Part shown: piece by piece, positions 1-64,000 of the stretch
How positions within the stretch are numbered: position 1 is the stretch's first letter
How the letters are laid out: the number at the start of each line of letters is the position of its first letter
NCBI GenBank assembly: GCA_029856145.1
Contig: JAHQWK010000023.1
Span: 47,999-111,998 of the forward strand
Length of the DNA stretch: 64,000 nucleotides
Direction of reading: 5' to 3'
From: Promethearchaeia archaeon
GTDB lineage: Archaea > Asgardarchaeota > Lokiarchaeia > Sigyniarchaeales > SOKP01
Notes under the pieces: generated by a model
The model's database searches: none
Told to the model about the DNA's origin: nothing
The model's input: the letters and a program-made list of their open reading frames with translations, nothing else
Position numbers and translations under genes: made by a program

Positions 1-2908
1 TCTTCAATTCATCTCCTCCTACAGAAATCAATACATTCCCTCCTTCGATTGGAATGTCCATTTCTGTAGCTTCTAAAGCTTTTACAAGTGCATCTTGAAA
101 ATTATCTCCGATGATTCCGATCTCGCCCGTTGATGCCATTTCGACACCAAGCAGAAAATCAGCCTTGTCTAATCTCATAAATGAGAACATAGGGGCTTTT
201 ATACCAACAAATTCTCCATAAGGGAGTTTTAGAAGCCTTTCTGGAATTTTATTACCCATAATTACCTCAGCTGCTAATCTCATTAAGTTAATTCCTCTTG
301 TTTTTGATACATAAGGCATACTACGACTTGAACGCAAATTACATTCAATTACATAAACGTCTCCATTTTTTACTAAATATTGGACATTAAATGGTCCTTG
401 TATTTTAAGTGCTAAAGCAATCTGATTTGTATATTTCTCTATTACCTCGATAACCTCTTTAGAAACCGTTTGAGGAGGAATTACCATAGTAGCATCTCCA
501 CTATGGATACCTGCATTTTCTATATGTTCAACAATAGCACCTATTAATACATTTTCTCCGTCAGAAATACCATCACATTCAATTTCTCTGGCGTTAGTGA
601 AAAATTTAGTTATAACAACAGGATATTCGCTCGAAACAGAAGCAGCAAGATCAAGCGTATCCCTAAGTGTTTTTTCATCATAAGAAACTCTCATAGCAGC
701 ACCACTTAACACGTAAGAAGGTCTAACTAATACAGGATAACCTACTTCTGTAGCGAATTGTAAGGCATCATTTTTATCCGTTAATGTCTTCCATTCTGGT
801 TGTTTTATATTTAATTGATCTAACAATGCACTAAATTTACTTCTATCTTCTGCCATATCAATTCTCGAGCCATGAGTTCCAAGAATTTTGAGATTTGTTT
901 TTCTAAAAAATTCGGAGTATTTTGAAATTTTAGCTGCTAAATTATTTGCGATTTGGCCACCCGCAGATACGACAATACCAGTTGCTTTTTCAAGTTCACA
1001 AATGTCAAGTACTCTTTCACCAGAAATTTCTTCAAAATATAATTTATCAGATATATCATAATCGGTAGACACAGTTTCAGGATTATAATTAATCATTATT
1101 GCTTGATCAATACCAAGTTTTTTTAAACCCCATAAACAGTTAACAGATCCCCAATCAAACTCAACTGAAGCTCCGATACGATAAGTTCCTGAACCTAATA
1201 CAATTACTTTACTGAGACTTGAGTCATTTTCTTTTTCGAAATCAATATCATGTTCCGAAGCACCATAAGTTAAGTATAAATAGTTAGTAATAGCAGGCCA
1301 TTCAGCAGCTAAAGTATCAATTCGTTTAACATATGGTTTAATCCCCAACCTTCTTCTCATTTGTCTTATGAATATTGTATCAACACTCATAATTTTAGCA
1401 ATTTGACCATCAGAAAATCCATATCGTTTAGCTCTTTCTAACCAGTATCGTTTTTCATCATCCCTAGTCTCTAATAAATCAAGATCTTGAAGTTGACGTT
1501 CAATGTCAATAATATTTTTCAGTTTATATAAAAACCACTTATCTACTCGTGATAAGCGATATATTTCATCAAGAGAAATACCTCTTTTTATTGCTTCAGT
1601 AATCCTAAATACTCGTAAATCTGTAGGATTTCTTAAAGCATATTTTAATTCATTTATATCTTCAATTGGATCTAAATCATTTGCTACAAAACCTTTCATA
1701 CCGATATCAAGCATTCTAATGGCTTTTTGTAAAACTTCTTCAAAAGTTCTCCCAATTGCCATTACTTCACCTACACTTTTCATCTGAGAACCTATTCTAC
1801 GATCGACTCTTTGAAATTTTGTCAAGTCCCATCTCGGAATTTTAAGTACTAAATAATCTAATGCAGGTTCGAAACAAGCGGTTGTAATTCCAGTAATCTT
1901 ATTTTTTAATTCTGGTAATGTGTATCCAATTGCTAGCTTTGCTGCTATATATGCTAATGGATACCCTGTTGCTTTAGATGCAAGTGCGGAAGATCTTGAA
2001 AGCCGAGCGTTTACTTCTATTGCTCTAAACTCTTTAGAAAAGGGATCTAGCCCGTATTGAATATTGCATTCTCCTATAATACCAAGGTTTCGAATGACTC
2101 TTATAGAAGCTGAACGGAGCATATGGTACTCCTCATTTGTGAGGGTTTGGCTAGGACTTACAACAAGCGATTCTCCTGTATGAATTCCAACCGGATCGAA
2201 GTTTTCCATATTACAATTAATAAAACAGTTATCTTCAGAGTCTCTTACGACTTCATATTCTATCTCTTTCCAACCCCATATACTTTCTTCTATTAAAATC
2301 TGATGTATTCTTGATTGAGCTAATCCTTTTTTTGCCATTCTTTCGAATTCTTTTATATTATCAACAATACCAGATCCCCTTCCACCCAATGTATACGCTA
2401 CTCGTATCATACATGGAAATCCGATTTTTTTTACTGCTTTTAGTGCTTCACTATAAGAATTTACCGCCTGACTTTTACACACTTTAACATTTGATCCTTC
2501 CATTGCTTTTACAAAAAGATCTCTATCTTCAGTAACTTCAATAGCTTCGATTGGTGTTCCAAGTACTCTTACATTATATTTCTCTAAAACTCCTGCTTCA
2601 TTTAATTCAACACCTACATTTAAAGCAGTTTGACCTCCAAATGCTAATAAAACACCATCTGGCTTTTCTTTTTTTATTACTTCCTCTACGTATTTAACAT
2701 TTATTGGCAATAGGTAAACTTTATCAGATAATTCTGGATCTGTTTGGATTGTAGCAATATTTGGGTTAATTAGAATAGTCTCAATTCCTTCTTCTTTAAG
2801 TGCTTTTAATACTTGACTTCCAGAATAATCAAATTCCCCGGCTTGACCGATACGGATTCCTCCAGATCCTAAGACCAATGCCTTTTTTATTGTTTTATCT
2901 AATGGCAT
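1..2908 (-). CDS. carB: Carbamoyl-phosphate synthase large subunit (3' end runs off the window)
   Basis: Manual translation from ATG at 2908: MPLDKTIKKALVLGSGGIRIGQAGEFDYSGSQVLKALKEEG...NPNIATIQTD; later DTLAAEWPA and GPYRIGASVEFDW motifs. Absent from the ORF track, presumably because no stop lies in the window. Directly downstream of carA. Confidence 0.97.
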   Translation of the reverse strand, partial: MPLDKTIKKALVLGSGGIRIGQAGEFDYSGSQVLKALKEEGIETILINPNIATIQTDPELSDKVYLLPINVKYVEEVIKKEKPDGVLLAFGGQTALNVGVELNEAGVLEKYNVRVLGTPIEAIEVTEDRDLFVKAMEGSNVKVCKSQAVNSYSEALKAVKKIGFPCMIRVAYTLGGRGSGIVDNIKEFERMAKKGLAQSRIHQILIEESIWGWKEIEYEVVRDSEDNCFINCNMENFDPVGIHTGESLVVSPSQTLTNEEYHMLRSASIRVIRNLGIIGECNIQYGLDPFSKEFRAIEVNARLSRSSALASKATGYPLAYIAAKLAIGYTLPELKNKITGITTACFEPALDYLVLKIPRWDLTKFQRVDRRIGSQMKSVGEVMAIGRTFEEVLQKAIRMLDIGMKGFVANDLDPIEDINELKYALRNPTDLRVFRITEAIKRGISLDEIYRLSRVDKWFLYKLKNIIDIERQLQDLDLLETRDDEKRYWLERAKRYGFSDGQIAKIMSVDTIFIRQMRRRLGIKPYVKRIDTLAAEWPAITNYLYLTYGASEHDIDFEKENDSSLSKVIVLGSGTYRIGASVEFDWGSVNCLWGLKKLGIDQAIMINYNPETVSTDYDISDKLYFEEISGERVLDICELEKATGIVVSAGGQIANNLAAKISKYSEFFRKTNLKILGTHGSRIDMAEDRSKFSALLDQLNIKQPEWKTLTDKNDALQFATEVGYPVLVRPSYVLSGAAMRVSYDEKTLRDTLDLAASVSSEYPVVITKFFTNAREIECDGISDGENVLIGAIVEHIENAGIHSGDATMVIPPQTVSKEVIEVIEKYTNQIALALKIQGPFNVQYLVKNGDVYVIECNLRSSRSMPYVSKTRGINLMRLAAEVIMGNKIPERLLKLPYGEFVGIKAPMFSFMRLDKADFLLGVEMASTGEIGIIGDNFQDALVKALEATEMDIPIEGGNVLISVGGDELK

Positions 2909-2912
2909 CAAT

Positions 2913-4046
2913 CTATAACTCCATAAATTCAACAAATTTATCAAATAGATATAAAGAATCTAAAGGTCCAGGGCAAGCCTCAGGATGGAATTGAACCGCA
3001 AAAATGGGTTTGGTTTTATGAATTAATCCTTCATTAGAATTATCATCAATATTTTTAAGGAATTCCTTAAAACCCCCCTTTTCAAAATCCTTAACACAGA
3101 ATCCATGATTCTGAGATGTGATATAACACTGATGAGTTTCTGGGTTTATAACTGTTTTATTTCCTCCCCTATGACCATATTTTAATTTATATGAAGAGCC
3201 ACCTGCTCCTAACCCAATGATTTGATTGCCTAAACAAATTCCCATAGTTGGAATATTATTTTTAATCAAATTTCTAGCAACTTCTATCGCACCTTTATAC
3301 ATTGCAGGATCTCCTGGTCCGTTAGAAATGAACACACCATCTGGATTATATTTCATGATTTGATTATAATCATAGTTAAAGGGTACAAGAATGACTTCAA
3401 TCCCTCTACCCACAAAATTTCTGAGAATATTGTTTTTAACTCCCAAATCTAACACAACAACTTTCCCTTTTGACTTTGGAGGTATAAATCTCTTAATATT
3501 ATTAGTTGACACCTCGCTTGCTAAATGTCTAAGATTTGGATCTTGAACTTTTTTGACTTCTTCTCTCAATTTATTTATATCAGGCTTTTCCCCTGGATTA
3601 TAAACAGCAAGTAACCCTACTTGAACACCCTCTTCCCTTAAAATTTTGGTTAATGCTCTAGTGTCAATCCATTCAATTCCAGGAACATCTTCTTCAAGAA
3701 GAAATTCATTCAGAGTTTTTACACTTTCATAATGGCTTGGATTTTTACAACATTCATTAACTATATACCCACTTATTTTAATTGAATCTGATTCAAAATT
3801 TTTGTGAATTCCAAATTCATCTTTTTCCCAAGCGGGAACTCCATAATTCCCAACAAGAGGGTGAGTCATAACAACAATTTGGCCATGATATGAGGGATCT
3901 GTTAAAGTTTCATTATATCCAGCACCGGTAATTGTGGTGAAAACAATTTCTCCCCCTGCTTTTTTCGTCGCTCCAAAGCCGACGCCTTCAAAATACCTTC
4001 CGTCTTGAAGCATCAAAATAGCTGGTCTTTCTTTCTTATAAAGCAT
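2913..4046 (-). CDS. carA: Carbamoyl-phosphate synthase small (glutaminase) subunit
   Basis: GYNETLTDPSYHGQI, SNGPGDP, GICLGNQ (catalytic Cys), SQNHGF, QFHPEACPGP. Confidence 0.97.
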   Translation of the reverse strand: MLYKKERPAILMLQDGRYFEGVGFGATKKAGGEIVFTTITGAGYNETLTDPSYHGQIVVMTHPLVGNYGVPAWEKDEFGIHKNFESDSIKISGYIVNECCKNPSHYESVKTLNEFLLEEDVPGIEWIDTRALTKILREEGVQVGLLAVYNPGEKPDINKLREEVKKVQDPNLRHLASEVSTNNIKRFIPPKSKGKVVVLDLGVKNNILRNFVGRGIEVILVPFNYDYNQIMKYNPDGVFISNGPGDPAMYKGAIEVARNLIKNNIPTMGICLGNQIIGLGAGGSSYKLKYGHRGGNKTVINPETHQCYITSQNHGFCVKDFEKGGFKEFLKNIDDNSNEGLIHKTKPIFAVQFHPEACPGPLDSLYLFDKFVEFMEL

Positions 4047-4143
4047 TGACTCTTTTGTAATGTTCTTCTTTTAAATCCTTAAAATAAAGATAGCTAATCC
4101 TTTTTTTTAAGATTATTTATTAACTAGTTAAATAAAGTATAGT

Positions 4144-5235
4144 TTAAATAGAGCTACTTGGTGGTGGTGAGTAAGAAGAATATAATTCTTTTTTAATACT
4201 CTCCCCCTTTGCTTTAAGAAATTCTTGTATAGTGGTTTTTATTGATTGAATTATTGATTCCAGATTAATTTCCTCATAAGTATTAAACCATGAATAGTTT
4301 TGAGTTTTGAACTTTTCTAAATCTTTGGATTCTTGTAAAATTATTATATTCTGGTCAATTAAAAATGATGGATCTAATATATTCTCCTCTCCATCCTCTA
4401 GTTTTTTCACATTTAGGAGCATACACTCAAGTAAATCATCATAGAAAAGAAGTGGAATGTACTTTAACAATTTTGGTTTTATATTATCTAAAGATGAGTC
4501 TAGTTTTTCTAAGTTATCTGGTAAGCCAATTTCAGAAAGATCAAACACATCAAGATTTATGAGTTCTGGATGAAATTGTACCTGTTCTATTTTTTTCATT
4601 TTTTTACGGTATGTTGCTATTTTTTTAGTATACAATTTAACATGGATCTGCAAATGTGTTGTTTCAATTAATATTGAGTTTTCTTCTATTCTCTTTTCGC
4701 AAAGATGTTGAATATTTTTGCAATAGTTTGTTGCCGCAGTTATTAGATCTTCATCATTAAGTTTTGCTTTCAATAAATTATCAACATATGACTTTAAAAA
4801 TGCTGAGAAATCATTCTCAAGGTCTAATAATTTAGCATACAGAAATTTTGTAGAATCCCACCATTTTTGTGCTTTTTTGGATGTAAGAGAAAGAGCAAAT
4901 GTATCAAAAGCACGAATTTCTGTGAAATTAATCAACTGTTCCACCCCATATTGAAGAAACATAGTAGGATTGATTATAGCATTGAGATCATCCATAAGTG
5001 AAAAAGAAAGGGGTTCTCTGGGACGAATTAAAAGAGATTGTTCACCATTAAATACACGATCCACTCTCATGGGGAGAGGCATAATTGGATTAGTAATGAT
5101 CTTCTTTAATAGTGCCACATCGCGTTCCGATTCAAAACCTGTGAGATCAGGAGGAAAAACTTCTAAATAAAAGAAAAAAGGGGCAGCGTCATATTTGAAC
5201 GTTTTAAATTTATTAATTGGTTTAAAAGAGATCAC
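4144..5235 (-). CDS. Hypothetical protein (363 aa)
   Basis: Long ORF with normal composition, lying between the TetR gene and carA; no motif recognised. Confidence 0.75.
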   Translation of the reverse strand: MISFKPINKFKTFKYDAAPFFFYLEVFPPDLTGFESERDVALLKKIITNPIMPLPMRVDRVFNGEQSLLIRPREPLSFSLMDDLNAIINPTMFLQYGVEQLINFTEIRAFDTFALSLTSKKAQKWWDSTKFLYAKLLDLENDFSAFLKSYVDNLLKAKLNDEDLITAATNYCKNIQHLCEKRIEENSILIETTHLQIHVKLYTKKIATYRKKMKKIEQVQFHPELINLDVFDLSEIGLPDNLEKLDSSLDNIKPKLLKYIPLLFYDDLLECMLLNVKKLEDGEENILDPSFLIDQNIIILQESKDLEKFKTQNYSWFNTYEEINLESIIQSIKTTIQEFLKAKGESIKKELYSSYSPPPSSSI

Positions 5236-5240
5236 CTACG

Positions 5241-5963
5241 TTATTTGGTGCTTAAATCTTTTTGAGCTAAAGATGAATCTGTTAATGATTTTTCCAATTT
5301 ACTTAAAACAAAATTTTGAAAATCTTTTCTAGAAAAGTCTGCTTGATCAAACTGGATTATTTCACTTGCAAGATTACCATTAAAGTTTTCACTTTGCTCG
5401 ATTATTCTCATATGTCTATCTACAATAGCAGCACCCAAAATTAGACTATAAGTATAGAAAGATAGCATTCCTGCATTAGACTCTTTAATTTCGTTATCAT
5501 TAATTCCATTCTGTATAACTTTTGCTGTACCCTTTAAAAAATTGAATTTTCGATATTCCTTTTCAAAAGGACCCATTTTATCAGAAGAAGGAGCCTCAAT
5601 AAAATGCATCATACTAAAAGCTCCAAAATCTTTATCAGCAAACTGTAAAAAGTTTTCAAAAATCTTCATTAAAAGATCGATTGTTGATGTTTTATGATTT
5701 TTAATAATTTCGATATTTTCATCTCTATATTGATTAAAAAATTTATTCCGGATCGCAATCCACAATTCTCTCTTACTTTCTACATAATTATATAAATTAT
5801 TCTGGTTCATTCCGAGGTTTTTTGCTAATCCTCGTAGACTGAAGCCATCTCTTCCCTTTTCTAAAAATAAGTCCTTTCCTGCTTTCAAAATCCGTTCAAA
5901 TTGAGCTGCTTTTTTCTCAGGTGAACGACTTCGAGATTTTTTTTTTTTAGTCTTTACGCTCAT
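5241..5963 (-). CDS. TetR/AcrR family transcriptional regulator
   Basis: N-terminal HTH ILKAGKDLFLEKGRDGFSLRGLAKNLGMNQNNLYNYVESKREL. Confidence 0.92.
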   Translation of the reverse strand: MSVKTKKKKSRSRSPEKKAAQFERILKAGKDLFLEKGRDGFSLRGLAKNLGMNQNNLYNYVESKRELWIAIRNKFFNQYRDENIEIIKNHKTSTIDLLMKIFENFLQFADKDFGAFSMMHFIEAPSSDKMGPFEKEYRKFNFLKGTAKVIQNGINDNEIKESNAGMLSFYTYSLILGAAIVDRHMRIIEQSENFNGNLASEIIQFDQADFSRKDFQNFVLSKLEKSLTDSSLAQKDLSTK

Positions 5964-6330
5964 CTTAAACTTCCATAAATTTCATTTAGAAAGATTCAAT
6001 TAATAAAATAATCGAAAATTAGTTTAAATTACATTTTTAATTAATTCATAACAAATTATTAAGATTAGCACATTGAAAAGAATATTTTCAGTATTAAATC
6101 ATCAGAAAAAAAATATTATTTATCAAGATTAAAAATTGTTATTAAGAGAGAAAAGTGAGAAGGGAATCATGAAACAGATAAAAATTAAAAGGTGATCATC
6201 TTCTCTTTTTTCTCTCTACTGAATAGATAAAATAGTGATCAATAAGAAATTTCATAAAAAATATTTAAACTTCGCAGATTTTTTCTAATTAAAATTTAAT
6301 TTAAAAATAAAAAAGAGTAGTGGATTAAAA

Positions 6331-8607
6331 ATAGAAATAAAACAAAATGATGTCAAAATAATTAAAACTGGTTGTTGTCATGATTGCGGTGGGCGATGTG
6401 TTTTAAAAGCACATGTAAAAGATGGAAAAATTTTAAGATTTGAAACAGATAATGAGGAACTACCGCAATTAAGAGCCTGTTTGCGAGGAAGGGCATATAG
6501 ACAACGGGTCTACTCAGACGATAGACTTAGATCTCCGTTACGTCGAGTGGGTAATCGAGGTGAAGGTATATTTGAAAGAATATCTTGGGATGAAGCATTA
6601 AATGAAGTGGCTAATAAGATTAAAGAGATAAAGCAAAAACATGGTAATTCTGCAATTTTACTTGTCCCTGGTGGAGGTAATCAAGGAATGCTACATGGCA
6701 TTATCCCTCATGCCTTAATGCTTCATCAAATCGGTGGGTATACTCGAATGTGGGGTGCTCCTTCTTACGAAGGGGCTCTTTTTGCTTCTATGGCAACCTA
6801 TGGAACAATGATGACAGGGAATGCACGTGAAGATTTACTTAATTCTAAACTAATCATAATGTGGGGTTGGAATCCAGCAAATACTATTTGGGATCCTGGA
6901 ACCAGCTTATGGTTGGCTAAAGCCCGAGAACAAGGAATTAAAATTGTGTCAATTGATCCAATTTTTACAGATTCAGCAGCAGTTTTAGCTGATGAATGGA
7001 TTCCTATTCGCCCCGGTACCGATACTGCTGCTCTTATTGCTATATCTTATGTTATAATAAGTGAAAACCTTCATGATATGGATTTTATAAAAAATTATAC
7101 TATTGGTTTTGAAAAATTTAGGGATTATGTACTTGGATTGGAAGATGATCAACCCAAAACACCTGAATGGGCAGAAGAAATAACTATGATTTCTGCAGAA
7201 ACTATTAGAAATTTGGCACGAGAGTATGCCATAAACAAACCAGCAGCGCTTATTGCAGGCTGGGGACCTGCTCGGACTGCTTTTGGAGAACAATATTCTC
7301 GAGCAGCAAATGTGTTATGTACAATAACGGGTAATATTGGAATTAATGGAGGATATGCCGCTGGTTTTATGAGATCGTATTATAGCCGTGAGAGAATTTT
7401 AACGGGAAGTAAAAAAAAATCTGGCCCTTTCAAGCCTGATGATGAAACTCCTAAAAGACCAAGACTTCAAGATAATCCTGTTGATTTTGGAGCAGCTCCC
7501 CGCGAAGAAAGTTTATATAAATTAAAAGGTGGAACCAATCCCGCAAATACTCGTATTCACTATAATGATTATTATAATGCAATATTAAAAGGTTGTAAAG
7601 GGGGTTATCCTACTGATATTAAAATGGCTTATATTGCAGGAACTAATCGATTAAACCAGTTTCCCAATGTAAATAAAGGAGTCAAAGCGTTAAAATCTCT
7701 TGATTTTATTGTAATTTATGAACAATTTATGACTCCAACAGCTCAATTAGCAGATATTGTTTTACCTGTAAACACTTTCATGGAACGCAATGATGTAGCA
7801 GTTCCTTGGCTAGGAGCACCCTATTATATCTATTTAAATAAAGCTATTGATTCTTTATATGAATCAAAATCTGATTTGGAAATATGTAAGGAATTATCTA
7901 AGAAATTAGATATTGAACAAAGTCTATTAGATTTACCTGAAGAACAAATCTTAAAGCTTTTTACAGCTCCTCGTAAAGATATAAAAAGTTATAATAAAAT
8001 GAAAAGAGACGGATATTTTAAAGTTAAAGTAGATGAGCCTTTTATTGCTTTTAAGGATCAAATTGAAGACTTTGAAAAAAATCCTTTTCCTACTCTATCA
8101 GGTAAGATTGAGATTTATTGTGAACATATAGCTGAGAAAAATAATCCATTAATGCCTCCAATTCCTAAATATTTAACCCATGATGAGCATTATGACTCTC
8201 CCATAGCAAAGAAGTATTCATTACAATTACTCACACCCCATAATAAAAGGAGAACTCATTCTAGTTTACATAATATCCCTTGGTTAGAAGAAATTGAGCC
8301 TCATGCTGTTTGGATTAATCCAGTTGATGCATCGAAACGAAATATAAATAATGGGGATTTGGTAGATATTTTCAACGATCGAGGTAGAATGAGAATTCCC
8401 GCTAAGGTTACTGAACGTATAATACCGGGAGCAGTTTGTGTGTATCAAGGAGCATGGTATAATCCTGATAAGGACGGTGTGGATCTCGGAGGATGTGCTA
8501 ATATCTTAACAAAGGATGTCTATTCTCCGGGAGGAGCCTTTCCTTTGAATAGTTCTTTAGTGGAAATAGAATTGTCTCCGAATAATAAATTGGAGGAGAT
8601 GCAATGA
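6331..8607 (+). CDS. Molybdopterin oxidoreductase catalytic subunit, DMSO reductase (DmsA-like) family, no Tat signal; start probably non-canonical
   Basis: The frame extends upstream of TTG 6481 through KTGCCHDCGGRC...RACLRGRAY (4Fe-4S motif). ERISWDEAL, IRPGTD, ADIVLP, RTHS and a C-terminal molybdopterin dinucleotide-binding domain are present. The exact start is uncertain. Confidence 0.9.
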   Translation: MEIKQNDVKIIKTGCCHDCGGRCVLKAHVKDGKILRFETDNEELPQLRACLRGRAYRQRVYSDDRLRSPLRRVGNRGEGIFERISWDEALNEVANKIKEIKQKHGNSAILLVPGGGNQGMLHGIIPHALMLHQIGGYTRMWGAPSYEGALFASMATYGTMMTGNAREDLLNSKLIIMWGWNPANTIWDPGTSLWLAKAREQGIKIVSIDPIFTDSAAVLADEWIPIRPGTDTAALIAISYVIISENLHDMDFIKNYTIGFEKFRDYVLGLEDDQPKTPEWAEEITMISAETIRNLAREYAINKPAALIAGWGPARTAFGEQYSRAANVLCTITGNIGINGGYAAGFMRSYYSRERILTGSKKKSGPFKPDDETPKRPRLQDNPVDFGAAPREESLYKLKGGTNPANTRIHYNDYYNAILKGCKGGYPTDIKMAYIAGTNRLNQFPNVNKGVKALKSLDFIVIYEQFMTPTAQLADIVLPVNTFMERNDVAVPWLGAPYYIYLNKAIDSLYESKSDLEICKELSKKLDIEQSLLDLPEEQILKLFTAPRKDIKSYNKMKRDGYFKVKVDEPFIAFKDQIEDFEKNPFPTLSGKIEIYCEHIAEKNNPLMPPIPKYLTHDEHYDSPIAKKYSLQLLTPHNKRRTHSSLHNIPWLEEIEPHAVWINPVDASKRNINNGDLVDIFNDRGRMRIPAKVTERIIPGAVCVYQGAWYNPDKDGVDLGGCANILTKDVYSPGGAFPLNSSLVEIELSPNNKLEEMQ

Positions 8608-9170
8608 ATCAGATGGGATTTTATTTCGATCAAACACGTTGTATAGGTTGTTATACATGTTCTGTTGCGTGTAAAGACTGGCACAATATTCCAGAGAAAG
8701 TAAATTGGAGACAAATCAAAGTTTTAGAAGATGGAAAATTTCCTAATTTATATCTAGCTTATCTTTCTTCTTCTTGTTATCATTGTAAAGAACCACCTTG
8801 TATTAAAGTTTGTCCCGTGGGCGCAATAAAGAAGAGAGAAAAAGATGGTATTGTCATTGTTGAATCTAGTAAATGTTTAGGTAATGAAGAATGTGATTCG
8901 AAATGTCTAAAGGCTTGTCCTTATGATATTCCGCAGTTTGGTCCTGAAAGAGGAGGAAAAATGCAAAAATGTGATTTTTGTTTAGAACGTTTAGAAAAAG
9001 GACAACAAACTATTTGTGTTGAGGCTTGTCCCATGTTTGCTCTTGATGCGGGCCCTTTAGATGAGTTAAAGGATAAATATGGAGATGTAGTTGAAGCAGA
9101 AGGTTTTAAGTATTTTGAGAAATTTAAACCATCTATATTACATAAACCTAAATTAAAAAACTTAGATTAA
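8604..9170 (+). CDS. 4Fe-4S dicluster electron-transfer subunit (DmsB-like)
   Basis: QMGFYFDQTRCIGCYTCSVACKDW, CYHCKEPPCIKVCP, KCDFC, CVEACP; ATGA overlap with the catalytic subunit. Confidence 0.93.
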   Translation: MNQMGFYFDQTRCIGCYTCSVACKDWHNIPEKVNWRQIKVLEDGKFPNLYLAYLSSSCYHCKEPPCIKVCPVGAIKKREKDGIVIVESSKCLGNEECDSKCLKACPYDIPQFGPERGGKMQKCDFCLERLEKGQQTICVEACPMFALDAGPLDELKDKYGDVVEAEGFKYFEKFKPSILHKPKLKNLD

Positions 9171-9263
9171 TAAATTATTCAAATTTTTAAATAAAATATC
9201 TTAATTTTTTATTTTATTAGATAATTTCATTATATTATAGAATTTTAAAGAAGTGAAAATGAA

Positions 9264-10559
9264 TTGGAACTAAAGGAAGTATGGTTAATTGATTATGCCC
9301 GGACCGCATTTTCTCGTTCTAGGCCAAATCAACCTGAAAGAGATGTGTTTGGTGAAATTCGTGGAGACGAATTACTTGCTAGACTCATTATGAAATTTTT
9401 TGATAGAAAGTTAGCTGATAAAGGAATAACAAAGAAAGATATTGAGGAAGTCTCTGTAGGAGTTGCTTCAGGGGTTCTTGAAAACTGGACTTACGGGGCG
9501 AAAATTCCTCTTTACTTATCGGGATTTCCAAATGAAGTTTCTTCCTTCTTTATAGATAAACAATGTGCTTCAGCAGGTGCCGGAATGCATATGTTAACAA
9601 TGGAAATCATGACAGGGAATACTAAGTGTGCATTAGCAACTGGTTTTGAACATATGACCCGTATTAGAAGAATTGGTATAGACCCCGCAATAGAGAGATA
9701 TGAAGATGAGAATAGCATCTTTTATCATCCAGAATATGATATGGTTAATTCAACTAACATGCTACAAACAGCACAAAGATTATATGAAGAAGAAGTACCT
9801 AAATTTACAAAAGAAGATATGGATAAATTTGGAGTGAGATCGCATAATTTAACTATTAAAAGCCAAGAAGAAAAATGGTTCACATCTGGTGTGAATGGTG
9901 GGGAAATTATTCCAATTGAAGCTCACTTAGAAGGGAATGTTGAAGAGTCAATAATGGTAGATAGGGATATGGCAGCTAGAAAATCTACTTTGGAAGGAGT
10001 TGCTGGATTACGTAGAATATCTGTTCCTTTTTATTTGGAGAAAAATGGAGGTAAAAAGGGTTATATTAAAAGAGAAGGCACTGAGGAAGGGGTGATAACA
10101 GCCGGAAATTCTTCTCCCTTGAATGCAGGAGCTACAGCTGCAGTCCTTATGGAAGCAGAAGAAGCGAAAAAGAGAGACCTTGAACCCTTGGCCCGCATAG
10201 TTTCAATTGGTTGGGCAGGAGTGGATCCAAGAGTTATGGGACGGGGTCCTGTTCCTGCTACCCGCAAAGCCTTAGAATATGCTAATTTAAGTGCTGAAGA
10301 TATCGATTATTGGGAAATTAACGAAGCTTTTTGTATCGTTGCCTTAAATTGTATGGAAAAATTCAATATTCCAGAAGAAAAAGTTAATATTATGGGAGGA
10401 TCAACTGCAATTGGCCATCCATTAGGAGCTACAATGCTTCGCCTTACAGGAACATTAGCAAGAATTTTAAGAGATAAGAAAGCAAAATACGGAGTGGCTA
10501 ACGCTTGTTGTGGCGGCGGACAGGGAGTTGCGACTATTATAGAGAATTTTAATATATAA
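9264..10559 (+). CDS. Acetyl-CoA C-acyltransferase (thiolase)
   Basis: KQCASAG (Cys nucleophile), [32 protein letters not shown]. Confidence 0.95.
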
Positions 10560-10567
10560 AATTAACT

Positions 10568-10596
10568 ATTATCTTAAGATCTATCATTAAGATAAT
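10568..10596 (+). terminator. 10-bp inverted repeat after the thiolase stop; possible terminator or operator
   Basis: ATTATCTTAA-N9-TTAAGATAAT followed by T residues. Confidence 0.35.
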
Positions 10597-10749
10597 TTTA
10601 AATTAATATTAGAGCTAATTTTTCCTTTTTCTTAAACATAAATTTAAATTGATCTTCTAGGTTATTTAATTATCTGACTGAATTAATGAATTAAATTTAA
10701 CTAAATATTAAATTTCTAACATTTTATTTAATTTAAATATGATTTAATT

Positions 10750-13608
10750 ATGGAAGTTTTTTTGAAAAGGGCTGAACGTTCTTTTAAGAGTAAGATTGGA
10801 GAAGATAAAACAAATACTATTTTAAATAATATAAAAAAAGCTACTAATGAAATTCCTGCTAAATTCAGGAGAACAATTGGTTCAGAAATACCGAAATTCT
10901 TATTTAATTACTCACAAGAGATTGAAGATGTGTCTCCTGCGATTACTGAGGGTGTTTTGAATTATATTTTCATATTTGCAGAGTCATTGAAAGATCTCGT
11001 AAATAAGGATAGAAATCAAGTAAATCAAATGTTAATAAATAGAAGTAATAGTGAAATGCGAAATCTTTCAGATTTATTAAATGCATTTGTTGAAAAAGCA
11101 AAAAAAGGTGAAGCAATAGAAAATCTCGAAACTTTTGAAGATTTATTGATATATATGGTTGGTGGAAAAGCAGAAGTCACCCAGATGAACGATGTTGAAT
11201 TATTTTTTAAGCGAGCTGATAAGAATTTTTCTGAAAGATTAGGAGAAGTAAAATTTCAATTTTATTCAGAAGAACTTAAGAAATCATTCAAACAAATCGA
11301 TGAATTACATCGAGATCAAATGAGCTCCGAAATTTCAAAATATTTATTCAAGTTCTCCCAAAATATTGATAACTTTTCTACAGAAACATTAGACAGTATA
11401 TTGGCACAAATTTTGTTATTTTCTAATTCAATAACTGATTTAGATGGAAAAACATGGGATCAAATTAATCAAGAAATAAGAAGAAGAAGTAACAATAAAT
11501 TGCATTCTTTAGTTGATTTATTCAAAGCGTTTTTAGAAGAAGCTAAAGAAGGAAATTTATTAGAAAATAACAATGAACTTGAAGATATATTAACTCATTT
11601 ATTTGGAGAAGAAGAAGAGCGAGTTCAATTTACAGATATAGAAGCTTTTTTAAAAAGAGCAGAAAAAAAATATGCATTAATTCTCGGACAAGATATGATT
11701 CAAATGCTTATGGAAGAACTATTAGATGCAATTGATCAAATTCCCGAGCAACATAGAGAGTACCTCGGATCGGATCTTGCAAAATATTTATTTAAATATT
11801 CAGAAACCGCTTCAATTCACGATCCAGAGAATTTAGAATTAATATTTAATGGAGCAATTATGTTCGCTAATTCATTGGTCGATATTGGGGATTCAAATAA
11901 GGCAGAAGTTAATCAATTCATTATAAATAGATCGAATCATAAAGTCCGTGGATTATTCGATTTATATCTAGCATTTCTTGAAAAAAATAAAGTTCGTATG
12001 CCTTTTTCTCTAGAACCAAATTTTGATGAAATCCTTGTTCATACACTGGGGAGATATAGTGGTCCGAAAGTTCTAGAGCAAGGAGGATTAATTCATGACT
12101 TATTGTTAGATCATCATGAAGAAATTCCATCAGCAATCGAGCATTCAAGTTGGGCGAAAGCTTTAATTGAAATAATCCCTCGCTATTTAGATATTCTACC
12201 AAAAGCTGAAGGAGATCGAATTTTAGACTTTTTATGGGAAAACAAATTACCAGAGGATGAAATTATTGAGAAATATAGAACTAAAATTTTGGAATTTCCT
12301 AGAGAAAAAGAAAAAACATTCATGTTCAGATTAATGAATATGCTAACAAATCAGATTTTAGTTGATGAAGTGAAAGACAAAGTATTAGCAGGATCTTTAG
12401 CTCTTAGAATCCTTGGAGGCATTTTTGTGGAAATTTTTGGTGGACGAAATGCCCAAATACGAGCAATTCGGCTTAATCAATTATTAAAAGATAGAAAAGT
12501 TTCAAATTTAGAAAATAAAAAGAAAATTGATGAGCACATTAACAAAATACTGGAAGAAGATTTGAAAGCTATTCAAAAAAGAACTATGACAATAAACACT
12601 ATTATTCCAATATTGACTAAGAAAAGATATTTCATTAAAACTTACGATATAGTTACAAAAGACTTTCCAGAATTTATTGTCAAAATGATCACTGTGAGAG
12701 AGGAGGAGCGATTGAAGGATATTGGTGAAGAATATAAGAAGCCAGGCATTTCAGGAGAGTTAATACAACTAGTTAATGATTTTTTGATTGAGCTTGAATT
12801 AGCAAGAAGATTCTATAAAAAATATTTTGAAGAAATGTATTCAATAGCTATGGATGCTCAAAAAAATATGTTAACTATTAGAAAATTCTTTAAATCTTTG
12901 GTGGAACTTAGTGACAATATAGAAGCTATTGAGTTTTTTGAGAGACCTATTGCAAATACAGAACACACGATTTACATTTCGTTATTAAAATATTTGTATG
13001 AGTGTTTACCAGAAGTGTTTGAGATAACTCGAACCATTCTTGATGAACAAGAATATCAAAAGAAGATAATGAAATTAGATACTTATCTAAGTAATTGGAA
13101 ACTAGAACAACTAAATTTAGAAATCAGAGAAACTGAAAACAAAATTAATGAATATGAAGAGATGGAAGAATGGGACGCTACAGATAAGATAAGGAATTTA
13201 ACTAAATTTCTTAATAGGGACAAAAATGAGCTTAAATTCTATGATATAATGTTTAAACTCCTCAAAGAAACAGAAAAAGCTGGTGAAATTATAAATAAAA
13301 GATTAGATTTCTCAAAAAATCTTTTAAAATTTTCAGACTCTATAAAAAAGGTACATCCCAACCTCCCAGCAGCTTTAAATGATTACTTGGAAAATTTATA
13401 TGACTTCACTCAAGAAATAGATAAAATCATAGAAGAATTAAAAAAGAAAAGTTCTTCTGGTATTATATCTCCTTTTGATTTTAGAGAAAGGAATGATGCA
13501 GCAGAAATATCAAAAAAAGAATTAAAATCTCTCTGTTCAAATGAAGATTTTATGAATCATATTAAATCTATGTTAGAAATCTCAAAAACAAATAAGTTAC
13601 AATATTAA
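10750..13608 (+). CDS. Large alpha-helical hypothetical protein with three tandem 148-aa repeats and a C-terminal coiled coil
   Basis: Repeat starts MEVFLKRAE (10750), VELFFKRAD (11194) and IEAFLKRAE (11638) are spaced exactly 444 nt; shared S(E/D)xxK(F/Y)LFxxS and RS(N)xxxxxLxDLxxAF(V/L)E motifs. Confidence 0.85.
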   Translation: MEVFLKRAERSFKSKIGEDKTNTILNNIKKATNEIPAKFRRTIGSEIPKFLFNYSQEIEDVSPAITEGVLNYIFIFAESLKDLVNKDRNQVNQMLINRSNSEMRNLSDLLNAFVEKAKKGEAIENLETFEDLLIYMVGGKAEVTQMNDVELFFKRADKNFSERLGEVKFQFYSEELKKSFKQIDELHRDQMSSEISKYLFKFSQNIDNFSTETLDSILAQILLFSNSITDLDGKTWDQINQEIRRRSNNKLHSLVDLFKAFLEEAKEGNLLENNNELEDILTHLFGEEEERVQFTDIEAFLKRAEKKYALILGQDMIQMLMEELLDAIDQIPEQHREYLGSDLAKYLFKYSETASIHDPENLELIFNGAIMFANSLVDIGDSNKAEVNQFIINRSNHKVRGLFDLYLAFLEKNKVRMPFSLEPNFDEILVHTLGRYSGPKVLEQGGLIHDLLLDHHEEIPSAIEHSSWAKALIEIIPRYLDILPKAEGDRILDFLWENKLPEDEIIEKYRTKILEFPREKEKTFMFRLMNMLTNQILVDEVKDKVLAGSLALRILGGIFVEIFGGRNAQIRAIRLNQLLKDRKVSNLENKKKIDEHINKILEEDLKAIQKRTMTINTIIPILTKKRYFIKTYDIVTKDFPEFIVKMITVREEERLKDIGEEYKKPGISGELIQLVNDFLIELELARRFYKKYFEEMYSIAMDAQKNMLTIRKFFKSLVELSDNIEAIEFFERPIANTEHTIYISLLKYLYECLPEVFEITRTILDEQEYQKKIMKLDTYLSNWKLEQLNLEIRETENKINEYEEMEEWDATDKIRNLTKFLNRDKNELKFYDIMFKLLKETEKAGEIINKRLDFSKNLLKFSDSIKKVHPNLPAALNDYLENLYDFTQEIDKIIEELKKKSSSGIISPFDFRERNDAAEISKKELKSLCSNEDFMNHIKSMLEISKTNKLQY

Positions 13609-13622
13609 GAAAAGAATTTTAT

Positions 13623-15068
13623 TCAATCAATCTCAAGAATCCTTTTTACTAATTTTTTCTTTTCTGCTAAATTAGCTTGACGAGATATCATAATTCTTTG
13701 TGCTTGAGGAGACCCCGCTCCATGCATAGACTCTGTTTTATAACTGACAGAAGCTACACCCATAGTTAGGTTCTCTATAAAACGTAAAACTTTATATCTA
13801 TCTTCAGCACAAATTCCTTCACATGTAGTCAAGTACTTTTCAATTAAAGGCCCTATTTCTTCCGATTTAAGATCTGCCTCAGAAGGCATTGTACAAATCA
13901 TACCTCCTGCAATATCTTCAGCAAGTCTTCCAATTTCATAGGGAAAGCGTGTAACATTTTGTTTACATACATTAGCTAATAACATATCCATTTCATAGTT
14001 TCCTGCTTCTCTTTGAAAACCTAATGAACTACATGCAATCCCACAACTATATAAAGTTTCATTTAAATGTGTCATTTCAACAAGTTTATCTCTAATATGT
14101 GATGCTTTTTCAGTACCATTATATTCTGAGATTAGAGCTGTCGCTCCTATTAACACGTCTCCAACACCCACTTTACATCCACCATAAGATTGTCGGTGAA
14201 ATCCTGCAAATCGATTAACTAATTCTCCCGAAAATTCAACTTCACCCTTCATAAAAATATTTTCTTTAGGAATAAAGACATCATCGAAGATTACAAAAAT
14301 TTCTTGACCTCCATACTTGAAATTACCGATATCTAATTTACCATCTTCTATCTTCCGTGTATCGCACGATTGTCTCCCATATACTAATGTTATTCCCTTT
14401 TCATTTGTATCTATTCCAAAACTTACAGCATATTCCTCTTCACCTAGTCTTAATGAAAGAGTAGGCATAATGATTGCCCGATGTGAGTTAAGAAATCCTG
14501 TTTGATGTACTTTAGCCCCTCTAACTATGAGCCCATCATCATTCTCATTAACTATATGTAGATAAGCATCAGGATCTGGTTGATCTTTGGGTCTTTTACT
14601 TCGATCTCCCTTAGTATCTGTCATTGCCCCATCAACCATTAGATCTTGTATTTGAACTTCAGTCCAATATTTTATAAATCGTTTATGATAGTTTGTATTA
14701 TTTTTTTTATCCATTTCATAAGTAATACTGTATAAAGCATTCGCAGTGTCAAAACCTACACATCTTTGAAAACAACAGACTGTATATTGCCCCAATAATC
14801 TTTGCATTTTAACTTTTTTTACTAAATCCTCTGTAGATTGGTGAATATGAGTGAATCGATTTATGATTTCTCCAGTAAGATGTGATTTTGTCGTCATTAT
14901 ATCTTTATATTCTTCCATTTGGGCTAATTCATAAATCTTCATTACAGTATTAATTGAAGGTTTGATAATCGGATGATTCCAAAATTCCTTTACTTTTTCA
15001 CCAAACAAATATAAATTTACTGGACGTTTAATACTTTCTAAATACTCTTCAGGTGTTTTTAATGGCAT
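13623..15068 (-). CDS. abfD: 4-hydroxybutyryl-CoA dehydratase (HpaB/AbfD family)
   Basis: CFQRCVG and HRQSYGGCK 4Fe-4S ligands, GAMTDTKGDRS, ESMHGAGSPQAQR. Confidence 0.9.
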   Translation of the reverse strand: MPLKTPEEYLESIKRPVNLYLFGEKVKEFWNHPIIKPSINTVMKIYELAQMEEYKDIMTTKSHLTGEIINRFTHIHQSTEDLVKKVKMQRLLGQYTVCCFQRCVGFDTANALYSITYEMDKKNNTNYHKRFIKYWTEVQIQDLMVDGAMTDTKGDRSKRPKDQPDPDAYLHIVNENDDGLIVRGAKVHQTGFLNSHRAIIMPTLSLRLGEEEYAVSFGIDTNEKGITLVYGRQSCDTRKIEDGKLDIGNFKYGGQEIFVIFDDVFIPKENIFMKGEVEFSGELVNRFAGFHRQSYGGCKVGVGDVLIGATALISEYNGTEKASHIRDKLVEMTHLNETLYSCGIACSSLGFQREAGNYEMDMLLANVCKQNVTRFPYEIGRLAEDIAGGMICTMPSEADLKSEEIGPLIEKYLTTCEGICAEDRYKVLRFIENLTMGVASVSYKTESMHGAGSPQAQRIMISRQANLAEKKKLVKRILEID

Positions 15069-15168
15069 GATCTAGTTAATTCTTATAATTTTGTATTAGT
15101 TAATTAGAAGAAAATTGAATTTTTATAGATACCTAAATTAAATAATGAGAGAAATTAAGCTTTTAATT

Positions 15169-16872
15169 CTATTTTTTTCTATTTACACACGCTTTGATAA
15201 AGTCTAAGTAAAGGGGGGATGGATTATACGGACGTGATTTAAATTCGGGATGGAATTGAGTACCAACCATCCAATGATCTTTTCTATCTAATTCTATACT
15301 ATTAATTATTTTTCCAGTTTCATCTCGGCTAGATACTCGCAAACCTTTTTCTTTGGCTTCAATATTTATAAATTTCTCTTGAATGTGAAATCTATGTCGA
15401 TACCGTTCAAATATTTCCTCTTGTTTATATGCTTCATAAAGCCGTGTACCTTTCTCAACAACTATTTTTTGAGCACCTAATCTCATAGTGCCACCAATTT
15501 CAGTTACTCCTTTCTGACTTTCTAAAATATCTACAACGGGATATGGAGTATTAGGATCAATTTCAGTTGAATTTGCTTTTTTTAAACCCAGATATTTTCT
15601 ACAGAAAGCTACAAAAAATAATTGAGCTCCGAAGCATATTCCAAGAAAGGGAATTTTTTCTTCCATAGCATATTCTGCTGATTTTATCATCCCTTCTACT
15701 GCTCTTTCCCCAAATCCAGGAGTAAGTAAAATACCATCACAATCTTTCAGCTGTTCCATAATATTTGTATTTCCTTCTATATTAACCATTTTCAATTCTG
15801 TTTTATACCCTAAATGAGCAGCAGCGTCTTCTAAAGCAACATTAATAGAAATATAAGAATCTGAAATGTTAAAATATTTTCCTGGCATTCCGATTTTAAC
15901 GGTTTTTTTAGCTTTTTTAAATAGTTCAACCATCTTTACCCATTCAGAGTAATTTGTTACCTCACTATAGGCAACCAATTTTGCCTTCAAATCAATAAGT
16001 TCGCAAATAAGATCTCCTAATCCCTGTTCCTCGAACAATAGAGGTAATTCATAAACGATTTCTAAATCTGGGTTAGAAATTACAGCATTTTCGGGGACGT
16101 TAGAATATAGGGATATTTTTCTTTTAATGTCATTATCTAAAGGTTTTTCGCTTCTGCCTATTATTAAATCGGGTTGTAATCCTAGACTTTGGAGCATCTT
16201 CACACTATGCTGCGTCGGCTTTGATTTCTGTTGCCCTACAGCTCTAGAATAAGGAATAAGAGTAACATGAACAAAAGCAGTTCGCTTTGGATATGCTAAT
16301 TTTAATTGTCGAAATGCTTCTAGAAATATGCTTGATTCTAAATCTCCTACTGTACCTCCACATTCAATTAATAACACATCTAAATCTTCTTTTTCAGCAA
16401 TTTCCATTAATCGTTCCTTTATTATATCTGTTACATGCGGTATTATTTGAACAGTTTTCCCCAAAAATCTTCCCTTTCTTTCACTAAGGATTGTAGAAAG
16501 ATAAATTTGGCCTGATGTTATATTATGGGATGGGTGCATCTCAATTCCTAGTATTCTAGAATAAGTGCCAAAATCCTGATCAATTTCAGAAATTCTATAT
16601 GATCTTTCATCAGATCCAGGGACTGGTCTAAAATTCCATACATCTTCGGTAATAAAACATTCTCCATGCTCAATTGGGTTCAGAGTCCCGGGATCTACAT
16701 TTAAATATGGATCTATTTTAACTACTGATACTTTAAAACCACGAAATTGAAGTACCTTACCAATACTGGCAGTTGCGACGCCCTTGCCATAGCCTATTAT
16801 AATGAAATATTATAATATTATGCCAGACATCACACCGCCCGTTACAAATACAAATTTACTACTCGAATTCAT
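15169..16872 (-). CDS. pyrG: CTP synthase, interrupted by a 30-nt insertion with an in-frame TAA (candidate intron); 557 aa after removal
   Basis: ATG 16872 MNSSKFVFVTGGVMSG-I-[30 nt]-GKGVATASIGKVL...KIDPYLNVDPGTLNPIEHGE is in frame with the 15169..16539 ORF (TVQIIPHVTD, GGTVGDLES, KSKPTQHSV, GICFGAQ, QFHPEF). The glutaminase triad is intact. Confidence 0.93.
16789..16818 (-). other. Putative 30-nt mRNA intron with a bulge-helix-bulge/loop-like splice motif
   Basis: Insert AUAUUAUAAUAUUUCAUUAUAAUAGGCUAU has a perfect 9-bp stem and a stop (16810-16812). The flanking exons pair over about 15 bp. Removal gives GGC AUA GGC AAG GGC = G-I-G-K-G. Confidence 0.7.
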
Positions 16873-17161
16873 AATTTATACTACTATTTTAAAAACCAAT
16901 TTAATTTTTAATCAAACTATTTAAACAAAATTATAAAAAGAAAGCAATTTTTAAAAGAATTTCTAAATCATTACATAAGTTACTTCATGATACTTTCAGT
17001 TATTTTCCTTTAAAAATTCGATCGCTTTTTGTAATTAATGATTTTATCGCTGTTATAGAATAAAATCTTCAATATTAAGTTTATTCTTATTTTATGATGC
17101 CCGCATGAAAAAATATATAAAATAAAAAGAACATTAAAGTGAACTAAGATTATTTAAAAAC

Positions 17162-18373
17162 TTATTCAAATTCAAAGACTACCTTAAGTGAGTCATGTTC
17201 ACTCTTGTTTGAAGCCACTTCCAATGCCTCTTTATATTTTTCCAAGGAAAACTTATGAGTTATAAAATCGCTCACCTTGACTTGTCCAGATGATATTAAA
17301 GCTAAAGCAATTTGCAAAGTTCGTTTTTTCTCACCATTAATAATTTCAGTACCAAAGGTATTTGAGGCAATAACAGTTATTTCTTTAACAAATAATGGTG
17401 TCCAATCGAGTTCCAAATTAGCAGGTTGTCCTATTAATATGAGAGTCCCTTTTGGTTTTACTAATCTAAGGCTAGTAGTTAAAGATGATGGAATTCCTAC
17501 ACAATCAAAAATAATGTCCGCACCACCCCCGACAAGTAATGGATCTTGTAATGGTGGTGACACTGTCCTTACTCCTAATTTTCTTGCGATTTTTCTTATA
17601 AATGTACTCTTACTTGCTAAAAAAACCTCATCTGCACCCATTTTCGTCGCTAAATCAATTTGAGACTGTCTTGTATCAATAGCTATGATTTTACAATTTG
17701 AGAATGCTTTCAAGGCTAATATCGAACATAATCCCATTACCCCACATCCAACAATTATTACTTTTTCATTTTCTTTTGGAATCTTTTTCAATACTCCATG
17801 AATTGAACCTGCTAAGGGTTCGGAAATCAAAGCATCTTCAAAAGAAATTGAATCTGAAATCTTTAAAACCTGATTTTTATGCGCAATAACATATTCTCCC
17901 CACCCTCCACCAGTATCTTTACAAAAACCCATCATAAATCCTGGAGAAATATCACCTTTATCGACATTATAACATAAAATAAAATCTCCTTCTTTGCAAG
18001 CATCACATAATTCAAGGCCCCTTACTTCACAACTTAGGACTTCATCAATTAATACTCTATCTCCAACAGATAAATTCTTCACATTTGCTCCTACTTCAGT
18101 AATAGTCCCTACAATTTCATGACCTGGAACTGCAGGAGTAGATATAAAATTAAGTTGATAAGTAGATTGCTTAATCTCTAATATATGGATATCTGTTCCA
18201 CAAATACCTCCTAATTTTACCTTTATTTTAACCCAATTATCATTGATTAATTCTGGTTCAGGAACATCATCATATGTTACTAATTCATGGATTTTAGATG
18301 TAAAATTAGGATCTGATCTCTTTTTATTTAATAATTCGAGAAATTTTTCAGCGGTTATTCTTAAAGCTTTCAT
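17162..18373 (-). CDS. Zn-dependent alcohol dehydrogenase (MDR superfamily)
   Basis: GICGTD, PGHEIVG, structural Zn cysteines, GCGVMG Rossmann motif. Confidence 0.92.
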   Translation of the reverse strand: MKALRITAEKFLELLNKKRSDPNFTSKIHELVTYDDVPEPELINDNWVKIKVKLGGICGTDIHILEIKQSTYQLNFISTPAVPGHEIVGTITEVGANVKNLSVGDRVLIDEVLSCEVRGLELCDACKEGDFILCYNVDKGDISPGFMMGFCKDTGGGWGEYVIAHKNQVLKISDSISFEDALISEPLAGSIHGVLKKIPKENEKVIIVGCGVMGLCSILALKAFSNCKIIAIDTRQSQIDLATKMGADEVFLASKSTFIRKIARKLGVRTVSPPLQDPLLVGGGADIIFDCVGIPSSLTTSLRLVKPKGTLILIGQPANLELDWTPLFVKEITVIASNTFGTEIINGEKKRTLQIALALISSGQVKVSDFITHKFSLEKYKEALEVASNKSEHDSLKVVFEFE

Positions 18374-18447
18374 ATTACAAATTTTATTTTAATTCCAATT
18401 ATATTTTTACAATTATTTCATAAATAAAAGAATAAGAAAGTAGAAAT

Positions 18448-20169
18448 TTATAAAATTCCCATACTACCCATAAGTTTTGTTGTGTCTGGTGTTTCAAACC
18501 CAATCTTCACATCTAAGACTGCAGGTTTTCCAGAATTTTTAGCTCTTTCGAATGCAGGTTTTATCTCATTAGGATCAGTTATAACTTCCCCGTAACAACC
18601 AAAACTTTCTGCACATTTTGCATAATCAAATTCTGGCAAGTCTACATCAATATAACGTTTCCCTTTAAAAAGTTTCTGTCCAGATTTAATCATACCCCAT
18701 GAACTATTATTAGCTATAACATATACTAGATTTTTTAAATTTAATCTCACAGCGGTTTCTAAATCTTGCACATTAATCATAAATGCCCCATCACCTGCTA
18801 TTGCCACTACCTGTTTATCAGGTTTTGCTAATTTAGCACCAATTCCATAAGGTACAGCAGTACCTAATTGGCCCATACCTGTAGCGGCTAGAGTTGAGAG
18901 TGGTTTTCGTATATTGTAATCATAAATTTGTTCTGCTGCAGAAACAGAAATATCTCCCCCATCAAGTATTAAAATAGCATCTTCATCCATTTCTTCAAAG
19001 ATATCTTTAAGGAGTCTTTTTGGCATTATAGGGATTTTATCTTTGGATAATTTCTTATTTAATTTTTCAATATTATTCTGTCGAGTTTGAATAAGTTCTT
19101 CTAACCATTCTCTACTATCTACTCTATCTATTTTTTTTACTTTTTCAAGGATTTGGGTCAAAAATTGCTTACAATCACCAATAATACCCAATGTTATTGG
19201 TTTCGCACGGCCAATTATTGAAGGATCAATATCTACCTGGATTAAAGTTTGAGAATCTTTCCAAAAAGGCTCATCGCCATGCGCCAGAGTCCATGAAAAT
19301 TTACATCCTAGAGCAATAATCACGTCTGCTTCTGGTATTATTTTTAATCCCATACCAGCAACACCTGCTCCAAATAAATATTGTGATTTTTCTGGTATAG
19401 TACCTATTCCAGAACTAGTCGTTATTACAGGTAGTTGTAAATAATCAACAAATTCTTCTAATTCATTCCAAGCTTCTGCTCGTGAAACCCCTCCTCCTGA
19501 TACTATTAATGGTTTTTCTGCATTTAATAATAGTTCTAAAGCTTCTTCTATTAATTCATCCTTAATAGCCGGCTTTTCAATAGCACGATATTTTTCAATA
19601 TTTAAAATTTCTAGTTGATCCTCTTCAATCTCCTCAAGAAAAGCATCCTCAAATATTTCTAATAAAACAGGTTGAGATCGACCACCTAATGCTTCTCTAA
19701 ATGCTTTATGAACCGCATCTGGGATTTCTTTGAGTTTGCGAATACTTTTCTGATATTTTGTTATTGGTTTATACATTGTAATTTGATCAAGACTGCCTTG
19801 TAAAGTAAAAGAGTCCTGAAACTCAGAATTTACTTGAGGTACAATTGCAATAATAGGAATATTATCAGCCCAAGCGGCACCAACTCCGGATATTAGATTT
19901 ATGGCTCCAGGACCAGCTGTTCCAAAACAGATACCTGGAGTGTTTGTTACTCTCGTCCACGCATCAGCTGCATGACCTGCTGATGCTTCATGTCTGAATA
20001 AAACAGTATCTATTCCTTGTTCTCTCCCCCATTTGTATATTGCATCGTACATGTTTAAAAATTGTCCACCAGGGACACCGAATAAATATTTAATATTTTC
20101 CTTTAGAAGACATTTTACTAATACGTCTCCACCATTTATCATTTTCTTTTCTTCCGCCATAATATTCAC
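18448..20169 (-). CDS. Thiamine pyrophosphate-binding protein (acetolactate synthase / 2-hydroxyacyl-CoA lyase-like)
   Basis: FGVPGG, RHEASAGHAAD, GPGAIN, GDGAF...ANNSSWGMI TPP motif. Confidence 0.9.
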   Translation of the reverse strand: MNIMAEEKKMINGGDVLVKCLLKENIKYLFGVPGGQFLNMYDAIYKWGREQGIDTVLFRHEASAGHAADAWTRVTNTPGICFGTAGPGAINLISGVGAAWADNIPIIAIVPQVNSEFQDSFTLQGSLDQITMYKPITKYQKSIRKLKEIPDAVHKAFREALGGRSQPVLLEIFEDAFLEEIEEDQLEILNIEKYRAIEKPAIKDELIEEALELLLNAEKPLIVSGGGVSRAEAWNELEEFVDYLQLPVITTSSGIGTIPEKSQYLFGAGVAGMGLKIIPEADVIIALGCKFSWTLAHGDEPFWKDSQTLIQVDIDPSIIGRAKPITLGIIGDCKQFLTQILEKVKKIDRVDSREWLEELIQTRQNNIEKLNKKLSKDKIPIMPKRLLKDIFEEMDEDAILILDGGDISVSAAEQIYDYNIRKPLSTLAATGMGQLGTAVPYGIGAKLAKPDKQVVAIAGDGAFMINVQDLETAVRLNLKNLVYVIANNSSWGMIKSGQKLFKGKRYIDVDLPEFDYAKCAESFGCYGEVITDPNEIKPAFERAKNSGKPAVLDVKIGFETPDTTKLMGSMGIL

Positions 20170-20227
20170 TTAATTTAAAACATTTCATAAAGATTGATTT
20201 AAACTTTATATTTTTTAGTTTAAATAA

Positions 20228-21202
20228 TTATCTAATTACTTTAATATCATAAGATAAAGGTTCAGGAATGCTTTGGACAATATTGTGCTTGATGTTAAGC
20301 TTTTCTAATGCATTGAGTGAAGTAATAAATTGCGGAATTTCCTTTAATTGATTGTAGCTTAAATCTAATTCTTTAAGTTGTGTTAATTTTTTTAGAGAGA
20401 AAGGTAATTTTTTTAATCCAATTCTTCGGAGGGTTAACTTTTTTAAATAAATTAAGGATCCTATTGATTCTGGAATTGATGATATTACAACGTCATTATG
20501 GGTATATTTTCTTAATGAACATAAGTACACATCAAGATCTTGTAGTTTAGAAAGAGAATTGACGATATCTGTGTTATTTTTAATAAATTTCCAATTAAAA
20601 TAATTAAAATTTAAAATTTCGACATGTCTATCTTTGATAGCTAACCAAGGTTCACCATTTTTAATATCGCTTAAAGTTTCAAAATGCTTATAACTAAAAG
20701 GATCTATCACATAATTTCTTTTACCCTTAGCAAACAGCACTTCCAAATCTAAAAAAAATTTTGATTCTTGAGGAACTACTCCAATTTTGGTAGAGAATTG
20801 ATCATTCCAGTTGATTAAATCCTTTTTCATCAACTTTAATTGAGGAGAATCAAATTTCTCCATGGAATTAAAAAATAGATTTAAAACTAATGGGGATCTT
20901 TCATGATGAATGGCCCATCTTAAAGCAGAAAGACCATATTCTAGATAATTATGAATTATATATTTTGCTACTGAAGCTCTCACAATCGCGTTTTCATCAG
21001 ATATCAAGTAATTCTCTAGGATTTTAAATATCTTTTCACTCTGAACATTTAAATTTTCCAAGGTTTTAATGCTCTCTACACGAATCTCTATGTTATCACT
21101 ACCCTCAATTAATGAAATTAACAGTTCTACTGCATTTTCTCTTACTAAATCTCCAGTTGATAGGTCCTTTTGGATTTTTTCTGGTGTTAGAGATTCTTTC
21201 AT
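20228..21202 (-). CDS. HEAT-repeat plus leucine-rich-repeat protein
   Basis: N-terminal HEAT-like DENAIVRASVA; C-terminal LRRs LKKLTLRRIGLKKLP, LKELDLSYNQLKEIP, LEKLNIKHN. Confidence 0.85.
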   Translation of the reverse strand: MKESLTPEKIQKDLSTGDLVRENAVELLISLIEGSDNIEIRVESIKTLENLNVQSEKIFKILENYLISDENAIVRASVAKYIIHNYLEYGLSALRWAIHHERSPLVLNLFFNSMEKFDSPQLKLMKKDLINWNDQFSTKIGVVPQESKFFLDLEVLFAKGKRNYVIDPFSYKHFETLSDIKNGEPWLAIKDRHVEILNFNYFNWKFIKNNTDIVNSLSKLQDLDVYLCSLRKYTHNDVVISSIPESIGSLIYLKKLTLRRIGLKKLPFSLKKLTQLKELDLSYNQLKEIPQFITSLNALEKLNIKHNIVQSIPEPLSYDIKVIR

Positions 21203-21210
21203 TTACCTAT

Positions 21211-21278
21211 TTAAGATTAATATTTCTTAAAAACCAAATATATATCAAATCTTATTAAGATTAATATTTCATAAAAAC
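21211..21278. promoter_or_regulatory. Two 24-bp direct repeats between divergent genes
   Basis: TTAAGATTAATATTTC(T/A)TAAAAAC at 21211-21234 and 21255-21278, 23/24 identical, period 44 bp. Confidence 0.5.
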
Positions 21279-21341
21279 TGAATATTTATCAGCTAACAAT
21301 TAATATATACTCGAAGATTTTATGAAAGTACGATTTTTGGT

Positions 21342-21704
21342 GTGGTTGTTGTGATTGATGAGAGGAGAATTGTTTGGAAGAAGTGCAAAAATTGTGGTTT
21401 TTTGCAGCATAAGACACATTTAAGGTGTTTAGAATGTAAGAAGGGAGATTTTGAAACGGTTGAAGTATCTGGATCATGCAAGTTATTATCTTATACAATT
21501 TTAACAGCACCTCCAGCAGAATTTCGAGATAAAATATCTTATGCAATTGGTATTGTAGAATTTGAAAATGGAATTAAAGGGCTTGGACAAATCACAACTC
21601 AAGATAATTTACATATTGGAATGAAATTAAAACCTATATACAAAAAGATTTGTGAAAATTTAGATGGAAAGGAAATTCATGCTTATGTTTTTGAACCAAT
21701 ATAA
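21342..21704 (+). CDS. Zn-ribbon/OB-fold protein (DUF35 family)
   Basis: KCKNCG...RCLEC, then an OB fold SYTILTAPPAEF...YAIGIVEFENG. Confidence 0.88.
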   Translation: MVVVIDERRIVWKKCKNCGFLQHKTHLRCLECKKGDFETVEVSGSCKLLSYTILTAPPAEFRDKISYAIGIVEFENGIKGLGQITTQDNLHIGMKLKPIYKKICENLDGKEIHAYVFEPI

Positions 21705-21729
21705 TATTTAAAAAAGTGGTTAAAATACT

Positions 21730-23406
21730 ATGTTATCAAAAGAAGAAATTGAGAAAATTGAAGTTAAAAAGAAGGAATGGGAAGAAAAATTCTTATCTAA
21801 ATTTGTTGAGAAGGGAGAAACGAAGGAGAAATTTGAAACTCCTTCAGGTATTCCCTTAAAACATGTTTATAGTCCAGATGATATTAAAAGTATAAATTAC
21901 ATAGAAGATCTTGGATTTCCTGGAGCACCTCCATTCACAAGGGGAGTATATCCAAATATGTATCGTGGAAGAATTTGGACTATGCGACAATATGGAGGGT
22001 TTGCTGACGCAGCGAAAACAAACGAGAGATTTAAATATCTAATATCACAAGGACAAAAGGGATTATCTATAGCATTTGATCTTCCTACTCAGATGGGATA
22101 TAACTCTGATGATAAGATTTGTATAGGTGAGGTTGGACGGATTGGGGTAACTGTAAATTCCTTAAAAGATTTTGAAAAAATATTTGAAGGAATCTCCTTA
22201 GATGATGTCTCAACAAGTATGACCATAAATGCACCAACAGCGGTAATTTTAGCCATGTATATTGCTGTTGGAGAAAATCAAGGAGTGAAACTAGAACAGT
22301 TAACTGGTACTGTTCAAAATGATATTTTAAAAGAATATGTTGCAAGAGGTACCTATATATTCCCCCCAAAACCCTCTTTAAGACTTACTGCTGATGTAGT
22401 TGAATATTGTTCAAAATATCTTCCAAGATTTAATTCTATTAGTATTAGTGGCTACCATATGCGTGAAGCAGGATGTAATGCTTTCCAAGAGATTGCATTT
22501 ACATTAGCTGATGGTATCGCATATGTTGAAGAGGTCATTAAGCGAGGAATTGATATAGATGATTTTGCTTCTAGATTATCATTTTTTTTCACTACTCACA
22601 ACAATTTTTTTGAAGAAATTGCCAAATTAAGAGCTGCTAGAAGATTATGGTCGAAACTTATGAAAGAACGTTTCAAAGCAAAAAATCCTGAATCATTAAG
22701 ATTAAGATTTCACACTCAGACTGCAGGAGTTACTTTAACAGCTCAACAACCGCAAGTAAATATAATTAGAGTAGCTGTTCAAGCTTTAGCTGCAATTCTA
22801 GGCGGTACACAGTCATTACATACCTGTGGTGCTGATGAAGCATTAGCAATTCCAACTGAAGAATCAGTTAAATTATCTTTAAGAACCCAACAAGTTCTTG
22901 CTTATGAGACAGGGGTTACTGATGTTGTAGATCCTTTAGGTGGCTCATATTACATTGAATATTTAACAAATAAATTAGCAGAAAAAGCGTTAGAATATAT
23001 TGAAAAAATAGATCATATGGGGGGTATAACAGAAGCTATTGAAAAGGCATTTATTCAGCAAGAAATTCAAAATAACGCTTATAGAGAACAGTTAAAAATA
23101 GAAGAAGGAGAAAATAAAGTAATTGGTGTAAACATATTCTGTACAAATGAAGAGTGTAAAATAGATACATTTAAGTATGATCAGCATGCCGAAAGGAGAA
23201 TCATAAATTCTTTGAATGAATTAAAAGCAGTACGAAATGAAAATTTAGTAAAAGAAAATTTAAATAAGTTGAAAAAAATTGCTCAATCTTCAGAAAATAT
23301 AATGCCAATAATGATAAAGACAGTGAAAACATATGCTACAATTCAAGAAATATGTGATATTTTGAGAGAAGTATTCGGAGAATACGAAAGTCCTCAAATT
23401 TTTTAA
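21730..23406 (+). CDS. Methylmalonyl-CoA mutase, large (substrate-binding) subunit
   Basis: PFTRGVYPNMYRGRIWTMRQYGGF (Tyr typical of MCM), QNDILKEYVARGTY, ISISGYHMREAG, VVDPLGGSYYIE; no B12-binding domain. Confidence 0.93.
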   Translation: MLSKEEIEKIEVKKKEWEEKFLSKFVEKGETKEKFETPSGIPLKHVYSPDDIKSINYIEDLGFPGAPPFTRGVYPNMYRGRIWTMRQYGGFADAAKTNERFKYLISQGQKGLSIAFDLPTQMGYNSDDKICIGEVGRIGVTVNSLKDFEKIFEGISLDDVSTSMTINAPTAVILAMYIAVGENQGVKLEQLTGTVQNDILKEYVARGTYIFPPKPSLRLTADVVEYCSKYLPRFNSISISGYHMREAGCNAFQEIAFTLADGIAYVEEVIKRGIDIDDFASRLSFFFTTHNNFFEEIAKLRAARRLWSKLMKERFKAKNPESLRLRFHTQTAGVTLTAQQPQVNIIRVAVQALAAILGGTQSLHTCGADEALAIPTEESVKLSLRTQQVLAYETGVTDVVDPLGGSYYIEYLTNKLAEKALEYIEKIDHMGGITEAIEKAFIQQEIQNNAYREQLKIEEGENKVIGVNIFCTNEECKIDTFKYDQHAERRIINSLNELKAVRNENLVKENLNKLKKIAQSSENIMPIMIKTVKTYATIQEICDILREVFGEYESPQIF

Positions 23407-23450
23407 ATTTCTCAACTAGTTTAAATATAAATGGGGTATTTTAAAAAAAC

Positions 23451-23951
23451 ATGTCCAATCTTGATGAAGAAACAAAAAAACGCTCAGAAAAGATGATAAA
23501 CCTATTTAATACTTTTAAAAAACAAGAATTAAAAAACCTACCAGTTCCTCCTTTTACAAAATGGGCTAATGGGAAAATAATAAAAGCAGAGTTTGGTTTA
23601 ATGGAATTAGAATTTGAAGTAAGACCTGAAATGGCTAATCCAACGAACTTACTACATGGTGGAATACAATGTGCGTTAATGGATGATGTGATAGGGATTA
23701 CTACCGCCACTTTGGGATATAAAGGGTTTCCAATTAGCATAGACTTCCATGTGGATTACTTAGGAAAAGTGCAAGTTGGTGAAAAAATAAGAGTGATTGG
23801 TGTAATTATTCGGGAGGGAAGAAATATTATCCATGCAAATGCAGAAATTCGTGATATGAAAAATAATCTAATTTCAACTGGTAATTCAAATCTACTGAAG
23901 ACTCAGTTTATACCAGATTATGTAAAAACTGCTGATAAACTAGAAAATTAA
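23451..23951 (+). CDS. PaaI family hot-dog thioesterase
   Basis: NPTNLLHGGIQCALMD motif. Confidence 0.9.
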   Translation: MSNLDEETKKRSEKMINLFNTFKKQELKNLPVPPFTKWANGKIIKAEFGLMELEFEVRPEMANPTNLLHGGIQCALMDDVIGITTATLGYKGFPISIDFHVDYLGKVQVGEKIRVIGVIIREGRNIIHANAEIRDMKNNLISTGNSNLLKTQFIPDYVKTADKLEN

Positions 23952-25385
23952 TCAAGAATGTTCCAATCTTTTTTTATAATTTGTAATCTTTGAGAGTAAT
24001 GGAATAACTTCAAGTGGATCTCCAAAAACTGGAACTCTTCTCTCAATTAACTTTTTTGAAATTCTATCTCTTTCTTCTGGGCGATTCAAGCGTTGAATTA
24101 TAGGAATTAATGGTTTATTGTGTTTATGACCTAAACTTAAGCTTTCTATCATATTAGATTCAAAAGACTGATTATCCATTGATTTAAAGACTGTAGTTAA
24201 ATAAAAACTAGGTAAATCTAATATTAAACCATCTATTTTTTTGTCAGTTAAAGCAAGATCAATTGTTTCATATACAGCATTTTCAAAGAAAAACTGTGCT
24301 GCTAAATCTAAAGGATTTTTTGAACTTGTTCCAGGTAACAATAATTTTAAATTTAATTTCTCTTGAATTTTTGGAGTAAAAGGAGGAACTTTCATTCCTT
24401 CTTTTTCAAGTAGATCAACTAAAAGAACACCATAACCTCCACTGATACTAAAAACTGCCAGGTTATTTAATTCGAAAATTCCATAACAATCAATTAAACG
24501 AGCAGCATATAATAATTGTTCTAAAGTATTAACTTGAATAATATTATACTGTTTAAGAAAGGCTTCCCAGAGTCGCTTGTCTCCTGAGATTGAAGCCGTA
24601 TGGGTTTTAGCTGCAATTGATCCAGTTTCAGATTGCCCTCCTTTCAAGACGATAATAGGTTTTTTATTTTGATTGAGAACTTTTTTTAAGTCTTCAATTC
24701 TGCCTTCTTTAATACCCTCTAAATAACATAAAATAATAGTGGTTTCTGGATCATTACTTAAAAAATATATTAAATCAACAAAATCCAAATCAGCACCATT
24801 TCCAAATGAAAATACTTTCGAAAAATTAATCCCGATGGCATTCGCACCATAAATAGCAATATTACATATCCCCCCAGACTGTGCAATAAATCCTATGTTT
24901 CCTGGTGTTGTTGGAAATTGTGGGCGCCAAGCTATCCCTAATTTAGGATAAAATAATCCCATCCCGTTTGGTCCTAATACCCTTACCTTATTTTGTGCTT
25001 GCTTCAATATTTCCTTTTCTAATTGAATGCCTTCTTCCGTACCTGAATCAGAAAATTCAGAAGTAAAAATAGTTACTAATTTTACCTTTTTTTTTACACA
25101 AGCTTTCATTGTACTTAATATTTGAGATGGAGGAACTGCTATGAATGCAAAATCGACTTCTCCAGGGATTTCTTCTAATGATGAATAAATATTTTCCTTG
25201 TTGAAATTGTGTATTTTATCAACAGTTGGGTGTACAGCATAAATAGGACCTTCAAAATAATCTGCATGATTTTTTAAAAAAAAATATTCTCGTTTTTTGG
25301 AGGGGCCAATCACAGCTATAGATTTAATACTATTAATAAAAGAAATATCCTTAATGCTAAACTCTTGAGAATTTATCTTAGGCAT
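23952..25385 (-). CDS. Acyl-CoA synthetase (ADP-forming) alpha subunit / CoA-binding protein
   Basis: SIAVIGPS, RVLGPNGMG, AQSGG, SFGNGADL, AAKTHTASISG (phospho-His), SISGGYGVL, NPLDL. Confidence 0.9.
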   Translation of the reverse strand: MPKINSQEFSIKDISFINSIKSIAVIGPSKKREYFFLKNHADYFEGPIYAVHPTVDKIHNFNKENIYSSLEEIPGEVDFAFIAVPPSQILSTMKACVKKKVKLVTIFTSEFSDSGTEEGIQLEKEILKQAQNKVRVLGPNGMGLFYPKLGIAWRPQFPTTPGNIGFIAQSGGICNIAIYGANAIGINFSKVFSFGNGADLDFVDLIYFLSNDPETTIILCYLEGIKEGRIEDLKKVLNQNKKPIIVLKGGQSETGSIAAKTHTASISGDKRLWEAFLKQYNIIQVNTLEQLLYAARLIDCYGIFELNNLAVFSISGGYGVLLVDLLEKEGMKVPPFTPKIQEKLNLKLLLPGTSSKNPLDLAAQFFFENAVYETIDLALTDKKIDGLILDLPSFYLTTVFKSMDNQSFESNMIESLSLGHKHNKPLIPIIQRLNRPEERDRISKKLIERRVPVFGDPLEVIPLLSKITNYKKRLEHS

Positions 25386-25575
25386 TAATATTTTAAATAT
25401 AATGTGTAATAAATTTTTTAAGATTTGTTAATTGTTCTTAAATCTGTTATTTTAGAGTAATAAAAGAATTTTAATATCCTATACGTGTTTCTTGTTAGGG
25501 AATTGGTAATTAATTATAAATAATTATTAAGTTGTACTTATAAATAATAAGTTTATAAAAGAGTTTTATTTCTCA

Positions 25576-25796
25576 TTTTCAATTTTGTCAAATGAAAAAA
25601 AAAAATTTATATATTAAATGGCATAATAAAGAATCACTGAAAATGTCTAGAATTTCGTAGGGTGTAAATCACTTGCAGAAATTTTTCGACTTTTTGGCTT
25701 TGTTCGTAGTATCTTAAAAGTTATTGGATTTTAGATATTAAACAGCAAAAATGGAAAAGAAATTTCCAACAAATTTAAAAAAAAAAAATGAGATGA
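25576..25796 (+). repeat. About 220-bp direct repeat, copy 1 (promoter and 5' leader of the protease gene)
   Basis: Collinear conserved blocks shared with 28289-28508: TTTTCAATTTTGTCAAATGAAAAAAA, AATTTCGTAGGGT..AAATCACTTGCAGAAATTT, AAAAGAAATTTCCAACAAATTTAAAAAAAAAA(A)TGAGATGA. Confidence 0.9.
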
Positions 25797-25803
25797 AAAA
25801 GTA

Positions 25804-28026
25804 ATGAGAAAAAAATTTGTTACAATTCTAGTAGTCCTCGCCTTTTTAAGTGTTGCTGGTTTTACAGCAATTTTTAATGTAAGAGGAGATATCGCGGCTG
25901 AATATGATGGGTTTGATATCGAAAGAATCGATGGTTGCAAACATGCTGATGAATTATCACTTGAGGGTGTAGAATTTACTAATCCTAATAGTCCATGGGA
26001 ATATCCTGTCATTGACGATTATAAGGGCACTTTAGACTGGATATTTTTTGATAATATATTCAATGGAACTTACGGAAATATCTGGGTAAGTATAGATCCT
26101 GTTTATGACGAATATTTTGATCTTGGTCCCGAAGGTTATAGTCCTGAGGATATCTGGGCTTTTGGTTATCCTTGGACTCCTACTGGTTACCCTGATCCTA
26201 GTTATCCAGGTGGCTATTATTTACCTCCTGGGTATAGAGACACTATAACTGGACAAGATCTATTAGAGGTGTTATACGAATTCGATAATAACATACATGA
26301 TAAAGATGTAGAACATTTTGGTCAATATGCTGATCGAGCAGGACCATATGGTGACTATAAGACCCAAATAATGATATTCAATGTTCGTGATGAATGGTTC
26401 TACGATCCTGTAAACGCTGCAGGGTTCATCGAAGGATATTTCTGGAGTTCTATCGCCAATTGGGGTGCAAACGCATTCCACATGGATTCATATCAATGGT
26501 GGAGGAGACAAGGTGAAACTCCACCTATGGTAGATCCTTTAACTGGATTTGATTATTATTATCTGAGCGTTAAAGCATGGGAATATGAAGGAACATTTGC
26601 TCATGAATTCCAACATCTTATTCATTATGATCAGGACCCTGATGAAGAATCCTGGGTAGATGAAGGTTGTGCAACTTTAGCTGAATGGCTTTGCGGATAT
26701 GGCTTTTCACCAGGGCATATTTCAGAGTATTTACTCTGGCACTGGGACACTCCATTGACAATCTGGGAACAATATTTAGCTGATTATGGTGCATCATTCT
26801 TATGGACCTTCTATATGTATGAACATTATGGTGGAGCTGATTTCTTATGGGATCTCGTTCAAGACCAAGCTAACGGAATAGCTGGATATGAAAATGTATT
26901 AGCTGCTCATGGTATAGATAGGACATTTGATCAAATCTTTCAAGATTGGTGTATCGCAAATTATCTTGATGATACTTCATTCGCTAAAGGAAGATATGGT
27001 TATTATGAATTAGATCTACCTTCTGAAAACTCAGATGGGATGAGTATACAGTTATCAATGGATTTGTGGGCTGATTGGTATGCAGGTACCGGCTTGTTCG
27101 ATTGGTTTGTGGATGAATATCCATATAATGGTGCTTATATAGCGGCTGGTCGTGGTTTGCAATACACTGCAAATTATGTCAAATTCACAGACATGCCACT
27201 CTTATTTGAAGTAGGATTTGACGGTGATGATTTCTGTGGCGCTGCACCAACTAGTGGTACACATAATTGGTATTCTAATGGTGGAGCATGGTCATGGTTT
27301 TCACTTGGTCAGACTTTTGATGTCCCTGCTACAGGAGCAACCTTACACTTCTCTAACTATTACTCAATCGAACCAGATTGGGACTATGGTTATATTGAAG
27401 TTCATGACCTTACTACTGATGAGTGGACAACGCTTCCAGGTCTTACAACAACGACTTATCTAGGGCATGCTCAAGATAATGAACACACTCCCCTTCATAG
27501 AGAACCAACCACCTATAATGAAACAGGAACATGGAACTGTTTTACAGGAGAAAGTTATGGATTATATACGGAAGAAATGGATCTTACACCTTTTGCTGGA
27601 CATACTATAGAACTATACTTCACTTATTGGACTGATGGATTCACAGTTGCTTCAGGATGGTATCTTGACGATATTGAAATCCCTGAAATTGGGTTCTATG
27701 ATGATTGTGAGACTGAAGGTGCCTGGGTATTCAATGGATGGAGCTTAAATGACGAGATCATCTATAATAACTTTGAATTAAGTTTCATCAAAACATCCAC
27801 CTTAACGAAGAGGAATGGTGACGTATGGAACACATGGAACAGGATTTATGGTATGCACCTCGATGATGATACCGAAGAAGGACTTAAGTGGTTGCTTACG
27901 CTTAACAACAAACGTATTTCAACTGAAGTTATAATGGTGGTTGCAAACCAACCAGGTTATGAACATACATTTGGAACCAGCTACTCTTACACTGCAGATT
28001 CATGGAATTGGCGTTGCCGCTGGTAG
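25804..28026 (+). CDS. Secreted zinc metalloprotease (immune inhibitor A/M6- or M30-like) with a C-terminal beta-sandwich domain
   Basis: Signal peptide MRKKFVTILVVLAFLSVAG; AHEFQHLIH with downstream WVDEGCA; C-terminal YSIEPDWDYGYIEV and GWYLDDIEI. Confidence 0.85.
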   Translation: MRKKFVTILVVLAFLSVAGFTAIFNVRGDIAAEYDGFDIERIDGCKHADELSLEGVEFTNPNSPWEYPVIDDYKGTLDWIFFDNIFNGTYGNIWVSIDPVYDEYFDLGPEGYSPEDIWAFGYPWTPTGYPDPSYPGGYYLPPGYRDTITGQDLLEVLYEFDNNIHDKDVEHFGQYADRAGPYGDYKTQIMIFNVRDEWFYDPVNAAGFIEGYFWSSIANWGANAFHMDSYQWWRRQGETPPMVDPLTGFDYYYLSVKAWEYEGTFAHEFQHLIHYDQDPDEESWVDEGCATLAEWLCGYGFSPGHISEYLLWHWDTPLTIWEQYLADYGASFLWTFYMYEHYGGADFLWDLVQDQANGIAGYENVLAAHGIDRTFDQIFQDWCIANYLDDTSFAKGRYGYYELDLPSENSDGMSIQLSMDLWADWYAGTGLFDWFVDEYPYNGAYIAAGRGLQYTANYVKFTDMPLLFEVGFDGDDFCGAAPTSGTHNWYSNGGAWSWFSLGQTFDVPATGATLHFSNYYSIEPDWDYGYIEVHDLTTDEWTTLPGLTTTTYLGHAQDNEHTPLHREPTTYNETGTWNCFTGESYGLYTEEMDLTPFAGHTIELYFTYWTDGFTVASGWYLDDIEIPEIGFYDDCETEGAWVFNGWSLNDEIIYNNFELSFIKTSTLTKRNGDVWNTWNRIYGMHLDDDTEEGLKWLLTLNNKRISTEVIMVVANQPGYEHTFGTSYSYTADSWNWRCRW

Positions 28027-28288
28027 AATAAAAATTAACAATATATTTCCAGTAAAAAAACTAAATAAACTTTTTTTTATTTTTTTGAATTGATTTATTC
28101 AATATCTATTTATTCGATTTTTTAAATAAATAGTTATCAATATTCTGTAACTATACAAAAATTAAGTTATTTGAAGCATGCACAAGAGATGGTTATAAAC
28201 CAAAATTGGTACTTTTGACTTAAAATATATGATAATGTGGAAAGAAAGATGGAGATTTACTTATAATCTAATAAAAAATAATTTTTGT

Positions 28289-28508
28289 TTTTCAATTTTG
28301 TCAAATGAAAAAAAGATTTATAATTAATCGATATAATACAAATCTCAATAAATTTGTCAATAATTTCGTAGGGTAGAAATCACTTGCAGAAATTTAATGA
28401 CATTTTGGTTATGTTCATATTATCTTTAAAAATTGCATAGATTTGGGATATATGAACTGCAATAATGAAAAAGAAATTTCCAACAAATTTAAAAAAAAAA
28501 TGAGATGA
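28289..28508 (+). repeat. About 220-bp direct repeat, copy 2 (no CDS follows)
   Basis: Same blocks as 25576-25796; similarity ends just before the position of the start codon. Confidence 0.9.
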
Positions 28509-28802
28509 TATAAAAATCGAATAGATCTCTATATTCTTTGTTATAATAGTCTTCACACATTTAAATGTTAGCTTGTATATTTTCATTTTTTAATTAAAAT
28601 TCTGAATGTCAAAATATGGAGATAAGTTTTTGGGATTTAAAGTTATTAAAGACAAAAGATAAAGATCTACTTCTTTGGATTACTTTAACAATCTATAGAA
28701 TATGGAAAAAAAATTTTAATTGCTTGTATTTTTAAAGAATGGTTAATTAAATGAAGTTAAATTGGCAGAAATGGTTTGAATATCTAAAGAAGGCAAATCA
28801 AT

Positions 28803-29744
28803 TTGGGTAGTAAAGATTTTAAGATTTCAAAACTGCTATCTGAATTAAGAAAAAATAGCTTATCTGGGGCAAGTGAATTAATCTTTAAGGCTTTAGATAT
28901 AATAAGGTTTCAATTAAAACTAGTTGAAGACCCAAATAAAAATATCGAAGGGAAAATGGTCGATTTAATAGTAAAAATTATTAATTCACGTCCAAGTATG
29001 GCATCTCTTATTAACACAATGGGATATATTATCCAATGTTCAGAAACTCTGAATAAAAGATCAATAGAAGAAAGAATAAATCAGTTTGAAAAAGAGAGAA
29101 TTAGGAGGAATATAGCTTTAGAAAAAAACTTCAAGGAATTTTTAAGTATAAAGGCAAAGCTTCATCGTAAAATATTGCTTATTTCATATAGTTCTACAAT
29201 TGTAAATCTTCTATTGAAATACAATAATTATGATATGGAAATATACGTTCTCGAATCCAGACCATTATTGGAAGGACAAAAAACTGCCGAAATTTTATCT
29301 CAATATTTTAAAACACACCTTATAATTGATGCTGCGATTGGAAAGTTTATTGATCAAATTGATTTAGTGCTAATTGGTGTTGATAGTATCTTAAAAGATG
29401 GATCAATTATCAATAAAATTGGTACATATCCTTTAGCACTGTTAGCAAAGATAAGCAAAAAAAGTGTTTATGCAGTATGTGATTCTTTTAAATATAACTT
29501 AAGAAGCCATTTTGGTGAAAAAATCTTAATTGAACAAAAACCTTCAAATGAGATTTATAATAAAGAGAGAAAATATGAAAACTTAGAAGTACATAATTAT
29601 TATTTTGATACAACACCTTCTAAATACATAACAGGAATTATTTCTGACTATGGAATCTTAAGAATTCACGATTTTCTGGAAAAAGTGCGACAAGATTTAC
29701 CAATCGAGTGGTTTAAATATTTTATACATAACAAAAAGATATGA
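28803..29744 (+). CDS. eIF-2B alpha/beta/delta family protein
   Basis: SGAS, RPSMASL, SYSSTI, ESRPLLEG, GVDSI...INKIGTY, YFDTTP...GIISDYG. Confidence 0.88.
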   Translation: MGSKDFKISKLLSELRKNSLSGASELIFKALDIIRFQLKLVEDPNKNIEGKMVDLIVKIINSRPSMASLINTMGYIIQCSETLNKRSIEERINQFEKERIRRNIALEKNFKEFLSIKAKLHRKILLISYSSTIVNLLLKYNNYDMEIYVLESRPLLEGQKTAEILSQYFKTHLIIDAAIGKFIDQIDLVLIGVDSILKDGSIINKIGTYPLALLAKISKKSVYAVCDSFKYNLRSHFGEKILIEQKPSNEIYNKERKYENLEVHNYYFDTTPSKYITGIISDYGILRIHDFLEKVRQDLPIEWFKYFIHNKKI

Positions 29745-30991
29745 TTTTAAAATCAAAAATGAATGTTCAAGAATTAAATACAAAAATAAGAGATGAAGGA
29801 TTTTCTGATAAGAAACCTAATGAAGATATTGCTTATCAAATAACAGAAAAACTTGCTTTCCCCCGGTTAGTTGGTTCAAAAGGGGAGAAGAAAGCTATCC
29901 AAATCATTCTTGATGAATTTAAAAAAGTGGAATATAATACTATCCATCGAGAAAGTTTTAAGACGTCATTCTATAATTGGATTTTCTTAAGATATGCGTT
30001 TATACCAATTGGAATTGGTTTAATTCTATTAGCTGTTTCATTTTTCATAAATTCGTGGCTTACTCTCGGTTTTATTGCTTTAAATATCTTTATGGCTTCA
30101 AAAATTCTTGGATTAGCAACTACGGATAAAATTCATTTATTAAAAGATAGAGAAAAGAATTATGATACAGAAAATATATATGTTGATTTAAAAAGTAAGA
30201 ATGCAAAAGCAACGATTATTTTTATGGGTCATTGGGATTCAAAGTCACAAACCTTTCCCTCATCCATAAGAATTATCATAAGTTTAATTACACTATTAAG
30301 TTTTTTCATAATGCTCCTTATATATCTTATTTTTGCCATAATTGAATTAATATTCTCCTTTAATAATTCTATAGCGGATTTTGTTTTACTTTATTCTAGC
30401 ATTACTTTTGCTATTATCGCTAATCTGAATTATTTCAATAAAACGGGGAATAATTCTCCTGGAGCATACGATAACGCAGCAGCAGTAGGAGTTATTATTG
30501 AGCTTGCTAGATATTTTAAAGAAAATCCACTTGAAAATATAGATCTTATTTGCCTTTGTACAAGTAGTGAAGAACTGAATCTAGGGGGAGCTAAGGATTT
30601 TATTAAAAACCATAAGCATGATTTTGATAAAAAATCGACTTACTTCATTAATTTTGATCTTATAGGTGGTAAAGAATTAATAAAAGTAGTAACTTCATAT
30701 GGAATTCCTCGAAAAGAATCATCGAAAAAGCTTAATGATTTATTTTTAACTAGTGCTAAAGAATTGAACATTAAAGCGAATAAAACATATTTAATTACTG
30801 GTGCATGGTCTGATTATATGCCTATTGTTCAAGAAGGTTTTGAGGCTTGTTGGATTGGTTCTCAACCTGGATTAAAATATGTGCATACGAAGAAAGACGA
30901 TATGAATTTAGTTTCGAAACAAGGAATAAGAAACATCCTTCTATTATGTGTAGACGTAGTAAATAAAATAAATGATGAATTAAATTTGTAA
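29741..30991 (+). CDS. M28 family peptidase with transmembrane insertions
   Basis: FPRLVGSKGE, GHWDSK, PGAYDNAAAV, SEELNLGG, NFDLIG, WSDY, HTKKD; two hydrophobic hairpins. Confidence 0.88.
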   Translation: MILKSKMNVQELNTKIRDEGFSDKKPNEDIAYQITEKLAFPRLVGSKGEKKAIQIILDEFKKVEYNTIHRESFKTSFYNWIFLRYAFIPIGIGLILLAVSFFINSWLTLGFIALNIFMASKILGLATTDKIHLLKDREKNYDTENIYVDLKSKNAKATIIFMGHWDSKSQTFPSSIRIIISLITLLSFFIMLLIYLIFAIIELIFSFNNSIADFVLLYSSITFAIIANLNYFNKTGNNSPGAYDNAAAVGVIIELARYFKENPLENIDLICLCTSSEELNLGGAKDFIKNHKHDFDKKSTYFINFDLIGGKELIKVVTSYGIPRKESSKKLNDLFLTSAKELNIKANKTYLITGAWSDYMPIVQEGFEACWIGSQPGLKYVHTKKDDMNLVSKQGIRNILLLCVDVVNKINDELNL

Positions 30992-31133
30992 TTCAATATT
31001 TTATATTAACTCCCCTATTTTTGATAATGAGACTATAAGAAAGTTTTAAGAAAGATTAAGCATAACTTAATTTTTATCCTAAAATTTATTTAATAAAAAT
31101 TGATTTTTTAAAAAATTTAAGAGTTATTTTAAT

Positions 31134-32123
31134 ATGTTAACTCCAGAACAGATGAAAGAAATTTTAAAAGAAAATGTAATTAATCTTAGGTTTCACGCTC
31201 GTGGTGGACAAGGAGGAGTTACTGCTTCTAACCTATGTGTTGAAGCATTTTATGGTTATGGTGTATGTCAACCCTTATTTGGGGCAGAACGTATGGGATC
31301 TCCTACTGAAAGTTATGTCAGGCTTAGCGGAAATGAAGATTTGGTAAGAACTAATGAGCAAGTTTATGCTCCACACGCAGTTTCTGTATTGGATCCCTCT
31401 CTTTTAGGAGAAGTTGATGTAATAGCGGGGATCGCTCCTGGAGGGTGGCTTATTGTTAATACTACTATGGATCAGGTCTCTATTCAAGAAATTATTGGTC
31501 GAAAAGATATCAATATTGCAACAATAGATGCACTAAACATTGCAATGGAAATTTTTGGTAGAAACATTACAAACACTATCATTTTAGGAGCCTTATTAAG
31601 AGTGGTTCCTATATTTTCCATTGATGCATTAGCAGATGCAATAATGCGTCGATTTAAAGGTGAAATTGCGGGGAAAAATGTTGTTGCTATAAAACAGGCT
31701 TATGAAGAAACTTGTATATATGAAACTCCAGATGCTCCTGCTATTGATTTTACGATTGATACAAAAGTTCCTTGGCAACAAGTATATCCTGGATTGCCTG
31801 GATTTAAAGAACTGGATGATGCGGGAGTATGGTACTGTGATGAAGATGTTATAGAAATTGGGAGTAAGCAAGTAAATACGGGTTCTTGGGGTGAATGGGA
31901 TATGATTTGGGACGAAGAAAAATGTACTGACTGTGCTCAATGCTGGTATATTTGTCCTGATTTCACAATTATTAGAGAAAAAGGAGAAGATGGGCTATGG
32001 CATATGAAGGGTATTGACCAAGCTCATTGTAAATCTTGTCAAAATTGTCTAGAGATCTGTCCTGTTCAAGCTATTACTAAAAAATTAAAACAAGGTCCGG
32101 CTTCATGTGCCGTGCCTGAATGA
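31134..32123 (+). CDS. porC: 2-oxoacid:ferredoxin oxidoreductase gamma subunit fused to the delta (2x4Fe-4S) subunit
   Basis: RFHARGGQGGVTAS, FGAERMGSP, NTIILGA; C-terminal NTGSW...CTDCAQCWYICPD...CKSCQNCLEICP. Confidence 0.9.
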   Translation: MLTPEQMKEILKENVINLRFHARGGQGGVTASNLCVEAFYGYGVCQPLFGAERMGSPTESYVRLSGNEDLVRTNEQVYAPHAVSVLDPSLLGEVDVIAGIAPGGWLIVNTTMDQVSIQEIIGRKDINIATIDALNIAMEIFGRNITNTIILGALLRVVPIFSIDALADAIMRRFKGEIAGKNVVAIKQAYEETCIYETPDAPAIDFTIDTKVPWQQVYPGLPGFKELDDAGVWYCDEDVIEIGSKQVNTGSWGEWDMIWDEEKCTDCAQCWYICPDFTIIREKGEDGLWHMKGIDQAHCKSCQNCLEICPVQAITKKLKQGPASCAVPE

Positions 32124-33367
32124 AGGAGGGAAATATTATGAGTATAGAACCGATGAGAATATTTTTTAAAGAAATTAAAGAACCTATCGAAACAACAATG
32201 ATAGGAAATTATGCTGTCGCGGGTGGAGTGACTCAAACAGATCCTGATGTTATTTGTGCTTTTCCTATTACTCCTCAAACTCAATCTGTTGAAGGTTTAT
32301 CTGATGTTGTTCATCACGGAAGATTAAAAGCAGCTTTTGTAAATGTTGAATCAGAATTAGCTGCGATAAGTTATTCAACTGCTGCTTGTGCAGCAGGAGC
32401 AAGATCTTTTACGGCAACAGCAAGTCAAGGTTATTTACTAATGACTGAAGGACTTCCAATGGCTGTAGGATGGAGACTGCCTTTAACAATGATGATTTCT
32501 GCTAGAGCTTTTAATTCACCTAATTTATCTATTTGGAATTCTTGGGAATATACACAAGTTAATTCTGAACTTGGTTGGAATATAATTGTTTCTGAAAATG
32601 TTCAAGAAACTTATGACGCAGCAATCCTTTCAGTCATGATTTCAGAGGAATCATTATTTCCAACTATATTTGTACATGATGGTTTTATAATATCTCATTC
32701 AGTCCAGAAATTAACATTAATCCCAGATGAAACCGTTACAAGAATGACGCCTAAAAAACCAAGAAATACTATTGATCCATCAAGACCAGGAACCTGGGGA
32801 GGTATTGTTACTCCTTCCTATTTTATGGAAGGACGAGCTAAACTAGAAGAAGCTAAACAACCAGTTTTAAGCCAAATGACTGATGTATTCAAAAAATTCA
32901 AAACAGAAACTGGAAGAGAATATAATCTGATTGAAACTTATAATTTGAATAACTCATCTAAAACTGCTTTTTGTACTATGGGTTCATTAAGTGGGAATAT
33001 TATTAGTTGGTTGACAAAAAACAAGGATATTGGTTTAATTAAAATCAGAGCATATCGACCATTTCCATATAAAGAATTACGTAAAATAGTAGAAGAATAT
33101 AATTTAGAAAAATTAATTCTTTTAGAAAAAAGCGATTCACTAAATGGGATGTTACCACCATTTTCAATGTCAATTGCTTCTGCTCTATATCCATTGGGTA
33201 CACTTTTTAGAAGCTTTATTGTTGGTTTAGGCGGAAGAGATGTTACACGAGATGAGTTTGATATAGCAAAAAAGAAAATGGAATCTGTAACAGATATGAA
33301 GGGACAATTATATCAATATCTAGGAGTCAGAGAAACAAAACAAAAAATTTCAGGGGTGAATCAATAA
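32120..33367 (+). CDS. porA: 2-oxoacid (pyruvate):ferredoxin oxidoreductase alpha subunit
   Basis: AFPITPQT, VESELAA, TATASQG, DGFIISH, RAYRPFP, GLGGRDV. Confidence 0.93.
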   Translation: MKEGNIMSIEPMRIFFKEIKEPIETTMIGNYAVAGGVTQTDPDVICAFPITPQTQSVEGLSDVVHHGRLKAAFVNVESELAAISYSTAACAAGARSFTATASQGYLLMTEGLPMAVGWRLPLTMMISARAFNSPNLSIWNSWEYTQVNSELGWNIIVSENVQETYDAAILSVMISEESLFPTIFVHDGFIISHSVQKLTLIPDETVTRMTPKKPRNTIDPSRPGTWGGIVTPSYFMEGRAKLEEAKQPVLSQMTDVFKKFKTETGREYNLIETYNLNNSSKTAFCTMGSLSGNIISWLTKNKDIGLIKIRAYRPFPYKELRKIVEEYNLEKLILLEKSDSLNGMLPPFSMSIASALYPLGTLFRSFIVGLGGRDVTRDEFDIAKKKMESVTDMKGQLYQYLGVRETKQKISGVNQ

Positions 33368-34456
33368 ATGTCAAAACCAGAGAGGAATATTATAAATTTT
33401 GATGATATCTTAGCCAGAAGTGAAAAATCCAATGTTTTATTTTTCAATTATGATAATGAAGCTTTTATGAATACGGGAATCCAAGAAAGTGGAGGAACAC
33501 CACCCTATGCTTCTACAACAACGGGTCCTGCGGGAGAGAAAATTCCAGGGAAAATAGGTGTAAAACAGGATTTAGTGACTCCATTTGCTTTCTACGGAAC
33601 TAAAAAACTCTTCTTAGCCACAGTAAATCCCGCATATCCAAATGACTTTATGGGAAAAGTAGCCGACGCACTTAAATCAAATGGTTCTGCTTTCATCCAA
33701 GCATATTCTGATTGTATGAGAGGATGGAGACATGCTGCTGCTGATGCCTTAAGTATCTCCAAACTAGCAACTGATTGTGGATATTGGCCTCTTTACACAG
33801 TGAGAGTGGAAGATGGTATACCCATTTTTACTTATTATCGTGGATTAGATATTGATAAAGATAAATTTGTAGAATATCTTAAATCAATGGGTAAGTTCAA
33901 GCATTTATTTAAACCTAAATTTATGGAAAAAGAAATTGATGAGATTATCTATTTAACAGAACAACGAAATAATAAATTGAAAGGATTAATCGATCAATTT
34001 GGTGCTGAAAAACCTATAGATGTCTATAGAGTTAATCGAAAGAAACTCCAACCTCAAATCCATTTACAGCCAGGTCATGGTTTATGTCCTGGATGTGGAG
34101 CTGGGATGGTTTTAAATCAAATGGCAACTGCAGCAACCGCTGTTGCTGATACAAACATAATTTATGTTAATAATACAAGTTGTTCAGAAGTTTCAACTTC
34201 AAAAGATAACGTAACTTCCTGGAATGTTCCTTGGGTTCACCATTTATTTGAATCTGGTGCTACTGTTGCTGAAGCTATCTCAACCGCAAAAAAAATTATG
34301 AAAGCTAAAGATCTTTATAGTCAAGAAATTCCTTGGATCATTCACATAGCAGGAGATGGCTCTACGTATGATATTGGTTTTCAATTCCTTAAAGCTGCAC
34401 TTATAAGAACGAGTAGTTTTGTGGAAATGAATGAGTATTTGAAAAATCAAAAATAA
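33368..34456 (+). CDS. porB: 2-oxoacid:ferredoxin oxidoreductase beta subunit, circularly permuted
   Basis: The normally C-terminal block (YDNEAFMNTGIQES...CMRGW...YWPLY) comes first. The normally N-terminal block (PGHGLCPGCG...NTSCSEV...FESGA...AGDGSTYDIGFQ) comes last. Confidence 0.9.
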   Translation: MSKPERNIINFDDILARSEKSNVLFFNYDNEAFMNTGIQESGGTPPYASTTTGPAGEKIPGKIGVKQDLVTPFAFYGTKKLFLATVNPAYPNDFMGKVADALKSNGSAFIQAYSDCMRGWRHAAADALSISKLATDCGYWPLYTVRVEDGIPIFTYYRGLDIDKDKFVEYLKSMGKFKHLFKPKFMEKEIDEIIYLTEQRNNKLKGLIDQFGAEKPIDVYRVNRKKLQPQIHLQPGHGLCPGCGAGMVLNQMATAATAVADTNIIYVNNTSCSEVSTSKDNVTSWNVPWVHHLFESGATVAEAISTAKKIMKAKDLYSQEIPWIIHIAGDGSTYDIGFQFLKAALIRTSSFVEMNEYLKNQK

Positions 34457-34495
34457 ATTTTATTAATTAATCCTTTTTTTCTTTCTGTTTTTATT

Positions 34496-35410
34496 TTAAC
34501 TTTCTTCTAATTTCACGTATAATTTTCTTTTAAATTGAGCGTGATATAATTCACAACGAATGGAGTTTCTGATTATATAACCACTTATTTGAAAAATCGA
34601 ATCTTCTAGAATATAGTCGTGATACATTGATGCTCTACAAGGATATGAATAATGAGCTTTATTTATTTCCTCAATTAAGCTAAATTCATCTTGATTTTCT
34701 TTATTAAAACATTTCAATTTCAATTTTTGAATAATATAGTTAGTTGATCCACATGGAGCGCTCTGTAATATACATGCATCCTCTATTGATCTACCATCAT
34801 TACTCATTAAGATAGATATAATTGGTACTCCTATCCGAAAATGATCTATGAACTCATCAATATAATTCCGTTGTTTTGTTATATGAAATCCTACTTTATT
34901 ATATTGGTCTTCTTCTTTACTTAGTGAACAGAAAGGTTTTGGAAATGCAGCTTGAATATTATATTGTTCAAATTCAAATAAAATCTTAACTTGAAGTTCT
35001 GGAGAAACCCACTTAGGATTTTCAATTGGAACAATTACGGCTTTAACTCCTTTATCTTTCAAATATTCAGGTAATTTGACAAGTAAATTTTTATGGATGC
35101 CAATCACTAATAAAAAGTCAATAGGGGGAATTTCTTCTGGTAAAAAATTGATATTCTCTTCTTCAGCCCTATTAAAATCTCCTCCAACTTTAATATAGAA
35201 ATAAATTTTACTAGCATGACCTTTTAGATATTTACGACATTGAATACAATCTATTTTATTTTCTGATATTTGACAAGCATTGCAAAATTTTAAGTCATTT
35301 ATTAAATGCCCAATGAATTTATTCGCTAATTCTTTGGTTTCAGGTTCTTTACCATAAAAAATTCCTAATTTATAGTCTTTTTTACTTAACATAGATTTAA
35401 CTTTCAACAT
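34496..35410 (-). CDS. DUF166 family archaeal protein
   Basis: CNAC...CIQCR, FLPEEIP, PKPFCSL, SAPCGST, HYSYPCRASM. Confidence 0.75.
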   Translation of the reverse strand: MLKVKSMLSKKDYKLGIFYGKEPETKELANKFIGHLINDLKFCNACQISENKIDCIQCRKYLKGHASKIYFYIKVGGDFNRAEEENINFLPEEIPPIDFLLVIGIHKNLLVKLPEYLKDKGVKAVIVPIENPKWVSPELQVKILFEFEQYNIQAAFPKPFCSLSKEEDQYNKVGFHITKQRNYIDEFIDHFRIGVPIISILMSNDGRSIEDACILQSAPCGSTNYIIQKLKLKCFNKENQDEFSLIEEINKAHYSYPCRASMYHDYILEDSIFQISGYIIRNSIRCELYHAQFKRKLYVKLEES

Positions 35411-35459
35411 ATTTTATTGTATTTTTCATATTAAGGTGTTCTTTAATTAAAAAATTAAA

Positions 35460-35687
35460 TTAAAAAAAAAAATCACAAAAGCATTTTTTAAAATCCTTTA
35501 AGAAAGAATTATTGGTTTTCTCAAATTTAGTATGGTCAAACCATTTAAAATATCTTTGATAAAAGTTTGAATTATCACTATTACTAAAATAATTAGTAAG
35601 AGAATTTTCATAATCGTATAATTTCAAGCTGTTTATTTCTGCGATATTAGTTTTTTGAAAAATTGATAGAATTACGGAATCAGACAT
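35460..35687 (-). CDS. Small hypothetical protein
   Basis: ATG preceded by GGGGA, co-oriented between two genes. Confidence 0.4.
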   Translation of the reverse strand: MSDSVILSIFQKTNIAEINSLKLYDYENSLTNYFSNSDNSNFYQRYFKWFDHTKFEKTNNSFLKDFKKCFCDFFF

Positions 35688-35720
35688 TTTTTAAGTCCCC
35701 TGTTATTTTTGATCATTATC

Positions 35721-36755
35721 TCAATTTACCATGCAATATGCACTCTTTAGACATTTCTCAGCACTACCCACAATTGAATTAATAATATCTGAGACACTCT
35801 CAATTTCCTCAACCAGTCCACAACTCTGTCCTAAGAGAATAATACCATTCTCAACATCTCCCTTATATGCTTTCTCTAAATTTATTACGCCATCTCTTAT
35901 TACTGACATAGAAGTTTCTCCAGCTCTTTTTTCTGTTTTATTTAAAACAGTAGTGGCATTTCTTGCATAATTATTCTTCAACACACGGGCAGGCCCAAAA
36001 ACTCCTGTAACTAATTTTGTATCAGAAATTGATGAATTTTTAACTTCATTTTTGTAATTTTCATGAAAATCACATTCCATTGACGCAATGAGTCTTGTTC
36101 CCATAGCAATTGCCCCTGCACCCATAGCTAAAGCGGAAGCTAATCCTTCTCCAGTACCATAGCCTCCACAAGCAATCATAGGAATTTCTGGGAATTTTTG
36201 TCTAATTTGTTGTAATAGAATTAATGTGCTTGTATTTTCATAAGATTGATGACCTCCACCTTCATGTCCGGTTGCGACTATCCCATCAACACCATTCTTT
36301 ATCACCTTTTTAGCTAACTCTAAAGAAGGTATTACATGAAAATGCTTAATATTTGATGTTTCTTTTAGAGCCTTAAAATACTTGTTATATAATATTTTTG
36401 GAGATCCTGCGCTTGTAATTAAATAGGTGCATTGGTCTTTGATTTTAGGATTGTCCATTATAAATCTTGGAATTTGCCTACATAATTTTATCGCATCAGG
36501 TTGCAGTGCTGCGGTTCTAATATTCAACCCAAAAGGCTTATCAGTATACTCAACTACTGTTTTCATGCTTTCTTTAATTTGATTTAAAGTAATTCCTTCA
36601 CTTAATGTTACATGGCTTAAAACACCTAAGCCCCCTGCCTCTGAGACCGCAATTGTTAATTTTGTCGTGTAAAAGGGCCCCATGGGTGCTGCAACTATTG
36701 GATGTTTAATACCTAACATTTCAGTTATGTTTGTTTTTATAACCATTTTTTCCAA
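35721..36755 (-). CDS. Nitronate monooxygenase / FabK-like FMN oxidoreductase
   Basis: LGIKHPIVAAPMG, AVSEAGGLG, GHEGGGH, IACGG, MGAGAIAMGTR. Confidence 0.9.
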   Translation of the reverse strand: MEKMVIKTNITEMLGIKHPIVAAPMGPFYTTKLTIAVSEAGGLGVLSHVTLSEGITLNQIKESMKTVVEYTDKPFGLNIRTAALQPDAIKLCRQIPRFIMDNPKIKDQCTYLITSAGSPKILYNKYFKALKETSNIKHFHVIPSLELAKKVIKNGVDGIVATGHEGGGHQSYENTSTLILLQQIRQKFPEIPMIACGGYGTGEGLASALAMGAGAIAMGTRLIASMECDFHENYKNEVKNSSISDTKLVTGVFGPARVLKNNYARNATTVLNKTEKRAGETSMSVIRDGVINLEKAYKGDVENGIILLGQSCGLVEEIESVSDIINSIVGSAEKCLKSAYCMVN

Positions 36756-36964
36756 CCTTTTTTTATTAAATTTTTCTTTATTTTTTATTAAATGAATATC
36801 TATTCAGTGTAATATTTATTTGATTTAATAGATATTAAGTTGAATAATCAGCATCATATATAAGTTTAACCAATTCGCCAATATTAGTATAATGTGTATA
36901 TTAAATATGATTTCTATGGGGGATCTTTAAGGAATAAAGGAATTTATCAAATAAATTAAAAATT

Positions 36965-36984
36965 TTGAATGAACAGTCATTCAA
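36965..36984. promoter_or_regulatory. Perfect palindrome resembling a TetR-type FadR operator
   Basis: TTGAATGA-ACAG-TCATTCAA between the divergent FabK-like and enoyl-CoA hydratase genes. Confidence 0.65.
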
Positions 36985-37106
36985 TATCAAAGTAGGAGTA
37001 GTATTTGATTTAATCCGTGTTATTAAAAAAAGTAATCCAAATTAATAAATCAATTATCATAAATAAATTCATTAAATTTTTTATTTCTAAAAATTTATGT
37101 TTTTCC

Positions 37107-37874
37107 ATGGTAGTTCTTATAGAAATAGATTATCCTGTTTATACAATTATTATAAATAACCCCGAAGTTAAAAATGCTGTTGATGGCCCTACTGCTAAAG
37201 AGCTTGCTGAGGCTTTTCGAAAATTTGAAAGTGATGACAAAGCTGAAGTTGCAGTGTTATGGGGTGCTAATGGAACATTTTGTTCTGGCGCTAACTTAAA
37301 AGCTATAGCTAAGGGTAATGGAAATCGAATTGAAAAAGATGGAAATGGTCCAATGGGACCTACAAGGATGAGAATATCTAAACCAGTAATTGCGGCAGTA
37401 GCAGGACATGCTGTTGCGGGAGGTCTTGAATTAGCATTATGGTGTGATTTACGAGTTGTAGAGAAAAGTGCGATATTTGGTGTGTTCTGTCGCAGGTTTG
37501 GTGTGCCCTTAATTGATGGCGGAACAGTTCGTTTACCTCGGCTTATTGGTTTAAGTAGAGCACTGGATATGATCCTTACGGGGCGTCCTGTAACTGCTGA
37601 TGAAGCATATTCATGGGGCCTTGCTAATCGAATTGTTGAGGATGGTCAATCAAGACAAGAGGCAGAAAAGTTAGGGAGAGAAATAGCTAAATTTCCAAAA
37701 ATCTGCATGAGAAATGATCGGTTATCCACCTATGATCAATTTGGTTTAAATATAGGTGGTGCTATGGCAAAAGAATTTGAATATGGTTTGAAGACTTTAG
37801 AAAAAGGGGAGTATTTAAGGGGGAGTGAAGCTTTTAGTAAAGGGAAGGGTAAACACGGAACTTTTAATGATTAA
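37107..37874 (+). CDS. Enoyl-CoA hydratase/isomerase (crotonase family)
   Basis: NNPEVKNAVDG, FCSGANL, AVAGGLELALWCDLR, PLIDGGTVRLPRLIG; start moved to ATG 37107. Confidence 0.93.
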   Translation: MVVLIEIDYPVYTIIINNPEVKNAVDGPTAKELAEAFRKFESDDKAEVAVLWGANGTFCSGANLKAIAKGNGNRIEKDGNGPMGPTRMRISKPVIAAVAGHAVAGGLELALWCDLRVVEKSAIFGVFCRRFGVPLIDGGTVRLPRLIGLSRALDMILTGRPVTADEAYSWGLANRIVEDGQSRQEAEKLGREIAKFPKICMRNDRLSTYDQFGLNIGGAMAKEFEYGLKTLEKGEYLRGSEAFSKGKGKHGTFND

Positions 37875-37918
37875 GAAATAATTTTAAATATCTCAAAATT
37901 ATTTAATTTGGTGATATT

Positions 37919-38335
37919 ATGATTATTTTTGATGAATTTAGGGTAAAAACACCAGAAAGACAAGTATTAATTGATGTAACACATGAAATTGATCAAAGGG
38001 TTAGAGCATATAATGTGAAAGAAGGAGTGTGTCGAGTATACATACCACATACTACTGCGGGCATAACTATTAATGAAAATGCAGATCCTTCTGTTATTAA
38101 AGATATCAGTAATTATTTGAGTAAATTAATCCCAAAAGGGGGTGGATTAGGTTATTCATTTAAACATGGTGAAGGAAATTCTGATGCTCATATTAAATGT
38201 TCATTAACTGGGCATTCGATTGATGTTTTGATTCATGAAAATAGATTGATGCTAGGTACTTGGCAAGGAATATTGCTTACGGAGTATGATGGCCCTAGAA
38301 ACAGGAGAGTTTATATACAAATTCAAGGTGAATAA
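37919..38335 (+). CDS. yjbQ: YjbQ/UPF0047 family protein
   Basis: PHTTAGITINENADP, HGEGNSDAHIK, LGTWQGI, EYDGPR. Confidence 0.93.
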   Translation: MIIFDEFRVKTPERQVLIDVTHEIDQRVRAYNVKEGVCRVYIPHTTAGITINENADPSVIKDISNYLSKLIPKGGGLGYSFKHGEGNSDAHIKCSLTGHSIDVLIHENRLMLGTWQGILLTEYDGPRNRRVYIQIQGE

Positions 38336-38396
38336 TACTATTAAATAAACATCTACTTAAAGAGTTATATAAAGAAATAAAAAAACAGGTAAAATT

Positions 38397-39785
38397 TTAG
38401 ACTTTATGAAAATAGTAGCGATCAAATGTCAAATCTACTTTATTAGTTGCATCATCTATAAAGAATTGAACTTTTATTTCTTGGTTTGGATAAGCAACTG
38501 GAACATAGAATTTCAATTCATCAAAGTTTTCAAGGGTTAGTGGTAAAGTTATTGGCTTAGGTTCAATTGGGTCTTCAAGTTTTAAAAATAAAATACCATT
38601 AGTAAGCGTGATTTCCATTGTTTGAATCTCTTTATATGTCTTATATTTCCCAGTCAGTAATTTCAATTTTTTATGAACATTCAAAAATGGAGCAGCTTCA
38701 TTGATATCTTTATTTAAGAGAATTCCAAGGACCTTACGAGCAATAGCACCAATTACTCCCGATGCATCACAATTTGCCCCTACAATAACCCCCATTTTCT
38801 GTTCGGGAATAATTGCTAAAAAGGCTGTTGAAGTTGCTATATTTCCGCCATGTTGTACTAGTCTATGGCTAAGAAAGTCTTTTTCAGTTATCCAACCAAA
38901 ACAATACCAAGCATCTTTAGCACCATAAGGTGTCTTTATATAAGGCTTCCACATTTCTTCTATTGACGATTTTTGCAGAATCTCTGAATCATTAAATTTT
39001 CCACCATTAATCAGCATAATAATGTAATTTTGCATTTCTTTAACTGAGCTTAATAAACCTCCAGGTGCATAGACAAACTTATCAAATGGATGATTTGAGG
39101 GTTTAAAAGGATTTTTTTCTTCAGAAGGAAGATACCCCGTTAAGACATCTTCATCTTTCTCAAATTCTTTCTTTAAATATATGGATCTATTCATCTTAAG
39201 AGGTTTTAAGATATTTTTCCCAATGTATTCATTAAATTCCATACCTGTTAGTTTTTCAATGATTAAACCTGCACATGTAAACATATCATTATTATAGAAA
39301 AAGTTTTTATCAGGTTTGTCAAATACTTCTGAAATTGCACTATTCATATGAAGTAGAAAGTCGTTCACACTACTCATAGGAATAATAGTATCAATTGAAC
39401 CTAACTGTCTCGCTATTGCTATAACATTTCCATCTAATTCAGGAATGCCTGAGGAATGAGATAACATATGACAAATTTTTATTGGATTTGAGTCATCTCC
39501 TAATTTTAAGTTTAAATATTTATTTACTGGGTCTTGAAGATTGATTTTTCCCTGCTCGACTAGCTGCATTATAGCAATTGTGGTAAATGATTTTGATATT
39601 GACCCAACCCCAAATAATGTGTCCTCTGTGAATGGAAGATTTTTTTCTAGATTTCTTGCTCCAAATCCTTTAGCATAAAATGGTTTTTCATCTTTGACAA
39701 TTCCAATCGCGAATCCCGGAATTTTAAATTCCCTCATTAATTCTATTATTTCTTTCTCAAGCATTTCAATTTGGGTTTCGTTCAT
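38397..39785 (-). CDS. Serine hydrolase (beta-lactamase class C/AmpC-like, S12)
   Basis: SISK (SxxK), FFYNN (YxN), LSHSSG, HGG; start moved to MNETQIEMLEK. Confidence 0.9.
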   Translation of the reverse strand: MNETQIEMLEKEIIELMREFKIPGFAIGIVKDEKPFYAKGFGARNLEKNLPFTEDTLFGVGSISKSFTTIAIMQLVEQGKINLQDPVNKYLNLKLGDDSNPIKICHMLSHSSGIPELDGNVIAIARQLGSIDTIIPMSSVNDFLLHMNSAISEVFDKPDKNFFYNNDMFTCAGLIIEKLTGMEFNEYIGKNILKPLKMNRSIYLKKEFEKDEDVLTGYLPSEEKNPFKPSNHPFDKFVYAPGGLLSSVKEMQNYIIMLINGGKFNDSEILQKSSIEEMWKPYIKTPYGAKDAWYCFGWITEKDFLSHRLVQHGGNIATSTAFLAIIPEQKMGVIVGANCDASGVIGAIARKVLGILLNKDINEAAPFLNVHKKLKLLTGKYKTYKEIQTMEITLTNGILFLKLEDPIEPKPITLPLTLENFDELKFYVPVAYPNQEIKVQFFIDDATNKVDLTFDRYYFHKV

Positions 39786-39911
39786 TATTCTCACTTTTAG
39801 AAAAAAAACACATGATATTAAGACTATAAAAACATATTTAACATTTTCCTTCAATAGGGAAAAAAAAATTTATTAAAACAAAAGCTTCAATTATTAATAT
39901 CTTATTTAATA

Positions 39912-40610
39912 TTATTCCAAAGCTTTTTTAATTGCTGCTCTTGCTAGTATTCTAGTAGAATCTAAAGTAGGTAAAGGACAATCATTTGGGTCAACAAGTA
40001 GAGGTAGCTCTGTGCATCCAAGAACAACAGCGTCGCATTTATTCTTAGCTAGTTTTTGAATAATTTTATTAAATTCTTTTCTAGATTCTTCTGTAAAAAC
40101 CCCATTCACTAATTCTTCAAAAATAACCTTATCAACTTTTTCTTGATCAGAAGCAATTGGAATCTCACACGTTATTCCAAATTTCTTAAGAGCATCAGGA
40201 TAAACGGGAGAATTCATAAGATATTTTGTGCCCAATATTCCTAAATATTTATATTTTTTTTGTTTCGCCTCCCCGCCTACAACTTCAGCAATATGAAGCC
40301 ATGGAATAGGTGATTTAGATATCATCAAATTATAGGCTTGGTGTATTGTATTATCTGGACAAATTGCAAATTCTGCTCCTGCTTTTGCTACAATTTGTGC
40401 TGATTTAAGCATTAATTCCGCTACTCCTTCCCAATTTCCATTCCATATATGCTGCATATAATCAGAAAGAGGTGGTGTGTGCATTGTTATTTCAGGATGC
40501 CTATATTTAAATAGTTTTTCCTGGGCTTCTATACAAATTGTTTTATAACAAAGAGCAGCTCCTTCTGCACTGCAACCAACAATTCCAATATGTTTTACCA
40601 AATTAAACAC
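39912..40610 (-). CDS. Aspartate/glutamate racemase family protein
   Basis: ICPDNTIH and VLGCTELP catalytic Cys motifs. Confidence 0.9.
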   Translation of the reverse strand: MFNLVKHIGIVGCSAEGAALCYKTICIEAQEKLFKYRHPEITMHTPPLSDYMQHIWNGNWEGVAELMLKSAQIVAKAGAEFAICPDNTIHQAYNLMISKSPIPWLHIAEVVGGEAKQKKYKYLGILGTKYLMNSPVYPDALKKFGITCEIPIASDQEKVDKVIFEELVNGVFTEESRKEFNKIIQKLAKNKCDAVVLGCTELPLLVDPNDCPLPTLDSTRILARAAIKKALE

Positions 40611-40767
40611 CTTTTTAATTTAACTATTAGATTTCTACTAAATTTAATTTTAATATATTTTAATGATATTTTGAAATATTTAAGTTTTTTATTTGAATTT
40701 ATAATTTAAATTAAAAAAAGAACTTAAAGACTTTTTGTAATTTTCACAGTATATAAGAATTCTAATT

Positions 40768-41955
40768 CTATACGTATTCTATTGTAGCGGGAGGTTTAGG
40801 TGTAACATCATAATAAATAAACCTAGTTCCAGGGATTTGAAGTAATTTTTTAGATAATTCATTTAGTAAATTTATCGGTAAGTTAGTAACAGTCGCGGTT
40901 CTTGCGTCCTTACTATTAACTGATCTAATTACAATATCATATTGACCTTCTTCTTTACCCTTCAATTCATATAATAATCTTGCGTATCCTTTTATTTGAG
41001 AAGCTTTTTTAGTAAGTATTTCATAATCCCATTCTCCTTTTTCACATAAAGGCATTTCATATATTCTCTTCCCTTCCACTAACCCAGTAACTTTTTTATC
41101 AAGGATATTTTCACTTATAGCAGCAAATATTTGAAATGGTTCTTGTTCTCCATCATTATTTATAATCATAGTTTTTCCATATTTTTCTTTATAATAATCT
41201 TCAACAGAAGATTCAATGAAGTCATGGACATTCTTTTCAAAAACAAGGTTTTCTTCAGTGACCGGTCCGATAATTCTAGCTGAAAGCGCAGGACCTGGAA
41301 ACGCTTTTCTATAAATAAGATCGTGTGGCATATTGAAATATTCAAGGATTTGACGTACTTCATGTTTTGTAAGGCTGGCAACTGGTTGAATTGTTGCCTC
41401 AACATCGTATTCAATTTCAACATTATGTTGGCTTTTTACGAATCCTTCAATGTGGTTCTCCATTAGCACTTTTTCCTCCTCAAGGCTCATAGTTTCCTTC
41501 AAGTCAGTGATCTTAACTCCAAAGCTTTCCTCAATATCAGGAAGTATAGTTCCATCTGCGAGTAAATCGCAATTTTCTTCCCGAATTACTTTACTTATAA
41601 TTTCTGAATAAGCTGCTTTAAAGAGTTTTCTTTTTTCTTCAGCGTTCCCTTCACCATAGATTTTTGGAAGAAACTCATTCCTAATATCTATTACTCTCAG
41701 ATCAGGAAAGAATTTTTTTATATAATCTCGTTCTTCCACTCCCTTGATAATCCTCATGAGGCCATGGTCAATAAACACAGGAATCGTATTGATTTTCGCT
41801 TCTTTTAGTAAAAGATATGTGGTAGAACTATCAATACCTCCAGATAGAGCACAAAAAACCTTCTTACCCCTTGCATGTTTTAGCAAGAATTGGATTGCTG
41901 CTTTAGCAAACTTTTTAGGTTCTTTAGGTGGGTTTATTAATCTATGATTTAACAT
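40768..41955 (-). CDS. guaA: GMP synthase ATP-pyrophosphatase subunit (archaeal split type)
   Basis: ALSGGIDSS PP-loop, DHGLMR, VKSQHNV, FPGPALSARI, YDVTPKPPATIEY. Confidence 0.9.
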   Translation of the reverse strand: MLNHRLINPPKEPKKFAKAAIQFLLKHARGKKVFCALSGGIDSSTTYLLLKEAKINTIPVFIDHGLMRIIKGVEERDYIKKFFPDLRVIDIRNEFLPKIYGEGNAEEKRKLFKAAYSEIISKVIREENCDLLADGTILPDIEESFGVKITDLKETMSLEEEKVLMENHIEGFVKSQHNVEIEYDVEATIQPVASLTKHEVRQILEYFNMPHDLIYRKAFPGPALSARIIGPVTEENLVFEKNVHDFIESSVEDYYKEKYGKTMIINNDGEQEPFQIFAAISENILDKKVTGLVEGKRIYEMPLCEKGEWDYEILTKKASQIKGYARLLYELKGKEEGQYDIVIRSVNSKDARTATVTNLPINLLNELSKKLLQIPGTRFIYYDVTPKPPATIEYV

Positions 41956-42078
41956 AGAATAGGTAAATTCAATTCCTAAATTAAGTGTAGTTATTAAGTG
42001 GTTATGATTTATGATTTATTCACATATTTCTAAATGAATTTACTTTTTATAAGGCAAAGAAATAATTGCATGATTTGA

Positions 42079-42951
42079 GTGTTAAATGGTATGGACAAAA
42101 TTAGAAAAATTAAAGTAACATTAAATAGTAGACCTACATTTGAAGGGGCTGGGGTACGATTAAAACGAGCCTTTGGATATTCCGATTCATCCTTAGATCC
42201 ATTTTTACTTCTTGATGATTTTCATTCAGGTGATCCTAGAGATTACATGGCAGGATTTCCCTGGCATCCTCACCGTGGTATAGAAACGATTACATATATG
42301 CTACATGGTAAAGTTAAACACGGTGATAGTTTAGGTAATGGTGGAGTTATTGAAGCTGGTGATGTCCAGTGGATGACTGCTGGATCTGGTATTATTCATC
42401 AAGAAATGCCTAAAAGAGATAAAAATGATACATTACTCTGGGGATTCCAACTTTGGGCAAATCTTCCTGCTTCACATAAAATGATGGATCCGAGATATCG
42501 AGATATAAAAAAGTCTCAAATTCCAGAAGTGTATTTGAACGATGATAAAGTTAGAATTAAGATAATTTCTGGTGAATTAAATGAGGTTAAAGGCCCTGTG
42601 CAAGACATTATCACTGACCCTGAATATTTAGATATCATAATAGGTCCACAATCGGAATTAGTTCATCCTATAAGAGAAGGGTATAATGTTATTGCGTACA
42701 CAATTGAAGGTGAGGGATATTTCGATGATGATAAAAGAGAACTAGTAAAAAAAGAAACATTAGTAATCTACCGAGAGGGAGATGAAATAAAAGTTACTAC
42801 AGAAAAAGAAAAAGTTCGCTTCTTATTAGTATCTGGGAAACCATTAAAAGAATCTGTTGCTTGGCGTGGACCGATTGTAATGAACACAGATGAAGAATTG
42901 AGAATAGCTTTCGAAGAATTTCAAAACGGTACATTCATTAAGCATCAATAA
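42079..42951 (+). CDS. Pirin family protein
   Basis: DPFLLLDDF, GFPWHPHRGIETITY, WMTAGSGIIHQE, GPIVMNT. Confidence 0.95.
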   Translation: MLNGMDKIRKIKVTLNSRPTFEGAGVRLKRAFGYSDSSLDPFLLLDDFHSGDPRDYMAGFPWHPHRGIETITYMLHGKVKHGDSLGNGGVIEAGDVQWMTAGSGIIHQEMPKRDKNDTLLWGFQLWANLPASHKMMDPRYRDIKKSQIPEVYLNDDKVRIKIISGELNEVKGPVQDIITDPEYLDIIIGPQSELVHPIREGYNVIAYTIEGEGYFDDDKRELVKKETLVIYREGDEIKVTTEKEKVRFLLVSGKPLKESVAWRGPIVMNTDEELRIAFEEFQNGTFIKHQ

Positions 42952-43050
42952 GAACCAAAAAATAGAATAAATTGACTACTTTTATTATTTGCATAATTTT
43001 AAATGATTGGATTATTATCAATTATTTAAAATTACTTACGTGAAAAACTT

Positions 43051-43320
43051 TTGGAAGAAGAAATCTCTTCAGAACTTAGAGAAAAAATTCATAAGAATGT
43101 GGATAAAATATTTGATAAATGGTTTGATAAAGCTTCGAAAGGTGAATCTATAGAAGGAATAGTTAAAAGTCTCATGGTTGAAAAGGTAATGAACGTTCTC
43201 GGAGCAATGATAAAGAGAACTGTTGTAAAAAAAGTAGCCAAAAAAGCGGTAAAGAAAGCAGTTGATAAATATTGGGAGAAAAATCGAGATAGTATTTTGG
43301 AAAAAATTAAAAATTTATAA
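43051..43320 (+). CDS. Small helical hypothetical protein
   Basis: 89-aa ORF with coding-like composition. Confidence 0.65.
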   Translation: MEEEISSELREKIHKNVDKIFDKWFDKASKGESIEGIVKSLMVEKVMNVLGAMIKRTVVKKVAKKAVKKAVDKYWEKNRDSILEKIKNL

Positions 43321-43400
43321 GTTTTTTATTCTTTTTTTAAGAGAATCTCTCTATTATATTGATTTATAATTCAAAATTTAATTAATTTAATAGGTTTATT

Positions 43401-44261
43401 ATGATCTCTAGAAATAATTTTAAGATTTTTGATGCACATCTTCATACTTATGGAATCTTTCTTAGTCCTCATGAAGATATAATAAGTTATATGGATCATC
43501 ACAATGTAGAAAAAGCGATAATAACAACGATAAATAGAGCTAAATTTCACAATAAGCAAAAAGAATATGCTTCTAATATGGATGATCGAGATGATCTTAG
43601 CAAATATTTAGATGATTTTAAGAATATAATACCAAAAGGACAATTGTCTCATAAAGATGTAATAGATATCACAAATAAAGCACCAGACAGGTTTTATAAG
43701 TTTTTCTGGTTCAACCCAAAATTAAATCCTGAAGAAGAGGAAAATAATTATAAAATATTGGAAGATCACTTTAAAAAAAGCTTTATAGGAGTTAAAATAC
43801 ATGGTAGTTTTAATTTTTTTAAATTTCCTAAAGACATTTTAAAGTTAGCTGCATTTATGCAAGATTTTGATAAGAAAATCATACTTTTCATCCATTCACA
43901 TCCAAAAACTAAATTCTATGATGGTTCTGAGCCACAAGATATTGCAAAGTTAGCAAGAAAATTCCCAGATTTAAGAATTATTGTTGGACATGCAGCATAT
44001 TGTATGGAATATGCTGTGGGTGTAGGATTATTATTGAAGAAGTTTGATAATATATACTTTGAAACAAGTTGTTCTGTTTCTTTAGGTATATATAATCTTA
44101 TTAAAACATTAGGTCATAAAAGATTATTATTTGGCTCTGACTCACCAACAACTTCAACTTTACCAATTGAAATTGAAAAAATAATATCACTTCCAAGAAC
44201 CTCAAATGAAGTAAAACAGGATATTTTTTATAATAATGTATCAAACCTACTGAAGTCATAA
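43401..44261 (+). CDS. Amidohydrolase family protein (Amidohydro_2)
   Basis: DAHLH, GVKIH, FIHS, IVGHA, YFETS, LFGSDSP. Confidence 0.9.
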   Translation: MISRNNFKIFDAHLHTYGIFLSPHEDIISYMDHHNVEKAIITTINRAKFHNKQKEYASNMDDRDDLSKYLDDFKNIIPKGQLSHKDVIDITNKAPDRFYKFFWFNPKLNPEEEENNYKILEDHFKKSFIGVKIHGSFNFFKFPKDILKLAAFMQDFDKKIILFIHSHPKTKFYDGSEPQDIAKLARKFPDLRIIVGHAAYCMEYAVGVGLLLKKFDNIYFETSCSVSLGIYNLIKTLGHKRLLFGSDSPTTSTLPIEIEKIISLPRTSNEVKQDIFYNNVSNLLKS

Positions 44262-44537
44262 ACTCATTATTGATAAAGCACTAATTAAACATTAAGATTT
44301 AGTTTTACAAGAATTTTTAATTTCTTAAAAATTCCTTAAATTTTGACAGAGCTTATAAGTTTATCATTTTTGTAAATCTTGAATTTATTAATGTGATAAT
44401 TTGTTATTTGCTTATTATTAAATTGTGAGATATTTAATCATATTTCCTTTTTTTATTTTCAATTTAATAATAAATCAATTAAAAGACAAATCCTATCTTT
44501 TTTTAATTATAAATTATAAAAATATAAAGATGATTAA

Positions 44538-45110
44538 GTGAGTTATTTAAGGGACAATAAAGTCTGGGAGGAAGAAGATAATATAAATTGGGATGTTGTA
44601 AAAATTTCGAAAGTTGACGACAAAATTATTCAAAGATTAATAATGAATCTAACTTTAGATACGTCTGATTTATCACAGAACTTTTTTATATCTTTTGAAA
44701 GCCTTTTGAAACTAGGAAAGAAGATAGAACCAGTTCTCGATTCTTTTATTCAAGAAACATCTGAAATTCATAATTTTAAAGTTGATATTTTCAACTTTAT
44801 TTTCGATTTTATAAAAAATAACACTCTCAAGTATGTCTTGGTACCTCAATTATATCATCCTGATTTTATTACAAGAGCTAGAACGATATTAAGACTTGAA
44901 TTAGCAGGTGATATGAATTATCTTAACTTTATACTACCCCTATTAAATGATCCTGACGATTCTGTTCGTTGGGCAGTAATCCGATTTTTAAACACACATT
45001 TACATCTCATAAATAATCCTTTAGTTTATAAGGAATTAAAGAGTCATATTGAGAAAGAATTAAATCCTGTAATTAAAGAGAAAATGATAGAATTATTAAA
45101 AAAAAAGTGA
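44538..45110 (+). CDS. HEAT-repeat protein
   Basis: LYHPDFITRARTI, LLNDPDDSVRWAVI, ELNPVIKE. Confidence 0.8.
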   Translation: MSYLRDNKVWEEEDNINWDVVKISKVDDKIIQRLIMNLTLDTSDLSQNFFISFESLLKLGKKIEPVLDSFIQETSEIHNFKVDIFNFIFDFIKNNTLKYVLVPQLYHPDFITRARTILRLELAGDMNYLNFILPLLNDPDDSVRWAVIRFLNTHLHLINNPLVYKELKSHIEKELNPVIKEKMIELLKKK

Positions 45111-45526
45111 AAAGGACTTTTCCTTTAATTCTATATTTTCAATCATGCAAGTTGTTTATAGATTTAATAATAAACCTCGTCAGCATAGAAAAGACTTAAA
45201 ATTATATCTTGGTCCTTCATTTAATTTTTTCATAGAGGTGATGCTTTATTCTAATCCCAATAAAAAAAATACTATAGAGTTTTAAGTTTTAGTTTTTCGA
45301 AAAAAAAGGTTTGACATATTTAAAAGTAAAAATCACTTCAGTTTTTGAGTTTCATATAATGTATGTGCTTAAAACTAAAACAAAAAAATTTCAAATTATA
45401 TTTAAAAAGGTTGGAATTCATTAAAGTAATAATATAAGAGGTATAATAATATAAATACTAAAATTGATTTATTTACCTAATTACTCAAGGTTTAATTAAT
45501 AATTAAAGAAAAAGCGTGTTAAGACT

Positions 45527-46060
45527 ATGTGTGCGAATTATCATTATACATATAAGATTTTGCTTTTAGGTGATGCTAGTGTCGGAAAAACATCATTTAC
45601 AAAAAGATATTGTTATAATATATTTAATCCAAGCGAGAGATTAACTATCGGTGTTGATTTTCACGTTAAAACAATCGAATTAAATGAAAAGCGAATTAAA
45701 TTACAATTATGGGATGTTGGAGGAGAAGAACGTTTTCGGTTTTTATTACCCACATACTGTTTAGGCGCAAATGCAGCATTTTTACTTTATGATATTACTA
45801 GACCCTCTACTTTAGATAATATTTCAGAATGGATCACGATTGTTAGGCAAAAAGGTGGACAAATTCCAATTATGCTCGTTGGGTCAAAATTAGACCTTGA
45901 AAAATCTCAACGACAGGTTCAAAGAGAATATGGAATACAAATTGCTGAAAAAAATGATATGGCCAGTTTTGCCGAAATTTCAGCTAAAGAGAATGCCAAC
46001 GTGGATGATGCTTTTAAAGTTCTTACTGAACTCACATTAGAAAAAACAGGTAATAGGTGA
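45527..46060 (+). CDS. Rab-like small GTPase (G3 DVGGE, G4 SKLD variant)
   Basis: KILLLGDASVGKTS, TIGVDF, LQLWDVGGEERFR, GSKLDL, ISAK. Confidence 0.93.
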   Translation: MCANYHYTYKILLLGDASVGKTSFTKRYCYNIFNPSERLTIGVDFHVKTIELNEKRIKLQLWDVGGEERFRFLLPTYCLGANAAFLLYDITRPSTLDNISEWITIVRQKGGQIPIMLVGSKLDLEKSQRQVQREYGIQIAEKNDMASFAEISAKENANVDDAFKVLTELTLEKTGNR

Positions 46061-46064
46061 TGTA

Positions 46065-47027
46065 ATGGAAGAAACCGAATTTTTACCCCTTAGCCAATTA
46101 TTCGATTCAATTGGCATCATAGAAAAAGGTATTGAAAGAATATACCATTACCTCCTATTGAACAAAAGAATAGATAATTTAAAAGAGGTGTGTGATCAAT
46201 TTAATCTCTCATTAAAAAGAGGTTATAAAATCTGTTCAGTATTAAGTGATCTAGGTCTTGTACAGATTTATGATAGACCTATGAAAATCCACATTGCTAA
46301 TCCAATAATGACATTATGGCAAAATATCATACATAAACGAATCGAAGATCTTCAAAATGAATTCCAAGAGAAAAGAGATAAGTGTGAATCTGCTCTTGAT
46401 GGTTTTATTAAAAAATTTAGAATGGATGAAGAAGTAATTCAAGAACCTGTTGAATTTATTAACTATAATGTCAAAAATTTTGATGAATCATATCATTCCT
46501 TCTTGGCTCAAAGTGAAAGTAAAATTGCGATAGGCATTAGATATGAGAATCCTTTGATTGATTTGATACATAAATATGGTTATAATAAGGTTCCGAGTGA
46601 AATAAGCGAATCTATAAAAACAGGAATGAATAGAATTAAAGAGAATCTGAAAAATATCACTATTCAAGTTATTTTTCATTCCGATGTTGTTAAAGACCTT
46701 ATAAATAGACGGGAATTTGAACTACTCACAAATCATATTGAACATTTCAATTTGGAGTTTAAAAATATATTAATTCATGTAACAGATGAAAACTTTAGTA
46801 ACTTTAGTCTAACTGATAATGAGCTAATTCAACCTAGCTTTGATCCTGCATTTGAGCTTATAGGAGTATATATCTCAAGAAACAGAAGTATATATCAAAT
46901 CTTCGATGAAAAATTTATTCAAATTTTTAAAAATGGTATCCCAATTAAGCAATTTTTAAAAGATAAAGAAGAAATCAAAATAGATTCTCTTTCAGAGACT
47001 CAACAATTTGTTTTATGTATACTGTGA
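46065..47027 (+). CDS. TrmB-like winged-helix regulator with a C-terminal PLD-like/sensor domain
   Basis: N-terminal IYHYLL...LKEVCDQFNLSLKRGYKICSVLSDLGLV...P wHTH, then a coiled coil; 4 bp after the GTPase stop. Confidence 0.65.
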   Translation: MEETEFLPLSQLFDSIGIIEKGIERIYHYLLLNKRIDNLKEVCDQFNLSLKRGYKICSVLSDLGLVQIYDRPMKIHIANPIMTLWQNIIHKRIEDLQNEFQEKRDKCESALDGFIKKFRMDEEVIQEPVEFINYNVKNFDESYHSFLAQSESKIAIGIRYENPLIDLIHKYGYNKVPSEISESIKTGMNRIKENLKNITIQVIFHSDVVKDLINRREFELLTNHIEHFNLEFKNILIHVTDENFSNFSLTDNELIQPSFDPAFELIGVYISRNRSIYQIFDEKFIQIFKNGIPIKQFLKDKEEIKIDSLSETQQFVLCIL

Positions 47028-47058
47028 TTCACAAGAAATAAAAAATTAAAAATTATAA

Positions 47059-48588
47059 TTATTGTTTTTTCTTTTTTTGCATTGCTTTTCCAAACTTTTC
47101 AAGCATTTTTCGAGGAGTAACTGTTGGCCTTTCATATCTTTTTAATTTTGATTTTATCCCAAAAAGGTACTTGGCAATGTTTTTTAGCTTTTCAGTATCA
47201 TAACGCATCATCATAGTAATTGTCTCCATGGCGGGTGACCCACCACCATGCAAACCAGCAACCTGCATTAGACCAGCTAGATCGGAAACTAACAAAGCTT
47301 CTATCCCCCGAAAACAACGATACATATATTCAGGTTTAACTCTAGGATTTCTTTTTAAATATTTCATAGCAAGATCTCCTACCTCTTCAGAAAAGAATGA
47401 ACCTTCATATGGTAAAGTCGCAACTATACCTCCAGATAAATCCGCGAGAATTTTGTATTCTTCATATATATTTTCTCCTGCTAATCTTCTACCTGCATTT
47501 GTAAGGATTTCATCTGGAATCTGGGTGCCTGAAGGAGATTTTTCTGAATGTTTTGCACTTGACTCTCCAGCAGCAAAAACTAGTTCAGCAATACCAATAA
47601 TATGTGATAATTTATCTTGCACATGAGACGCTTTTTCAATACCGTTATATTCTGCAACTAGGGCAGCGGATGAAGCTAAAATTTCCGAAACTGCCGGTTT
47701 ACACCCAGTATAGGAGTGTCTATGATAATGAGCAAACATTAAAGCTAAAAATCCAGCATATGAGGTTTGACGTGGATCACCATGACCATTCAGAAAAACC
47801 CGTTCATTTGGGATGAAAACGTCATCAAAAATAATGAATGTCTCTGCATCACCCATATTTAATCCTGGAGCATCAGCGTATTTACTTTTTCGGTAATACG
47901 CAGGTCTTGTAAGTAGCTTCACACCATCCCAATCTCCAGGTAAAGCAAATGCAACTGCATAGTCCTTATCTTCTGGCCCCATATATCTACATGGAACTGC
48001 TATTAATTCATCGGCGTAAGGTGTGTTAGTAATATTAATTTTACATCCTCTAACAACGATACCATCTTCTCTTGTCTCTATTACTCTTAAATATTGATCT
48101 GGGTCTTCTTGTTGGTGTGGTCGTTTTAAACGATCTCCTTTAGCATCTGTCTGGGCGCAACTAGCTACTATATCCCGATCTTGAAAATATTCCAAATATT
48201 TCATAAATCTTTTATAATGGTCTGTCCCGAGAGCTTGATCCATCTCATAAGTAATAACTGATAATGCATTCATCGCATCAATACCCATACATCGCTGAAT
48301 ACATCCTCCAACACGATAACATAAAAGACGAGTCATTTTCTGTTTTTTTAATAGATCTTCTTCACTTTGGTGTATATGGCAAAACCGATTTATCTTTTTA
48401 CCAGTTAAATGCGAGGTTGATGTGCATAAATCTTCGTATTCTGGGTCATAAGCACGATCAAAAGTTTCTCTAATAATGTTCATACCACCTTGGATACGAG
48501 GGTCATCTCGGCTAACTCTTTCCTCACCAATATAAATATTTGGTTTCATTTTCTTTAAATCTTCAACATATTGATCGAATGTACGAAT
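47059..48588 (-). CDS. 4-hydroxybutyryl-CoA dehydratase-like paralog (HpaB/AbfD family); probable ATT start
   Basis: CIQRCMG, AQTDAKGDR, HRHSYTGCK, HGGGSP. The in-frame upstream IRTFDQYVEDLKK matches the paralog N-terminus LKTPEEYLESIK. Confidence 0.88.
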   Translation of the reverse strand: MRTFDQYVEDLKKMKPNIYIGEERVSRDDPRIQGGMNIIRETFDRAYDPEYEDLCTSTSHLTGKKINRFCHIHQSEEDLLKKQKMTRLLCYRVGGCIQRCMGIDAMNALSVITYEMDQALGTDHYKRFMKYLEYFQDRDIVASCAQTDAKGDRLKRPHQQEDPDQYLRVIETREDGIVVRGCKINITNTPYADELIAVPCRYMGPEDKDYAVAFALPGDWDGVKLLTRPAYYRKSKYADAPGLNMGDAETFIIFDDVFIPNERVFLNGHGDPRQTSYAGFLALMFAHYHRHSYTGCKPAVSEILASSAALVAEYNGIEKASHVQDKLSHIIGIAELVFAAGESSAKHSEKSPSGTQIPDEILTNAGRRLAGENIYEEYKILADLSGGIVATLPYEGSFFSEEVGDLAMKYLKRNPRVKPEYMYRCFRGIEALLVSDLAGLMQVAGLHGGGSPAMETITMMMRYDTEKLKNIAKYLFGIKSKLKRYERPTVTPRKMLEKFGKAMQKKKKQ

Positions 48589-48735
48589 TTTAATCCTCTC
48601 TTGATTAAATTATTAAAATTAGAATCAAATTATTATAAATAATTGAAAATAGATTATAAATTAAACGCCTAAGATAAAAAACTTTAGAGTTTAGAAAGTA
48701 AAATAAAAAAAAAATTGTAGAATTTGATTATAATT

Positions 48736-48990
48736 CTAGAAAATTGCACGGTTCCTAACGTGTATCCTATTCTTCACATCTTCTATTCTTTTTACCTCTT
48801 TAAGATAATTATTGTTATATTTAGCTTTACTAAATAGTCTCAATAAAGCTTTTTTTCTTGGTTTCTCCCGTTCAATAACTTTAGATTCCTCAATTTGCTC
48901 CTCTTCCATGGGGAGTTCTTCTATAATAATAATATCTTCCAAAACAATGCTATATTTATGTTCTTTATCTTTATCTAATACTTGTACCAT
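48736..48990 (-). CDS. Small hypothetical protein (acidic N-half, basic C-half)
   Basis: Shine-Dalgarno-like GGGGTGA upstream of the ATG. Confidence 0.65.
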   Translation of the reverse strand: MVQVLDKDKEHKYSIVLEDIIIIEELPMEEEQIEESKVIEREKPRKKALLRLFSKAKYNNNYLKEVKRIEDVKNRIHVRNRAIF

Positions 48991-49011
48991 TTTTCATTCA
49001 CCCCTATTTTG

Positions 49012-49278
49012 TTATTTTAAATCTTTTATTCCAAACCTAAATTTCTCAGGATAAAAACAATAAAAACTACAGGATTGTTTCCATCTCTTTATTGCTCTCT
49101 TCTTTTCTATTGAATCTACCTCATTATTGGTAGAAACATTTTTTCTACTTAAAGTGTCAATTCCCGTAAACGGAATGTCTGAACTCATTTCTTTCGGTTC
49201 TTCCTTGACTTCTTCTTTATAAAATACGTAGAAGAATTCTTTAAAATCGGGAACTATCTTTTGCTCACTTTCAGTCAG
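49012..49278 (-). CDS. Small hypothetical protein; probable CTG start
   Basis: GGAGGTG (49286-49292) lies 7 nt before an in-frame CTG at 49278. Confidence 0.55.
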   Translation of the reverse strand: MTESEQKIVPDFKEFFYVFYKEEVKEEPKEMSSDIPFTGIDTLSRKNVSTNNEVDSIEKKRAIKRWKQSCSFYCFYPEKFRFGIKDLK

Positions 49279-49519
49279 ATTTCGCCACCTCCTCAACTAT
49301 ATTTTTTCTTACTTTGGACTACATATATAATTAAATTAGCATTATATTTTTAGTTTACTGTACTGAACTTTGATTGGAATCTTAGACAAATATTGGATAA
49401 ACCTAAAAAAATAATTTGACCCAATAAAAATTTCATTGGAAAAGCCTAAAAATCAAGAGTTTTCAGGAAATTTTATATCCACTTTATAAAAAAAGTAATT
49501 TTCAAAAGAGTTTTTTTCC

Positions 49520-50092
49520 TTATGAATCAAATAACTCCATATCAGAGGATAATGCTTTATATTTTTCATATAATTCATTAATGATTGCATTAAATGATTC
49601 AATGACTCCTTGACCTGTTTTTGCTGAGGTTACATAATATCCTAAAAATTTACGCTTTTTAACTATTTTTTGAATCTTTGATTTGTCTAAATCATTTTCA
49701 TTAATTAAATCAACTTTATTAGCAAATAAAACTACAGGAATTTCACCGCAAAATTGAATAATATCCTCATGCCAGTTTGAAATATGATTGAAACTTTCTT
49801 CACCAAGATCATTATCTTCAAGACTATACACTATTATAGCAGCTCTACTATTTTTAAAAAAGGATGGGCGTAAAAAATTGAAATCATCTTGACCTGCAAT
49901 ATCCCAGAATAATAATTTAATATTGTCTTCATTTATTTCTTTGAGGAATACAGAAAATTGAGCACCAATTGTCTTGATATAATCCTCTTGAAATCCCCCT
50001 TGAGTAAAGTTCTTAATAAGAGATGTTTTTCCGACTCTTCCATCTCCAACTACAGTTATTTTAAAATTAAATTTTGCCCCTGAATCGCTCAT
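49520..50092 (-). CDS. Rab-like small GTPase
   Basis: GDGRVGKT, TIGAQF, WDIAGQ, NKVDL, TSAKTG. Confidence 0.95.
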   Translation of the reverse strand: MSDSGAKFNFKITVVGDGRVGKTSLIKNFTQGGFQEDYIKTIGAQFSVFLKEINEDNIKLLFWDIAGQDDFNFLRPSFFKNSRAAIIVYSLEDNDLGEESFNHISNWHEDIIQFCGEIPVVLFANKVDLINENDLDKSKIQKIVKKRKFLGYYVTSAKTGQGVIESFNAIINELYEKYKALSSDMELFDS

Positions 50093-50443
50093 AAGAATGC
50101 CATATACAAATAGTACTTGAGAATATTATTTAATGTAAGATTAGATTTATAAAAATATAAAACTTTGTTTTATTATTTTAATAATCCACTCAAAGTGATA
50201 GACAAAATTGGTAGAAATAAGAAGAAAATGATCAAATTTAAAAAAATAATGATATTCAAATTTACCAAACTAGAAAAGTGTTTGTATAGAGAAAGAACAT
50301 TTTTCGAGTTAATTTTATTCTTTGTTCTTTTCAATCTGTGGTTTTTTTTAATGAAAATGGGATTTATAGAACATGGCATCTGTAACGATTTTAATTTATT
50401 TAATTCATTAATGGTGGGATTTTGGACAGCAAACCGCCCAAAT

Positions 50444-50630
50444 AGGGTAGAATATTTTATATTCTATCTTTAAGAATCAGCGGTTTTTTCTTTCTTGGAT
50501 TCTTTAAGAAAAAGAGAGCTCAAAATGTTGTTTGTTCAACAAACAACTGAGCTCTCTGCCATACCTACAGCCCTTCTCTCCCTCAATTAGCTGCCCATCT
50601 CTCCCATTTTTTACCGCTGCCACTGGTAAG
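50444..50630 (+). ncRNA. Candidate structured non-coding RNA or leader
   Basis: Consecutive hairpins, some G.U-containing, including GAGAGCTCA-AAAT-GTTGTTTGT/ACAAACAAC-TGAGCTCTC (50514-50556); closing pair CAGCGGT/ACCGCTG; locally GC-rich. Confidence 0.4.
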
Positions 50631-50736
50631 AAAGCTTTACAAAGTTCTAAAAAGGTCAATTTAGAACTTTTATTTTTTTCCTTCAACTTTAGTTCGATCG
50701 GGAGTGTTTATATAGTTTTTTGTATTAAATTCCAGA

Positions 50737-50764
50737 TGGATTCCTATAAGAGTTTAGGAATCCA
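50737..50764. promoter_or_regulatory. 10-bp perfect inverted repeat upstream of the wHTH-TPR gene (candidate operator)
   Basis: TGGATTCCTA-N8-TAGGAATCCA. Confidence 0.5.
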
Positions 50765-50831
50765 AACATTTTTATAGAATTCACTCCTATCTAATCTTGT
50801 AATAAGAAAAAAAACATATTTATGCATTATC

Positions 50832-52775
50832 TTGGTAAATACAAACATAATCAATTATCCTCCTAAAGAAATTTTAGAACCTCCTTCCAAAATTAGTAAG
50901 CCTAATTTTGAACTAATTATACTTTGGATGTTAAATAATAATGAATACTGTTCTGGTTCAAATTTTCTAGAAATTAAAAATTTGGAAACTGATACCGTGT
51001 TTTCTAAATCAACGTTATATAATTATTTGAAAAATCTTATTGAAGATGGTTATATCAATAAAAGTGCTTACAATAAATATCAAATTACTTCTAACGGTAG
51101 AGATCGATTTTATGAATTATCTCAAGCAAAGAATAAGAAAAGGAAATTAAACTATCCTCCAGAAGCAATACTTAGAAGGCGAAATTATAATCATTGGATT
51201 CTCTGGATGCTTTTTAATAACAATTTTTGTAAATGGGCGGATTTTCTTAATGACCCACTTAAAATAAATCAATCTTCATTATCAAAGAATATGAATTTGG
51301 TAATGGAGCAAGAGTTTGTGAGAAAAGAAGATAAAGAATATAGGATTACACGATTAGGGAAATTAGAATATTCAAATATGTTAAGATTGTATGATTTAGA
51401 CAGACAATCGATTCTAGAGGAAGAGGGCAAGCGAATTAAGGAAATTACTAAAATAACAATTAATTTCTTCAAGAAATATAAAATAAAAGATGATGATATT
51501 AAATTTCGATTCCTAAATAATATGTTAAAATTGCCATATGAAAAAGTAGAATCCTCTTTAGACTCTGAAGAAGATTTTCATAAAATTTTATTATTTCTAT
51601 CTATAAATCATCCAGATCAATCTCCTTTTTATATTTCTTCAGAGAATTTTTCTAAAAATTATAATTTAAGCCATGTTAAACTCAATTTTATTATACTCCG
51701 AAACGTTGAAGAAGATATTTTTCCAATAAAATTTTTTAAATTGGAGCAAAATAAAAATGAGATATATTATTTTCAAGAGAATGAAAAGTTAGAAAGGATG
51801 CTTAATGCTATCGTAGAGGATCATATTACTAAATTCTCATATTTAAATAATTTGTATGAAGCGACTCCTTATGAAATATCTCCATTAACAATGGAAAGAA
51901 CAGTTGGAGCTATTGTGGAGGAAATTTGTGATAATATTTTCGATAATGGGTTAAGAGAGTCTTTACGTAAATTTCTACCAGAATATATAAATTATTTAGC
52001 ATATAAAATTGAGAAAGAAAAAAAATTAGTCGATACTTATGATAAATTAGAAGGTTTAATTTGGCAACCTATCCAGGCTTATAATTTTGATTATAATTCG
52101 GAGAAAAATGAAATTTATGAAGCTATTGATGAGATTGATAAAGCTATTAAATTAGATCCTAAAAATATTGATCTATATTTCTCTAAAAGTAAGATTTTAT
52201 ATGAGAATGGGGAATATAAGCAAGTGTTAGATTTCCTAGATAAAATGGTTCTAGAATTTCCACAAGAAGAAAAAAATATAAAGGTGAAAATAGCGTACGT
52301 TCTTAAAGAAATGAAAAATGCCAAAGCAGGATTAGATATTATCAATGAACTGCTTGAGAAATACCCTGAAGACAATGACCTTCTTAATTATAAAGCTTTT
52401 TGGTTGCAATTTTTAAATAGAAAAGAAGAATCTATAGAAATTATTCAAAAACTTATAGCACGAGTTCCTGACAATGCAACATATCATGATACTTATGGTG
52501 AAATTCTAATGTTCTTTAAGGAGTATGAAAAAGCTATTGAGGAATTCTTAAAAACAATAAAAATTGGTAGAGATAATTGGTATGTTTATCAGACGAATAT
52601 AAAATTAGGGATTTGTTATAAAGAACTAGAAAATTATCAACAAGCAGTTGAGTATCTTCAGAAAGGTAAAGAATTAACAGACAAAGCTTTAAGTGATCTT
52701 GATGAAAGAGCAAAATGGATTACGATTGCGAATCTATTCCTAGCTGAGATTGAACAACTAAAAGCTGATTTTTAA
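50832..52775 (+). CDS. Tandem winged-helix plus TPR protein, paralog 1
   Basis: Two NYPP...ILWML.NN...S.L...L...G.Y.IT..G wHTH repeats; C-terminal TPRs (YHDTYGEILM...A). Confidence 0.85.
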   Translation: MVNTNIINYPPKEILEPPSKISKPNFELIILWMLNNNEYCSGSNFLEIKNLETDTVFSKSTLYNYLKNLIEDGYINKSAYNKYQITSNGRDRFYELSQAKNKKRKLNYPPEAILRRRNYNHWILWMLFNNNFCKWADFLNDPLKINQSSLSKNMNLVMEQEFVRKEDKEYRITRLGKLEYSNMLRLYDLDRQSILEEEGKRIKEITKITINFFKKYKIKDDDIKFRFLNNMLKLPYEKVESSLDSEEDFHKILLFLSINHPDQSPFYISSENFSKNYNLSHVKLNFIILRNVEEDIFPIKFFKLEQNKNEIYYFQENEKLERMLNAIVEDHITKFSYLNNLYEATPYEISPLTMERTVGAIVEEICDNIFDNGLRESLRKFLPEYINYLAYKIEKEKKLVDTYDKLEGLIWQPIQAYNFDYNSEKNEIYEAIDEIDKAIKLDPKNIDLYFSKSKILYENGEYKQVLDFLDKMVLEFPQEEKNIKVKIAYVLKEMKNAKAGLDIINELLEKYPEDNDLLNYKAFWLQFLNRKEESIEIIQKLIARVPDNATYHDTYGEILMFFKEYEKAIEEFLKTIKIGRDNWYVYQTNIKLGICYKELENYQQAVEYLQKGKELTDKALSDLDERAKWITIANLFLAEIEQLKADF

Positions 52776-52786
52776 AAAAAAAAAAA

Positions 52787-54577
52787 TTAATTATTTTTTA
52801 CTAAAATTTCTAACTCATCTATTTTGTCAGATAAGTATTTAATTCCTTTTTCCCAGAAAGAAGGATCATTTAAGTTAATACCAATTTCAGATAGCATTTC
52901 CTCAGGAGAAAGTGAACTCCCCACTGAAAGTAATTTTAAGTACCTTGGTACAAATTCCTCTTTTTGATCAAGATATAATTGATATATTGAAATCACTAGA
53001 AGGTTAGACATATTATATGCGTAGACATAGAAAGGAACATGAAGAAAATGTGGAATTACAAAACAATAGTTCGCATATTCCTCTTTTATATTGGTTATTG
53101 AATTCCCAAACATCAATTCCATTTCTTTTACAAAAGCTTCTTTATATTCTTCTGTTGTTGGTAGCTTTTTTTCAATTAAATCATGAATAACTTTTTCAAA
53201 ACTATAGAAAGCATTTTGCCTATGTGAAGTTCCAAACTTAGATTCAATAAAATTACTGAGCAATGATATTTTTTCTTCCTTTGATAGATCTGTATTCATT
53301 AAATAATCAAAAGTTAAGATTTCATTGAACACAGAAGCTATTTCTGCGGCAACGAGGGAGATATCTATATTTATAAAATTTTGAGTGCTTTGAATATAAA
53401 AAGCATGGAACGCATGGCCAAGTTCATGAGCTAATGCACGTACCGAATCAACTGTATCTGTGAAGTTAACAAAGACAAATGGATAATGCTTCTGTTTTCC
53501 ATGTGCACAAAAGGCACCTCTATTTTTTCCTTTTCTTGGTGTAACATCTATATGGTTTAATTCAACCATTTTTTCTACAATATTTTTAAATTCAGGATGA
53601 AATTTTACAACTGAATCTTTAATTAATTGTAATGCTTCTTGGTAGGAATACTTTCTTGTTATTTGGCCGATTGGGGCATACATGTCCGACATATGTAATT
53701 CTGAAAGGTTCAAGAGTTTTCTCTTTAAATTATAATATTTTTCAACAATATGGTAACTCTCCGTTGTAACTTTTCCAAGTATTTCAACACTTTCATCACT
53801 AACTTCATTTTCTAAGTTCCTTCTAGATATAGATTTTACGAAATTCTTTCTTTTGCTTTCTAAATCCCAATTCTTTAAAATATTATTGTAAATATGCGTA
53901 AAAATCATTTCATTCTTTTTGTATTCTCTCATCATTGTTTGTAAAGCCTTGTATCGAAGATCCTTATCTTCTTGATACATATAAGAGAAAAGTTCTGCTT
54001 CTGTTAATTTCTTCAGTTCTCCATCTACTTCAAAATCAAATAGGAAACTGCTTTTCAATTCACTATAAAGCTTTATGAATCCAGTAACACCCGAAATGTC
54101 TTTCATTAAAATAATTTGTTCTTCTTTTTCAGAGAGTTGATGTGGCTTTTTCAATCTATTAAATTTAAGAGCATGTGTGTAATTTTTTAAATCTGGAGAT
54201 TCTATAAATTCTTCAAATTTGGCATCTGAAATCTTATTCAGTTCTAAATCAAAAAACAACAATTTTTCTTGAATTTTAACTTTAAACTCATCTATTTTAG
54301 CAAAGAAAGATTTAACATCATCATCTAAACTATTAACTCTGTATAGTAATGTAGAATAAGTATCGAAGTAAAAAACTTTCTCTATAATTGCTTCATACTT
54401 TTCATACAATTCTAGAAGTTGTTTTGGAGTAAGTGAAGGATCCTCTAACTTACCCTTGACGTTTTGATAAAAATTTTCAACTGATTTTTCTAATTCTTGG
54501 ATATCTTTCTCAATTAATGGATCAAAGATATCTATATAGAAATCACTTAAATCCCATTTGATGATTTCTTGTGTCAT
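52787..54577 (-). CDS. pepF: Oligoendopeptidase F (M3B)
   Basis: WDLSDFY, KGKNRGAFC, LAHELGHAFH, AEIASVFNE, PHFLHVPFYVYAY. Confidence 0.92.
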   Translation of the reverse strand: MTQEIIKWDLSDFYIDIFDPLIEKDIQELEKSVENFYQNVKGKLEDPSLTPKQLLELYEKYEAIIEKVFYFDTYSTLLYRVNSLDDDVKSFFAKIDEFKVKIQEKLLFFDLELNKISDAKFEEFIESPDLKNYTHALKFNRLKKPHQLSEKEEQIILMKDISGVTGFIKLYSELKSSFLFDFEVDGELKKLTEAELFSYMYQEDKDLRYKALQTMMREYKKNEMIFTHIYNNILKNWDLESKRKNFVKSISRRNLENEVSDESVEILGKVTTESYHIVEKYYNLKRKLLNLSELHMSDMYAPIGQITRKYSYQEALQLIKDSVVKFHPEFKNIVEKMVELNHIDVTPRKGKNRGAFCAHGKQKHYPFVFVNFTDTVDSVRALAHELGHAFHAFYIQSTQNFINIDISLVAAEIASVFNEILTFDYLMNTDLSKEEKISLLSNFIESKFGTSHRQNAFYSFEKVIHDLIEKKLPTTEEYKEAFVKEMELMFGNSITNIKEEYANYCFVIPHFLHVPFYVYAYNMSNLLVISIYQLYLDQKEEFVPRYLKLLSVGSSLSPEEMLSEIGINLNDPSFWEKGIKYLSDKIDELEILVKNN

Positions 54578-55004
54578 AAAAGAGAAAGTAAGTAAATATT
54601 ATTTGAATTTTTCTATGAATTCTTAAATTTGCAGAGATAATTATAGAAGTTATTGGTAAACAAATGATTCCTAAGTTAAATTGGAGACGGAAATAAGAAA
54701 AATTAAATGAATAAATTAATAAAAAATTAGTTTAAGAAAAAAAAGAATAAAAAAAATATTTATTTATTAAGTAGAACATAAGTATTCCAATAACCAGTTG
54801 CGAGTAAGGGCTTTTTTTGATTTTTTCTCATTTTTTTAACCTCTTTTTTTAGGTTTTTTTTATTAATTTTAATATAGATAAGCTTCGATATATAGTTTTT
54901 ATTATGAAACTTTTTGTGAAGTTCGAACTTAAAGAAAACAATTTAAATAGTAAAAAAACCTATCTATCAATAATTAAAGAATTTAAATAGGGAATTCATA
55001 AGTT

Positions 55005-56906
55005 ATGAGTGTAATTAATTATCCTCCTGAGGAGATATATAAAACTCCTAAATTTGGGAAAAAAAATTTTGAACATATTATACTCTGGATGTTATATAAT
55101 AATGAAGAATGTCAGTGGTCAGATTTTACTGAAAAACCACTCGAGCTTCGTTTATCTACCTTATCAAAATATCTTTCTCTGTTAAAAGGAAGAGGATATG
55201 TTGATAATTATTCCCGAGGGCATTATAGAATAACTTCAGAAGGTCAAAAGAGATTTAATGAAGTCTCTAGTATTCTTACGAAGAAGAGGAAATTGAATTA
55301 CCCCCCGGATGTTATTAAAAGAAGAAGAAACTATGATCATTGGATTCTATGGATGGTGTATAATAATAGTTATTTAAAATGGTCTAATTTTCTTGAAGAA
55401 CCACTCTCTATTAATCAATCCTCCTTATCCAAAAATATGAATTTGTTAATAGATAAAGGATTTGCATTGAAAGAAAATAAAAGGTATCGAATTACGCAAT
55501 CAGGGAAGTTAGAATACTCGAGAATGTTACAAAACTACGATTTAGATAGACAATCAATTCTAGATGAAGAAAGTAAACGGATTGAAGAGATTACTAAAAA
55601 AACGATAAGTTTCTTTGATAATTACAACATTAACGATGAAGACATTCAATTTAGATTCCTCAATAAAGAATTAAGATTAGATTATACAAGGGTTAAATCT
55701 ATGTTAACAGAAGAGGAGGATTTTGATAAGATACTACTTTTTCTCTCGATTAATCACCCCGATCAATATCCTGATTATATTTCAAAGGAAGATTTTTCAA
55801 ACACTTATGGAATAAATGAGTCAAAGCTTGAATATTATATTGATGAAATCATTGAGAATCAAATATACCCAATTAAATTTTTCAACTTAATAGTGCCACC
55901 AGATAAGCATTATTACTTTCAGGAACACGAGAGATTAGAGATAATGCTTCGAGCCATCACAGAAGACCATATCACAAAATTTACTTATTTAAATAAGTTA
56001 TTTTCAAGATCATTGGATATACGCGCTACTATAAATGACGTTATAACAGATATTTGCAAAATTCTATTTAATAAAAAATTAAAAGAACCATTAAGAGAAT
56101 TTTTGCCAGAATATATTAATTATCTAGCCTATAAAATTGAAGCAAAAGTTGAATTAAAAGAAACATATGATAAATTGGAGGGAATTATTTGGCAAGATAT
56201 GATAGATATATTTCATTCTAAAAGCACTGAACCTATAGAAGAACAATATGAAGAAAAAATCAGAGAGATTGATAAAGAAATTGAGAATGATCCAGAAAAT
56301 CTTGATTTATATAATTCTAAGATAAGAATTTTGATTTATTATGAAAAGCTCAATGATGTAATAAACCTATTAGATGAAATGTTAGAAATATTTCCTGACA
56401 ATGAAATGGATATTAAAATGAAAACGGCGTCAGTTCTTAGAAGGATGCGAGAAGTTAAGGCAGGTTTAGATATAATTAATGATCTAATCAACAAATATCC
56501 TAAAAATACTGATCTTCTTAATTATAAGGCTTATTGGTTGCATTATTTGGATAAAAGAGAAGAAGCAATAAACATTATTCAAGATCTCACAAACCAAGTA
56601 CCTGATAATGGAACTTATCATGATACATACGGAGAAATTTTAATGTATTATGAAGAGTATGAAGAAGCGATTAAGAAATTCCAAAAAGCAATAGAAGTAG
56701 CTACTGATGAGTGGTATATTAATCAAACATATATTAAACTAGGAATTTGTTATAAGGAACTTGAAAATTTCGACTTAGCGGTTGAAAATCTTAAAAAAGG
56801 TAAAAACTTGACAAAGAAAAGTACATCTGACGCTGAAACTAAGAAAAAATGGTTCACAATTGCAGATCTTTTTCTTGCAGAGATTATGCAGATTGAAGAA
56901 GAATAA
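55005..56906 (+). CDS. Tandem winged-helix plus TPR protein, paralog 2
   Basis: Collinear homolog of 50832..52775 (INQSSLSKNMNL, YDLDRQSIL, FLPEYINYLAYKIE, YHDTYGEILM). Confidence 0.85.
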   Translation: MSVINYPPEEIYKTPKFGKKNFEHIILWMLYNNEECQWSDFTEKPLELRLSTLSKYLSLLKGRGYVDNYSRGHYRITSEGQKRFNEVSSILTKKRKLNYPPDVIKRRRNYDHWILWMVYNNSYLKWSNFLEEPLSINQSSLSKNMNLLIDKGFALKENKRYRITQSGKLEYSRMLQNYDLDRQSILDEESKRIEEITKKTISFFDNYNINDEDIQFRFLNKELRLDYTRVKSMLTEEEDFDKILLFLSINHPDQYPDYISKEDFSNTYGINESKLEYYIDEIIENQIYPIKFFNLIVPPDKHYYFQEHERLEIMLRAITEDHITKFTYLNKLFSRSLDIRATINDVITDICKILFNKKLKEPLREFLPEYINYLAYKIEAKVELKETYDKLEGIIWQDMIDIFHSKSTEPIEEQYEEKIREIDKEIENDPENLDLYNSKIRILIYYEKLNDVINLLDEMLEIFPDNEMDIKMKTASVLRRMREVKAGLDIINDLINKYPKNTDLLNYKAYWLHYLDKREEAINIIQDLTNQVPDNGTYHDTYGEILMYYEEYEEAIKKFQKAIEVATDEWYINQTYIKLGICYKELENFDLAVENLKKGKNLTKKSTSDAETKKKWFTIADLFLAEIMQIEEE

Positions 56907-56908
56907 AA

Positions 56909-57466
56909 TTAAGTTATACTTGAAGATAATTTTTTATTCTTATAATATAATTTTTCAATAAGTGCGTTAAATGCTTCTATTACTCCCCGTCCTGTTTTCG
57001 CAGAAGTTATATAGTATCCAAGGAAATTATATTCTTTGACTAATTTTTGAATTTCAAGTTCATTTAAATTATTTTCATTCACCAAATCAACTTTATTGGC
57101 AAACAAAACTACAGGAATATCGCCACAATACTTTTTTAATTCATTATCCCAATTTTTTATATGTAATAAGCTGTCTTTTCCTAAATTATTTGCTTCAAGG
57201 CTATATACAATAATGCCCGCTCTACTCTCTTTATAAAATAAAGGGTGTAGAAAATTAAAATCATCTTGACCTGCTATATCCCAAAATATTAAATTAATTA
57301 CATCGCCATTAATTTCTTTATCATATCTTGAAAATTGGGCACCTATAGTCTTAATATAATCTCTTTCAAAAGTTCCTTTTGTAAATTTTTTTATTAGAGA
57401 TGTTTTACCGACTCCTCCATCACCTATGACAGTTATTTTAAATCCAAATTCCTTAGAATCAGTCAT
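56909..57466 (-). CDS. Rab-like small GTPase, close paralog of 49520..50092
   Basis: GDGGVGKT, DYIKTIGAQFS, FWDIAGQDDFNFL, NKVDL, TSAKTG. Confidence 0.95.
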   Translation of the reverse strand: MTDSKEFGFKITVIGDGGVGKTSLIKKFTKGTFERDYIKTIGAQFSRYDKEINGDVINLIFWDIAGQDDFNFLHPLFYKESRAGIIVYSLEANNLGKDSLLHIKNWDNELKKYCGDIPVVLFANKVDLVNENNLNELEIQKLVKEYNFLGYYITSAKTGRGVIEAFNALIEKLYYKNKKLSSSIT

Positions 57467-57583
57467 TAATAGAATTGGTATTTCGTAAATTTTACTATAC
57501 TTTTAAGTAAAATTAGATATTGTGTAATATAAAATTTTAGCAAAAAAAATTGATGTATTAATAAAGGTTTTTTATTTTTAAAG

Positions 57584-59548
57584 CTATATATCACTCAATA
57601 CTATACTTTTAGAGATAAAAATTTCTGTTATTAATGATTCAAGTACAGGAATATCATTTAACTTGATAGATTGATTTATTTGAAAAGATTTAAGTATCTT
57701 TTGCCAAATATCCTCTTTTCTTTGGATTTGTTCTATAAAACAGTCAAGTTTTTGAAGTGCAGAATAAGAATTACCTTTAAATATATAAGAAATAAAGAAA
57801 GGTGGACTCGATTTCATAAGTAAAGTATACTCGCCAAAGATTGCGCGATCTAATCCTTCCGAAAACAATTCCCTAATAAAATAATCAATAGAGGTTAGAA
57901 AACCTCCAAAAAGATGTGACTCAAATGATTTATCCTCTATAAACGAGTGAGAGAATAAAGCTCTACCTCCCTCCGATACGATTAAAAGTAGAATAGGTTC
58001 CTCATCTGATTGCTCCTGAATTTCAATCGATTGTCTTTTTACCATTTTTTGCATTTGCTCATTTAATCCAGCGAGCTTCCAACGTTCGGTTAAAGGCGCT
58101 CCTGATTCTTTTAACTTCTCCCATAAGTTTAATTGTTTTAGTAATTCATCATGTTCAAAGGAAATTTTCATTGCTAAGCGTTTCATACTATAGGATTCTG
58201 CTATCTTTTGTGCTTGGGTCAAAAACAGTCGAGCCGATTTTATATCAAAATTTAATAAAGCTAATTTAGCCTGAAGTATGAAGGTTTCACAAAAAACAAA
58301 ATACGAATGTTGTTTCTCCGCGATAGTTAATAATTTGGCGATGTAATAATTTAATTCGGTAAGGATTTCACTATCATTATCTATACGATATTCCGTGAGA
58401 AGTATGTCACAAAGATGGATATGAGCTTTTATAATAACATCAAAAAATATAGTTTCAGTTTCTATAAGTTCTTTGAATAATTCTTCTGCTTCTGCTTTAT
58501 CTCGGATTCGAGAACTTGTTTTTAAAATTAGGGCTTTAGCGAATTTGTAACCAAATTCAATTCTTTCATTTTTTTTCTGTTTATATATATTTTCCAAGCG
58601 GTGAAAGTATTTTTGAGCACGTTCGGTATCTTCATGTTCAACGGCTAAGGTTATTAAACTTTCAATAATCCCTTCAATAGATAAAAAACCTTGAGGAATC
58701 TGCTCTAAAAGATTTATACTCTCCTCTAAATGTTCCACAGCAAGTTCATATTCACCCATTTCACCATATAAATTCCCCATATTATTTAATAGAATTGCAA
58801 TATTAAAACTACTCTTTATCTTTTTAAATAATTCTAAACCCTTTATGTTATATTTCAAGCTCTTATCCATTTCGCCAATAGATATATAATATACTCCAAA
58901 ATAGATATAACACGTAGCAATCCAGTGGTGATTAAATTGAATTTCCTTTGCAAGAGATAATGCTTTTTTGATGTGCTCCCTACAAAGATCAGACTTACTT
59001 TTTACTCGCAATAAATAACTCGCCATTATAAGATTAGCCCAGACGATTTCGAATGATTTTTCGAATTTTTCTTGTGAATCTAAGATCCAATCTAAAGACT
59101 TCTCAACCAAATCTACTTTACCACCATGCAATCCAACAAAGGCTTTTGCTACACTTAGACGAACTTTTCTTTGAGGTATAATTTCTTTAGATACGTTCGA
59201 AATATGCTTTAATGCTGACTCAGCTTTTTCAAAAAGTTTGAATGCTTCCTCAAATTTACCCGCTATAGCTAATCCAGTGATAATAAACCATAACCCATCA
59301 AAAGATTGGAGCTTATTATTATGTTTTTGACCTTCTTCATATATTTCCTCACCTAAATTAATGAGTTCTTCACCTTGATTAAGATAAAAGAGAATTAATC
59401 CCTTAAGAAACTGAAAATAGCTTTTTTGCTGAAGATTAAGCCCCTCATATTGACTTTGATCGTTTAATATTTCAAGAGCTTCATCAAACTTAACCTCATC
59501 GAAAAGTTGCTCTGCTTTTTTTAATTGATTTAACTCTGGATGGGACAT
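57584..59548 (-). CDS. TPR protein with a C-terminal longin-like domain, paralog 1
   Basis: TPRs (LLNNMGNLYGEMGEYELAVEHLEES); C-terminal LLLIVSEGGRALFSHSF...LFGGFLTSIDYF...GLDRAIFGEYTL pattern typical of longin folds. Confidence 0.8.
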   Translation of the reverse strand: MSHPELNQLKKAEQLFDEVKFDEALEILNDQSQYEGLNLQQKSYFQFLKGLILFYLNQGEELINLGEEIYEEGQKHNNKLQSFDGLWFIITGLAIAGKFEEAFKLFEKAESALKHISNVSKEIIPQRKVRLSVAKAFVGLHGGKVDLVEKSLDWILDSQEKFEKSFEIVWANLIMASYLLRVKSKSDLCREHIKKALSLAKEIQFNHHWIATCYIYFGVYYISIGEMDKSLKYNIKGLELFKKIKSSFNIAILLNNMGNLYGEMGEYELAVEHLEESINLLEQIPQGFLSIEGIIESLITLAVEHEDTERAQKYFHRLENIYKQKKNERIEFGYKFAKALILKTSSRIRDKAEAEELFKELIETETIFFDVIIKAHIHLCDILLTEYRIDNDSEILTELNYYIAKLLTIAEKQHSYFVFCETFILQAKLALLNFDIKSARLFLTQAQKIAESYSMKRLAMKISFEHDELLKQLNLWEKLKESGAPLTERWKLAGLNEQMQKMVKRQSIEIQEQSDEEPILLLIVSEGGRALFSHSFIEDKSFESHLFGGFLTSIDYFIRELFSEGLDRAIFGEYTLLMKSSPPFFISYIFKGNSYSALQKLDCFIEQIQRKEDIWQKILKSFQINQSIKLNDIPVLESLITEIFISKSIVLSDI

Positions 59549-59623
59549 ATTTTAAATCGATTTGGATTAAAACCTTATGAATATAGTAAGTTAATTATTG
59601 TTTTAAATTTAAGGTAGAATGAT

Positions 59624-61567
59624 TTATCTCTTCATGAAAATCTCTTTTATGAGAGATTCTAAGTAGGGAATATCATCTATGTGAATTTTCTGGTTCATTT
59701 GATAAAATTTTTTAAAAGTGTCCCACAGTTCTTCTTTTTTTTCTAATTCATTAATAAAAGATTTTATTTTAATCTGAGCTGAATAAGATTGCCCCTTATA
59801 TATGTAACACATTAAAAATGGTGAAATAGAATTCATGAGGAGTGTGTAATTTCCGAAGGAAGCACGATCTAGCCCTTCAGAGAACATTTCATTAATAAAA
59901 GAATTGATTGTTGTGAAGAATCCCCCAAAAAGATGCTCTTCAAAATATTTTTCCTCTACAAATGATTGAGAGAAAAAAGGCATTCCACCCTCTGAAACAA
60001 TTAAAAGTAAAACAGGTTCCTCATCTGAAAGCTCTGGTATCTCAATAGCTCGTCTTCTCACCATTTTCTCCATTTGATCACTGAGCCCAGTGAACTTCCA
60101 ACGTTCAGATAAAGATGCTCCTGATTCTTTTAAGTTCTCCCATAAGTCTAATTGTTTAAGTAATTCATCATGTTCAAAGGATATTTTCATTGCTAAGCGT
60201 TTCATGCTATAGGACTCTGCTATCTTCTGTGCTTGAGTCAAAAACAGTCGAGCCGATTTTATATCAAAATTTAATAAAGCTAATTTAGCTTGAAGTATAA
60301 AGGTTTCACAAAAAACAAGATACGAATGTTGTTTCTCCGCAATAGTTAATAAGTTAGCAATGTAACGATTTAATTCAGCCAAAATCTCACTATCATTATC
60401 AATACGATATTCCATGAGAAGTATGTCACAAAGATGGATATGAGCTTTTATAATAATATCAAAAGCTATAGTATCAGTTTCTATAAGTTCCTTGAATAAT
60501 TCTTCTGCTTTTGCTTTATCTCTGATTCGAGAACTTGTTTTTAGAATTAGGGCTTTAATAAATTTGTAACCAAATTCCTTTCTTTCATTTTTTTTTTGTT
60601 TATATATATTTTCCAAGCGTTGAAAGTATTTTTGAGTACGTTCGTTATCTACATGTTCAACGGCTAAGGTTATTAAACTTTCAATAGCGCCTTCAATAGA
60701 AAAAAAACCTTGAGGAATCTGCTCTAAAAGATTTATACTCTCCTCTAAATGTTCCACAGCACGTTCATATTCACCCATTTCACCATATAAATCCCCAATA
60801 TTATTTAATAGAATTGCAATATTAAAAATACTCTTTATCTTTTTAAACAATTCTAAACCCTTTATGTTATATTTCAAGCTTTTATCCATTTCGCCAATAG
60901 ATAAATAATATCCTCCAAAATAGAGTTGACACAGAGCAATCCAGTAGTGATTAAATTTAATTTCCTTTGCAAGAGATAATGCTTTTTTGATGTGCTCCCT
61001 ACAAAGATCAAAATTAGATTTTACTCGAAGTAAATAACTCGCCATTATAAGATTAGCCCAGACGATTTCGAATGATTTATCGAATTTTTCTTGCGAATCT
61101 AAGATCCACTCTAAAGACTTCTCAACCAAATCTACTTTACCACCATGCAATCCAACAAAGGCTTTTACTACACTTAGACGATATTTTCTTTGAGTTAAAA
61201 TGTCTTTAGATACGTTTGAAATATGCTTTAATATTGACTCAGCTTTTTCAAAAAGTTTGAAGACTTCCTCAAATTTACCAGCTATAGCTAATCCAGTAAT
61301 AATAAAAAATAATCCATCAAAAGATTGGAGATTATCATTATATTTTTGACCTTCTTTATAAATTGTCTCGCCTAAACTAATGAGATCTTCCCCTTTATTA
61401 AGATATAAGAGAATTAATCCCTTAAGAAACTGAAAATAACTTTTTTGCTGAAGATTAAGCCCCTTATATTGACTTGGATCGTTTAATATTTCAAGAGCAT
61501 CATTTAACTTACCCTCATCAAATAACTCCTCCGCTCTTGTTAATTTCTTTTGTTCTGGTTGGTACAT
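59624..61567 (-). CDS. TPR protein with a C-terminal longin-like domain, paralog 2
   Basis: Tandem duplicate of 57584..59548 with long identical nucleotide stretches. Confidence 0.8.
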   Translation of the reverse strand: MYQPEQKKLTRAEELFDEGKLNDALEILNDPSQYKGLNLQQKSYFQFLKGLILLYLNKGEDLISLGETIYKEGQKYNDNLQSFDGLFFIITGLAIAGKFEEVFKLFEKAESILKHISNVSKDILTQRKYRLSVVKAFVGLHGGKVDLVEKSLEWILDSQEKFDKSFEIVWANLIMASYLLRVKSNFDLCREHIKKALSLAKEIKFNHYWIALCQLYFGGYYLSIGEMDKSLKYNIKGLELFKKIKSIFNIAILLNNIGDLYGEMGEYERAVEHLEESINLLEQIPQGFFSIEGAIESLITLAVEHVDNERTQKYFQRLENIYKQKKNERKEFGYKFIKALILKTSSRIRDKAKAEELFKELIETDTIAFDIIIKAHIHLCDILLMEYRIDNDSEILAELNRYIANLLTIAEKQHSYLVFCETFILQAKLALLNFDIKSARLFLTQAQKIAESYSMKRLAMKISFEHDELLKQLDLWENLKESGASLSERWKFTGLSDQMEKMVRRRAIEIPELSDEEPVLLLIVSEGGMPFFSQSFVEEKYFEEHLFGGFFTTINSFINEMFSEGLDRASFGNYTLLMNSISPFLMCYIYKGQSYSAQIKIKSFINELEKKEELWDTFKKFYQMNQKIHIDDIPYLESLIKEIFMKR

Positions 61568-61699
61568 GAAACCATCTGATTTGGACTCTAAGCTTATGAA
61601 AAAAGTAAGCTAATCATCATTTTAAATATAGTGTTTATTTCCATAAAAAGACATTTTCATTGAAATAATTATTAAGGTTTATATAGAAAAAAAAAGAAG

Positions 61700-61778
61700 T
61701 ATAGAATGGAGGAATATTGGTTTAGTAGTAGCTTCGTCTGGAAGTAGTTTATCTAACCCAACTCCTCCTTTTTCTATA
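61700..61778. other. Long imperfect intergenic hairpin
   Basis: TATAGAA/TTCTATA, GGAGGA/TCCTCC, TTGG/CCAA, TTAG/CTAA and CTTC/GAAG nested pairs. Confidence 0.45.
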
Positions 61779-61952
61779 TTTAGATTTAAAATTAATTTTT
61801 TTATGGAAATTATATGAGGTATAGACAAATTATCTACCCTGAAAAAATCTGAATTATCTAAATAACTGTAGATTAGGAACTAGTTTTAAAAAAAAAAAAA
61901 AGATTTTGAAAAATATTTTTTATCTGATCTGATTGACGCTGTGTGTTAGGAC

Positions 61953-62612
61953 CTATATTCCCCAGGATCTTGTCAAATAGGCTGCAGGACCAATCGGTAA
62001 TTCCACTGAACCCATTGGCGTTTCAACTATAATACCGCATAATACCCCAACAAGAGCCCATGGAGGATCAGTAAAAACTTCAGGATTTGTGCTGGGATGT
62101 TCTATACAATATTCACCTGTAGTGCTCAGCATCATTATCATCGGTGTTGATACGTATTTACCCTCAGTATTTGGCATAGTTATTGGAAACGTTCTTCGAT
62201 ATAATAGATCCAAATCGGTGTCAGTAGTTTTATACATTCCCTCACCCATGACGAACCAAACGTTAATAAACCAGACCTGAAAGATAGGGCAGAAAAAATA
62301 ATAATCGGTTTGTACAAGTATTCCCTCTGTAAGCATTCCGTTCATCGCATACACTTTTTTACCTGATTCATCATAGATTCTTTGATGGAACACTGCTTTC
62401 GCTGATGGGGGCTCACCGTTTTCACCGTATTTAATCTTCCCTATGATAAGATCAGTGGCATTAATATCCATATCATCACCTATTGCCATGAATAAGACGC
62501 GATCAGAGCCACAAGCGTTCACTGTTGTAACAAGTGCGAAGATAGATATTAAAAATGTTGCTGCGATCAGTGTTTTAGACACTTTTGATTTCTTTTTCAT
62601 CACTATTTTCAC
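61953..62612 (-). CDS. Secreted or membrane-anchored hypothetical protein
   Basis: Basic N-terminus plus a hydrophobic signal segment (MKKKSKVSKTLIAATFLISIFALVTTVNA); beta-rich remainder. Confidence 0.7.
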   Translation of the reverse strand: MKIVMKKKSKVSKTLIAATFLISIFALVTTVNACGSDRVLFMAIGDDMDINATDLIIGKIKYGENGEPPSAKAVFHQRIYDESGKKVYAMNGMLTEGILVQTDYYFFCPIFQVWFINVWFVMGEGMYKTTDTDLDLLYRRTFPITMPNTEGKYVSTPMIMMLSTTGEYCIEHPSTNPEVFTDPPWALVGVLCGIIVETPMGSVELPIGPAAYLTRSWGI

Positions 62613-62843
62613 CTTAAATGTATTTATTTATTCAACTCTTTTTTTTTAATTTTAAGATTATCATCCTTAAGATGATTAATTAAAGGTTGAGATATAGTTG
62701 CATTTATAATTGAGCTTCCGATAGTTCCATGATAGTTTCGGTTTTTTATGGAAGTTCTGTGAAATAGATATAAATAGAAAAGAGCTCTTCTTCTAACATT
62801 TAGATTATCAAATAATTTTTTACTAAAAATAAAAAAAAAATGG

Positions 62844-63944
62844 TTAGAAAACTTCAGCATAAAAATAGACCATGATTATAATAGCACCAAAACCACCAAC
62901 AAGAAAAGCCCATAAACCTTGAGTGAATAAGCATTCCCAGTAACCAATATTTAATATTGAATTGGAACTCATTACACCCCAAAACGCCAAATTAATAGCC
63001 AAGGCTAAGAGAAAGGTGATTACCGCCCAGATAGTAAAAATTATTAATCCCTTTTGAGCTCCTTCATTCACGCTATAGCTTTTATAAGATTTTGATAAAC
63101 GACGCATCTTTTTCTTCAACCGCTTAAGCTCCTGTTTTGGAAACCATTTTTTTGGTCCGAAGTGGATTATTTTGTAAGTAGCTTTAGTGTAAATGGTGAA
63201 TTTTTCAATTGGATTTTTCGCAATGTTAATGTGTTTCAACGTATTAGGCAAATCTAAGGTATAAAATTCCTTTAATTGGTTATTATCAAGAGTAAGCTTC
63301 TTTAATTTTTGAAAATTTTTAATTTTTTCAATTTTTTGGATCTTATTATCACTCAGCTTTAGTATCCTTAAATTCGGGAGATTCTCAATTCCCTTCATGC
63401 TTACGATTTGATTGTGAGAAAGATCCAGCTTTCTTAAACGCCAAATTTTATCAAGACCTTGAATATCAGTGATTTTATTTATGAGTTTATTACGTAATTT
63501 CAAGGATTTAAATCGTACGCGATATCGTACACCTTCAAATATTACATATTTTGCATGTGGCTCATCCTCAATTTGTTCAGAAGATAAATAGGTGGATGTT
63601 GAGGAACTTTGTTGTATATTAGACGGAATTGAATCAGGTACATTCAATGTGTTCATAAGCGTATGATATTTTTCCTCATCATGCGAAGCCTGCTTTGTAT
63701 TATCTATAAGTTGCAGCGAAAATGAGTTGCTTGAATTCAACACTGGTTTGACATCAAGTTTTTTATTCTCAGATTTTTTTAAGCATATAGAAGTAATTCC
63801 AACTACGATTACTGAGAGTGCCATAAGTACAAACGTTATTACACCAATAAGAGTTGCAGTCCAAACTAAAATAAATAGAATTAGGGTTTCCACATACCAA
63901 ATTCTTTTTGACCATGTTTCATTATTTTTTTTCATCTCTAGCAC
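62844..63944 (-). CDS. Membrane protein with a central LRR domain
   Basis: Two N-terminal TM helices, LRRs (LRKLDLSHNQI, LRILKLSDNKI, LKKLTLDNNQL), two C-terminal TM helices. Confidence 0.85.
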   Translation of the reverse strand: MLEMKKNNETWSKRIWYVETLILFILVWTATLIGVITFVLMALSVIVVGITSICLKKSENKKLDVKPVLNSSNSFSLQLIDNTKQASHDEEKYHTLMNTLNVPDSIPSNIQQSSSTSTYLSSEQIEDEPHAKYVIFEGVRYRVRFKSLKLRNKLINKITDIQGLDKIWRLRKLDLSHNQIVSMKGIENLPNLRILKLSDNKIQKIEKIKNFQKLKKLTLDNNQLKEFYTLDLPNTLKHINIAKNPIEKFTIYTKATYKIIHFGPKKWFPKQELKRLKKKMRRLSKSYKSYSVNEGAQKGLIIFTIWAVITFLLALAINLAFWGVMSSNSILNIGYWECLFTQGLWAFLVGGFGAIIIMVYFYAEVF

Positions 63945-64000
63945 CTATCTACGTCTTTATGCTTCTCCTCCTTAAAATTATTACTGTAATAGTAATTACG

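What the first reader, a model, noticed from the sequence alone, without database searches (positions are those of the whole stretch)
16768..16839. Candidate bulge-helix-bulge-type mRNA micro-intron inside the CTP synthase P-loop of an Asgard-like archaeon
Seen in sequence: the mRNA reads GGC GGU GUG AUG UCU GGC AUA | AUA UUA UAA UAU UUC AUU AUA AUA GGC UAU | GGC AAG GGC GUC GCA ACU GCC. The 30-nt insert (16789-16818) contains an in-frame stop, and removing it gives GGVMSGIGKG, the conserved PyrG nucleotide-binding motif. The rest of the gene is intact, including the Cys-His-Glu triad. The fold matches endonuclease geometry: central helix GGCA/GGCU (3 of 4 pairs), 3-nt bulge UA^A flush with a perfect 9-bp intron stem (UAUUAUAAU/AUUAUAAUA, loop AUUUC), and a second cut at AU^G in a relaxed 7-nt loop. 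An exon-exon helix of about 15 bp (GGCGGU-GUGAUGUCU / GGGCGUCGC-A-ACUGCC) closes it. Cutting 2 nt after the central helix on each strand releases exactly 30 nt. The flanking codons are unusually GC-rich at third positions (ACG GGC..GGC..GGC AAG GGC GUC..GCC) for this AT-rich DNA, which suggests selection on RNA structure. Established: EndA plus RtcB splice BHB/BHL introns in archaeal tRNA/rRNA and in crenarchaeal cbf5 mRNA. Inference: pyrG is a spliced protein-coding gene, and splicing may be a regulatory switch for CTP synthesis. Alternatives are ribosomal bypassing from GGC to GGC (giving SGYGKG), a recent inactivating insertion, or an assembly error.
Basis: partly seen in the sequence, partly recalled or inferred. 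Interest (0 to 1): 0.95.

Follow-up and report, generated by a model that had tools for sequence, protein, structure and literature searches.

The report
tRNA-type mini-intron splits Asgard pyrG
The only CTP synthase gene found in this Asgard (Loki-type) archaeon is broken by a 30-base hairpin shaped like a tRNA intron, so its message very probably has to be cut and rejoined, a process published for only one other archaeal coding sequence (cbf5); at least nine more genes in the same genome look the same.

Summary
Confirmed. pyrG lies on the minus strand (16872-15169) and is the only copy found in a 97%-complete Promethearchaeota genome. A 30-nt insert (16789-16818) with an in-frame stop splits the P-loop. 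Eleven distinct versions sit at the same site in relatives, all 30 nt and all with stops. Their stems covary, and the one register that fits bulge-helix-bulge geometry restores GGVMSGIGKG in all 11. Exon codons are constrained only where they pair, and the gene body is under purifying selection (dN/dS about 0.05). Ribosomal bypass, pseudogene and assembly error are disfavoured. The genome encodes two EndA paralogues and RtcB. A genome scan found nine more 28-32-nt inserts that break conserved motifs (uL11, eIF2-gamma, Elf1, UppS, Mvk, NifU and others); eight of the ten share a pentaloop ending in UC. Other Asgard pyrG genes carry such inserts at two further sites. Splicing is inferred: I found no spliced pyrG RNA. 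A CTP-specific switch is unsupported. Papers searched report only cbf5 (coding) and a Haloferax 5' UTR. The scan has noted this class many times on other DNA, pyrG included.

The parts
16819..16872 (-). pyrG exon 1 (18 codons, ending in GGVMSGI, first half of the P-loop)
   Evidence: codons 6-18 nearly invariant in protein among intron-bearing relatives, pN 0.055 vs pS 0.377
16789..16818 (-). 30-nt BHB-type intron (predicted; 1-nt ambiguity with 16790-16819 at protein level, resolved by geometry)
16810..16812 (-). in-frame TAA inside the intron
   Evidence: all 11 variants carry at least one in-frame stop
15169..16788 (-). pyrG exon 2 (539 codons plus stop): synthetase and glutaminase domains, intact
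   Evidence: Pfam PF06418 and PF00117; TIGR00337 from position 17; dN/dS 0.044-0.071
16821..16824 (-). 5' strand of the 4-bp central helix (GGCA, exon)
   Evidence: 41 of 44 cells paired; compensatory C-G to U-A change in L010
16818..16820 (-). first 3-nt bulge (UA^A), predicted 5' cut
   Evidence: geometry
16795..16817 (-). 9-bp intron stem closing the pentaloop AUUUC (16804-16808)
   Evidence: 96% of cells paired, 3 pairs with changes on both sides; loop U35 and C36 at least 90% conserved
16791..16794 (-). 3' strand of the central helix (GGCU, intron; UGCU in most relatives)
16788..16790 (-). second 3-nt bulge (AU^G), predicted 3' cut, flanked by one conserved Y-G pair and then an internal loop
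   Evidence: pair 15-53 kept in 11 of 11
16828..16839 (-). 5' arm of the distal exon-exon helix (codons 12-15)
16768..16780 (-). 3' arm of the distal exon-exon helix (codons 21-25 of the spliced frame)

Best explanation
The insert is a tRNA-type (bulge-helix-bulge) intron in the pyrG pre-mRNA. The transcript folds so that a 4-bp helix is flanked by two 3-nt bulges, held by a 9-bp intron stem on one side and by exon-exon pairing on the other. The host's two-subunit EndA cuts after the second base of each bulge, releasing exactly 30 nt, and RtcB joins the exons to restore the P-loop of CTP synthase. It is one of at least ten uniform 28-32-nt mRNA introns in this genome and is most likely spliced routinely, not as a CTP-specific switch. 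Shown: insert, conservation, covariation, register, selection, enzyme genes. Inferred: folding in vivo, cleavage, ligation, absence of regulation.
For: Single pyrG in a 97%-complete genome. Eleven distinct 30-nt variants at one site, all with stops. Covariation score 0.191 with 0 of 500 shuffles as high, 5 pairs changed on both sides, and slid controls at 24-62% paired against 94%. Across 16 excision registers, only register 0 fits BHB geometry (helix 41/44, stem 33/33, outer pair 11/11), and it gives MSGIGKGV in all 11. Exon-exon duplex averages -17.4 kcal/mol with the intron and -7.8 without, and is stronger in all 8 pairs of near relatives. Third-position similarity among intron carriers is raised in the paired exon-1 codons (0.755 vs 0.313) but not in the gene body (0.613 vs 0.615). 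dN/dS is 0.044-0.071. Two EndA paralogues and RtcB are present. Frameshifting 31-32-nt BHB inserts occur at two other pyrG sites in other Asgard genomes. Nine more such inserts in this genome, with exon pieces abutting in family profiles where both score. Asgard EndA is mostly two-subunit (bioRxiv 10.64898/2026.10.13.758758), the type linked to relaxed motifs (PMC2738675).
Against: No spliced pyrG transcript was found. None of the six intronless short contigs read was a near-identical copy of an intron carrier or had the carriers' full codon signature. In this genome the central helix has an A-G mismatch, the outer helix is one pair before an internal loop, and the minimum-energy fold slips off the BHB register. 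The structure was derived from this sequence and the sequences are related, which inflates the covariation controls. Raw reads were not available.
Confidence: 0.9

Rival explanations
1. The intron is spliced as above, but splicing is regulated and acts as a switch on CTP synthesis, for example through a nucleotide-dependent fold or limiting EndA.
For: It interrupts the gene 18 codons in and unspliced RNA cannot give enzyme. The minimum-energy fold is a slipped, non-BHB alternative. A negative-regulator role was proposed for the cbf5 intron (PMC2738675).
Against: The same kind of insert is in uL11, eIF2-gamma, Elf1, UppS, Mvk, NifU, a B12-binding subunit, an FAD oxidase and a cold-shock protein of this genome. 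Most close relatives lack it at this site, and other lineages have it at other pyrG codons. No conserved alternative structure was seen.
Confidence: 0.12
2. The ribosome skips the insert (programmed bypass) or reads through the stop, with no RNA cutting.
For: This genome has a matching GGC-GGC codon pair 30 nt apart and a stop at the base of a hairpin.
Against: The landing GGC exists in only 2 of 11 variants, and in one of them a TAA follows it. Three variants end in a stop, one has tandem stops, stop type and position vary, and the insert peptide is not conserved. The inserts at the other pyrG sites and in Elf1 shift the frame.
Confidence: 0.03
3. The gene is broken (a recent insertion or assembly error), or is expressed from an internal start without the first 18 codons, as public annotations assume.
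For: Public gene calls start inside or after the insert, including a 456-aa call for this gene. The genome is a metagenome assembly with 5% contamination.
Against: The insert recurs in independent assemblies whose synonymous sites are 0.67-1.9 substitutions apart. Exon 1 and exon 2 are both under purifying selection. No second pyrG was found. A protein without exon 1 lacks half the P-loop that solved CTP synthases keep.
Confidence: 0.03
4. The 30 nt are removed by something other than EndA/RtcB, such as a factor that recognises the shared loop, or excision at DNA level in part of the population.
For: Eight of ten inserts in this genome share a pentaloop ending in UC, against 4% of background candidates. 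BHB recognition is not known to need a loop sequence (own knowledge). Presence is patchy on the tree.
Against: Cut sites predicted from EndA geometry alone match the protein-restoring sites at three pyrG positions and in Elf1. The loop could simply reflect common descent or a stable fold.
Confidence: 0.04

Closest known systems
cbf5 pre-mRNA BHB intron of Desulfurococcales and Sulfolobales (Watanabe 2002; Yoshinari 2006; Yokobori 2009, PMC2738675)
   Same: Short (16-44 nt) insert in a coding sequence at a conserved functional motif; BHB or relaxed BHB at the borders; cuts after the second base of each bulge; host with two-subunit EndA; lost in some lineages.
   Different: Here the host is an Asgard archaeon and the gene is a core metabolic enzyme. 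Length is fixed at 30 nt. Presence is far patchier, with at least 7 changes on the tree. At least nine sister inserts share length and mostly the loop in one genome. Splicing is not yet shown experimentally.
BHB introns of archaeal tRNAs, including the intron-rich Asgard tRNA genes (bioRxiv 10.64898/2026.10.13.758758)
   Same: Same motif and presumed enzymes; repeated gains; this genome has tRNA introns of 21-43 nt.
   Different: The substrate is an mRNA, so synonymous codon positions have to supply the exon helix. That preprint does not mention mRNA.
BHB intron in the 5' UTR of Haloferax volcanii HVO_1309 (PMC7714728)
   Same: An mRNA processed by the splicing endonuclease at BHB sites.
   Different: That intron is untranslated and does not break a reading frame.

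Membership tests
Archaeal BHB/BHL intron (EndA/RtcB-spliced) | 4-bp central helix | tested here: met
   41 of 44 cells paired; 4 of 4 pairs in 8 of 11 variants, 3 of 4 in this genome; one compensatory change
Archaeal BHB/BHL intron (EndA/RtcB-spliced) | 3-nt bulge closed by an intron-side helix | tested here: met
   first three stem pairs 33 of 33; 9-bp stem 96% paired with 3 compensated pairs
Archaeal BHB/BHL intron (EndA/RtcB-spliced) | second 3-nt bulge closed by an exon-side helix (strict BHB) or an internal loop (relaxed BHL) | tested here: met
   met in relaxed form: one Y-G pair in 11 of 11, then an internal loop, then a 12-bp helix at 93%; a strict stacked outer helix is not present
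Archaeal BHB/BHL intron (EndA/RtcB-spliced) | cutting after the second base of each bulge restores the host gene exactly | tested here: met
   register 0 is the only geometric fit and yields MSGIGKGV in 11 of 11
Archaeal BHB/BHL intron (EndA/RtcB-spliced) | host encodes EndA and RtcB | tested here: met
   two PF01974 genes and one PF01139 gene; one paralogue shows the Tyr-His-Lys pattern and the other lacks the His (residue roles from own knowledge)
Archaeal BHB/BHL intron (EndA/RtcB-spliced) | spliced RNA or excised intron seen in vivo | tested here: inconclusive
   no spliced pyrG contig among those inspected; RNA reads cannot be searched here
Archaeal BHB/BHL intron (EndA/RtcB-spliced) | cleavage by EndA in vitro | not testable with these tools
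   bench experiment
Programmed ribosomal bypass (T4 gene 60 / byp type) | matched take-off and landing codons with an open frame after landing | tested here: not met
   matching GGC in 2 of 11 variants, one followed by TAA
CTP synthase (PyrG) | synthetase plus class I glutaminase domains above the family cut-off | tested here: met
   TIGR00337 597 bits vs cut-off 463; NF003792 625 vs 308

The most novel reading that the evidence does not exclude
Loki-type Asgard archaea carry a family of uniform, roughly 30-nt BHB mini-introns of common origin (shared UC-ending pentaloop) in many essential mRNAs. The introns are gained and precisely lost often, so EndA/RtcB splicing is a routine step of protein-gene expression in close prokaryotic relatives of eukaryotes.
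Probability: 0.65. Interest if true: 0.88.

Novelty: new variant of a known kind. Interest (0 to 1): 0.74.

Why it matters
The papers I could search name one archaeal coding sequence with a spliced BHB intron (cbf5) and one 5' UTR case. An intron in the P-loop of a single-copy CTP synthase, with at least nine more in uL11, eIF2-gamma, Elf1 and isoprenoid genes of the same genome, would make mRNA splicing by the tRNA machinery a normal feature of Asgard gene expression. That bears on how intron-tolerant gene expression arose on the line to eukaryotes, although the chemistry is unrelated to the spliceosome. It also explains truncated gene calls in Asgard genomes (this gene is catalogued as 456 aa) and gives short, exact substrates for a direct EndA assay.

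Tried and rejected
Search for a spliced pyrG transcript: two protein searches, cluster listings and seven contig look-ups, one of which returned no DNA. The intronless contigs read were not near-identical to any intron carrier and look like ordinary intronless relatives. First genome scan missed the positive control because its coding filter penalised the GC-rich flanks; discarded. Second scan ranked pyrG first and showed Elf1 but missed others. Monophyly of intron carriers was rejected (p-AU 4e-53, at least 7 changes). Co-conversion of flanking DNA is not supported beyond the paired codons. The sigma-70 promoter scan was uninformative for an archaeon. Literature searches for Asgard or pyrG mRNA introns returned nothing relevant; the library lacks most subscription journals.

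Full report
Observation. The window carries pyrG on the minus strand from ATG 16872 to the stop at 15169. Read straight through, the frame hits TAA at codon 21. Removing 16789-16818, or the protein-equivalent 16790-16819, gives GGVMSGIGKG and an open 557-aa protein; the other 18 registers tried do not. Exon 2 matches TIGR00337 from profile position 17, so the first 16 positions are what exon 1 supplies. A tblastn of the joined protein finds no second copy in the genome, which is 97% complete. The 72-nt stretch is strongly structured on the coding strand (z = -5.17) and not on the other (z = -1.47). Relatives identify the host as Promethearchaeota, the Loki-type Asgard archaea.

The insert is shared and shaped by selection. 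Five of 75 related genomes with the region available carry a 30-nt insert at exactly this site. With further genomes and metagenome contigs there are 11 distinct variants. All are 30 nt and all contain at least one in-frame stop. On the ungapped alignment the BHB structure pairs in 94% of cells, five pairs change on both sides, and none of 500 shuffles reaches the covariation score; slid controls give 24-62%. These controls overstate somewhat because the sequences are related and the structure came from this one. The strongest test is the register. Scoring 16 possible 30-nt excisions by geometry alone, only one has a paired central helix (41/44), intron stem (33/33) and outer pair (11/11), and that one yields MSGIGKGV in all 11. 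In this genome the helix has one mismatch, but 8 of 11 variants have all four pairs. The motif is therefore a relaxed BHB.

The exons pay for the intron. The exon-exon duplex averages -17.4 kcal/mol in carriers and -7.8 in intronless relatives, and is stronger in all eight near-relative pairs checked. Synonymous positions are alike among carriers in the paired exon-1 codons (0.755, against 0.313 between carriers and non-carriers) but not in the gene body (0.613 vs 0.615); the exon-2 arm shows only a weak effect (0.457 vs 0.348). The Ile codon is ATA in 12 of 12 carriers and 38 of 87 others. The gene body shows dN/dS of 0.044-0.071, and exon 1 is conserved in protein while varying silently. Carriers do not form a clade: at least seven changes are needed and monophyly is rejected. 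That fits an old intron lost precisely many times, or repeated gain; these data do not separate the two.

Rivals. Bypass from GGC to GGC is possible in only 2 of 11 variants and meets a stop in one of them; readthrough fails on tandem and variable stops. Pseudogene and assembly error are unlikely given recurrence across independent assemblies and purifying selection. Public gene callers start these proteins inside or after the insert, which would drop half the P-loop seen in solved CTP synthases.

Machinery and context. The genome has two EndA paralogues and RtcB and intron-bearing tRNAs. A recent preprint finds two-subunit EndA in most Asgard genomes (bioRxiv 10.64898/2026.10.13.758758), and that type is linked to relaxed motifs (PMC2738675). 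Other Asgard pyrG genes carry frameshifting inserts with BHB geometry at two more sites: 31 nt at codon 94 in seven genomes of the same family, and 31-32 nt at codon 46 in two distant genomes.

A genome-wide scan for BHB geometry plus frame repair ranked pyrG first and revealed an insert in the Elf1 zinc finger. That insert is conserved at 32 nt in 16 relatives, with a 30-nt form in 4 more. I then read the scan's earlier notes, which named further cases in this genome, and reran the scan for 27-35 nt. It returned ten inserts of 28-32 nt whose removal restores a recognisable motif: NifU, a B12-binding subunit, pyrG, UppS, mevalonate kinase, uL11, Elf1, an FAD oxidase, eIF2-gamma and a cold-shock protein. 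For NifU, uL11 and Elf1 both exon pieces hit one profile at adjoining positions. uL11, eIF2-gamma, UppS, Mvk and Elf1 are single-copy. I picked these ten by recognising motifs among many weaker candidates, so the count is a floor and the apparent preference for conserved motifs is biased. Eight of the ten close a five-base loop ending in UC, against 69 of 1720 background candidates; the scan did not use the loop. This points to a common origin or a shared recognition feature.

Mechanism. Most likely the two-subunit EndA cuts after the second base of each bulge, RtcB ligates the exons, and full-length PyrG is made (confidence 0.9). The folding in vivo, cleavage and ligation are inferred. A CTP-specific switch is not excluded but has nothing for it beyond position.

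Comparison and novelty. It works like, and meets every feature testable here of, the BHB introns known from cbf5 pre-mRNA (PMC2738675). A 2020 paper lists cbf5 as the only earlier mRNA case beside a Haloferax 5' UTR intron (PMC7714728), and the 2009 paper says introns in other protein genes were only predicted. My searches found no paper on Asgard or pyrG mRNA introns, within a library that lacks most subscription journals. The scan itself has reported this class many times on other DNA, including other pyrG sites; those notes are leads, not support. I rate it a new variant of a known kind: known chemistry, but a new phylum, an essential metabolic gene, and a uniform multi-gene family. Interest 0.74.

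Noticed in passing
L118-L124 (pyrG codon 94; G056, G075, G081, G068, G072, G062, G063): Second pyrG intron site: 31-nt frameshifting insert, central helix GTAC/GTAA, covarying stem; removal gives DQDFGTYERF in all seven. Dozens of 100-102-aa database proteins are its truncated exon-1 products.
   Followed up: yes
L112 and L113 (pyrG codon 46; G133, G143): Third pyrG site: 31 and 32-nt inserts with a fully paired central helix and canonical bulges; removal gives IDPYLNV.
   Followed up: partly
L214:1216-1247 (G000 C18 41815-41846, minus): 32-nt BHB insert splitting the Elf1 CxxC motif; conserved in 16 relatives at 32 nt, with a 30-nt form in 4 more.
   Followed up: yes
L273:542-569 (G000 C28 14741-14768, minus): 28-nt BHB insert in single-copy ribosomal protein uL11; exon pieces match Pfam L11_N positions 1-25 and 27-58. 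Relatives not checked.
   Followed up: partly
L275:601-630 (G000 C5 34200-34229, plus): 30-nt insert in the GHVDHGKTT motif of single-copy eIF2-gamma. Relatives not checked.
   Followed up: partly
L269:435-464, L270:333-364, L271:887-916, L272:266-296, L274:354-385, and G000 C6 11598-11627 (minus): Like inserts in NifU, a B12-binding subunit, UppS, mevalonate kinase, an FAD oxidase and a cold-shock protein.
   Followed up: partly
L012, L002, L028, L148, L034 (intronless pyrG, codons 12-25): Some intronless relatives keep a strong exon-exon helix (down to -19.1 kcal/mol), possibly a trace of recent precise intron loss.
   Followed up: no
window 16560-16700 (pyrG exon 2, residues about 75-92): About 16 extra residues before the DQDFG motif relative to solved CTP synthases; shared across these Asgard PyrG proteins and in frame, so a lineage-specific loop.
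   Followed up: no
window 10750-13608 plus: 952-aa ORF without any Pfam hit, with an apparent repeated N-terminal unit (FLKRAE-like segments).
   Followed up: no
G000 C8 12915-13007 minus: ARAGORN calls a tRNA-Sec, and it finds only about a dozen plausible tRNAs in a 97%-complete genome, so several intron-rich tRNAs are probably missed.
   Followed up: no

Follow-up and report, generated by a model that had tools for sequence, protein, structure and literature searches.

The window analysed here, a 64,000-nucleotide stretch of contig JAHQWK010000023.1 from a Promethearchaeia archaeon of the class Lokiarchaeia, carries three adjacent genes whose products match the subunits of 2-oxoacid:ferredoxin oxidoreductases (OFORs; Table 1). 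The first, porCD, encodes a fused gamma and delta subunit with matches to Pfam POR (3.5e-26) and the Fer4 families, and to NCBIfam PorC (1e-45, residues 16-193) and PorD (4e-15, residues 245-318). It overlaps by 4 nt with porA, whose product is matched by Pfam POR_N (8e-54) and PFOR_II (9e-12) and by NCBIfam PorA_Arch (7e-87). This alpha subunit retains the FPITPQT motif and is 64-85% identical across orthologous operons. The porA stop codon (33365-33367) directly adjoins the ATG of the third gene, cpPorB, which bears out an earlier claim of tight coupling to porA. Of 10 distant loci, 8 show the same porCD-porA-cpPorB order. A GGGGTGA sequence within the end of porA presumably acts as the Shine-Dalgarno site for cpPorB. 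The T-rich tract that follows the cpPorB stop codon is a probable archaeal oligo-T terminator, and the next gene is convergent (ORF 34496-35410, minus strand).

Table 1. Features of the cpPorB locus and the canonical paralogs of the same genome. L001 and L002 denote other loci of that genome; all other positions are those of the window.
Feature	Position	Strand	Basis
porCD, fused gamma (POR domain III) and delta (2x[4Fe-4S] ferredoxin), 329 aa	31134..32123	+	Pfam/NCBIfam
porA, alpha subunit (PYR domain and domain II), 415 aa	32120..33367	+	Pfam/NCBIfam
Shine-Dalgarno-like GGGGTGA	33353..33359	+	sequence; within porA end, 8 nt before cpPorB ATG
cpPorB, circularly permuted beta subunit	33368..34456	+	swapped HMM/phmmer matches; collinear orthologs
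N-terminal tail, residues 1-19	33368..33424	+	HMM alignment begins at residue 20
C-terminal-half homolog, residues 20-211	33425..34000	+	HMM 126-305; 9bt4_C 119-282
Junction, residues 212-226	34001..34045	+	sole stretch between the two HMM alignments
N-terminal-half homolog, residues 227-352	34046..34423	+	HMM 14-130; 9bt4_C 3-115; invariant columns
C-terminal tail, residues 353-362, without canonical counterpart	34424..34453	+	canonical alignment stops at residue 352
T-rich tract 3' of cpPorB stop	34457..34500	+	sequence
Canonical PorB/VorB paralog	L001:1468-2409	-	adjoins own PorA-like gene
Canonical PorB/VorB paralog	L002:1486-2394	+	adjoins own PorA-like gene

cpPorB is one intact ORF of 362 codons plus stop, in which the two halves of a PorB-type beta subunit appear in exchanged order. 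Our HMM of 54 canonical beta subunits aligns its positions 126-305 with residues 20-211 (E = 3e-45) and its positions 14-130 with residues 227-352 (E = 7.8e-33). A phmmer search of the PDB placed residues 226-347 on residues 3-115 of Methanosarcina acetivorans PorB (9bt4_C) and residues 23-193 on residues 119-282 of the same chain. The beta subunit of oxalate oxidoreductase (5c4i_C) gave an equally swapped match, and both halves also matched PFOR domain VI, swapped yet collinear within each half. The NCBIfam PorB model NF008819 likewise matched in two pieces of swapped order, scoring 199.7 bits against a cut-off of 405. Scores for the POR, VOR and OOR models all lie far under their cut-offs, and Pfam PF02775 covers merely profile positions 70-150.

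The motifs follow the same exchanged order. Residues 20-211 comprise, in sequence, a strand leading to Y28-D29-N30 (nt 33449-33457), C116 (nt 33713-33715), GYWPL and the C-terminal helix (residues 187-211). Residues 227-352 carry C240-x2-C243 (nt 34085-34096), C272 (nt 34181-34183) and G329-D330-G331 (nt 34352-34360), after which the post-GDG helix extends through the invariant R347. The cut falls between this helix and the strand ending in DN; the contiguous GDG-x(~27)-N motif is absent, since GDG starts at residue 329 whereas DN occupies residues 29-30. A circular permutation inside the ThDP motif had been proposed in a first-pass annotation, which placed YDNEAFMNTG at nt 33449, CPGCG at nt 34085 and the GDG stretch at nt 34352. 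These positions, which are those of Y28, C240 and G329, are correct, and the permutation is genuine: aligned separately to PorB models, the halves match in swapped order with strong E-values. cpPorB is thus a PorB that has been circularly permuted in nature, its native ends linked within one ORF.

The residues expected of a working cofactor site are retained. G329-D330-G331, D29-N30 and N35-T36-G37-Q39 align to the canonical motif columns and are invariant in 50 orthologs. The same invariance, at identities down to 51%, extends to N27-G37, C116, R347 and the YDNEA-NTG-Q pattern. The Fe-S cysteine ligands, earlier counted as three, are four (C116, C240, C243 and C272); all lie on the cysteine columns of PFOR and PorB and are invariant in the orthologs. 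In D. africanus numbering, the ligands of the proximal [4Fe-4S] cluster are Cys812/815/840/1071. Just past GDG, D335 is invariant except in the MK-D1 family, which carries N there.

AlphaFold2 (AF2) models cpPorB as one compact fold (pTM 0.87, mean pLDDT 80.5), with low confidence in the ThDP loop (residues 32-65). The two structural aligners used, Foldseek and VIA-align, work sequentially and cover one half of cpPorB at a time. VIA-align gives Z 11.6-13.8 (175-184 residues) for residues 8-209 of the model against PFOR, PorB and OOR-beta, and Z 4.6-5.1 (108-120 residues) for residues 225-362 against OGOR and StOFOR beta. The best Foldseek match is 9bt4_C (TMq 0.43). Because of the beta-alpha-beta geometry of the modelled secondary structure, with the cut at the far end of the unit, the new termini should lie away from the TPP site rather than meet there, as had been expected.

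Three segments lie outside the canonical alignments. A stretch of ~15 residues leads from the native C-terminal helix to the native N-terminus, and residues 212-221 within it are predicted to form a beta strand (pLDDT >90, AF2). Much of the linker first described here is in fact native C-terminal helix and N-terminal sequence, whereas approximately residues 212-226 do stand outside both alignments. The N-terminal tail is modelled as a strand (residues 6-10) and a short helix (11-15) at pLDDT 78-95. Together, the conserved new tails and the junction may make up a structural element of a new kind, with effects on how the complex assembles or binds its partners.

The tails also bear on how the permutation arose. 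The likeliest route would be a tandem in-frame duplication of porB followed by trimming of both ends, and the two chain ends overlap by 5 profile positions only (126-130 of our HMM), a small overlap of the kind that duplication and trimming would leave. Further relics were sought by ungapped profile-profile placement, in which residues 5-21, 5-19, 348-362 and 351-362 were slid along the canonical alignment and along cpPorB itself, and no tail found a significant placement where a duplication predicts one. The N-terminal tail on the canonical post-GDG helix ranked 5 of 288 (z about 2.7), and the best placement of the C-terminal tail was a chance-looking 'EYLK' match at canonical positions 260-271. 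Support for the proposal that both new termini keep remnants of the same parental helix is therefore weak: the ends share the 5-position overlap, but the N-terminal tail is not demonstrably a copy of that helix.

Alternatively, porB could have split at the GDG/DN boundary and been re-fused in the opposite order, a route that we consider unlikely though well short of negligible. Such a history would accommodate tails that, beyond the 5-position overlap, lack significant similarity to the segments predicted by duplication. It would also fit the scan of long matches, which returned ferredoxin, metallo-beta-lactamase or radical-SAM fusions, alpha-beta fusions and intein-containing PorBs, and no tandem beta-beta fusion. 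Several proteins of 184-201 aa even begin exactly at the boundary. However, the two that were checked (P0243 and P0259) each share a 90% cluster with a full-length PorB of 318-321 aa, so they look like fragments, and split PorB genes were rejected as a stepping stone. Fission and re-fusion also sit less easily with two permutant ends that fall on the same profile positions, and with a ~15-residue junction that resembles in-frame read-through between tandem copies. Following duplication and trimming, the permuted gene would have been kept as a third paralog next to two canonical ones.

Several lines of evidence indicate that the gene is under strong selection and probably functional. Overall dN/dS is 0.045, and the values are 0.10 for the N-terminal tail, 0.07 for the linker region (residues 195-226) and 0.009 for residues 348-362; the C-terminal tail is very strongly conserved within the genus. 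With this constraint and its invariant motifs, a pseudogene was rejected. In P. syntrophicum MK-D1, the orthologous operon DSAG12_00808-00810 is transcribed at RPKM 286/372/314 and is listed as the POR of that organism (EC 1.2.7.1; PMC7015854, Suppl. Tables 3-4). The beta genes of MK-D1, two canonical and one permuted, are all transcribed (286-382 RPKM). The earlier reading of cpPorB as a functional gene is upheld by the cofactor residues invariant across 50 orthologs, the low dN/dS, the conserved operon and the transcribed MK-D1 ortholog.

As a whole, the data are best explained by a working, permuted beta subunit of a three-gene OFOR, an interpretation in which we have high confidence. The enzyme would be of the pyruvate/2-oxoisovalerate type, built from a gamma-delta fusion, alpha and beta. 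Its beta chain starts with the strand ending in the Mg/diphosphate-binding DN and continues through the second half of the PP domain, with the fourth cluster cysteine, into the native C-terminal helix. Some 15 residues later it reaches the native N-terminus, then the CxxC...C cluster ligands and the first PP half, to end just past GDG and its helix. We infer that the cofactor site is rebuilt in three dimensions from both chain ends. The break would occupy the loop that connects the post-GDG helix to the strand after it, where the beta-alpha-beta unit ends on the side facing away from ThDP, and catalysis would be retained because the site is rebuilt and the break faces away from the cofactor. 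A 2-oxoacid would then be decarboxylated on ThDP, with electrons passing from the beta [4Fe-4S] cluster through the delta clusters to ferredoxin.

Conservation could, in principle, reflect a protein that is no longer a ThDP enzyme, such as a paralog with a structural or regulatory role, or a subunit that transfers electrons through its Fe-S cluster but does not decarboxylate. In the ThDP family the contiguous GDG-x(~27)-N motif has been called strictly maintained (bioRxiv 10.1101/2021.03.21.436335), and a non-ThDP role could also account for loss of the gene from about a fifth of the class genomes, the asparagine at D335 in the MK-D1 family and the long stem branch. Yet all residue classes for ThDP/Mg and cluster binding are invariant, and the gene is accompanied by a matching alpha subunit, with FPITPQT, and by gamma-delta, in an order kept across most distant loci. 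Conservation of GDG, DN and NTG-Q at dN/dS 0.035-0.049 would be pointless without the cofactor. We regard loss of ThDP chemistry as improbable and retain the catalytic interpretation.

The permutation characterises a family confined almost entirely to one class. Of 160 Lokiarchaeia genomes sampled, about 130 encode a collinear, full-length cpPorB ortholog at 51-96% identity. P. syntrophicum MK-D1, L. ossiferum and H. repetitus are among them, each with a closed genome (two from cultures and one circularised metagenomic). Among 240 other Asgard genomes a single one has cpPorB, as a fragment that is probably mis-binned. The proposed survey of Asgard PorB proteins thus recovers the same permutation, and >100 protein clusters, drawn from assemblies of NCBI, JGI, ENA and Logan, show the same 359-369-aa order. 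A search of 1.84 billion representative proteins found no other family with swapped PorB order; the first canonical match reached 183 bits, down from 407. A chimeric join or collapsed tandem repeat that merely mimics a permutation absent from the cell, conceivable for a source genome that is a 32-contig draft, was rejected as vanishingly improbable, since the order is shared by those clusters from independent assemblies, by about 130 species-level genomes and by the single-contig MK-D1, L. ossiferum and H. repetitus genomes, and since divergence to 51% identity at dN/dS 0.045 is incompatible with a repeated artefact.

In a tree computed after in-silico un-permuting, the cpPorB family forms one clade (SH-aLRT 100) on a long stem branch of 1.22 substitutions per site, and its placement beside any sister group has a support of 15. 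The permutation would therefore have a single origin, on the stem of the class Lokiarchaeia. Its description as a lineage-defining rare change holds in that the family is one clade found in Lokiarchaeia only, but about 30 of the 160 members sampled lack the gene. Because some of these genomes are rated 98-100% complete, cpPorB is dispensable where canonical paralogs exist.

Full-text literature searches returned no permuted OFOR or ThDP PP domain, merely the domain-order permutation of ThDP families. A full-text search on L. ossiferum added no such case, one on the MK-D1 locus tags returned nothing, and 'permut' occurs 0 times in the MK-D1 paper (PMC7015854). On balance, we lean towards the broader view that cpPorB is the first natural circular permutation in the PP (diphosphate-binding) domain of any ThDP enzyme, dividing an otherwise universal GDG...N signature between the chain ends, that it goes back to a single event in the Lokiarchaeia ancestor and that it serves an expressed, active OFOR of syntrophic amino-acid catabolism. 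If true, it would provide both a clean rare-genomic-change marker for Lokiarchaeia and a natural test of the tolerance of the ThDP fold.

The implications reach beyond this locus. For Asgard archaea, and for the archaeal host in models of eukaryogenesis, OFORs have been proposed as the energy-yielding step (PMC7015854). NCBI names the cpPorB orthologs 'hypothetical protein' because the chain is rearranged, and automated metabolic reconstructions can miss one of three Lokiarchaeia beta subunits. For protein evolution, cpPorB offers a rare natural permutation that runs through a cofactor signature motif and has survived under strong selection. Systematics gains a discrete character of single origin that is restricted to one class. 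For enzymology, it is a ready-made permutant for probing OFOR folding, ThDP loading and subunit assembly.

cpPorB is a permuted form of an already known enzyme, and its closest solved relative is M. acetivorans PorB (9bt4 chain C; NF008819), the best match among solved chains by both Foldseek and phmmer. Both halves are homologous, with 32% identity over the aligned parts, and the two proteins have in common the ThDP/Mg residues, the four cluster cysteines and an operon with alpha, gamma and delta subunits, gamma and delta being fused in the cpPorB operon. In contrast to PorB, the halves of cpPorB are swapped, GDG...DN is split between the C- and N-termini, and there are extra tails (19 and about 10 residues) and a ~15-residue junction. 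The oxalate oxidoreductase of Moorella thermoacetica (5c4i; NF045792, NF045790) resembles the cpPorB operon in its three genes and its fusion of domain III to ferredoxin. Its beta halves align with cpPorB at E 1.9e-41, whereas OOR beta itself is collinear with PorB, and the OOR cut-offs are not reached (beta, 176.7 against 590; delta, 75 against 230). This likeness is one of architecture and sequence and has no bearing on CoA-independence or oxalate specificity.

The two canonical paralogs of the same genome, unlike cpPorB, follow the profile in unbroken order (positions 4-298, 362-369 bits). Both belong to a separate, well supported clade, and an origin of cpPorB from them is accordingly unsupported. 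The nearest precedent for the rearrangement itself is the domain order of ThDP families, which runs PP-PYR-third domain in the transketolase/dehydrogenase arrangement and PYR-third domain-PP in the decarboxylase arrangement (bioRxiv 10.1101/2021.03.21.436335). There, as in cpPorB, homologous segments are reordered, and the same cofactor site is rebuilt, as it would be in cpPorB. Those permutations move whole domains and leave GDG...N contiguous, whereas the cpPorB cut lies inside the PP domain and inside the motif.

The chain encoded directly downstream of porA (cpPorB) is, judged from its alignments, a circular permutation of PorB. A phmmer search of all PDB chains placed cpPorB residues 226-347 on 3-115 of 9bt4_C, the PorB of M. 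acetivorans, and residues 23-193 on 119-282 of that chain; the oxalate oxidoreductase beta subunit (5c4i_C) gave the same swapped pattern. The NCBIfam PorB profile NF008819 also matched in two pieces (protein 20-192 to profile 118-291; the second to profile 4-122). Their total of 199.7 bits is far under the 405-bit cut-off, and formal PorB thresholds are missed solely because of segment order. Each half also matched separately, in swapped order, to a custom HMM of 54 canonical beta subunits: residues 20-211 to positions 126-305 (E 3e-45) and residues 227-352 to positions 14-130 (E 7.8e-33). This places the cut in the parental chain after the helix downstream of GDG and before the strand ending in DN. 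GDG and YDN are spaced 27 residues apart in the genome's own canonical paralog. These matches bear out the first-pass annotation, which had proposed a permutation splitting the thiamine diphosphate (ThDP) motif GDG...DN and had located its pieces correctly (Y28-D29-N30 from nt 33449, C240-P-G-C243 from 34085, G329-D-G from 34352). The linker it described is largely native sequence; only ~15 residues separate the native C-terminal helix (187-211) from the native N-terminal stretch (from ~227).

The gene is neither an assembly artefact nor a pseudogene. Of 191 matches in a word-indexed search of 5.8 billion proteins, essentially all of the best 120 were the same 359-368-aa protein or contig-end fragments (53-90% identity). 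These came from NCBI, JGI, ENA and Logan assemblies labelled Lokiarchaeota, Promethearchaeota, Helarchaeota or Hermodarchaeota. Exact look-up found cpPorB in three of the closed genomes, those of 'Ca. Harpocratesius repetitus' (MCF2138868.1), 'Ca. Lokiarchaeum ossiferum' (NEF87_002873) and Promethearchaeum syntrophicum MK-D1 (DSAG12_00808, QEE14985.1), all three named 'hypothetical protein' by NCBI. Collinear orthologs from independent assemblies and closed genomes thus dispose of a mis-join. HMMER in filter-only mode, run over 1.84 billion representatives at 50% identity, added only one full-length collinear protein (P0121, Helarchaeota MAG, 52% identity) plus fragments. Scores then fell from 407 to 183 bits at the next match; this and the other full-length matches aligned as two separate segments, their C-terminal end matching the first half of the query, and are read as canonical in order.

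The phylum was sampled with 400 species-level genomes; ~130 of the 160 Lokiarchaeia among them had a full-length collinear match (51-96% identity), and no other class did. The ~30 Lokiarchaeia genomes lacking cpPorB include some rated 98-100% complete (G179, G182, G199, G206, G267, G270). The 240 genomes outside the class gave half-length matches only (E 1e-15 to 1e-37), with G075 the sole exception. This Asgard genome, rated 8% contaminated, holds a 266-aa fragment (G075:C23:2002-2799) 91% identical to the window's cpPorB, probably on a mis-binned contig rather than through transfer. The survey, which the first-pass annotation had recommended, places cpPorB within Lokiarchaeia only.

The three genes of the complex run in one direction and overlap or abut (see table). 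The cpPorB ATG directly follows the porA stop codon (33365-33367), confirming the tight coupling noted earlier, and sequence reading identified a GGGGTGA site 8 nt upstream of this ATG and a T-rich tract downstream of the stop codon. Of 10 loci sampled across other genera, families and orders within the class, 8 kept the order porCD-porA-cpPorB.

Coordinates of the operon genes, variant orthologs and ortholog inserts (operon genes in window coordinates; others by locus)
Feature	Position	Strand	Remarks
Fused gamma-delta subunit (porCD)	31134-32123	+	Pfam POR + two Fer4 motifs; 329 aa
PorA (porA)	32120-33367	+	POR_N + PFOR_II
cpPorB	33368-34456	+	362 aa, directly after porA
D335N-type ortholog	L017:4992-6095		
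D335N-type ortholog	L018:3992-5098	-	
D335N-type ortholog	L023:3992-5092	-	
Ortholog insert (G163)	L027:212-241		30 nt, in-frame TGA
Ortholog insert (G274)	L028:212-241		30 nt, in-frame TGA
Ortholog insert (G159)	L030, about 86-116		31 nt, frameshift

Across an alignment of 50 sequences (identity down to 51%), invariant residues included N27-Y-D-N-E-A32, N35-T-G37, Q39 and C116 in the N-terminal part, and C240, C243, C272, G329-D-G331, D335-I-G337, Q339, F340, K342 and R347 in the C-terminal part. C116, C240, C243 and C272 fall on cysteine columns of D. africanus PFOR, M. thermoacetica PFOR and PorB; there are therefore four cluster ligands, not the three first counted. Nei-Gojobori dN/dS against 12 close orthologs, in pairs that are non-independent because all share the window gene, was 0.045 for the whole gene, 0.035 and 0.049 for the core halves, 0.10 for the N-terminal tail (residues 1-19), 0.07 for the linker (195-226) and 0.009 for the C-terminal tail (348-362). 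The family that includes MK-D1, H. repetitus and L. ossiferum carries N at the otherwise invariant D335 (GDGSTVNIG for GDGSTYDIG) and ~15-20 extra residues near window residues 150-170. In a deep-branching class member (G123:C221; L029, minus strand), the ortholog has a TAG in frame eleven codons from its end (...VRAG*WGIQN...), which may terminate the protein early, be read through or reflect a sequencing error.

The MK-D1 ortholog of cpPorB is transcribed. RPKM values were 286, 372 and 314 for DSAG12_00808, 00809 and 00810, and 176-197 for the flanking hypothetical genes DSAG12_00804-00806 and 00811-00812 (PMC7015854, Supplementary Table 3). DSAG12_00808-00810 are given there as pyruvate:ferredoxin oxidoreductase (EC 1.2.7.1) of the 2-oxoacid degradation step (Supplementary Table 4); the word stem 'permut' is absent from that paper. 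MK-D1 and the window's genome each have two canonical beta genes besides the permuted one; those of MK-D1 (DSAG12_00252 and DSAG12_00458) have RPKM 382 and 361.

AlphaFold2, run on the 50-sequence alignment, produced a single confident, compact model (mean pLDDT 80.5, pTM 0.87). Low confidence was limited to residues 275-279 and the ThDP loop (32-65), as may be expected when cofactor and alpha subunit are left out of the model. The best Foldseek match was 9bt4_C, with a TMq of only 0.43. VIA-align matched model residues 8-209 to PFOR domain VI, PorB and OOR beta (Z 11.6-13.8, 175-184 residues) and 225-362 to OGOR and StOFOR beta (Z 4.6-5.1). Such half-coverage by sequential aligners should be the pattern of a permutant. 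The whole fold is predicted to be equivalent to a canonical beta subunit. The C-terminus of the model comprises strand 323-329, GDG and helix 338-350; its N-terminus has strand 21-28, which ends in DN. Right-handed beta-alpha-beta units have their helix-to-strand loop on the opposite edge of the sheet from the cofactor. Since the cut falls in this loop, the new termini should lie about one helix length from ThDP rather than at it. The junction was modelled as strand 212-221 (pLDDT above 90), which, speculatively, may form a small new element with the N-terminal strand 6-10.

A tree of 26 permuted representatives, their halves re-ordered in silico, and 54 canonical sequences points to a single origin of the permutation. 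The permuted proteins formed one clade (SH-aLRT 100) in which a long stem (1.22 substitutions per site) leads to short branches. The canonical paralogs from the window's genome fell in a different supported clade, and the sister group was poorly resolved; among canonical sequences, a Bathyarchaeia PorB and a fused 852-aa protein from Altiarchaeales scored best. Tandem duplication of porB followed by trimming is the favoured route, because almost nothing separates the joined native termini and because the two protein ends (K20-L24 and T348-V352) share five profile positions, 126-130. Beyond these five, neither tail could be placed significantly on the parental segment expected for it, and no tandem porB intermediate was found among the long matches inspected in the scan of 1.84 billion representatives. 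Remnants of the same helix at both termini, as first proposed, are weakly supported: the five positions are shared and the C-terminus retains the whole post-GDG helix, including invariant R347, but the N-terminal tail is just helical-looking.

Three other Lokiarchaeia genomes have orthologs with inserts in the ThDP loop, immediately following NTG; the window's own gene has none at the corresponding site (nt 33476-33482, codon 38). Each insert folds as a hairpin whose stem sequence varies between genomes with pairing kept, and the exon sequences on either side also pair. They look like tRNA-type (bulge-helix-bulge-like) mini-introns. Three metagenomic canonical PorB relatives (P0210, P0147, P0153) have inteins, with LAGLIDADG or Intein_splicing domains, inserted in the GDG segment or immediately behind it. 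Mobile elements thus target the same ThDP motif region that holds the permutation cut.

By sequence, cpPorB descends from PorB/VorB-type beta subunits of 2-oxoacid:ferredoxin oxidoreductases (OFORs) and is predicted to work like them. POR, VOR and OOR models all score far under cut-off for the window's complex and single out no substrate. In the literature searched, 'circular permutation' in ThDP enzymes is described at the level of whole-domain order only, with the GDG...N motif called strictly maintained (bioRxiv 10.1101/2021.03.21.436335). A full-text literature search found no published permuted OFOR or diphosphate-binding domain. The analyses present cpPorB as a genuine circular permutant of a core subunit in anaerobic metabolism that arose once, is confined to one class, is under selection and is expressed, with its enzyme role predicted; specialists in protein evolution, OFORs and Asgard archaea should find it clearly of interest. 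One protein combines the gamma and delta subunits, a fusion that accompanies the permuted beta subunit throughout the class and is shared with oxalate oxidoreductase.
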